A stretch of DNA of 32,000 nt. It comes from Haloferax volcanii DS2. Lineage in GTDB: Archaea; Halobacteriota; Halobacteria; Halobacteriales; Haloferacaceae. Below, in pieces: positions 1 to 32,000 of the stretch. The stretch spans positions 1,650,001-1,682,000 of the forward strand of contig NC_013967.1 of the NCBI RefSeq assembly GCF_000025685.1, in the 5' to 3' direction. A program made the translations under genes and the position numbers. A model generated the notes under the pieces. The model worked only from the letters and a program-made list of their open reading frames with translations, made no database searches and was not told where the DNA came from. The number at the start of each line of letters is the position of its first letter. Position 1 is the first letter of the stretch.

Positions 1-921
1 TGGGACGACGACGCGGGCACCGTCAGCGCCCGCGGCGCGGCCGACATGAAAGCGGGACTCGCGGCGTGCGTCTTCGCCGCGCTCGACCTCCGAGACGCCG
101 TCGAGGCGGGCCGCCTCGACCTCGACGGGAGGGTGGTCGTCGAGAGCGTCGTCGACGAGGAGGAAGGCGGCATCGGGGCCGCGGCGGCCGCGCTCGACAC
201 CCCCTACCCGTTCGAGCGAGACGCCGCGCTCGTCGCCGAACCGACGCGGCTGAAGCCGGTCGTCGCCACCGAGGGCTCGGTGATGAAGCGGTTCCGGTTG
301 ACCGGGCGGACGGCACACGCGGCCTCGCGGTGGCGCGGAGTGGACGTCATCGAGAAGTTCGAGGCGATTCGCAGAGCGTTCTTCGACCTCGAATCGGAGC
401 GGACCGACGCGGTCACTCATCCGCTTTTCGACTACCCGATTCCGTGGCCCGTCTGCGTCGGCCGCGTCGAGGCCGGGTCGTGGGCGTCGAGCGTCGCGGG
501 GACGCTCACCGCGGAGTGGCGACTCGGCGTCGCGCCGGGGGAGACGGTCGCAGCGGTCGAATCGGCGTTCGAAGAACGGCTGGCGCGCGTCGTCGCCGAC
601 GACGAGTGGCTCTCGGCGCACCCGCCGGTGTTCGAGCGCTTTTCGGTGCAGTTCGAGCCGGCCGAAATCGACGCCGACGAACCGGTCGTGGAGTCGCTGC
701 GGGCGGCGCTCCGGGCCGACGGCCGCGACGACGACCCGGTCGGCGCGACCTACGGCGCGGACTCCCGGCACTACGTCGAGGCGGGTATCCCGACGGTGCT
801 GTTCGGGCCGGGCGATATCGACCAGGCGCACTTTCCGGACGAGACCGTCGAGTGGGACGAAGTCGAGGTGGCGCGCGAGGTGATTCGGGAGACGGCGACG
901 CGGTTCCTTCAGTCGAGGTAG
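1..921 (+). CDS. M20-family metallopeptidase (ArgE/DapE/acetylornithine deacetylase-like), 5' end outside window
   Basis: Frame 1 is open from base 1. Translation starts WDDDAGTVSARGAADMKAG, which is the G-x-x-D-x-K-[AG]-G block typical of M20 peptidases. Later GADSRHY and FGPG blocks fit the same family. Composition is acidic. TAG stop at 919-921. Confidence 0.8.
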   Translation, partial: WDDDAGTVSARGAADMKAGLAACVFAALDLRDAVEAGRLDLDGRVVVESVVDEEEGGIGAAAAALDTPYPFERDAALVAEPTRLKPVVATEGSVMKRFRLTGRTAHAASRWRGVDVIEKFEAIRRAFFDLESERTDAVTHPLFDYPIPWPVCVGRVEAGSWASSVAGTLTAEWRLGVAPGETVAAVESAFEERLARVVADDEWLSAHPPVFERFSVQFEPAEIDADEPVVESLRAALRADGRDDDPVGATYGADSRHYVEAGIPTVLFGPGDIDQAHFPDETVEWDEVEVAREVIRETATRFLQSR

Positions 922-1583
922 TCGTCGAGCGCGTCGGCGACGACGTCGCCGGGCGGCGTGTCTTCGAGCGAGGCGCGGCGGCGGAGTTCGAGGTACACGT
1001 CGGCCGGCAGCGTCACGTCGAGCCGGCCGGTGTCGACGCCGTGGTCGGCGAGGGCGTCCACGGCCGGCGTGCCGTCGTTGACCTCGCTGGCGAGCCGGCG
1101 GACCTCGCGGACGGTCAGGCCGGCGTCGAGCGTCGCCCACGCGAGGTGGAGTCGGGCGTCGCCGGAGACGCGGGCGATGTGCTTTGCGGCCGTGGGCGCG
1201 ATGCGGCCGCGGGCGACGTGCCGGCGGACCGACTGCGGGAGGTCGTGGACGCGGGCCCACTTGCGGATGAAGGAGACGGACACGTCGCCGCCGGCGCGCT
1301 CGGCGGCGCGCTTGTACGAGCCGACGCCGCGGACGAGCGCGGCGCAGGCGGCCGCCCCGCGGAGCATGAACACGTGGTCGTCGTCGCCGGCGGTGGACTC
1401 GGAGAACGAGCGAACCGTTCTGGCGGCCTCGGCGAGGCTGTCGGGGTCGGTGGGGTCGAAGCCGACGGCCTCGCGGGCGCGGTCGCCCGTGACGGCGGGG
1501 TCGCCGCGGACGACGGGTTCACCGACCGGTTCGCGCCGGTCGGCCGGAACCTCGGTCGTTCGTCGGCGTTCGTCGTTCGTCAT
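909..1583 (-). CDS. conserved hypothetical protein with ParB/KorB-like HTH region and RHH-like C-terminal tail
   Basis: 224-aa ORF from the track, acidic and GC3-rich. The segment VSFIRKWARVHDLPQSVRRHVARGRIAPTAAKHIARV looks like a ParB-type HTH. The C-terminal LPADVYLELRRRA looks ribbon-helix-helix-like. Assignment is by eye only. It overlaps the convergent M20 gene by 13 nt. Confidence 0.6.
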   Translation of the reverse strand: MTNDERRRTTEVPADRREPVGEPVVRGDPAVTGDRAREAVGFDPTDPDSLAEAARTVRSFSESTAGDDDHVFMLRGAAACAALVRGVGSYKRAAERAGGDVSVSFIRKWARVHDLPQSVRRHVARGRIAPTAAKHIARVSGDARLHLAWATLDAGLTVREVRRLASEVNDGTPAVDALADHGVDTGRLDVTLPADVYLELRRRASLEDTPPGDVVADALDDYLD

Positions 1584-1679
1584 CTACGAATCGGTAACGC
1601 GTTCGGGCTTAAAAACGTCTCCCCGAGAGGCGAGATTCGCGCCGCGGGCGGCCCGCGAGCGAAGACAGACGGCGGAGCG

Positions 1680-1850
1680 TTACTCCTCGCGGGACTCAGA
1701 GAGGTGTGACCAGATTTCGGTGCAGCCCGCGCCGTCTTCGAGGTCCTTGAGGTGGGCCGCGAGGTCTTCGTCTTCCGCCTCGGCGGACGGGTCCGCCTCG
1801 GCATCGGGGTCGCGGTCGAGTTCGGATTCGAGTTCTGCCTCGCCGGTCAT
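1680..1850 (-). CDS. small acidic protein, 56 aa (below the ORF-track size cutoff)
   Basis: ATG at 1850-1848 and TAA at 1682-1680. Translation is MTGEAELESELDRDPDAEADPSAEAEDEDLAAHLKDLEDGAGCTEIWSHLSESREE. It has typical haloarchaeal acidic composition and strong GC3 bias. It occupies the one minus-strand frame with no listed ORF here. Confidence 0.5.
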   Translation of the reverse strand: MTGEAELESELDRDPDAEADPSAEAEDEDLAAHLKDLEDGAGCTEIWSHLSESREE

Positions 1851-1936
1851 GCGTCTCCCTCCTGGGACTGTTCGAACAGCTCTGGGGCGACGTCGGCGGA
1901 GGCGTGTTGTCGGACGGCGGTGCGGTGGTCACTCAT
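1847..1936 (-). CDS. candidate 29-aa micro-ORF coupled to the downstream 56-aa ORF
   Basis: ATG at 1936-1934. Translation is MSDHRTAVRQHASADVAPELFEQSQEGDA. Its TGA stop overlaps the next ATG (ATGA at 1847-1850), the classic translational-coupling arrangement. No other support. Confidence 0.25.
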   Translation of the reverse strand: MSDHRTAVRQHASADVAPELFEQSQEGDA

Positions 1937-2154
1937 CACCACCACGTACCGGTCGAACCCGCATAAGGGAATCCGCACCTGTAATGTGTACCCCCACTCC
2001 CGGCTACCGGAACGGGTTGCCCCTACCTCTGACGGCCGGTTTCGGGGACAATCGCAGGACTCCGACCGAACGACCGCCGAAACGGCCGTCGCGCTCCCCC
2101 GCGGGGATTGCGGGCGTCGTCCCGCATAGGTAGCCGGAGCGACGAGGGTGAGGT

Positions 2155-2478
2155 ATGAGCGTCTCCCTGCGCGTCCTCGACGACGGGGCGTGGGTCTCCG
2201 TGAACGACGCCAGAGAAGTGAGCGTGAGCGAGCTCTGGCGGCTCGACGACCCGTCATTCTGTGGGTGCGAGCTTCCCGACTTCGTCGTCGAGAACGTCCT
2301 CGACGTCGGCGCGGATGGTAGAACCGTCTCCGCGAAAGTGTACGGCCAGTGCATTGCCTGCGGCCAGACGGGCGTTCCCGGTTGGGTCCCGGTCGGCAGG
2401 CTCCGCGAGGGCGAATTCGTCGATATCGACCGCGAGCGGGTCGTCCTCCCGGTTCGACGCGGCGACGACGACGAATAA
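2155..2478 (+). CDS. small putative zinc-binding protein (CxC ... CxxC)
   Basis: 107-aa ORF preceded by the Shine-Dalgarno-like GGGTGAGGT directly upstream of the ATG. Four cysteines are arranged FCGCE ... QCIACGQ. C-terminus is acidic. Confidence 0.6.
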   Translation: MSVSLRVLDDGAWVSVNDAREVSVSELWRLDDPSFCGCELPDFVVENVLDVGADGRTVSAKVYGQCIACGQTGVPGWVPVGRLREGEFVDIDRERVVLPVRRGDDDE

Positions 2479-2538
2479 GCAATATTATCCGCTTTTGGGC
2501 AGCACCGGGAAGGGTTGACGGTACGCTCGGGGCCTTAC

Positions 2539-2574
2539 GTGGGCACGTATATGGACATTCATACGAATGCCCAC
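2539..2574. promoter_or_regulatory. imperfect palindrome spanning the reductase start codon
   Basis: GTGGGCACGTAT (2539-2550) and ATACGAATGCCCAC (2561-2574) are near reverse complements: GTGGGCA/TGCCCAC plus CGTAT/ATACG. The ATG at 2567 lies inside the right arm. Confidence 0.35.
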
Positions 2575-4345
2575 GGACGTCGAACGCTGGAAGTCGGAGG
2601 TCTACGGTAACGAGATACGAGAGCACCTGCTGGAGTTCGCTGAGCAGGGCTGGGACTCCATCCCGGAAGACGAGCGAGACGCCTGGTTCGAGCGCTTCAA
2701 ATGGTGGGGACTGTACCACCAGCGCAACGGCCAAGAGTCGTACTTCATGATGCGCATCGGAACGCCGAACGGCGTGCTGACGCCCGGCCAGACCGAAGTC
2801 GTCGCGGAGGTCGCCGACGAGTACGCCCGCGGCCCCGCCGAGAACCCCATCTTCGGCAACGGCTACGTCGACTGGACGACCCGCCAGTCGATTCAGCTCC
2901 ACTGGATTAAGCTGGAGGACATCCCGGAAATCTTCGATAAGCTCGAATCGGTCGGGCTGTCGACCCAGCAGGCCTGCGGTGACTCGTGGCGGAACATCGT
3001 CGGCTGTCCCGTCGCCGGCAAGGACAAACACGAGCACGTCGACGCGCTCCCCGTCGCGATGGAGCTCAACGAGACGTTCAAGGGCAACGACGACCACTCG
3101 AACCTCCCGCGCAAGTGGAAGGTCTCCGTCACCGGCTGCCGCGAGGGCTGCGGTCAGGGCGACATCAACGACCTCGCGCTCGAACCCGCGACCAAGGAAA
3201 TCGACGGCGAGGAGACGAAGGGCTTCAACATCCGCATCGGCGGCGGCCTCTCGCGGAACGAACCGCGGCTCGCCCGCGACATCGACGTGTTCGTGACGCC
3301 CGAGCAGGCCCCCGAGGTGTCGGGAGCCATCTCCGCGCTGTTCCGCGACAACGGCGACCGCGACAACCGCTACAACGCCCGCATCAAGTTCCTGATGGAC
3401 GAGTGGGGCGCGGAGAAGTTCCGCAACGTCCTCCAGGAGGAGTACGTCGACTTCGAGCTGGAGACCGCCGGCGAGGACCTGCGCTCGGAGTACTCCTACA
3501 ACTCCGGCTACGCCGACGGCGGCCACTCCGACCACGTCGGCATCCACGAGCAGGCCGACGGCAACTACTACGTCGGACTCGACGTGCTCGTCGGCCGCAT
3601 GGGCGTCGACGACACGAAGGAACTCGCCCGCGTCGCCGACGAGTACGGCTCCGGCGAGATTCGCATCACGCAGCGCCAGAACGTCATCATCACCGACGTA
3701 CCCGAAGAAAAGCTCGACGCGCTGCAAAACGAGGACCTTCTCGACCACTACTCGCCCGACCCGCACCCGTTCATGCGCGGCTCCATCGCCTGTACGGGCA
3801 CCGAGTTCTGTTCGCTCTCCATCGTGGAGACGAAGAACCGGCAGGTCCGCTACGCCCGCTGGCTCAAGGAGAACGTCGACCTCCCCGCGGGCGTCGAGGA
3901 CTTCCACATCCACCTCTCGGGCTGTACGGCCTCCTGCGCCCAGCCGCAGATTGCGGACATCAGCCTCCGCGGCATGAAGACCCGCAAGGACGGCGAACCG
4001 GTCGAGGCGCTCGACATCGGCCTCGGCGGCGGCCTCGGCGAGAACCCGAACTTCGCCGAGTGGGTCACCCAGCGCGTCCCCGTCGACGAAGTGCCGGGTG
4101 CCATCAAGAACCTGCTCGCGAACTTCGAGGAGCGCCGCGAGGGCGACGAGACGTTCCGCGAGTTCGTCGCCCGGACGGACGAAGAGGAGCTGGCCGAACT
4201 AGTCGAACCCGAAGAGACCAGCTACGAGGACCCGATGATGCACAACACGAAGCGCACGTGGTACCCCTACGCCGACGACGACGGCCTCGACGCGAGTCCC
4301 GCGCCGACCCGCGCCGACGGCACGCCCATCGCGAGCGACGACTGA
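2567..4345 (+). CDS. ferredoxin-dependent nitrite/sulfite reductase (siroheme + [4Fe-4S], NirA/Sir family)
   Basis: 592-aa ORF. It shows the duplicated NiR/SiR half-domain pattern and the cluster-binding cysteines CTGTEFCSLS and SGCTASCAQPQ (C-x5-C ... C-x3-C). The N-terminal WWGLYHQR block is typical of the family. Substrate (nitrite or sulfite) cannot be decided from the sequence. Confidence 0.9.
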   Translation: MPTDVERWKSEVYGNEIREHLLEFAEQGWDSIPEDERDAWFERFKWWGLYHQRNGQESYFMMRIGTPNGVLTPGQTEVVAEVADEYARGPAENPIFGNGYVDWTTRQSIQLHWIKLEDIPEIFDKLESVGLSTQQACGDSWRNIVGCPVAGKDKHEHVDALPVAMELNETFKGNDDHSNLPRKWKVSVTGCREGCGQGDINDLALEPATKEIDGEETKGFNIRIGGGLSRNEPRLARDIDVFVTPEQAPEVSGAISALFRDNGDRDNRYNARIKFLMDEWGAEKFRNVLQEEYVDFELETAGEDLRSEYSYNSGYADGGHSDHVGIHEQADGNYYVGLDVLVGRMGVDDTKELARVADEYGSGEIRITQRQNVIITDVPEEKLDALQNEDLLDHYSPDPHPFMRGSIACTGTEFCSLSIVETKNRQVRYARWLKENVDLPAGVEDFHIHLSGCTASCAQPQIADISLRGMKTRKDGEPVEALDIGLGGGLGENPNFAEWVTQRVPVDEVPGAIKNLLANFEERREGDETFREFVARTDEEELAELVEPEETSYEDPMMHNTKRTWYPYADDDGLDASPAPTRADGTPIASDD

Positions 4346-4411
4346 GCGGGTCGCCTCGGTGACGACGCCGCCGCGCTATCTATTTACGACGACACCGAAC
4401 AGTACTCACAG

Positions 4412-4696
4412 ATGCCAGACCGAATCCTGAAGGTCAACGCCTACACGACGCTGGACCTCGTCGACGCGTCGGCGACGGGCCACGACTTCGAGGAGTCGGC
4501 GTTCGCCGTGTGCAACGTCACCTCGCCGCGGAAGCGCCCCGACGAGATTACCCTCGAACTCGAACTCGACTGGACGCAGCTCGACGCGCTCGCGCCGCAC
4601 GCGGACAAACTGACGCTGTCGCCCGAGGAGGCCCGAAAAATCGCGGCCGACCTCGAAGAACACGCCGACCGCGTCGAAGCCGAACAGCAGGACTGA
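4412..4696 (+). CDS. small acidic conserved hypothetical protein
   Basis: 94-aa ORF with acidic composition and good GC3 bias, 66 nt downstream of the reductase on the same strand. Confidence 0.6.
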   Translation: MPDRILKVNAYTTLDLVDASATGHDFEESAFAVCNVTSPRKRPDEITLELELDWTQLDALAPHADKLTLSPEEARKIAADLEEHADRVEAEQQD

Positions 4697-4811
4697 CCGC
4701 CGTCCCCCGATTTTCGACGACAGTTCGACGGCTCGGAGCGACGCGACCGCCGACTCAAACCCGCCGAGAGTGACAACACCACCCGTGGCAACATTTGTCC
4801 CAGTTTAGTCA

Positions 4812-4871
4812 ACGAATCGTGGTAAACTATGACTCGAACTGACGATTCGTACTGCAACGAGCCCAATCGTT
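4812..4871. promoter_or_regulatory. cluster of three ACGA..TCGT palindromic motifs in an AT-rich spacer
   Basis: ACGAATCGT (4812-4820) and ACGATTCGT (4842-4850) are reverse complements of each other, and each is internally palindromic. A third motif is AACGA-N6-TCGTT (4856-4871). The first two centres are about 30 bp apart. Confidence 0.3.
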
Positions 4872-5014
4872 AGACATATGACTTCGGGAGTCGCAGAACG
4901 TGTTGTGATACAGACGACGCCTCTACGCCGTCCACGCACCGAGCGTCGACCGCACTCCACCTCCCGCGCCCACCCGGCGAATCGAACGCCGGCCACAGCG
5001 CGGGGGGTGGTGGC

Positions 5015-5935
5015 GTGAGCCGTCACCGGACCCTCGTCCTCTTCGTCGCGGCCGCGGTGCTGTTCGGAACCTCCTTCGTCGGCATCAAAGCCGCCATCGG
5101 GTCGGTCCCGCCGGTGCTGTTCGCCGCCTTCCGCGTCGACGTCGCCGCCGTCGTTCTCCTGACGCTCGTCGCCGTCCGCGGCGGCTACTGGCTCCCGCGG
5201 ACCCGCGCCGACGCGCTCGGCATCCTCGCCAGCGCCGCGTTCGTCCTCGGGGCGAACAACGTGTTTCTCTTCCTCGGCCAACAGCACGCGACGACCGGCG
5301 CGGCGGCCGTGATGTACAGCATCATGCCCGTCGCCTCCCCGGTGTTCGCCGTGTTACTCCTCGACGACGCGCGCATCTCGGCTGTCGACGCCGCCGGCAT
5401 CCTGCTCGGACTCGTCGGCGTCGTCGTCATCGTCGGCCCCGAGAGCGTCCTCGGCGGCGGGAGCGTCGGACAGGCGCTCATCGTCTGTTCGGCGCTGTCG
5501 GTCGCCTTCGGGACCGTGCTCCTCAAGCGCGTCGGGCCGTCCATCGGGACGCTCCCGCAGACCGCGTGGGCGATGGCGGCCGCCGCCGTCGGCATCCACG
5601 CCGCCAGCCTCGGTCTCGGCGAGTCGGTCGCGCAGGTCGCCTGGTCGCCGGAGCTCGTCGCCGCGATTCTCTACGTCGGTATGCCCGCGACCGCCGCGGC
5701 CTACCCGGTCTACTTCGCGCTCCTCTCGGAGGCCGGCCCGGTCCGCGGCAACCTCGTCGCCTACGCGATGCCGGTCGTCGCCACCGTCACCGGCTGGGCG
5801 TTCCTCGGTGAGGCCGTCTCGCCGGCGACCGTCCTCGGCTTCGGGGTCATCCTCTCGGGGTTCCTCCTCGTGCAGCGCGAGAGCGTGGCTCGGTTCGTCG
5901 GCCTCCGGGGGAGCGTCCCCGCGGAAGCCGAATAG
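5015..5935 (+). CDS. DMT-superfamily (EamA-type) transporter
   Basis: 306 aa with a GTG start. About ten hydrophobic segments form two EamA-like halves. The N-terminal FGTSFVGIK is typical of the family. Confidence 0.85.
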   Translation: MSRHRTLVLFVAAAVLFGTSFVGIKAAIGSVPPVLFAAFRVDVAAVVLLTLVAVRGGYWLPRTRADALGILASAAFVLGANNVFLFLGQQHATTGAAAVMYSIMPVASPVFAVLLLDDARISAVDAAGILLGLVGVVVIVGPESVLGGGSVGQALIVCSALSVAFGTVLLKRVGPSIGTLPQTAWAMAAAAVGIHAASLGLGESVAQVAWSPELVAAILYVGMPATAAAYPVYFALLSEAGPVRGNLVAYAMPVVATVTGWAFLGEAVSPATVLGFGVILSGFLLVQRESVARFVGLRGSVPAEAE

Positions 5936-5977
5936 GAGAAGAAGAGAACAGCACAGAACTCGAAAGGCGGACCGACT

Positions 5978-6925
5978 TTAGGCCGCGACCCGCCGCCGGA
6001 CCGCGACGGCGACGGACACCAGCGTCTCCTTTTTCATCGCCGCGAAGCCGAAGAAGATGGCTCCGAAGCCGACGAGCGCCGTCGTGTCGATGACGTGGCC
6101 GAGGAGCACCCAACTCATGAGCGCCGCGACCACGGGCTCGACGTAGCCGATGAGGTTGAGTTCGGTCGGGCCGAGGCGGTCCAGAAGCTCGAAGTAGAGG
6201 AGGAACGCCACCGCGCCGGAGACGAGCGTCAGGTAGAGGAACGACGCGATGCCGACGGGGGCGAGCTCGATAGTGGAAAGCGACTCGCCGCGGACGAGTG
6301 CCCAGCCGTGAAGCAGGACGCCGCCGCCGAGCATCGACCACGCCTGCATCGACTGGACCGGGAGGTCACTCCGGAGCGGGCGGGTGAGGACCGCGCCGAG
6401 CGCGAACGACACCGCGGCGAGGAAGATGAGGACGATGCTGAGTCCCTGCGCCGACCCGGACGACCCCGAGAACGCCGAGACTGGGTCGGCCACGAGCACG
6501 GCACCGGCGAAGCCGGCGAGCAGCCCGACCGTCCCGGTCTTCCCCAGCGACCCCCTGGTGAGGATAACGGAGGCGAAGACCGCAGTCAGGATAGGCGAGA
6601 GGCTAATGATGATAGAGGCCACCGCGCCGGGGACGTGTTCCTGTCCGAGGTAGAGCAGGCCGTGGTAGGCGGCGATGATGAACACCGCGCCGATGGCGGT
6701 CGCGAGCAGTTCGTCCCTCGTCTTCGGCCGCCAGCGGTCGGTCGAGTAGCAGGCGTACGCCAGCATCACGAGCCCCGCGAGTTCGTAGCGGAGCGCGGCG
6801 AAAGAGAGCGTCGGGAAGAACTCCAGGCCGACCTCGATGGCGACGAACGAGGTGCCCCACATCGCCGCGAGCGCGACGAAAAGCAGGGGCGTCGTCGGAA
6901 CGTTTCTCCAAGTGGTTCGCGTCAT
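5978..6925 (-). CDS. DMT-superfamily (EamA-type) transporter
   Basis: 315 aa. It has the WGTSFVAIEVGL block and a two-EamA-repeat hydrophobicity pattern. It is convergent with the other DMT gene. Confidence 0.85.
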   Translation of the reverse strand: MTRTTWRNVPTTPLLFVALAAMWGTSFVAIEVGLEFFPTLSFAALRYELAGLVMLAYACYSTDRWRPKTRDELLATAIGAVFIIAAYHGLLYLGQEHVPGAVASIIISLSPILTAVFASVILTRGSLGKTGTVGLLAGFAGAVLVADPVSAFSGSSGSAQGLSIVLIFLAAVSFALGAVLTRPLRSDLPVQSMQAWSMLGGGVLLHGWALVRGESLSTIELAPVGIASFLYLTLVSGAVAFLLYFELLDRLGPTELNLIGYVEPVVAALMSWVLLGHVIDTTALVGFGAIFFGFAAMKKETLVSVAVAVRRRVAA

Positions 6926-7127
6926 AGTCGAATCTGTTTCAGCTCTCAGAGACGCACCCTGTTAAATCCTTCTACAAGAGATTTGATTTGAGTTGGAGAT
7001 TAGAATAGATATTCTATATTTTGCTGCACCAATCGATCTATAATTCGTGAAGATTCGAGAGCGCGAGAGAGGTGGCGAAAACGGCGGACAGAACAAGGAC
7101 TTACGTCACCGACCGCAACGAGAGGGT
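6926..7127. promoter_or_regulatory. AT-rich divergent promoter region (DMT transporter / Lrp regulator)
   Basis: This is the lowest-GC stretch of the neighbourhood. It contains the palindrome AGAATA-GA-TATTCT (7002-7015) followed by TATATTTT, and an ATTTAAC element (minus-strand reading) about 35 nt upstream of the transporter ATG. Confidence 0.4.
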
Positions 7128-7616
7128 ATGGACGAACGCGACGTGCGCCTGTTGAAGGCCATCGCGGACCTCGGGACGGGCAGTCCCGAGAAGCTACACG
7201 AAGCGACAGACATCCCTGTGTCGACCATCCACTACCGCCTGAACAACCTGAAAGACGACGGCGTCATCGAGAACGACCTCTACGACATCGACCTAGAGGC
7301 GTTCGGACTCGGCGTCACCGTGGTCGTGGAAGTGCTGGCGGATTACAGCGGGTCGTACGAGGAAGTCGGGAACAAGCTGCTGGAGATAGAGGGCGTCACG
7401 CAACTCTACTTCACGATGGGGGAGACGGACTTCATCGTCGTCGCCCATCTCGCGGACTCCGACCGCGTGGAGCGCCTCATCAGCGACTTCGAGGCGACGC
7501 CGGAAGTCGAGCGAACGAACTCGACGTTCGTCATCTCCTCGATGCGCGACAGCCACCGGGCGCTCCAGAGCTACACGCTGGAGACGCTCCTCGACGAGTT
7601 GGGTATCGAGGACTGA
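7128..7616 (+). CDS. Lrp/AsnC-family transcription regulator
   Basis: I use the internal ATG at 7128, because the track ORF's first 27 aa are basic and fall in AT-rich DNA. MDERDVRLLKAIADLGTGSPEKLHEATDIPVSTIHYRLNNLKDDGVI is an Lrp-type wHTH, and it is followed by a RAM-like ligand domain. Confidence 0.85.
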   Translation: MDERDVRLLKAIADLGTGSPEKLHEATDIPVSTIHYRLNNLKDDGVIENDLYDIDLEAFGLGVTVVVEVLADYSGSYEEVGNKLLEIEGVTQLYFTMGETDFIVVAHLADSDRVERLISDFEATPEVERTNSTFVISSMRDSHRALQSYTLETLLDELGIED

Positions 7617-7660
7617 GAGTCGGCCGAGGGAGTATCACGGGAGGCCACGTACTACCGACC

Positions 7661-7936
7661 ATGTCGAACGACGTGCGGACGTGGCTGGTCGAACGGACCT
7701 ACTCGGACGACGAACAGAACATCATCATCCTCGTGTACGCGACCCCCGACGGGACGCGCTACCACCGGAAGGAGCGCTCGCTGACGAGTTTCGAGTCCGA
7801 CGTGCGCGACACCTACGCCGCCGTCGACGTGCCCGAAGACGAACTGGGTCGCGTTGCCGACGAGGAGACGAGGGAGTCGTACGCGGCCGCCGCGACCGAG
7901 ATGGCCGAGTCCCACGAGCCGACCGACACGGTCTGA
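7661..7936 (+). CDS. small acidic conserved hypothetical protein
   Basis: 91-aa ORF with an ATG start, very acidic composition and good GC3 bias. Confidence 0.6.
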   Translation: MSNDVRTWLVERTYSDDEQNIIILVYATPDGTRYHRKERSLTSFESDVRDTYAAVDVPEDELGRVADEETRESYAAAATEMAESHEPTDTV

Positions 7937-7951
7937 GACCGGGCGGTCGGC

Positions 7952-10016
7952 TCAGTCCACCGACGCGAGCGGGAGCGAGACGACGACGACCGTACCCGTG
8001 GGTTCGTTGTCCTCGAAGTGGACCTCGCCGCCGAACGAGTCGACCAGTTGGTGGACGAGGTAGAGTCCGAGGCCGGTCCCGGTGCTTTCGAGTCCCTTTT
8101 CCCCTTTCCGAAGACCACCGACTTCCGCGCGTCGGGGATGCCCGAGCCGTCGTCAGCGATGCGGATGACCGCCATGCCGGCGTCGTCGTCCACGGCCGCC
8201 GAGACGGTGACGACGGTGTCGTCGGCGTTGTGCTGGACGGCGTTGTGCTGGACGGCGTTGTGCTGGACGGCGTTGTGCTGGACGGCGTTGTTGAGGAGGT
8301 TCCCGAGCACCGACGCGATGAGCGGGTTCGCGCGCACCGCCACGTCCGGTATCTCGCCGTCGACCGCGAGCTCGCGGTCCGCCGCGAGGCGTTTCCCAAC
8401 GCCACGTTCGCGGTCGACGGCGCTGGCGAGCGACATCGGGCGGGTCTCGACGCCGCCGCCGCTCATCGTCTCCATGAGGTCGCGGGCGACCTCGGTTATC
8501 TCGGTGGTGTGGCGGCCCGTCGAGAGGATGCGCGAGAGGATGTCCGCGCCCTCCTCGTCGACGTGTTCTCTGAGTAGCTCCGCCCAGCCGACGACGACGG
8601 CCATGTCGTTGCGGATGTCGTGGCGGACGATGCGGTTGAGCGCCTCCAGCTCGGCGTTCGTCCGTTCGAGTTCGCGCTCGCGGGTTCGACGGGCGGTCAC
8701 GTCCTGTATCGTCCCCCTGAGCGCCGCCACGCGTCCGTTTCGGATGACCGGCTCGCCGTGGGTGCGGACCCACAGCTCCGACCCCTCGGCGGTCACCAGT
8801 CGGAACTCTTCTTCCCAGGGAACGCCCTCGGACCGACAGCGGTCCAACAGCTCGCGGATTCGGTCCCGGTCGTCGGTGACGTAGAACTCGATGGCGTCGT
8901 CGACCGTCGGCTCGTAGTCGAGCGGCACCTTGTGGATGCGCTTCGTCTGGTCGGTCCACGCCAGCGTGTCGGTCACGAGGTCGAGTTCCCAGCCGCCGAC
9001 TTTCGAGATGCGCTGGGTCCGTTCGAGGAAGTCGCGGCTCCGTTCGAGTTCGTCCTCGCGCGCTTTCTGCTCGGAGAGGCTCTGGAAGACGACGACGTTG
9101 CGGTCGCCTTCGAGGGACGTGATGGAGAACCGAACCGGAACGAGTTCGCCGTCGTGCCGGCGAATCGCCACCTCGCCTTGCCACTCGCCGTCGGCTTCGA
9201 GCGCGGGGGGGAATCGTCTCTCTGAGGCGTTCGAGTTCCGGCTCGTCGTGGAGGTGGCCCCAGCCCGTCCCGAGCATCGACTCGGGGTCCGAGTAGCCGC
9301 AGATGTCGGCCGCGGTCTGGTTGACGTACACGTGTCGGTCGTGCTCCGTGATGGTGACCCCGGCGTCGACGGCGTCGACCGCCTCCTTGAACGCCGCAAG
9401 GTCGCGCTCGCGTCGGCGCTCTTCGGTCACGTCCTCGACCGTCGAGATGAGTCGATCCCGTCCCGAAATCTCGGCGACGGTGAGGCTGACGCGAATCCAG
9501 ACGGTGCCGCCCGACGCGCCCTCGATGGGCTACGTGAAGGCGGCTCCGCCCTCCTCGCGGGCGGCCTCGACCTCGCGGAGAGCGCGCTCGGCGTCGTAGC
9601 CGGCGATATCCGCGGTCACGTAGAGGGGACTCGTATCGATGACCGACTGGCGGTCGATGCCGAGGATGTCCAGATAGTGCTGATTGATGTCGACGAGTTC
9701 GAGCGTTTCGAGGTTGCGAACCGCGAGGCCGACGTTGACGGCCTCGAAGAGCGCGCGGTAGTCGAGCGAGCCGACGGCGCTGTGGGCGGCGTCGTAGACC
9801 TCGCGGCCGAGCGTGTCGAGGTCGCGGTCGGCAGCGGTCGACCCCGCTACCGAGACGCGCGGGACGCCGTCGGCGCGGAGTTTCGAGGCGAGCGAGAGCC
9901 CCCTCCGCGTCGGTGACCTCGGCCGAGACGACGGCACAGTCGATACGAGCGCGTTCGAGTTCCGCGTGGACCGCGTCGAGGCTGTCGGCGGTCGAGACGC
10001 TGACATCGGTCGTCAC
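7952..10016 (-). pseudogene. disrupted multi-PAS sensor histidine kinase with truncated receiver-like N-terminus
   Basis: Joining four minus-strand frame segments gives one continuous kinase. The parts are a receiver-like start, three PAS domains (LDYRALFEAVNVGLAV..., AFKEAVDAVDAGVTI..., FLERTQRISKVGGWELD...), H-box RIVRHDIRNDM, N-box NLLNNAVQHN, G1 DDGSGIP and G2 GTGLGLYLV, with TGA at 7954-7952. Disruptions: an extra base in the plus-strand C5 run 9899-9903, an in-frame TAG (plus-strand cta at 9530-9532), an extra base in the G7 run 9205-9211, and a missing base at the C4 run 8100-8103. No start codon lies upstream of the receiver-like segment. Confidence 0.8.
8224..8291. repeat. 15-bp perfect tandem repeat, about 4.5 copies (ggcgttgtgctggac)
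   Basis: Direct reading gives units at 8224-8238, 8239-8253, 8254-8268 and 8269-8283, plus a partial copy to 8291. On the minus strand this encodes NAVQH repeated four times inside the kinase N-box. Confidence 0.9.
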
Positions 10017-10070
10017 GTCACCGACCGAGTCGGGAAACTCGTCGGCGAGACGCTCGCGAACGGCGGCGTC

Positions 10071-10205
10071 CTCCTGTTCCGCGCCCTGCGCGACGGGGAC
10101 GACGGGAGCGACGGCGCGCTCGACGAACTCCGCCGGGCCTACGCCCGCGGCGACATCGACGACGAGGAGTTCGACCGCCGCCGCGAACGACTCGACCGCG
10201 ACTGA
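10071..10205 (+). pseudogene. SHOCT-domain gene remnant (C-terminal part only, no start codon)
   Basis: The frame ending in TGA at 10203-10205 encodes LLFRALRDGDDGSDGALDELRRAYARGDIDDEEFDRRRERLDRD. This is a very typical SHOCT C-terminal motif. No ATG/GTG/TTG occurs in frame until far inside the opposite-strand kinase gene. The left boundary is approximate. Confidence 0.5.
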
Positions 10206-10544
10206 CGCGTCGGAAATCGAGACACTCCGGACGTTGCAGGCGAAACGGAGGGGTCCCCCGGGAGGCGGTCGCGGGAAGTCGGCGCGCGGCCGACCCGCTG
10301 AAGGCAGTGCGCACTCACCGCAACGACTATGGTTATTTAGGCCAACCTAAAACCATGGCTTCGGATGCACCCGACGGGAAGTTCCGTTCGTTTATCGGTC
10401 GGTTCCGGTCGCAGCGGACCCGACTCCGCGTGTCCGCGTGCGTCGCTGCGAGCCGGTCGATAGCGGTTCCGGACGACGACGAGCACGCCGAATAGGTCGG
10501 GGGAGCGGTCGGTTCGACCCGCTACGGGTCGCCGCCGGCGCGTC

Positions 10545-11777
10545 TCAGACTTCGACCGTCGCCCCGATTTCGGGAGCCGCGGCCTCGTAGCCGTCGGCGC
10601 TGAGCTCCCCGGCGAACGCCGCACAGCGGTCGCCGTGGTTGACGAACACCGGCGCGTCGCGGTAGTCGTCGAGGAACGACAGAAGCCCGTGGCGGTCGGC
10701 GTGGGCCGAGAAGTCGTACATCTCGGCGCGGGCGGCCACCGGGACGACGCCGCCGTTGAGTTCGCACCGGCCGCGTTCGACCAGTTCCCTGCCCGGCGTC
10801 CCCTCGACCTGATAGCCGGTGAGACAGATTTTGTTCGTCGGGTCGTCCCGAATCTCGGGGATGTACGTCATCGCCGGCCCGCCAGAGAGCATCCCGCTCG
10901 TCGTCACGATGACCGAGTTCTCCCGGGCGATGCGCTTTCGCTGGCCGTCTCGGCCCGAGACGACTCTGGCGTTCGACTTCGCCCGCTTGAGCGCCGCCGC
11001 GTCGCGGACGTAGTCGGGGTGATTTCCGAGCATCTCCAGCACGCGGACCCCCATGCCGTCGACGTAGCAGTCGATGTCGTGGGCGTCGAGCACCATGAGA
11101 AGCTCCTGCGTCCGGCCGATGGCGAACGCGGGGACGACGACGGTGCCGCCCTCCCAGACGGTCGTCCGCACCGACTCCACGAACCGCTCTTCGACGGTCG
11201 CGCGGTCCTCGTGCTCCACGTCGGAGTAGGTGGACTCGCAGATGACCACGTCGGCGTCCGGGCGGGCGGTCGTCCCCGAGACCAACCGCTGGTCGTCGGT
11301 GTGGAAGTCGGCGGTGTACAGCAGGCGGGTCTCGCCGTCGTCGACGAGGACGTGGGCGCTGCCGGGGATGTGGCCCGCGTTGTAGAACGTGACCTCGTGG
11401 CCGGCGGCCTCGAACGACTCGCCGTAGTCGTGGTGTGCCGACTGCTGGGTCATCCGCCGGACGTGCGTCTCGGTGAACGGACAGTTGTAGCTGCCGCCGT
11501 GGAGTTTGAGCGTGTCGCGCGCGAGGGTCCGAGCGAGTTCGTCGGTCGGCGGCGTCCAATGGACCGCCGGCCAGTCGTCGCCCGAGAGGAGCGAGGGGAC
11601 CGTCCCGACGTGGTCGAGGTGGCCGTGCGAGACGACGACGGCGTCGGGCTCGACGGAGCCGACGGGGAACTGCGGGGGGTTCCCGGTCAGCATCCCGTAG
11701 TCGAGCAACAGCGAGTCGTTGACGAGAATCGCGCTGCGCCCGACCTCCTCGGCCCCGCCGAGGAACTGGAGTTTCAT
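10545..11777 (-). CDS. beta-CASP family MBL-fold ribonuclease (aCPSF2-like, no KH domains)
   Basis: I use the ATG at 11777-11775 (MKLQFLGGAEEVGRSAILV). The upstream part of the 549-aa track ORF is Val/Gly/Arg-rich junk. It carries the metallo-beta-lactamase motif HGHLDHVG, later GHIPGSA and DFSAHAD blocks, and is 410 aa long. Confidence 0.85.
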   Translation of the reverse strand: MKLQFLGGAEEVGRSAILVNDSLLLDYGMLTGNPPQFPVGSVEPDAVVVSHGHLDHVGTVPSLLSGDDWPAVHWTPPTDELARTLARDTLKLHGGSYNCPFTETHVRRMTQQSAHHDYGESFEAAGHEVTFYNAGHIPGSAHVLVDDGETRLLYTADFHTDDQRLVSGTTARPDADVVICESTYSDVEHEDRATVEERFVESVRTTVWEGGTVVVPAFAIGRTQELLMVLDAHDIDCYVDGMGVRVLEMLGNHPDYVRDAAALKRAKSNARVVSGRDGQRKRIARENSVIVTTSGMLSGGPAMTYIPEIRDDPTNKICLTGYQVEGTPGRELVERGRCELNGGVVPVAARAEMYDFSAHADRHGLLSFLDDYRDAPVFVNHGDRCAAFAGELSADGYEAAAPEIGATVEV

Positions 11778-11888
11778 TGGCGGCAGTACCGACCGGAGGG
11801 GCTTTTGCTCGTCGGTCCCGCGAGGCCAGAGGGACTCGGCGGGCTCGCGGGCTCGACGCTTTTCACGCCGGCCGCCGTCTCCCGAGTC

Positions 11889-12266
11889 GTGACCGGCTCC
11901 GACCCTGACCCTGACCCCGACGCCAGTGCCGACGCCGACGCCGATACCGACGCCGAATCCGACCGCGACGACCTCGACCGACTGGTGACGGCGCTCCACG
12001 ACCGGCTCGCCGCGACAGCGACCCGCCCCGTCCGCGAGGACGCGAGCCGGTGGCTCGGCGAGGCGGAGGCCGTCGCGGGCGACCTCGCGGTTGGCTCGCT
12101 CCCGGACGAGGAGGTGGTTCGGACGCGCCTCGGCCACGTCGAACACCTGCTGTCGAACGTCGACGGAACCGAAGACGAGGCGGCGGACGAACACGTCGCG
12201 TCGGCGCGGGCGGCGCTGGCCGACGCACTGGCGATGCTCGGTGACGGCGGCGAAGGCGGCGAGTGA
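11889..12266 (+). CDS. acidic hypothetical protein with N-terminal Asp-Pro/Asp-Ala low-complexity region
   Basis: Only the C-terminal ~125 codons of the 543-aa track ORF look protein-like (LDRLVTALHDRLAATATRPVREDASRWLGEAEAVAGDL...). GTG at 11889 is the first plausible start after the divergent RNase gene, so the start is uncertain. Confidence 0.5.
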   Translation: MTGSDPDPDPDASADADADTDAESDRDDLDRLVTALHDRLAATATRPVREDASRWLGEAEAVAGDLAVGSLPDEEVVRTRLGHVEHLLSNVDGTEDEAADEHVASARAALADALAMLGDGGEGGE

Positions 12267-12282
12267 GCGAAGACGAAACCGG

Positions 12283-12328
12283 GCGGTGAGAGACGAGCGG
12301 TGAGAGACGAGCGGTGAGAGACGAGCGG
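12283..12328. repeat. 14-bp tandem repeat, about 3.3 copies (gcggtgagagacga), intergenic
   Basis: Perfect units at 12283-12296, 12297-12310 and 12311-12324, plus a partial copy. The unit length is not a multiple of three. It lies between two convergent stop codons (12266 and 12369). Confidence 0.85.
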
Positions 12329-12368
12329 GGACACCGGGGACGGAGAGACGCGCGTGTCGCCCGGCGGC

Positions 12369-13601
12369 TCAGTTCGAGAACCAGTCTTTCGCGGTGGACG
12401 CGAGGATGGAGAGGTCTTCGAATTTGAGCATCCGGAACATGGCGAGCGGGCTGCCGCCGTTCGCGGCGTCTAACTGCTCGTCGGGGAGGCGGTGGAGGTC
12501 TTCGAGCAGTTTGTCGTAGCGCTCGTTGGAGGCGCGGTAGAGCATCTCCGTCATGAACAGGCGGTTTTTCACCTTCGGCGCGACGCGGTCGTGCCACAGC
12601 TGGTCGTAGATGGCGAGTTCGGACGCCGAGGTGTCGCGCTCGGAGTTGGTGAGCGCGCGGTCGGCGGTCGCGGCCGCGACCCTGCCCGAGCGCATGCATT
12701 TGTCGATGCCCTCGCCCCACAGCGGGTCGACCGTCGGGACCGTGTCGCCGATGGCCATGAAGTTGTCCGTGCTCATGCGACCCGGAAGCTGGATGTGGGC
12801 GGAGCCGCGGTGCTGCTTGCCCGCGATGCGCTCTGCGTCCGCGAAGCGCGGGTCGGACTCGGTCCAGTACTGGAGGTAGTCGTCGATGGTGTAGCCCGAC
12901 TTGGCGTTGTGGCGGTGACCCTCGTTTTGAATGTAGCAGACGCCGACCTTCGCGGTGTCGCCGCCGGTGTGGAATATCCACGAGTAGCCGCCGGGCGCGA
13001 TGTCGTGGTCGAGGCGGAGCATCATCGCGTCGGTGAGGTCGCCGTAGCCGTCGGGCGCGAGGTCCATGCCCTCGAACTCGTACTCGATGCCGATGGCCTG
13101 CTTCTCGCGGCGGAGGTCGCACAGGTCGAGCGCCTTGGCGAGCGGCGCGCTCGGTCCCGTGGCGTCGATGACGATGTCGGCGTACACCTCCTCGTCGCCG
13201 TTGTATCGGACGCCGACGATTTCGCCGCCCTCCATGATGGGCTTGGAGACGCGCGCGTCGAAGCGGTACTCCGCGCCGTCGGCCTCCGCCTCGTCGACGA
13301 GCCAGTTTTTGAAGTCGGCAAACTCGAGGACTGCACCGGGCTGGTGGCGGTGGTAATGGTCGTTCGGGGACTCCAGGACGACGTCGTCGGTGAAGTTCAT
13401 CACGACCTCGTCGGGGATGTTGAACGAGGCCATCGTCGACGGGAACGTCCCGGCGGTCGATTTGTTGCTTCTGGAGGGGAACTCGTCTTCGGACTCGGTT
13501 TCGAGGACGCACACGTCGTAGCCTCGGGCGGCGAGGTCTCGTGCCGCCTGTCCACCTGCGGGGCCCGCGCCCGCGATAATCACGTCGTAGTTGTCAGTCA
13601 T
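12369..13601 (-). CDS. geranylgeranyl reductase-family FAD-dependent oxidoreductase
   Basis: I use the ATG at 13601-13599 (MTDNYDVIIAGAGPAGGQAARDLAARGYDVCVLE), which gives a GxGxxG FAD fold at the N-terminus and 410 aa. The upstream part of the 524-aa track ORF is Arg/Pro/Ser-rich junk. Confidence 0.85.
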   Translation of the reverse strand: MTDNYDVIIAGAGPAGGQAARDLAARGYDVCVLETESEDEFPSRSNKSTAGTFPSTMASFNIPDEVVMNFTDDVVLESPNDHYHRHQPGAVLEFADFKNWLVDEAEADGAEYRFDARVSKPIMEGGEIVGVRYNGDEEVYADIVIDATGPSAPLAKALDLCDLRREKQAIGIEYEFEGMDLAPDGYGDLTDAMMLRLDHDIAPGGYSWIFHTGGDTAKVGVCYIQNEGHRHNAKSGYTIDDYLQYWTESDPRFADAERIAGKQHRGSAHIQLPGRMSTDNFMAIGDTVPTVDPLWGEGIDKCMRSGRVAAATADRALTNSERDTSASELAIYDQLWHDRVAPKVKNRLFMTEMLYRASNERYDKLLEDLHRLPDEQLDAANGGSPLAMFRMLKFEDLSILASTAKDWFSN

Positions 13602-13842
13602 TGTAGAGTAGGCATCACCGGTAGGGTTGGTCGTACGCGTTACACACCTTTTCTGTAACAAGCGTGTAATCTGCTTTGGTTTTGAACGGTCGGGAACGGG
13701 GGCCGTTCGACGGAATCCGTCCTCGGAGGGGCGACAGATAACTGCGGGAGACGGCGGCCGAGCGGGGGGTGGCCGCGGCGCACCGCTGGACAGCAGCGAA
13801 AACGACGACCGACAGGGCCGCAACGCGAGCGAGCGGCGACGT

Positions 13843-14175
13843 TCAGGCTTTCGGGATGCGGCGGACTTGGAACTCGCGGTAGCCGCCGTAGGCGGCTTCG
13901 AGCGCGCCGAGCCACCAGTTCCAGCGCGTCGCGGGGTCGCCATCGGGCGCGTCGCGCATGTTCCGCACGATTTCGTCGCCCGTGAGCGGCGCGCCGCGGT
14001 CGGCCTCGGCCTGCCCCGAGTCCGCGAGGTCGCGGGCCTGCCGCGCGACGACCCGGCGCTCGGCGTCGGTACCGCCGAACTCGGCGAGGGCGTCGCGGAA
14101 CGACTCCTCGTCGAACGCGGGATGGGTGTCGCCGTGCCTGTCGGTGGGGGTCACGACTCTCTCTACGGGGGCCAT
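13843..14175 (-). CDS. acidic conserved hypothetical protein
   Basis: 110-aa ORF with an ATG start, acidic composition and good GC3 bias. Confidence 0.6.
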   Translation of the reverse strand: MAPVERVVTPTDRHGDTHPAFDEESFRDALAEFGGTDAERRVVARQARDLADSGQAEADRGAPLTGDEIVRNMRDAPDGDPATRWNWWLGALEAAYGGYREFQVRRIPKA

Positions 14176-14259
14176 GCCAAAGAAGGACTCGGCCGATTCG
14201 TCCGGGTGAAAACCCCCGTCTGCGGCGCAGAGCGCTCGGCTGACGACGCGACGCCGGCG

Positions 14260-15405
14260 CTACGCCCACCACTCGCTCCGGCGCTCGCCGTACGTCGCGT
14301 TCCGGAACGGTTCGGGCTTGTCGTCGTCGGCCTCCGCGCCGAGGTAGTGGGCGGTCCAGTAGCCGACGTGCCAGCCGACGGCCTCGGTGTCGAGGTCGAC
14401 GAGGACGACCCGGTAGCTGCCGTAGGTCTCTAACGCGCCGTCGCCGTCCGGGTCGTAGCCGCCGGCGATGGCGCAGGAGGCCGCGCCCGCGGCGCACGGC
14501 GAACTGTCCGCAAAGGAGATGCGCACCTCGGCGTCCGCGGGGTCGTCGACGTAGGTGTAGGTGAGGTTGTCGGGCATCCCCGGCGCGCCGCCTTCGAAGT
14601 AGTCGAGCGCGTGGCGAACCTGCTCGCGGGCCGCGTCGGGGTCCGAGGCGTTCGTGTCGTCGATGTGGACCGTGAAGTTCGGGTCGTCCCACGGGAACGC
14701 CTTCTCGGTCGCGTTCGTCCGCGGGAGCGTGTAGAGGATGCCCGTGGCGTTCATCAGGTCCGCGGGTTCGTCGCCGTGGGCGAGTCCGAGCGTGTGACCG
14801 AGTTCGTGTGCGACGATATCGACCGTCGAGTCGTCGCCGTATCCGGTGCGGACGTAGACGGTCTCGGGGCGGTCTATCTGCCACCCGTCGGTGAGGTAGG
14901 GCGCGCAGCCGGCCGCGTCGTCCAGCCCGCTGCACACCGGGATGTCGTCGGTAAAGCGGACCACGAGGTCCGGGTCGCGGGCGTCGGCGTCGACCTCGTA
15001 GTCGATTTCGTACTCCAGGTAGCGCGAGTCGTTCCCCTCCCAGAACGCCGTCGCCTCGCTCACGAGGGCGGCGTAGTCGCGGCCGTCGTCGGGCGCTGCG
15101 ACGGAGACGACGACCGGCTCGGACCCCCACGGCCCGTAGCCGGGCGCGGGCGTGAACGTCGTTGTGGGTTCGGGCGTCGGTGACTCGGTAGGCGCGGCAG
15201 TCGGGGTCACGGTCGCGGTCGTCGACGGAGGCGAAGTCGTCGGGGTCGCGGTCGCCGCGGGCGACTCGGTTGCCGAGTCGGTGGTCGGCGGCGAAGCCGC
15301 AGACGTGGCAGTCGTCGCTGTCGTCCCGTCGGTTCCCGGCGACACCGGCGCGGCACAGCCGGCGAGGACGACGAGCACCGCCACGAGGAGAGTCGAGCCG
15401 CGCAT
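14260..15405 (-). CDS. secreted metzincin-type zinc metalloprotease lipoprotein with Thr/Pro-rich linker
   Basis: From the ATG at 15405 the N-terminus is MRGSTLLVAVLVVLAGC, a signal peptide plus lipobox. A linker of about 65 aa rich in Thr/Ser/Pro/Ala follows. The extended zinc motif is HELGHTLGLAHG (HExxHxxGxxH). Alternative upstream TTG starts (15432, 15471) would add an RRR-containing n-region. Confidence 0.8.
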   Translation of the reverse strand: MRGSTLLVAVLVVLAGCAAPVSPGTDGTTATTATSAASPPTTDSATESPAATATPTTSPPSTTATVTPTAAPTESPTPEPTTTFTPAPGYGPWGSEPVVVSVAAPDDGRDYAALVSEATAFWEGNDSRYLEYEIDYEVDADARDPDLVVRFTDDIPVCSGLDDAAGCAPYLTDGWQIDRPETVYVRTGYGDDSTVDIVAHELGHTLGLAHGDEPADLMNATGILYTLPRTNATEKAFPWDDPNFTVHIDDTNASDPDAAREQVRHALDYFEGGAPGMPDNLTYTYVDDPADAEVRISFADSSPCAAGAASCAIAGGYDPDGDGALETYGSYRVVLVDLDTEAVGWHVGYWTAHYLGAEADDDKPEPFRNATYGERRSEWWA

Positions 15406-15492
15406 ACCGAGACTGCGGCGGCGAACGGTCAAGAGCGTTTCCCGACGGCGCGAAAACGGCTCGACCGACAAAGCGGTCGCTCGGCGGTTCGA

Positions 15493-15930
15493 AAGCGGCT
15501 GAGAGGAGTAAGCCCCCTTCTGTTCGTCCCAGCATTCGGCTCAGCGTCCGCGTCCTTCTCGGGGCGAGCCCCCGAGGGCGCGACGGGCGAACCCGACGCG
15601 CCGTCCGAACTACCTTCGCGGCGCGGACTTGCACCGGTGAGGATTCGCCGTTCCATCCGTTCTCGACCGTCGGAGATGGCGACGCCACCTCATCCCTCTG
15701 CGGGTTAGCTCCCTTCCCTTACGGGTCGGTTCGCACGCGGCCGTGACGGCCGCGCCGGCGACGGCGGAGCCGTCGCGCGCGCATCATCGGTCGGGTCGAG
15801 CGGTCTCGTTTCTGTTCCAGCGCCAGCCGTCTCCGACTCCGGGCTTGCGCCCGGTCACCCGTTCGGACGGTGGGGGGACTTTCCTCATGCCCGTCTCGGG
15901 CACGGGAACTGGGCTCTCTCTGCCGACCTA
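15493..15930 (-). ncRNA. rnpB: RNase P RNA (archaeal type A); ends approximate
   Basis: The reverse complement contains the universal CR-I GAGGAAAGUCC (plus-strand ggactttcctc at 15876-15886). Near the 3' end it has ACAGAAGGGGGCUUA (plus-strand taagcccccttctgt at 15509-15523). A P3-like hairpin CCCGUGCCCGAGACGGG lies just 5' of CR-I. GAGAG/CUCUC and GGC/GCC pairings join the two ends. The ~435 nt length fits haloarchaeal RNase P RNA. Confidence 0.85.
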
Positions 15931-16074
15931 CCCTAGTCAGGTCGGTCGGATAAGCGGTTCGATTAACGGGGTCCTACCGGGGTTTAGCCGCACGTTATGT
16001 TGCAACGAAACTACATAACAACGGGATAACATCCGAGGGAAGCGTTGAAGTCACCACAGAACTTGAATGGTAAT

Positions 16075-16677
16075 ATGTCCGAGGCGCAGACCGTACACCT
16101 CACCTACGATGATGGGGCGCGGGCGGTCGAACTAGCGCGGGAATCGGTCGAATCGTACGTTCTTCACGGGCAGAGAGAACAACCGGGCAGCATGCGCGAC
16201 GCGTTTTACGCTCGAACCGGGGCGTTCGTCCGCATCAAGTCGACACGGGGGCGCGGTCGACTGCGGGGCTGTGCGGGCGCGTATCGGGGGAAAGACCAAC
16301 TCGGTCACGCCATCGTCGACGCCGCCATCAAGGCCGCGTCGGGCGACTCCTGCCAGACCGAAATCGAAGCACCCGAACTGCCGAACCTGAACATCTCTGT
16401 CTGTATCGTCAACAACTACACGCTGACTAACGACCCAGTCGCAGACATCGAACTCGGCACTCACGGCATCGCCATCGACGCCGGCGGCACCCACGGCTGG
16501 ATGTATCCGACGCTGCCCGTCGAACTCGGCTGGTCGAAAGAGGAGTTCCTCACGAACGCCTGCCGCAAAGCCGGTCTGTCGCCGCTGGCGTGGCAGGACG
16601 ACGACACCATGATTACCCTGTTCGAAGGACAGGTCTTCCGCGAGCGCGACGACGGCGGGAGCGTCGAAGCGCTGTAA
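16075..16677 (+). CDS. AMMECR1-domain protein
   Basis: I use the ATG at 16075 (MSEAQTVHLT...). RGRLRGCAGAY matches the family LRGC[IA]G signature. Length is 200 aa. Confidence 0.85.
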   Translation: MSEAQTVHLTYDDGARAVELARESVESYVLHGQREQPGSMRDAFYARTGAFVRIKSTRGRGRLRGCAGAYRGKDQLGHAIVDAAIKAASGDSCQTEIEAPELPNLNISVCIVNNYTLTNDPVADIELGTHGIAIDAGGTHGWMYPTLPVELGWSKEEFLTNACRKAGLSPLAWQDDDTMITLFEGQVFRERDDGGSVEAL

Positions 16678-16766
16678 GTCGTCGCGACGACAACTCGACT
16701 TCTCGGAGGGCAACGACCGGCGATCGACGGCCCCGAGCGTCGCCGCCGCAAAACGAGAACGCGTGC

Positions 16767-17933
16767 TTACTCCTCGCTGACCCCGCCGAATCCGACCGAC
16801 TCGGCGTCTTCGCTGGCCCGCGTCGCGGCCGCGTCGATGTCGAAGTCGAACTCGGAGACGACCTCGCCGTCGCGGATGAGCGGTTCGAGGAGCGACTCAC
16901 CGTCGGTCGGACCGGGCCGCCCGCGGAGGCCGACGTGGTGGCCGCCGTCGGCCGTGCGGTAGACCTCTTTGACGCCCGAGAGCTTGCCCCGCTTGGCCGC
17001 GGGTTCGCCGTTTACCTCGACGATGTCGAGCGCGAAGTCCACCGGGTCGGCGTTCGAGATGTGGCCGCCGACGCCGAAGCCCTCCACCACGTCGCGGAGG
17101 TGCCGAAGTTCCGCCGGGCCGAGACCGCCGCTCACGAAGATGCCCACGTCCTCGTGGCCGCGGGCGTCGAGTTCCCAGCGAACCTCGCGGACGATGTGAC
17201 GGAAGTCACCGCGGCGCGAGGAGGTGGTGTCGAGGCGGACGCTGTCGAGGTCGTCACCGAGCGCTTCGACCGCCTGGAGCACCTCCTCGGTCTCGTCGCC
17301 GTAGGTGTCACAGAGGGCGACCCGCGGCACGTCTTCGTCGACGGCCTCGTCGAACGCGCGGAACGCCTCGGCCTGATTACCGCGCCCGAAGGCGATGAGG
17401 AGCGCGTGCGGCATCGTCCCCGACGCCTCCTTCCCGAGAATCTCGCCGGCGGCGACGTGCGAGAAGCCGTCGAGACCGGCGACGAGGGCGCTCCGCTCGA
17501 CCATCGCGGCGATGGCGGGGTGGACGTGTCGCGCGCCGAACGAGAGAACGGTCGAGTCGGGGGCCGCCGAGCGGGCTTCGAGGGCGGCCGTCGCACAGCC
17601 CGAGGCGTGCGAGAGGAAGCCGAGAAGCGAGGTTTCGAGCCGGGCGAACTCCAGATAGTCGCCCTCGATTCGCATCACGGGGCCCCCGTCGAACAGCGTG
17701 CCCTCGGGCATGGCGTCGACGTCGATATCGCGGCCGGCGAGGAGTTCCGCGGCGTCTTTCACGCCGGCGAACAGCTCGAAGTCGCCGTCCGGGAACTGGT
17801 CGGCCGTCACCTCGGCGACGACGCGGGGGTTCTTGCCCGCGTGTCGGAGGGTCGCCTCGGTCCGCTCGAAGTAGGCGTCGGTCGCGACGCCGTCGCGGAT
17901 GGCCTCGGGACCGACGATATCGAAGTCACTCAT
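16767..17933 (-). CDS. pncB: nicotinate phosphoribosyltransferase (archaeal type)
   Basis: I use the ATG at 17933 (MSDFDIVGPEAIRDGVATDAYFERT...). Length is 388 aa. The blocks SFGARHVHP, GTMPHALL and RLDTTSSRRGD are typical of NAPRTase and type II PRTases. Confidence 0.85.
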   Translation of the reverse strand: MSDFDIVGPEAIRDGVATDAYFERTEATLRHAGKNPRVVAEVTADQFPDGDFELFAGVKDAAELLAGRDIDVDAMPEGTLFDGGPVMRIEGDYLEFARLETSLLGFLSHASGCATAALEARSAAPDSTVLSFGARHVHPAIAAMVERSALVAGLDGFSHVAAGEILGKEASGTMPHALLIAFGRGNQAEAFRAFDEAVDEDVPRVALCDTYGDETEEVLQAVEALGDDLDSVRLDTTSSRRGDFRHIVREVRWELDARGHEDVGIFVSGGLGPAELRHLRDVVEGFGVGGHISNADPVDFALDIVEVNGEPAAKRGKLSGVKEVYRTADGGHHVGLRGRPGPTDGESLLEPLIRDGEVVSEFDFDIDAAATRASEDAESVGFGGVSEE

Positions 17934-18010
17934 TGGCGCGGATTCCACCCGGCCGATGAAAAAGCTGTATAATCGGTCACGTGCGTCGAAGACGAATTGT
18001 CTTCAACGGG

Positions 18011-18331
18011 TCAGCAGACGGCGATTGTCGCGTCGTAGACCGTCCCGTTCTTGCGGACGTAACTGGGTCCCGGCGACCACGGCCGGTCGTCGAGCGAAAC
18101 CATCGAGTCCGAGGCCAGCGCGTCGTCGAGGGCGGCCTGTTCGGCGGGCGTGAGCGACTCGTAAGCGACTATCTCCGCGTCGGCGGGAACGTCGTCGGCC
18201 GGGTCCACGCCGAGTTGCGGCGGGCAACTGTTCGACCACGGAACGAGCGACCCGGTGACGAAGAGGAAGGCCGCGACGAACAGGACGAGCAAAGAGGCGA
18301 CGAGCGCGAAGCGACCGAGCCGGCTGGACAT
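18011..18331 (-). CDS. small membrane-anchored exported protein ending in Cys (partner S1 of the HExxH lipoprotein)
   Basis: 106 aa. It has an N-terminal hydrophobic anchor (FALVASLLVLFVAAFLFV). The ~75-aa domain carries C-x3-L-x-VDPAD-x-VP-x-DA and YVR-x5-Y-x3-IAVC-stop. It is a paralog of 19841-20281. Confidence 0.7.
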   Translation of the reverse strand: MSSRLGRFALVASLLVLFVAAFLFVTGSLVPWSNSCPPQLGVDPADDVPADAEIVAYESLTPAEQAALDDALASDSMVSLDDRPWSPGPSYVRKNGTVYDATIAVC

Positions 18332-18368
18332 ACGGAGCGGCTGTCGGTCCGGTCACAAATGCTTTCTT

Positions 18369-19802
18369 CTAGCTTCGCTCGTGAACCTCGTCCACCTGCG
18401 CCACGGTCGGCGCGTTGACGACGGTGACGGTGTTCCCCTCCCTCGTCACCCGATAGGCGTCCGCGAAGGGGCCGTCGTCGACGCGGTAGGTGTCCTCTCC
18501 CGCCTCCGACGCGTTGAGGCTGCGCTCCAGCGTGTCGGTCACGTACGCCCGCTCGAACTGCTCGGCGTCCGCCTCGGTGTCCCAGACCGTCCGCCAGACG
18601 TAGCCGCGCTCGTGGGGGTTCGCCTCGTACGTCTCGTCGGACGCCGGGCGGTAGGGAACCACCGCGTCGCCGGCCCAGCCCTCGGAGGGTTCGGCGGTGT
18701 AGTTGTACGGCGAGTACGCGCCGGGGTCCTGCTGGAGGCTCGCCCGGTCGACGGCGCGGTGCTTCCAGAACGTCGCGAAGACGGACGCCTCGCCGACCGT
18801 GTCGGCGGTGGGGTCGGTGTCATAGCGCGTCCACGCCGCCGACGAGCGGTCTTCGACCGTCACCTCGACCGGTCGCTCGTCGGGGTAACGGGTCGGGTGG
18901 AGCACCTGCTCGGTCGAGGTGGGGCGGTCGGCGTAGGCCGCGTCAACGGCCGCCCAGCCGCCGCGGTCGCGCAGGTCCGAGACGAACGTCGGCCCCTCGC
19001 TGTACGGCGTGTAGATGGTGATGAACACCGGGTAGTCGACCGACCCGCCGCCCGCCCCACTGTTCGACGGCTGAGGGACGCAGTCCCAGTCGGCCTCACA
19101 GCGGGCTTCGTACAGGCCGTCGACGTAGCGGGCGTCGCCTTCGACCAGCCCGCTGTGGGCGAGTTGGGCGTCCTGCGTCGACGGCGAGCGGTCCAGACCG
19201 AACTGCTGGTCCTGTGCGGCGTGGACCAGTTCGTGGGCGAGCGTCCGACGGTCGATGGTCGGTTGGCTGTCGTCGCTCACGACGACGATGCGGCCCTCGG
19301 AGGGGGAGTAGTAGCCGAGCACCACGCCGCCGTACAGTTCGTCGAACACCTCGTCGATGGTCCGGTCCTCACCGACCAGCAACAGCGCCTCCCACACCTG
19401 GTCGTTCCAGTCGCTGTGGACCGGGTCGGTCGACGCGTCGGACTCGTTTCGGTACTCGGCGCGCGAGACGACCTCGACCGGCACGGACTCCTCGAACTCC
19501 AGTTCGCGGACGACCTCGACGCGAGCCATCGTGCGGGCGACGAACGCCTCCATCTCGGAGTCGTTCAGCCCGTCGGACTGGTCGACCGCGATGGACTCGT
19601 CGTACCAGTAGCCGGCCTCCCAGCCGAGTCGGTCGGTCGGCGGGTCGTCGGGCCACGACCGGTCGGCGTCCGGGTCCGCGCCCCCGACCGCTGCGTCCGA
19701 GTTGTCGTTCGCGGCGCTCGGGTCTGCGACGGGGGCGGCACAGCCGGCGACGACGAGCAGAAATGCGGAGAAAACGGCGGCGAGGCGGCGGTTCATAGCC
19801 AA
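18369..19802 (-). CDS. HExxH-motif surface lipoprotein L1 (uncharacterised putative gluzincin-like; possibly the family NCBI names Hvo_1808 surface protein)
   Basis: 477 aa. The signal plus lipobox is MAMNRRLAAVFSAFLLVVAGC. The motif HELVHAAQDQ is followed 27 residues later by EGDA. It is a paralog of 20378-21808. The family name is from memory and unverified. Confidence 0.85.
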   Translation of the reverse strand: MAMNRRLAAVFSAFLLVVAGCAAPVADPSAANDNSDAAVGGADPDADRSWPDDPPTDRLGWEAGYWYDESIAVDQSDGLNDSEMEAFVARTMARVEVVRELEFEESVPVEVVSRAEYRNESDASTDPVHSDWNDQVWEALLLVGEDRTIDEVFDELYGGVVLGYYSPSEGRIVVVSDDSQPTIDRRTLAHELVHAAQDQQFGLDRSPSTQDAQLAHSGLVEGDARYVDGLYEARCEADWDCVPQPSNSGAGGGSVDYPVFITIYTPYSEGPTFVSDLRDRGGWAAVDAAYADRPTSTEQVLHPTRYPDERPVEVTVEDRSSAAWTRYDTDPTADTVGEASVFATFWKHRAVDRASLQQDPGAYSPYNYTAEPSEGWAGDAVVPYRPASDETYEANPHERGYVWRTVWDTEADAEQFERAYVTDTLERSLNASEAGEDTYRVDDGPFADAYRVTREGNTVTVVNAPTVAQVDEVHERS

Positions 19803-19840
19803 TTCACGGGCGGGAGATGAAAAAGCGTCCCGGCGCGGGG

Positions 19841-20281
19841 TCAGCAGATTGCGACGACGGAGCTGTACGTCTCGTTTTCGTACCTGACGTACGGGCGCTC
19901 CACCCAGAACTCGTAGGCGTCGGTCCGCTCGGAGAACGACGCGGCGTCGGCGCTCTCTGCGGAGTTTGACCCGCCAACCGCCGCGTCGAACTCCGCGCGC
20001 CGCTCTGTCGAGAGGTTCGCGTAGTCGAAGACGGTCGCGTCGCTCGGAACCTCATCCGCGGGGTCGACCGAAAGCGTGGCGTTGCAGTCGGCGTACCACT
20101 CGTCGGTTTCCGTGGGTGTCGCCGGGTCGGTCGGTGTGGGTTCCGCCGTCGTCGAAGTCGGCGTTTCCGTCGTCACCGACGGCGACTCACCCGGCGCGTC
20201 GGCAGTCGGGACGCCGACACAGCCGGAGAGGACGGCGAGCGCGGCGAGCGCCGCCAGCGGGAGGGCTCGAAAGCGGGCCAT
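19841..20281 (-). CDS. small exported lipoprotein ending in Cys (partner S2)
   Basis: I use the ATG at 20281 (MARFRALPLAALAALAVLSGC), which gives a signal plus lipobox. A Thr/Pro-rich linker follows, then the same domain as S1 (C-x3-L-x-VDPAD-x-VP-x-DA ... YVR-x5-Y-x3-VAIC-stop). An upstream GTG at 20320 is possible but less likely. Confidence 0.7.
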   Translation of the reverse strand: MARFRALPLAALAALAVLSGCVGVPTADAPGESPSVTTETPTSTTAEPTPTDPATPTETDEWYADCNATLSVDPADEVPSDATVFDYANLSTERRAEFDAAVGGSNSAESADAASFSERTDAYEFWVERPYVRYENETYSSVVAIC

Positions 20282-20377
20282 ATCCCGGTTGGCGTCGCCC
20301 CGCGGCAAGTGCTTTGTCACCGAGCGGGCGGGAACGCGAAACGGAACGGGAAAATCAGCGTGAAACGCGGGGCCGAC

Positions 20378-21808
20378 TCAGCCGGCGAGTCCCGGCCGAA
20401 TCTCGTCCACGTCGGCGGGTGCCGGGCCGTTGACGACGACGACGCGGTCGCCGGTGCGGACGACCCGGAAGGCGTCGTTGAACGAGCCGTCCGCGATGAC
20501 GTAGACGCCGTCGTCCCGCTGGGTGGCGTCGTGGGCGCTGAGGATGTTCAGGTACGCGTCGTGGAACTCCCGCGCGTCGTCGTCGGTGTCCCACTCAGTC
20601 ACCCAGACGTAGCCGTAGTCGGTCTCCGCGCCGGCCGCGTTGCGGTAGGGGAACAGGCGGTCGTTCGCCCAGCCGTTCGACGGCTCGGCGTCGTAGTTGT
20701 ACGTGTCGTACTGCGAGTTCGTGTCGAGGATGGACTGGACGCGGACGGTTTCCGCGCCGGACGTGCGGGCCTGATACCAGAACATCGCGAACATCGACGC
20801 CTCTCCGACCGTGTCCGAGCCCTCGACGCCCTGGTCGGGGAAGGTGGTCCAGCCGTTCGTCCCCTCGTCGACGAAGGAGATGAGACGGGGCGATTCGTCG
20901 GTGACGTGGATGGTCTGTTCGGTGGACGCCGGCGGGTCGCGAAGGGCGTCGTTGACGGCCTCCCAGCCGCCCCGCTCGTAGAGGTCGTGGACGTACACCG
21001 GGCCGTCGGAGTACGGCTGGAAGATGGTAATCAGGACGCCGAGGTTCGGGCTGCCGCCGCTGTTTTCCGTGTCGGGCGTGGCGACGCAGTCCCACGTCCC
21101 GGCCGCGCACCGCTCGCTGTACTGTCGTTCGACGTAGCTGGCGTCGCCCTCGACGATGCCGTCGGTGGCGAGGTCGCCGTCCTGCGTCTCGCTTCGGAAT
21201 CGGGCGTCGGTCAGGTCGAACCGCTGGTCCTGTGCGGCGTGGACCAGTTCGTGGACGAGCGTGGCGTTGTCGATGGTCGGCTCGCCCGGGGAGTCGGTGA
21301 CGATTTTGATTTCGCCGTCGGACGGCGAGTAGAAGCCGAGGACCGAACTCCCGGTCGTCTCGGAGATGGCGCTCGCGCTCGCGGTCGACTCACCGGCGAT
21401 GAAAAGCGCCTCCCACACCTGGTCGTTCCAGCGGTTGTACTCGGAGTCCGAAGCGGCAGAGCCGCCGGCGTTGGCGCTCCGATAGTCGTCTCGGGAGACG
21501 ACGCTGACGGGGACGCGCTCGTCGAACTCCAACTGCCGGAGCTGTTCGACGCGGGCCATCCCGCGGGCGACGTACGCCTCCATCTCGGAGTCGTTCAGCC
21601 CGTCGGACTGGTCGACCGCGATGGACTCGTCGTACCAGTAGCCGACCTCCCAGCCGAGCACGTCTTGGTCGGGGTCGTCGAAGCCGTCTCTGTCCGGGTC
21701 GGGGGTCGCGGGCGACGCGTCGCCGCCGGGCGCAGCCGTGGGGGCGGCACAGCCGGCGAGAACCAAGAGTACGGCGGCGAAAACGGCGCGGAGACCGGTG
21801 GTTCGCAT
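20378..21808 (-). CDS. HExxH-motif surface lipoprotein L2 (paralog of L1)
   Basis: 476 aa. The signal plus lipobox is MRTTGLRAVFAAVLLVLAGC. The motif HELVHAAQDQ is followed 30 residues later by EGDA. Many blocks are shared with L1. Confidence 0.85.
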   Translation of the reverse strand: MRTTGLRAVFAAVLLVLAGCAAPTAAPGGDASPATPDPDRDGFDDPDQDVLGWEVGYWYDESIAVDQSDGLNDSEMEAYVARGMARVEQLRQLEFDERVPVSVVSRDDYRSANAGGSAASDSEYNRWNDQVWEALFIAGESTASASAISETTGSSVLGFYSPSDGEIKIVTDSPGEPTIDNATLVHELVHAAQDQRFDLTDARFRSETQDGDLATDGIVEGDASYVERQYSERCAAGTWDCVATPDTENSGGSPNLGVLITIFQPYSDGPVYVHDLYERGGWEAVNDALRDPPASTEQTIHVTDESPRLISFVDEGTNGWTTFPDQGVEGSDTVGEASMFAMFWYQARTSGAETVRVQSILDTNSQYDTYNYDAEPSNGWANDRLFPYRNAAGAETDYGYVWVTEWDTDDDAREFHDAYLNILSAHDATQRDDGVYVIADGSFNDAFRVVRTGDRVVVVNGPAPADVDEIRPGLAG

Positions 21809-21907
21809 ATCGTACCCTTAGACTCCGGAGTGAAGTACCTTGTCGGGTTCGGGCGTCGAATCGAACCGGCGCGTACTGTTTTGGTCGTCCCGGCGCAACC
21901 CACGCGC

Positions 21908-22480
21908 ATGGAACTCGACCCGACCCGAACCGCGGTGGTCGTCGTGGATATGCAGAACGGCTTTTGTCACCCCGACGGGAGCCTGTTCGCGCCGGGGAGC
22001 GAATCCGCAATCGAGCCGGTTACGGGACTCGTCGCCGCCGCCCGCGACGCCGGCGCGCGCGTCGTCTACACCCGCGACGTGCACCCGCCGGAGCAGTTCG
22101 AGGGCAACCACTACTACGACGAGTTCGAGCGCTGGGGCGAACACGTCGTCGAGGGGACGTGGGACGCCGCCCTCCACGACGGCCTCGACGTGCGCGACGA
22201 GGACCTCGTCGTCGAGAAGCACACCTACGACGCGTTCTACCGGACGCAGTTGGCGGGCTGGCTCGACAGCCACGGCGTGGACGACCTGCTCATCTGCGGC
22301 ACGCTGGCGAACGTCTGCGTCCTCCACACCGCCGGGAGCGCCGGCCTTCGGGACTACCGACCGATTCTCGTCACCGACGCGCTCGGCTACATCGAGGAAG
22401 AACACAAGGCGTACGCCGTCGACCACGCCGACTGGCTGTTCGGCGAGACGGCGACGCTCGCGGACGTGACGTTCGAGTAG
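21908..22480 (+). CDS. isochorismatase-family cysteine hydrolase, probable nicotinamidase
   Basis: I use the ATG at 21908 (MELDPTRTAVVVVDMQNGF). The catalytic-Cys block is LICGTLANVCVLHTA. Length is 190 aa. The 5' 530 codons of the 723-aa track ORF are antisense junk. The nicotinamidase role is inferred from the family and the nearby NAPRTase. Confidence 0.8.
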   Translation: MELDPTRTAVVVVDMQNGFCHPDGSLFAPGSESAIEPVTGLVAAARDAGARVVYTRDVHPPEQFEGNHYYDEFERWGEHVVEGTWDAALHDGLDVRDEDLVVEKHTYDAFYRTQLAGWLDSHGVDDLLICGTLANVCVLHTAGSAGLRDYRPILVTDALGYIEEEHKAYAVDHADWLFGETATLADVTFE

Positions 22481-22558
22481 ACCGGCGGCCCCGCCGAGCG
22501 CGAGCGGAACCCTGACTCTAACCCCGACCCCGACGCTGACCGCGACTCCGGCCGCGTC

Positions 22559-23044
22559 TCACTCCCGAAAGAGCCGATACGCGCCCTGTCCGGTGGCGAC
22601 GGCGTCGTTCCAGTCGCTCGACGGCGACTGCCGGGCGGCCACGTCCGAGTCCTCTTCCGGGTCGGTGCTGACGACGGTGATGGTGCTCACGCCGACCGAG
22701 CCGCCGGCGCGGACGACCTCAGCGACCGCGGTCAGGTCGCCCGACGCCCGCCGCAGGTAGTTCACGTTGAGATTGATGGTGGCGACGCCGCCGGCGAGCG
22801 GGTCGTCGAGCATCGTCCGGAGGGCGATGCCGCCCGCGGTGTCGATGAGCGTCGCCGCGATACCGCCGTGAATCGTCGGCGGCGACACGGTGTTGGTGAG
22901 CTTCTCGTCGTACGGGATGGTCATCACGATGCGGCCGCGCTCGATGGCGTCGACGCGGGTGTTGAGCCACGACAGGTAGCCGTGTTCGTCCTCGATGTGT
23001 CGCTGGACGATTGCCGCGGCCTCGGCGGGAAAGTCGTCGGCCAT
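22559..23044 (-). CDS. PaaI-family hotdog-fold thioesterase
   Basis: I use the ATG at 23044 (MADDFPAEAAAIVQRH...). The HGGIAATLIDTAGG block is typical of PaaI/DUF4442-type thioesterases. Length is 161 aa. Confidence 0.8.
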   Translation of the reverse strand: MADDFPAEAAAIVQRHIEDEHGYLSWLNTRVDAIERGRIVMTIPYDEKLTNTVSPPTIHGGIAATLIDTAGGIALRTMLDDPLAGGVATINLNVNYLRRASGDLTAVAEVVRAGGSVGVSTITVVSTDPEEDSDVAARQSPSSDWNDAVATGQGAYRLFRE

Positions 23045-23250
23045 ATCACGAACGAGTGTGTCAAATAGTATGTAACCGACGGTCGGTGGCAACCCCGGCG
23101 GCCCCGCGAGCAGCGCGAGCAGGCGGTCGCCTCGCCGGCCCCGCGAGCAACGAGTGGGCCGCACCGAGGCGACTGCGAGCGGGAAACCGACCGGCGAGTG
23201 AGCCGAGCGGACGGGAGCCGTAGAGCACTTATCAGTCCGGTGGTGAGTGA

Positions 23251-23258
23251 AATATATA
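23251..23258 (+). promoter_or_regulatory. TATA-box candidate for a leaderless kinase transcript
   Basis: AATATATA is centred about 27 nt upstream of the ATG at 23282, the usual haloarchaeal TATA-to-TSS spacing for leaderless mRNAs. Confidence 0.45.
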
Positions 23259-23281
23259 CACGTTCACGGAGTGATACGGGT

Positions 23282-25861
23282 ATGAGCGACACCCGCGTCG
23301 TACTGGTCGACGAGTGCCCCGACGCCCTCGTCGACGCCCTCGGACGACGCGGGTTCACGACCGAGACGTGCGCCGACCGCGGCGACGTGTTCAGTTCCCT
23401 CGACGCCGGAGTCGGCGGCGTCGTCGTCCGCGGCGCTCTCGACGCCGAGTTCGCCTCCGGCGTCCGCGACCGAGTCGGCGTGGTCCCGGTGTTCTTTCTG
23501 ACCGAAAGCCCCCCGGAGTCGGCCCACGACGGCGGCGCAATCGCCATCAGCGACCCGGAGACGCCGGAAGCGGTCGCCTCTGTCGCCGCGCGGGTCGAGC
23601 GGGCCATCGAGTTCACGCAGTGGGCGTCGGCCGGGCGGAACTCGGACTCGCTGTATCGGACCGTCGTCGAGCAGAGCCACGACGCCATCTTCGTCGCGCA
23701 GGACGGCGAGTTTCGCTTTTGGAACCGCCGGCTGACCGAGCTCACCGGCCTGCGCGACGGCGAACTCACCGAGCGGTCGGTGTCGAGTATCGTCCACCCC
23801 GACGACCGCGAGCGGGCCGCCGCCATCGCCACGACGCGACGACAGGGCGTCGACGCACCCGCGAGCTACGAGATTCGTCTCGTCGACGCCGACGGCGCGG
23901 CCCGCGAGTGCTCGACGAACGTCAGAGAAATCGACTACCACGGCTCCGACGCCGTCCTCGTCTCGATGCGCGACGTGACCGAGCAGCGGGCCACGGAAGC
24001 GCAGTTCCGCGGGCTCGTGGAGCTGGCACGGGACCTCGTGACCCTCGTGGGAACCGACGGGCGAATCAAGTACCAGAGCCCCTCCGTCACCGAGGTGCTC
24101 GGATTCGACGAGGACGAACTCGTCGGAGAGCACGTCGCCGACCTGATTCACCCCGACGACTGGGACCGCGTCAAGGCCGTCTTCGAGCGCGCGCTCCAGA
24201 CCGGGGCCGACGGGACCGACCCCGTCCGGTACCGCCAGCGGAACGCCGAGGGGTCGTGGACGTGGCTCGAATCCGTGGGGTGCAATCAGGCCGACACCTC
24301 GGTCGACGGCTTCGTCGTCACCTCGCGAAACGTGACCGAACAGCGGAGCTACGAGCAGCGGCTCAAGCGCTACGAGACCATCGTCGAGAGAATCGGCCAA
24401 GGCGCGTACGTGCTCGACGAGGCGGGTGTCGTCCAGTTCATCAACGAGGCCGCGCTCTCGCGGACGACCATCCCCATGTCGACGTTCGTCGGCCGACACA
24501 TCTCGGCGCTCCGCGACGCCGGCTATCTCGCCGCCGACCAGTACGAACGCGCCCAGTCCGCGCTCGACGCCGTCCTCGGCGGCGAGAGCGAGCGCGAGCG
24601 GTTCGAAATCGAACTGTCGTTTCCCGAGAAAAACTACGTGGCCGAGTTCACCGTCTCGCCCATCGTCGACGACGGCGGGGAGGTCGCGGGCGCGGTCGGC
24701 ATCTCGACGGACGTGACGGAGCGAAAGCGGTACGAACAGCGGCTCAACGCGCTGCACGCGTCGACCCGACGGCTGACGGGGGCGACGAGCCGCGAGGAAG
24801 TCGCGGAAATCGTCCGCGAGGCCGCCACCGAAGTCCTCGACTACGCGATTAGCGGCGTCCTCCTGTACGACGAGTCGCAGGACGCGCTCGTCCCGACGGC
24901 GTTCACCGACGAGGCGTGGGACGTGTTCGGCGACGTGCCGCCGATTCCGCGAGGGGCCGGGCTGACGTGGGAGGTGTTCGAACGCGGCGAGCACAACCTC
25001 TACCGGGACGTGGACTCGAACCCGAGACGGTTCGTCCTCGACGCCGGGGTCAAAGAGGAACTCATCGTGCCGATTCCCGACCACGGCGTGTTCTTCGTCG
25101 CGTCCGTCGGCGACGACTCGCTGGCCGACCAGCGCATCGCGTTGGCGAAGGTGTTGGCCGCCAACACCCGCGCGGTCTTGCACCGGGTCGAACGCGAACA
25201 GCTCTTGCGGCGGCGCGAGCGCGAACTCGCCAGCCAGAACGAACAGCTCGAATCGTTCGCGTCGGTCGTCTCGCACGACCTCAAGAACCCGCTGAACGCG
25301 GCGATGGGCTATCTCGACCTCGCCCGCGAGCAGTACGACGGCGACGAACTGGACCGCGTCGCCGACGCCCACGAGCGGATGGCCGGCATCGTCGAGGACA
25401 TGTTGGCGCTCGCGCGTAACGGTCAGACGGTCGAGGAGGCCGAGCGACTGTCGCTCGGGGGCGTCGCCGAGGCGGCGTGGACGACCGCCGCGAGCGACGC
25501 GCCGGAAGCGACGCTCGTCACCGACGGCGAAATCCCGGTCGACGCCCACCGCGGGCGGCTCAGACAGCTCCTCGAAAACCTCTTTTCGAACGCGATTCGC
25601 CACGGCGGCGACGACGTGACCGTCCGGGTCGGCCCCCTCGACGACCGCGCCGGCTTCTACGTCGAAGACGACGGCCCGGGGATTCCGCCGGACGACCGCC
25701 CCCGCATGTTCGAGGCGGGCTACACCACGAGTTCCGAGGGGACCGGCTTCGGCCTCAGCGTCGTCATGAGCGTCGTGAACGCCCACGGCTGGAGCGTCTG
25801 GTTCGTCGAGAGCGACGACGGCGGCGCGCGGTTCGAAATCACGACCGAAAGCGACCACTGA
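23282..25861 (+). CDS. multi-domain sensor histidine kinase (receiver-like N-terminus, PAS repeats, GAF, HisKA, HATPase)
   Basis: I use the ATG at 23282 (MSDTRVVLVDECPDAL...). It has three PAS-like segments, each ending in a DVTEQR/NVTEQR/DVTERK boundary, and a GAF-like segment. Kinase motifs are H-box SVVSHDLKNPLN, N-box LFSNAIRHG, G1 DDGPGIP and G2 GTGFGLS. Confidence 0.9.
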   Translation: MSDTRVVLVDECPDALVDALGRRGFTTETCADRGDVFSSLDAGVGGVVVRGALDAEFASGVRDRVGVVPVFFLTESPPESAHDGGAIAISDPETPEAVASVAARVERAIEFTQWASAGRNSDSLYRTVVEQSHDAIFVAQDGEFRFWNRRLTELTGLRDGELTERSVSSIVHPDDRERAAAIATTRRQGVDAPASYEIRLVDADGAARECSTNVREIDYHGSDAVLVSMRDVTEQRATEAQFRGLVELARDLVTLVGTDGRIKYQSPSVTEVLGFDEDELVGEHVADLIHPDDWDRVKAVFERALQTGADGTDPVRYRQRNAEGSWTWLESVGCNQADTSVDGFVVTSRNVTEQRSYEQRLKRYETIVERIGQGAYVLDEAGVVQFINEAALSRTTIPMSTFVGRHISALRDAGYLAADQYERAQSALDAVLGGESERERFEIELSFPEKNYVAEFTVSPIVDDGGEVAGAVGISTDVTERKRYEQRLNALHASTRRLTGATSREEVAEIVREAATEVLDYAISGVLLYDESQDALVPTAFTDEAWDVFGDVPPIPRGAGLTWEVFERGEHNLYRDVDSNPRRFVLDAGVKEELIVPIPDHGVFFVASVGDDSLADQRIALAKVLAANTRAVLHRVEREQLLRRRERELASQNEQLESFASVVSHDLKNPLNAAMGYLDLAREQYDGDELDRVADAHERMAGIVEDMLALARNGQTVEEAERLSLGGVAEAAWTTAASDAPEATLVTDGEIPVDAHRGRLRQLLENLFSNAIRHGGDDVTVRVGPLDDRAGFYVEDDGPGIPPDDRPRMFEAGYTTSSEGTGFGLSVVMSVVNAHGWSVWFVESDDGGARFEITTESDH

Positions 25862-25921
25862 CGGGCCGAGAGTATCGCCGCCGGCGGCAACACTAATTGC
25901 GGGTCGTCCGAACGGAGCGCC

Positions 25922-27049
25922 ATGGAAACACCGGACGAGACGACGGTCCGCGCGGCCGACTCGTGTCGGGAGTCGCTGCCCGAGCGCGTCGACGGCGGGC
26001 GGGTGCTGTTCGGATTCGACGGCTACATCGACCGCGTTCGGGAGTTCGTCTCCGAGCGACAGTCGGCAGATACCTACGAGCGGGTGCCGACGCTCGACGC
26101 GTTCGCTGAGCGCGTGAACGACTCGGTCGAAGCCGAGAGTTCGCTCACCTTCGAGTGGATTCAAGACGGCGTCCGCACCGGCGGACACGTGAGCCACCTC
26201 GCGCGCGCCTTCGACCGGATGGGGTTCGAGCCCGGAGTCGTCGGCTGTCTCGGCGACCCGGTCGAAGAGCCGTTCGTCGAGGAGTTCGGCCACCTCCCGC
26301 TGGAGACCCTCGGGTCGCCGGGCTACACCGACGCCGTCGAGTTCGGCGACGGGAAGCTGATGCTCACCGAAATCGGCGCGCTGATGACGCTCGACTGGGC
26401 CGGAATCGAGTCGCGCGTCGGCCTCGACCGACTGGCCGAACTGGTCGACGGGGCCGAACTCGTCGGGATGGGCTACTGGTCGGAGATGCCCGAGCTACCG
26501 GACGTGGCCCGCGGCCTCCGCGAGGAGCTGTGGCCGACGCTGTCGGACCCGCCGGAGACGCTGCTTTTGGACCCCGGCGACCTCAGAAAGCGAGGGCCCG
26601 ACGTGGTCGCCGCGGGCGTCGAGCAGGTGTCGGCGCTGGACGACGCGGTGCGCGTCGTCGTCTCTGCGAACCGCTACGAGACGCGCTATCTCGCGCGGCT
26701 GGCGGGCGTCGAGAGCGACGACTTCGGCCGCGAGTCACAGGCGGCGTTCGACCACCTCGGCGTCAGTCGGTTCGCGGGCCACGGCATCGAGGAGGCGCAC
26801 CTCGTCGACGAGGCGGGAACCGCGACCGTCGGGGTCCCACGGACGGACGACCCGGTGTTGACGACGAGTTCGGGCGACCACTTCAACGCGGGCCTCGCGC
26901 TCGCGCACGTCCTCGACCTCGGTCGCGCGGAGTCGCTCGTCGTCGGCAACGCCGTCGCGGGACACTTCGTCAGAACCGGGTCGCCGCCGACGTACGACGA
27001 ACTACGGGCGTTCGCCTCGGGGTATCTCGATTACTTCGACGCCGCTTAA
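25922..27049 (+). CDS. ribokinase-superfamily (PfkB/ADP-dependent-kinase-like) sugar kinase homolog
   Basis: 375-aa ORF, acidic. The C-terminal TSSGDHFNAGLALAH resembles the ribokinase-fold catalytic GD/anion-hole block. Substrate is unknown. Confidence 0.65.
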   Translation: METPDETTVRAADSCRESLPERVDGGRVLFGFDGYIDRVREFVSERQSADTYERVPTLDAFAERVNDSVEAESSLTFEWIQDGVRTGGHVSHLARAFDRMGFEPGVVGCLGDPVEEPFVEEFGHLPLETLGSPGYTDAVEFGDGKLMLTEIGALMTLDWAGIESRVGLDRLAELVDGAELVGMGYWSEMPELPDVARGLREELWPTLSDPPETLLLDPGDLRKRGPDVVAAGVEQVSALDDAVRVVVSANRYETRYLARLAGVESDDFGRESQAAFDHLGVSRFAGHGIEEAHLVDEAGTATVGVPRTDDPVLTTSSGDHFNAGLALAHVLDLGRAESLVVGNAVAGHFVRTGSPPTYDELRAFASGYLDYFDAA

Positions 27050-27248
27050 ATACCGATTGTCCACACAAGGGTCAGATATATTACTAGAATCGGCGTACCG
27101 ATATGCGTCGGTGGCACCCCCCACACGGGCGCACCGCCGGAGAGCCGCGAGTCGCGCCGTTCCGGCGGCGAAATCGACACCCGTCGTGGCATCTCGCGCC
27201 CGGTTGCCGCGCCCCACCACGGTCCCGTTTTGACGCATCATCGGCTCT

Positions 27249-27677
27249 TCACTCGGACCGCGAACCGCGGTCGAGGTCGTCTATCGTCGACCCGACGAGG
27301 TTTCGGAGGGCCCGACGAAGCCGCTGTGAGAGCGCCTGTTCGGTGATACCCAACCGGCTCGCGATGCCGTCGCACTCGCGGATGGCCGAGAGGATGTCGC
27401 CGTCGCGGGTCGCCCACTCGCAGCGGTAATGCCGTCCCTCGGGTCCGTCCGATATCGGTTCGAAGCGCTCGATGCTCGCGTGGTCGTCGAGCAGGTCGTC
27501 GAGCGCCTCGCGGTCGCTCCCGCGGGCGACGAAGTAGGGAACCGGCTCGTCCGTCACCGGGATACCGCCGACGAACGTGAGTTCGAACTCGGGGTCTTCG
27601 AACGTTCCGTCGGGCGAGGCCCCGGCCAGCGGGTGGCCGAGTTCGACCTCGTACCCACTGGCGTGGTCGCCGGTCAT
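27249..27677 (-). CDS. short Bat/HTH_10-like DNA-binding protein (atypical, possibly internally deleted)
   Basis: I use the ATG at 27677 (MTGDHASGYEVEL...). The C-terminal IASRLGITEQALSQRLRRALRNLV matches the recognition half of halobacterial HTH_10 domains. The usual LTxRQxEvL...GYF first half is absent. Upstream ATGs at 27803 and 27830 would add a basic segment encoded in AT-rich DNA, which is unlikely. Confidence 0.55.
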   Translation of the reverse strand: MTGDHASGYEVELGHPLAGASPDGTFEDPEFELTFVGGIPVTDEPVPYFVARGSDREALDDLLDDHASIERFEPISDGPEGRHYRCEWATRDGDILSAIRECDGIASRLGITEQALSQRLRRALRNLVGSTIDDLDRGSRSE

Positions 27678-27867
27678 CGCAGCGCGGAGGCAGCGGCTGC
27701 ATCGAACACCGAAGCGACGGCACACGCTCGTATGTCGGATCTCACGAACGGAGAAAAATACGGGCGACCGAAGGATATTTTTTGCGGAGACTAATCCTTT
27801 CATAGTAAATGTGTTTAAAAATGGTGCCACAAAGTGGAGGTGTCGGGCAGTCGCGCCGGAGAGGATT

Positions 27868-27874
27868 AAAAAAA
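27868..27874 (-). terminator. U-run terminator candidate
   Basis: The plus-strand A7 run reads as T7 on the minus strand, about 25 nt downstream of the TGA stop at 27902-27900. Oligo-T tracts are the usual haloarchaeal termination signal. Confidence 0.4.
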
Positions 27875-27899
27875 CAGTTTCATGACACTTCTGCCGCCG

Positions 27900-28811
27900 T
27901 CAGTCGAGTCGAATCGGGTCGGCGCTGGGGCGAATCTCGACCGACACCTCGTCGCCGGTGGCGAAGCCGTGACCGGGACAGACGAGTTTGCTCCCGAAGT
28001 CGACGCGAGACGCGAACAGTGACAATCCAGTGATTCGAACGCCGTCGACGAGCACGTCGAAGTCGGCCCACGGAACGTCGCGGCCGGCCGCCCGGCCGAC
28101 CCGCTCGCCGAGGAGCGACAGCGATTGTCCGTCTTCGACGGGCGAGAGCGCGCCCCCGAAGCCGTAGTGGGCGAGCCCGCCGTCGAGGACGACGCCCTCG
28201 TCGCTGGCGAGACCGACGAACCCGTCGGGGCCGACCGCCGCGTCGGTGCGGGTCGGGGCGTCGAGAACGACGAACGTCTCGGCCGTCTCGACGACGGTTC
28301 CCGTCCCGTCCCAGTCGAGCGGCGAGACGGTCACGTCGGGCGACACCGGGAGCGACCCCCGAGCCCGGTGGTGGTTCGCGTCCGCGGCCCGAAAGCCGAC
28401 GTGGACGTGGTTCGAGACCCACGGCGCGAAAAAGCCGGAGCGGACGAGCCGTCCCAGCGAGTCACCGACCGCGACCTCGTCGCCCGCGTCGACGCCGGGG
28501 TCGACGTGGAGGATGCGCGCGACCAGTCCGTCGCGGGGGTCGTCGTCGGGGGCGCCGAGCCAGTCCAGTCCGGTGGCGTCGGCGTCGACATCGACGAGGA
28601 TGAGGTACTCGTCGTCGTGGGCGTAGGGCTTGTCGGGCGCGCGGACGGTCCGCGTCTCGCGGACGACGCCCGCCACGGGCGAGCGGGCCACCGGGTCGTC
28701 GGCGGCGACGTAGAGGTCGATAGCACACCCGCTGTCGTGGGCGGGGTACGGCGAGTTGTAGAGCGAGAAGCGCTCGAAGCGCGAGAGCATCGGCCGCGGC
28801 AGTCGCAGCAT
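27900..28811 (-). CDS. cytoplasmic conserved hypothetical protein with M23/LytM-like signature
   Basis: I use the ATG at 28811 (MLRLPRPMLSRFERF...), giving 303 aa. HDSGCAIDLYVAADDPVARSPVAGVV and VGDSLGRLVRSGFFAPWVSNHVHVGFR resemble the H..D and HxH blocks of M23 peptidases, but the first motif is a variant. The remainder of the 681-aa track ORF is antisense junk. Confidence 0.65.
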   Translation of the reverse strand: MLRLPRPMLSRFERFSLYNSPYPAHDSGCAIDLYVAADDPVARSPVAGVVRETRTVRAPDKPYAHDDEYLILVDVDADATGLDWLGAPDDDPRDGLVARILHVDPGVDAGDEVAVGDSLGRLVRSGFFAPWVSNHVHVGFRAADANHHRARGSLPVSPDVTVSPLDWDGTGTVVETAETFVVLDAPTRTDAAVGPDGFVGLASDEGVVLDGGLAHYGFGGALSPVEDGQSLSLLGERVGRAAGRDVPWADFDVLVDGVRITGLSLFASRVDFGSKLVCPGHGFATGDEVSVEIRPSADPIRLD

Positions 28812-28865
28812 GGTCGTCGGGACGGGACGGGTGCGCTTAGGTACGTCGGGGTGGTTCTCTCGGGC

Positions 28866-29552
28866 ATGCGCGTCATCCGCGGCCGCGGGCCCGACCGGGA
28901 GGCGGACCGGGCGGTCACCGCGGCCATGCTCCGCGAGGCGGGCGACACGGGCGAACCGGCGTTCCGCGCGTGGACGCCGCACCGACAGCTCGCGTTCGGC
29001 AGGCGCGACACCCGCGCCCCGCGGTACGACGAGGCCGTCGCCGCCGCCGAGGAACGCGGTTTTCCCGCTGTCGAGCGCTCCGTCGGCGGCCGCGCGGTGG
29101 CCTACACGGGAACCACCGTCGCGTTCGCCCACGCGGTTCCCCTCGACGACGCCCGGAGCGGCCTCGACGCGCGGTACGAGGCCGGAACGACCGCCGTCGT
29201 CCGCGCCCTGCGAACCCTCGGCGTCCCCGCGCGGCGGGGCGAGCCCCCGGCGTCGTACTGCCCCGGCGACCACTCGGTCCAAGCGGGCGGGAAGCTCTGC
29301 GGCCTCGCCCAGCGCGTTCGAAAAGAGGGCGCGCTCGTCTCCGGCGTGGTCGTCGTCACCGACCGCGACGAGATAGCCGACGTGCTCGCGCCCGTCTACG
29401 AGGCCATCGACGTTCCCTTCGACCCGGATTCGGTGGGGAGCGTCGCCGACGCCGGCGGCCCGGCCAGTTCCGACGCGGTCTGCGACGCCCTCGAAGCCGC
29501 CTTCGTTGGCGACGCGGAGACGCGCGTCGAAGACGCGGCGGACCTCGCGTGA
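28866..29552 (+). CDS. lipoate-protein ligase / octanoyltransferase family (BPL_LplA_LipB) protein
   Basis: I use the ATG at 28866 (MRVIRGRGPDREADR...), giving 228 aa. The lysine block GGKLCGLAQRV is typical of LplA/LipB-type catalytic domains. Confidence 0.8.
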   Translation: MRVIRGRGPDREADRAVTAAMLREAGDTGEPAFRAWTPHRQLAFGRRDTRAPRYDEAVAAAEERGFPAVERSVGGRAVAYTGTTVAFAHAVPLDDARSGLDARYEAGTTAVVRALRTLGVPARRGEPPASYCPGDHSVQAGGKLCGLAQRVRKEGALVSGVVVVTDRDEIADVLAPVYEAIDVPFDPDSVGSVADAGGPASSDAVCDALEAAFVGDAETRVEDAADLA

Positions 29553-29616
29553 GCGACTGACTGCGACCGCTCCCCGAACCGCCGGACTTAGCACCCGGCG
29601 CGTCGCACCCCCTCGT

Positions 29617-30906
29617 ATGCGAATCGAGAACGCGACGCTGGCCGACGGCCGCGCCGTCGACGTCCGCGTCGAGGACGGAACCGTCGAGGCGGTCGGTGAC
29701 CTCGACTCCGTCGACGCCGAGGAGACCGTCGACGCCGAGGAGAACCTGCTTCTGCCGGGCGCTATCGACGTGCACGTCCACTTCCGCGAACCGGGATTCG
29801 AGCACAAGGAGACGTGGGAGACCGGCGCGCGGAGCGCCGCCGCGGGGGGCGTGACGACCGTCGCCGACCAGCCGAACACCGACCCGACGACGACCGACGG
29901 CGCGGGCTTCGACGTGAAAGCGGAGTGCGCCGCGAACGCCTGCATCGACTACGGTATCAACGGCGGCGTCACCGCCGACTGGGACCCGGACAGTCTGTTC
30001 GACCGACCGCTTTTCGCCCTCGGCGAGGTGTTTCTGGCCGATTCGACCGGCGACATGGGCATCGAGGCCGACCTGTTTGCCGAGGCCGCGGAGCGCGCCG
30101 GCGAGGCGGGCGTGCCCGTCACGGTCCACGCCGAGGACGCCGACCTGTTCGACGAATCGGCCATCGAGGGCGACCTCGGCGGGGTCGGCCGCGACGCCGA
30201 CGCCGACGCGTGGAGCGCCTACCGCACCGCCGGGGCCGAGGCGGTCGCCGTCGAGCGCGCCGTCCGCGTCGGCGGCGAGACCGGCGCGCAGATTCACATC
30301 GCCCACACGAGCACGCCGGAGGGCGTCGACGCCGCCCGCGACGGCGGCGCGACCTGCGAGGCGACGCCGCACCACCTGTTTCTGTCCCGCGACGACCTCG
30401 ACGAGTTGGGCACCTACGGCCGGATGAACCCGCCGCTCCGCTCCGAGGCGCGCCGCGAGGCCATGTTCGAGCGCCTCGCCGACGGCCGCATCGACATGGT
30501 CGCCACGGACCACGCGCCGCACACGCGCGAGGAGAAAGAACGGTCGCTCCTCGACGCCCCGAGCGGCGTCCCCGGCGTCGAGACGATGGTGCCCCTGCTT
30601 CTCGGCGCGGTCGTCGCCGGCGACCTCACCGCCGAGCGCGTCCGCGACGTGGTCGCCGCGAACCCCGCCGACGTGTTCGACCTGCCGCGCAAGGGCCGCA
30701 TCGAGGCGGGCGCGGACGCCGACCTCGCGCTGTACGACCTCGACGCCGCCCGCGAGATTCGCGGCGCGGACCTCCACTCGAACTGCGAGTGGACGCCGTT
30801 CGAGGGCCACACCGGCGTCTTCCCCGAGTGGACGATGCTCCGCGGTGAGTTCGTCTGGGACGGCGACGAGTTCGGCGCGGTCGCCGGCGAGAACGTCCGC
30901 GACTGA
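29617..30906 (+). CDS. pyrC: dihydroorotase
   Basis: I use the ATG at 29617 (MRIENATLADGR...), giving 429 aa. It has the amidohydrolase metal motifs DVHVHFREPG, VHAED, IAHTST and ATDHAPH. Confidence 0.9.
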   Translation: MRIENATLADGRAVDVRVEDGTVEAVGDLDSVDAEETVDAEENLLLPGAIDVHVHFREPGFEHKETWETGARSAAAGGVTTVADQPNTDPTTTDGAGFDVKAECAANACIDYGINGGVTADWDPDSLFDRPLFALGEVFLADSTGDMGIEADLFAEAAERAGEAGVPVTVHAEDADLFDESAIEGDLGGVGRDADADAWSAYRTAGAEAVAVERAVRVGGETGAQIHIAHTSTPEGVDAARDGGATCEATPHHLFLSRDDLDELGTYGRMNPPLRSEARREAMFERLADGRIDMVATDHAPHTREEKERSLLDAPSGVPGVETMVPLLLGAVVAGDLTAERVRDVVAANPADVFDLPRKGRIEAGADADLALYDLDAAREIRGADLHSNCEWTPFEGHTGVFPEWTMLRGEFVWDGDEFGAVAGENVRD

Positions 30907-30925
30907 GCGCAGTTGCGGCCCGAAT

Positions 30926-31369
30926 TCAGAACCGCGCGGCCGCGGCCTGCGCGCCCCTCCAGCCGACGCCGATGAGCACCGCGAGCGGCGCTGTCAGAGC
31001 GACCAGCGAGACGGCCGACACGGCGACCCCGCCGAGTGCAGACGATGCGACGACGGTCGCGAGAAAGCCGCCCACGGCGAGCGCCGGGGCGACCAGCGCG
31101 TACGCGAACAGCCAGCGCTGTCTGCGAGTGAACCGGACGCCGTATCCCGGTCCCGGCGGGATGAGCAGGCCACCAGCGAGGAGGACGAAGCCGGCGACCC
31201 CGAACACGAGGAGGAAAAAGCCCGCGAGCCCGTGGGCGAAACCGTCGCTTCCGGGCGGCGGCGGGGGCATCGTGACGGCGGTCCGCCAGACGAACGCGAG
31301 AAGCGCGACCCCGGCCCCGGCGACGGGGAGTTGGAGCGACCCGAGGACCGCGCGGAGTGACCATCGCAT
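30926..31369 (-). CDS. small integral membrane protein
   Basis: I use the ATG at 31369 (MRWSLRAVLGSLQLPVAGAGVALLAF...), giving 147 aa and four hydrophobic segments. The upstream part of the 244-aa track ORF is Arg-rich. Confidence 0.65.
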   Translation of the reverse strand: MRWSLRAVLGSLQLPVAGAGVALLAFVWRTAVTMPPPPPGSDGFAHGLAGFFLLVFGVAGFVLLAGGLLIPPGPGYGVRFTRRQRWLFAYALVAPALAVGGFLATVVASSALGGVAVSAVSLVALTAPLAVLIGVGWRGAQAAAARF

Positions 31370-31495
31370 CGGGCCGACTGTCGGCGGGGAGACAGATAGC
31401 AGTTCCGCCGTCGGGTGTCGGGACCCCCGCCGGACCGGACGAACCCGACGCAAGCGAATCTTTTTCCCGTCCGACTCCCCGAGGGAGTGACACGC

Positions 31496-32000
31496 ATGAC
31501 CGACGAGCGGACGCCGCCGCGAGGCCGCGACCCGAACGCGGACGCCGACGAACCGCATGCACTCACGGGACTGCTGTCGTTCTGGGAGACGGTCGTGGAG
31601 GACGCCGAGGCGACCGCGGCCGAGTACGAAGACGAGGGTTGGGAGACGCTCGTGCTCCATCCCGGCGACGTGTCGGTGTTGCCGCCGGCGAACCTGCCGG
31701 AGGCGACGGAGCGCGTCGGCTTCGACGTGCTCGTCCCCGGAAGCGAGTTCGAGTCGCTGTCGTCGTGGGTCGAGTCGGCCGAGTTCGACCGTTACGACGT
31801 GTACCGCGCCCGCGAGGATGACACCGTGTTCGTCGTCTCGGTCGTGCAGGACGCCGCGGCGTCGAAGGCCGTCGTCGTCCCGCTGTACTACGAGCTGGGC
31901 GAGGTGGACGCGATGGCGACGAAGGCGCGAAAACAGGACGAACTCCGGCTCTACGTTCGGCCGGTCGAGGCGGACCGACGCGTCGAGTTAGTCCAGTCGG
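31496..32000 (+). CDS. acidic conserved hypothetical protein, 3' end outside window
   Basis: The ATG at 31496 opens a frame with no stop to the window end, so it is absent from the track. Translation is MTDERTPPRGRDPNADADEPHALTGLLSFWETVVEDAEATAAEYEDEGWETLVLHPGD..., strongly acidic with high GC3. Confidence 0.6.
   Translation, partial: MTDERTPPRGRDPNADADEPHALTGLLSFWETVVEDAEATAAEYEDEGWETLVLHPGDVSVLPPANLPEATERVGFDVLVPGSEFESLSSWVESAEFDRYDVYRAREDDTVFVVSVVQDAAASKAVVVPLYYELGEVDAMATKARKQDELRLYVRPVEADRRVELVQS

Follow-up and report, generated by a model that had tools for sequence, protein, structure and literature searches.

Did the four-gene locus HVO_1805 to HVO_1808 of Haloferax volcanii arise by duplication of a two-gene unit, or were small genes added to an older pair of large ones? 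The window analyzed here is the whole 32,000-nucleotide stretch at 1,650,001-1,682,000 of the H. volcanii DS2 chromosome, a placement borne out by four TSS-flank strings that all match at an offset of exactly 1,650,000. An earlier note on its sequence had described a tandemly duplicated cassette, in which each large HExxH lipoprotein (L1, L2) was accompanied by a small exported partner (S1, S2). All four minus-strand ORFs are real and lie where the note had placed them, except for the start of L1: it is almost certainly ATG 19796 (475 aa, MNRRLAAV...) rather than TTG 19802, since the deposited H. volcanii protein has that form and the orthologues begin there too. The four are previously annotated genes, and both L genes carry a zinc-protease-like motif:

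20378..21808, minus strand: L2 = HVO_1808, 476 aa, exact protein ADE04680.1; Sec signal with LAGC lipobox; HELVH at 21253-21239 and EGDA at 21151-21140; Hvo_1808 family (DUF8575)
19841..20281, minus strand: S2 = HVO_1807, 146 aa, exact protein ADE04138.1, named 'DUF7979 domain-containing'; domain-bounding cysteines Cys66 (20086-20084) and C-terminal Cys146 (19846-19844)
18369..19796, minus strand: L1 = HVO_1806, 475 aa from ATG 19796, exact protein ADE03698.1; VAGC lipobox; HELVH at 19235-19221 and EGDA at 19142-19131; invariant cysteine pair at 19100-19098 and 19082-19080
18011..18331, minus strand: S1 = HVO_1805, 106 aa, exact protein ADE03760.1; domain-bounding cysteines Cys36 (18226-18224) and C-terminal Cys106 (18016-18014)

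The gaps measure 96 nt from L2 to S2, 44 nt from S2 to the L1 ATG and 37 nt from L1 to S1. L1 and L2 are indeed paralogues (50% identity over the full length, E 3e-141), and so are S1 and S2 (35% identity across 86 aa, E 3e-11), whose orthologues both carry PF25934 (DUF7979). The best explanation for the locus, to which we give even chances as a whole, is that L1 and L2 are ancient zincin-like paralogues and that S is a later module modulating L, an optional add-on and not one half of a duplicated two-gene cassette. The L2-L1 tandem would be older than the Haloferacaceae radiation. The shared ancestor of Haloferax and a small number of relatives would have gained an S module, made up of its own TATA-like promoter and the ORF, immediately behind the stop codon of one L. 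A copy would then have reached the matching position behind the other L, probably through gene conversion or ectopic recombination involving the paralogous flanks, and repeated losses would have followed.

Across genera of the Haloferacaceae, L1-type and L2-type genes fall into clades of their own. In Halogranum, H. mucosum, Halobonum, Salinirarus, Haloplanus and others the upstream copies score as L2 orthologues and the downstream copies as L1 orthologues, and in a neighbor-joining tree the L2 clade holds 17 loci and the L1 clade 11, neither including the other window paralogue. Two L genes are present at 47 of the 81 loci (80 genome loci plus the window) and three at another four. L2-L1 pairs adjoin directly, with short or overlapping spacers and no S between them, in at least seven other genera. 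Judged from these sequences, the divergence of L1 and L2 is much older than the distribution of S, and the proposal that an L+S unit was duplicated does not agree with the separate clades and the S-free pairs.

No DUF7979 ORF was found within 5 kb on each side of L at 78 of the 80 genome loci. The two exceptions are Haloferax Q22, where S1 directly follows L1, and a locus (L080) with a different, multi-repeat DUF7979 gene on the opposite strand. S beside L is confined to a small clade, Haloferax with no fewer than two related lineages, in which a lipobox-type DUF7979 gene stands directly 3' of L. Synteny of S with L, on which the earlier note had staked its proposal, is thus absent from most genomes and present in this group. 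The window has the order L2-S2-L1-S1; Q22, Atlit-6N and one further genus have L2-L1-S1, and L090 and L087 have L2-S2-L1. H. mucosum carries L2-L1 plus an S1 pseudogene, and in H. chudinovii L1 and most of S1 have been deleted, so that ...GTCGCCGTCTGCTGA remains and L2 stands alone. Where Haloferax lacks S2, its complete L2-L1 spacer matches what comes after the S2 stop codon in the window. S2 and the spacer ahead of it thus make up one discrete insertion or deletion, which speaks against a pairing kept through the duplication. DUF7979 genes also occur unlinked to L, P0137, P0146 and those of the HvFdR neighbourhoods among them.

S2 consists of a lipobox (LSGC), a Thr/Pro-rich linker and a DUF7979 domain of about 80 aa, and S1 of an N-terminal TM/signal-anchor helix (residues 4-28) followed by the same domain. 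The AF2 model of S1 (pLDDT 87.6) has the TM helix and a beta-beta-alpha-beta-beta arrangement. The cysteine pair covaries perfectly in 75 DUF7979 domains (both present in 43, neither in 32, a single one in none), pointing to a disulfide between the first cysteine of the domain and the terminal one. S2 would be tethered to the membrane by its lipobox and Thr/Pro linker and S1 by an uncleaved signal anchor, each exposing one small beta-beta-alpha-beta-beta domain closed by this disulfide. The profile search with DUF7979 returned 117 cluster representatives (50% identity, E <= 1e-3), including a few TPR false positives. S1 and S2 resemble PF25934 in combining an N-terminal membrane tether with one domain of about 75 aa; however, just one subclade of the family adjoins Hvo_1808-family genes while the others are unlinked, and 32 of the 75 members lack the cysteine pair that S1 and S2 have. 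The S model gave no significant match to PDB folds, known metalloprotease inhibitors included. S is not a copied pro-domain, its profile being unrelated to that of L. With dN/dS values of 0.35-0.52 against its orthologues, S1 is under purifying selection.

Three short elements precede the S2, L1 and S1 genes:

20303..20316, minus strand: putative BRE/TATA-like element of S2, CAAAGCACTTGCCG, at -35 to -22 from the S2 ATG
19816..19826, minus strand: GCTTTTTCATC, at about -30 to -20 from the L1 ATG
18353..18366, minus strand: putative BRE/TATA-like element of S1, GAAAGCATTTGTGA, at -35 to -22 from the S1 ATG

The S1 element directly follows the L1 stop codon and is in register with that of S2. 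A related element is present in all S orthologues, where the elements cluster by lineage and not by position. A TSS mapped by dRNA-seq at window position 18394 (+) is antisense, with a TATA motif scored at -30 (PMC4983044 supplement), and this motif coincides with the AT-rich S1 element, which probably serves as a promoter in the sense direction. GCTTTTTCATC may act as a TATA-like box for L1, and its T5 run might also mark a terminator behind S2; the spacer around it shows homology to the full L2-L1 spacer found in Haloferax genomes that lack S2. The same 11-mer recurs ahead of the HVO_1804 ATG (about 17965-17955). In RNA-seq data HVO_1807 has its own block at 19838-20171 (PMC6490895 table S2), separate from that of HVO_1808, and another block starts inside HVO_1806 and reaches 138 nt into HVO_1805 (PMC6490895). 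Given the separate HVO_1808 and HVO_1807 blocks and a TATA-like element for each gene, a single operon is not indicated.

A functional partnership of L and S is plausible. S proteins may be optional binding partners that modulate the neighboring L at the membrane surface, most plausibly by inhibition or restraint. A link is favored by the single clade that the L-adjacent lipobox S proteins form in the neighbor-joining tree whichever L precedes them, by the selection on S1 and by the RNA-seq block joining HVO_1806 to HVO_1805; against it stand the many L genomes without S, the several losses or degradations of S and the DUF7979 genes away from L. The best precedent for how such a pair could work is found in the potempins of T. 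forsythia, lipoprotein inhibitors of about 100-130 residues encoded beside paralogous secreted KLIKK-peptidase genes (PMC9890683). Potempin genes, however, precede their peptidase genes, and S instead follows L and has a putative promoter to itself; S and potempins showed no similarity in fold or sequence, and S is absent from most L genomes.

S may instead have no functional tie to L, having landed in a permissive intergenic site, been copied locally and stayed adjacent neutrally by descent. We consider this possible but do not favor it. Its absence beside most L genes, its repeated loss, the unrelated contexts of other DUF7979 genes, the putative promoter of each S and the separate blocks of HVO_1807 and HVO_1808 would all be expected of a neutral passenger. 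The S1 allele is moreover mosaic with respect to its neighbors: between the same two genomes dS reaches 0.85 for S1 and 0.22 for L1, suggesting that S1 was exchanged independently. Neutral adjacency does not readily account for two separate insertion positions that are both exactly 3' of an L paralogue, nor for purifying selection that holds the arrangement across lineages whose L1 proteins are just 52-70% identical. S and L also share one extracytoplasmic, membrane-tethered compartment, and L1 transcription reads through into S1.

L1 and L2 are full-length members of NF038145 'Hvo_1808 family surface protein'/PF26686, a family named after L2 that the earlier note had rightly suggested; L1 scores 526 and L2 501 bits (cut-off 200 bits), covering profile positions 1-432 of 432, and orthologous L genes bear PF26686 (DUF8575). 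HVO_1808 has served as a lipobox/secretion test substrate; it is cell-associated, and its processing persists without the lipobox cysteine (PMC2945643). Its lipidation was not validated by MS (PMC13631571), and HVO_1806 is an AglB-dependent N-glycoprotein (PMC8241124). L1 and L2 would be Sec-exported, glycosylated surface proteins associated with the cell.

The lipoboxes and the HELVH and EGDA motifs were verified, with EGDA 27 (L1) or 30 (L2) residues after the second His of HELVH. Among 133 L homologues E191, H194, Q197, E221, G222, Y231, C235 and C241 are invariant and H190 is found in 117. QExxH replaces HExxH in a coherent subfamily of 16 sequences and is the only form of L within the retrieved locus (5 kb to each side) of Halobacterium, Haladaptatus and Halorussus, so a strictly canonical zinc site is not universal in the family. 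This group keeps E191, H194 and E221 and has an extra conserved His (E.HNA.DG) directly ahead of the EGD motif. In the AF2 model of L1 (pLDDT 89) strands 163-166 and 171-175 precede the HELVH helix (185-201), and E221 lies within helix 210-237. The N-terminal domain would accordingly be built from an edge beta-strand that runs into the helix bearing HExxH (H190, E191, H194), Glu221 as third ligand 27-30 residues further along in the long helix that comes next, and the invariant disulfide pair C235/C241; an alpha/beta domain would form the C-terminus.

A Foldseek search of the PDB with the L1 model ranked collagenase ColH first (E 1e-3, probability 0.80) and the putative hydrolase 3cmn next, with weak scores (TM 0.19-0.35). 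ColH (MEROPS M9; PDB 9cme) likewise has HExxH on a helix and a Glu about 27-30 residues on, on the next helix; in clostridial collagenases the HExxH-Glu spacing is similar, roughly 28 residues. The two differ in architecture, size and N-terminal anchoring, with 11% identity and whole-chain TM-scores of 0.14-0.19, and no sequence-profile match was significant. Weak sequence matches to DUF6782 (E 1e-3), flagellinolysin (E 5e-4), M78, M76 and IrrE in the PDB all centre on one strand-HExxH segment. With the minimal zincins IrrE/ImmA (M78), DUF6782, Atp23 (M76) and the DUF4157/eCIS core, L aligns at 'G-x-Y-x-P ... short strand ... TLxHE(L/I)xHA', but these matches (E 1e-3 to 0.3, below curated cut-offs) span only 35-60 residues, and the catalytic domain of L is much larger and is joined by an additional C-terminal alpha/beta domain. 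All similarities to the characterised peptidase families searched fell below threshold, in line with the note's reading of a gluzincin-like layout that it could place in no such family, and the literature reports proteolytic activity for no Hvo_1808-family member. From motif and model, L looks like a gluzincin-type metallopeptidase, and L1 and L2 most likely cut peptides or proteins at the cell surface.

It is rather unlikely that L is no protease at all but a glycoprotein with a binding or structural role at the surface and a degenerate zincin scaffold, or else an enzyme of other chemistry, with S as anchor or co-receptor for processed, non-lipidated L. The sub-threshold peptidase matches and the genera whose sole L copy is QExxH fit such a role. 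Something else may also retain HVO_1808, given that it is cell-associated without its lipobox cysteine and that its lipidation is unvalidated (PMC2945643, PMC13631571), and the S proteins are membrane-tethered. Yet S cannot be a general anchor, because most species have L without S, and the invariance of Glu191, H194 and E221 in 133 of 133 homologues, the QExxH group with its extra His included, is typical of active sites.

Returning to S as a late addition to older L genes, the S1-position proteins of other genera (P0135, P0136, P0143) cluster with S2-type lipobox proteins and not with Haloferax S1, so the S genes do not follow the division between L1 and L2. In the neighbor-joining tree Haloferax S1 is not part of the lipobox S clade, owing perhaps to a long branch or a separate origin. 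A single duplication of an ancestral, selected L+S unit to L2-S2-L1-S1, followed by wide S loss, would explain why S is found behind both L2 and L1, always directly 3' of the stop codon, and why S1/S2 identity is no higher than that of L1/L2; rates of S1 and L1 are alike where comparable (dN 0.085 and 0.089, window versus Q22), so the S split could equal the L split in age, and S loss does occur, as H. chudinovii and H. mucosum demonstrate. We nevertheless regard this duplication as improbable, since each genus sampled beyond the Haloferax neighbourhood would have to have lost both S genes independently and without remnants, and since it conflicts with the clustering of P0135, P0136 and P0143 and with upstream elements that group by lineage.

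L1 and L2 have also exchanged sequence within the window:

19537..19628: L1 copy of the conversion tract, encoding LGWEAGYWYDESIAVDQSDGLNDSEMEAF; L2-type sequence apparently copied into L1
21567..21658: L2 copy of the tract, the probable donor

The copies are identical at 90 of 92 nt, with a perfect run of 71 nt. Within 19545-19628 all 28 third codon positions agree, and the neighboring 100 nt show 14 mismatches in 33. On this nucleotide comparison, the tract of about 90 nt is a recent gene conversion between L1 and L2. The longest block shared by the two proteins, LGWE.GYWYDESIAVDQSDGLNDSEMEA, is present as the earlier note had listed it, but it lies inside the tract and is not owed to conservation alone. 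At the tract site the L1 orthologues of Q22 and H. mucosum read YNESIAVNQSDGLNATEREA.

The four genes of the locus run head-to-tail on the minus strand, and a scan for open reading frames recovered all of them where the earlier note had placed them. They encode two large HExxH surface proteins (L) and two small membrane-tethered DUF7979 proteins (S):

20378-21808, minus strand: L2 (HVO_1808), 476 aa
19841-20281, minus strand: S2 (HVO_1807), 146 aa
18369-19802, minus strand: L1 (HVO_1806), 477 aa if started from TTG, annotated from the ATG at 19796 with 475 aa
18011-18331, minus strand: S1 (HVO_1805), 106 aa
TSS 21908, plus strand: HVO_1809, isochorismatase family
Flanking gene: HVO_1804, nicotinate/quinolinate phosphoribosyltransferase-like

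The proposed paralogy holds for both pairs: L1 and L2 share 50% identity over their full length (E 3e-141), and S1 and S2 share 35% across 86 residues (E 3e-11). Four TSS flanks of 71 nt published with the H. volcanii dRNA-seq set (PMC4983044) occur exactly in the window, each at an offset of 1,650,000, and the four proteins equal H. volcanii DS2 entries, which fixes the window as positions 1,650,001-1,682,000 of the DS2 main chromosome. The flanks of HVO_1805-1808 form a syntenic block known from other Haloferax. The cluster is an ordinary, already annotated group of function-unassigned genes in a model organism, and what is new here is limited to the association of L with an S module and to the history of the locus. 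That history is instructive: it joins an ancient pair of tandem L paralogues with an optional module of one small gene and with recent gene conversion.

The earlier note had concluded that a cassette of one L and one S gene was duplicated in tandem. Judged from the comparison of 81 loci (80 from other genomes plus the window), this conclusion is wrong. Tandem L-L(-L) arrays are the rule, with two L copies in 47 of the 81 loci and three copies in 4, and the copies abut without an S gene between them. The upstream copy is the L2 orthologue and the downstream copy the L1 orthologue in Halogranum, H. mucosum, Halobonum, Salinirarus, Haloplanus and others. A neighbor-joining tree resolved separate clades for L2 (17 loci) and L1 (11 loci), neither of which holds the other window paralogue, and both clades span many genera without S. 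We also surveyed the surroundings of L using HMMs for the S proteins of Haloferax and for a diverse set of 75 DUF7979 domains. Of the 80 loci, that of Haloferax sp. Q22 alone has an S gene adjoining L; the repeat gene of locus L080 lies on the opposite strand, and no DUF7979 gene was found by L in the other 78. The expectation that every L homologue might have an S beside it was thus not borne out; adjacency of the two is confined to Haloferax and a few related lineages. The histories of L and S are not congruent and do not reflect the same duplication: in the S tree, proteins from either position form one lipobox clade, with the Haloferax S1 apart. The arrangements found were as follows:

Atlit-6N and Q22: L2-L1-S1
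A metagenomic lineage with L1 only 52-55% identical: L-L-S(lipobox)-HVO_1804 homologue
L087 and L090 (the latter a basal, Haloferax-like genome): S at the S2 position, L090 without S1
H. mucosum (L002), 6369-6549: degraded S1 remnant between L1 and the HVO_1804 homologue
H. chudinovii (L016), 6419-6500: L2 stop, L2-L1 spacer, last few S1 codons (GTCGCCGTCTGCTGA), S1-HVO_1804 spacer

The gene for P0135, a protein from the DUF7979 profile search, has the same downstream context as the metagenomic lineage. The H. mucosum remnant reads ...VDDASEDVTVVPYDSLSP...DVLVC-stop, lacks a start codon and carries internal deletions. In H. chudinovii the junction indicates that one deletion took out L1 and nearly all of S1.

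The spacers between the genes bear on S2 in the same way. The 50 nt following the S2 stop align with the whole L2-L1 spacer of genomes lacking S2 (CCGCGCCGRGACGCTTTTTC.TCTCCCGCCC), so S2 together with its 96-nt upstream spacer behaves as a discrete indel at the L2 stop codon, which also speaks against the duplication of a cassette. An AT-rich element stands in register ahead of both S genes, at -35 to -22 relative to the ATG: GAAAGCATTTGTGA in S1 and CAAAGCACTTGCCG in S2. The lineages of mucosum, L087 and L090 have AAGATACTTAG as the upstream element at either position. The interval of -35 to -22 is the canonical distance of a haloarchaeal TATA box for leaderless mRNA. A scan for sigma-70 promoters and terminators is uninformative for archaeal DNA. 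A further element, GCTTTTTCATC, lies about 20 nt upstream of both the L1 ATG and the HVO_1804 ATG. The S module may have been copied between the two sites by ectopic recombination or gene conversion, a simple route for which the homologous 3' ends of L would have served on one side and the similar promoter regions ahead of L1 and HVO_1804 on the other. Among the entries listed from published dRNA-seq is an antisense TSS at 18394 (+) that uses the AT-rich element between L1 and S1 (PMC4983044). The antisense TSSs and RNAs listed from dRNA-seq and RNA-seq work (TSSs 18394 (+) and 19891 (+); RNA 18202-18373 (+)) oppose the 3' end of L1, the 5' half of S1 and the 3' end of S2, and the TSSs among the rows listed for HVO_1806 and HVO_1807 are antisense only (PMC4983044).

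Gene conversion has also acted between the two L genes. Positions 19537-19628 and 21567-21658 are identical at 90 of 92 nt, including a perfect run of 71 nt. All 28 third codon positions within 19545-19628 are identical; over the next 100 nt, 14 of 33 are mismatched. L1 orthologues elsewhere have a distinct L1-type sequence in this segment. The segment is a recent gene-conversion tract in which L2-type codons replaced L1-type codons in L1. H. volcanii is polyploid, and its gene conversion is known to be efficient.

The earlier note had tentatively placed L in the Hvo_1808 surface protein family, and this was correct: NF038145 (Hvo_1808 family surface protein) matches L1 with 525.7 bits and L2 with 500.6 bits over profile positions 1-432 of 432, at a curated cut-off of 200 bits. 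Precomputed matches to PF26686 (DUF8575) are present on 120 of 120 homologues listed and on the orthologous genes in L081 (Haloferax Atlit-6N) and L090, which places L1 and L2 in DUF8575 only indirectly, through their homologues. Proteins of the Hvo_1808 family occur in most Halobacteria, often as 2 or 3 tandem copies, and in the main haloarchaeal model organism they are glycoproteins of the cell surface. A full-text literature search found no functional work on this family or on DUF7979. The locus lies in H. volcanii DS2, so that the readings given here are directly testable with existing genetics.

A lipobox of the form [L/V][A/S][G/A]C ends the signal peptide of L1 (VAGC), L2 (LAGC) and S2 (LSGC). 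HVO_1808 has served as a Sec/lipobox test substrate and is cell-associated, and its C19S mutant was still processed and cell-associated (PMC2945643). In a 2026 study, mass spectrometry of ali mutants did not validate its lipidation (PMC13631571). Published data on Cys-dependent lipidation or anchoring of HVO_1808 are therefore ambiguous or negative. HVO_1806 has been reported as an AglB-dependent N-glycoprotein (PMC8241124).

We next to this consider the putative active site of L, using 133 full-length homologues out of 80 haloarchaeal genomes. E191, H194, Q197, E221, G222, Y231, C235, C241, Y267, G337 and Y368 are invariant in all 133; residue 190 is His in 117 and Gln in 16. In the AF2 model of L1 (pLDDT 89, pTM 0.85) short strands (163-166 and 171-175) precede a helix at 185-201 carrying HELVH, and E221 lies in the next long helix (210-237), 27 residues from the second His; this spacing is 30 residues in L2. 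HExxH is thus located on a predicted alpha-helix and conserved in the family, with QExxH in 16 of 133 sequences, and the modelled order of elements in L1 is that expected for a gluzincin. Foldseek against the PDB ranked collagenase ColH first (E 1e-3, probability 0.80, TM 0.19), followed by the putative hydrolase 3cmn, the TM-scores being low. Profile searches remained sub-threshold, with DUF6782 as best Pfam match (18.9 bits, cut-off 27), flagellinolysin as best NCBIfam peptidase match (19.6 bits, cut-off 205) and IrrE as best PDB profile match (E 0.12). The sub-threshold matches to DUF6782, M78/IrrE, M76, flagellinolysin and XopG all fall on the same strand-plus-HExxH segment. No significant match to any characterised peptidase family was found in Pfam, NCBIfam, PDB profiles or Foldseek, and the literature searched yielded no biochemical report of metal-dependent peptide-bond hydrolysis by L. 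A putative gluzincin-type active site is the best reading of conservation and model, in agreement with the earlier description of L as gluzincin-like yet unplaced in a characterised peptidase family. If the L proteins are metallopeptidases, they would represent a new, widespread family of archaeal cell-surface proteases.

The 16 Gln sequences form a coherent "QELFH" subfamily with TLSQELFHALQDQ in place of HExxH; one more His, placed closely ahead of the EGD motif (E.HNA.DG), is conserved among them. They make up the third clade of the neighbor-joining tree (16 loci) and represent, within the Hvo_1808 family, a third paralogue group of ancient origin. Copies of this type were located as follows:

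L001, 3353-4894: QExxH L
L058, 4878-6407: QExxH L
L070, L057, L060-L063, L067-L069, L072, L075 and others: QExxH L

In Halobacterium, Haladaptatus and Halorussus the sole L copy within the fetched locus (5 kb either side) is of the QExxH type, and in Halogranum the QExxH copy lies between L2 and L1, i.e. in the place taken by S2 in H. volcanii.

The S proteins are placed in DUF7979 indirectly, through close relatives and by name. For both S1 and S2, PF25934 (DUF7979) is assigned to cluster mates, at 98% and 89% identity respectively, and the UniRef name of the two exact proteins is "DUF7979 domain-containing protein"; our own searches gave no Pfam or NCBIfam matches, the Pfam copy being one without PF25934. 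A profile of the S domain matched 117 of 1.84 billion representatives at E <= 1e-3. Most of the matched proteins are 90-160 residues long, carry a TM helix or lipobox at the N terminus and have a single domain of roughly 75 residues; a few, such as P0139, contain 2 or 3 genuine repeats. No informative domain fusion was found among the matches. Long matches with many stretches (P0134, 1781 aa with 16 stretches, and P0230) were considered as DUF7979 repeat proteins and discarded, being TPR proteins and false positives. Across 75 single-domain members, a Cys opening the domain and a Cys at the C terminus go together: 43 proteins have the two, 32 lack both, and a lone one never occurs. Given this perfect covariation, a disulfide between them is almost certain. 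The AF2 model of S1 (pLDDT 87.6) shows a TM helix at 4-28 followed by a beta-beta-alpha-beta-beta domain; the long hydrophobic helix at residues 4-28 is found in S1 where a lipobox is lacking. The model had no significant fold match in the PDB (best Foldseek E 0.5), and no inhibitor was among the matches. More distant DUF7979 genes are unlinked to L, and a narrow S alignment searched against metagenome contigs recovered one locus, already in the set. A preprint describes DUF7979 genes in neighbourhoods of HvFdR homologues. The repeat gene of L080 (2805-3971, minus strand) encodes a 388-aa lipobox protein in a MAG, with a long Thr/Pro/Ser linker and 2 or 3 DUF7979-like repeats (E 2.8e-6); it is found some 750 nt upstream of L in divergent orientation and looks unrelated to S.

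Whether S acts together with L was judged from several lines of evidence. That S is a detached part of L, serving as a pro-domain in trans, was rejected at an hhalign probability of 0.5%. In favor of a functional link, the L-adjacent lipobox S proteins form their single clade irrespective of which L precedes, both sites of the module lie exactly 3' of an L paralogue, purifying selection acts on S1 (dN/dS 0.35-0.52), L and S share a cell compartment, and one RNA-seq block runs from within HVO_1806 into HVO_1805 (window 18193-19567; PMC6490895). Against it, S is optional, missing in most genomes that have L and often lost, having been deleted or pseudogenised within Haloferax (H. chudinovii, H. 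mucosum), and HVO_1808 and HVO_1807 lie in separate RNA-seq blocks (PMC6490895). The synonymous divergence of S1 is discordant as well: between the window and Atlit-6N dS is 0.85 for S1 (L081 6001-6318 vs 18011-18331) but 0.22 for the adjacent L1, so the locus is mosaic, probably through exchange of the S1 allele by recombination. On balance, we consider S a possible but rather doubtful functional partner of L.

By analogy, the best mechanistic precedent for such a partnership is the potempin/KLIKK system, where every gene for a secreted peptidase comes with a gene for a small lipoprotein inhibitor (PMC9890683). For a potempin-like or Inh/AprI-like pair one would expect the small exported gene beside the protease throughout, whereas 78 of 80 L loci lack S, and S showed no fold or sequence similarity to a known inhibitor family in Foldseek (PDB), Pfam and NCBIfam searches. 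A more specific proposal, which we regard as unlikely, is that this DUF7979 subclade comprises dedicated membrane-tethered regulators of Hvo_1808-family surface metallopeptidases, e.g. tight-binding inhibitors or positioning factors. Their genes would be self-contained promoter-plus-ORF modules, inserted and deleted by recombination exactly at peptidase-gene stop codons and thereby tuning surface proteolysis strain by strain. If true, dedicated regulation by S would give archaea an equivalent of the potempin/KLIKK arrangement, and a small partner specific to this family would be the first case in archaea of a protease regulator that is membrane-tethered and encoded in cis.

Three further genes in the window deserve mention:

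16045-16677, plus strand: HVO_1803, AMMECR1, open reading frame listed from the TTG at 16045
14260-15471, minus strand: HVO_1802, 403 aa, M10-like lipoprotein with HELGHTLGLAH (metzincin/M10-like)
13843-14175, minus strand: small ORF, 110 aa, containing ...RWNWWLGALEAAYGGY...

For HVO_1803, the TSS listed at 16075 in the published set falls on an ATG (MSEAQTVHL...), which implies a leaderless mRNA and a protein 10 residues shorter than the TTG open reading frame. HVO_1802 is the third putative metalloprotease with a lipobox inside 8 kb (Pfam Peptidase_M10, 27.5 bits); it has a long Thr/Pro-rich linker, is syntenic in Atlit-6N and has been reported to be N-glycosylated. The positional counterpart of the small ORF in the syntenic Atlit-6N locus carries Pfam PF26484 (WNWW).
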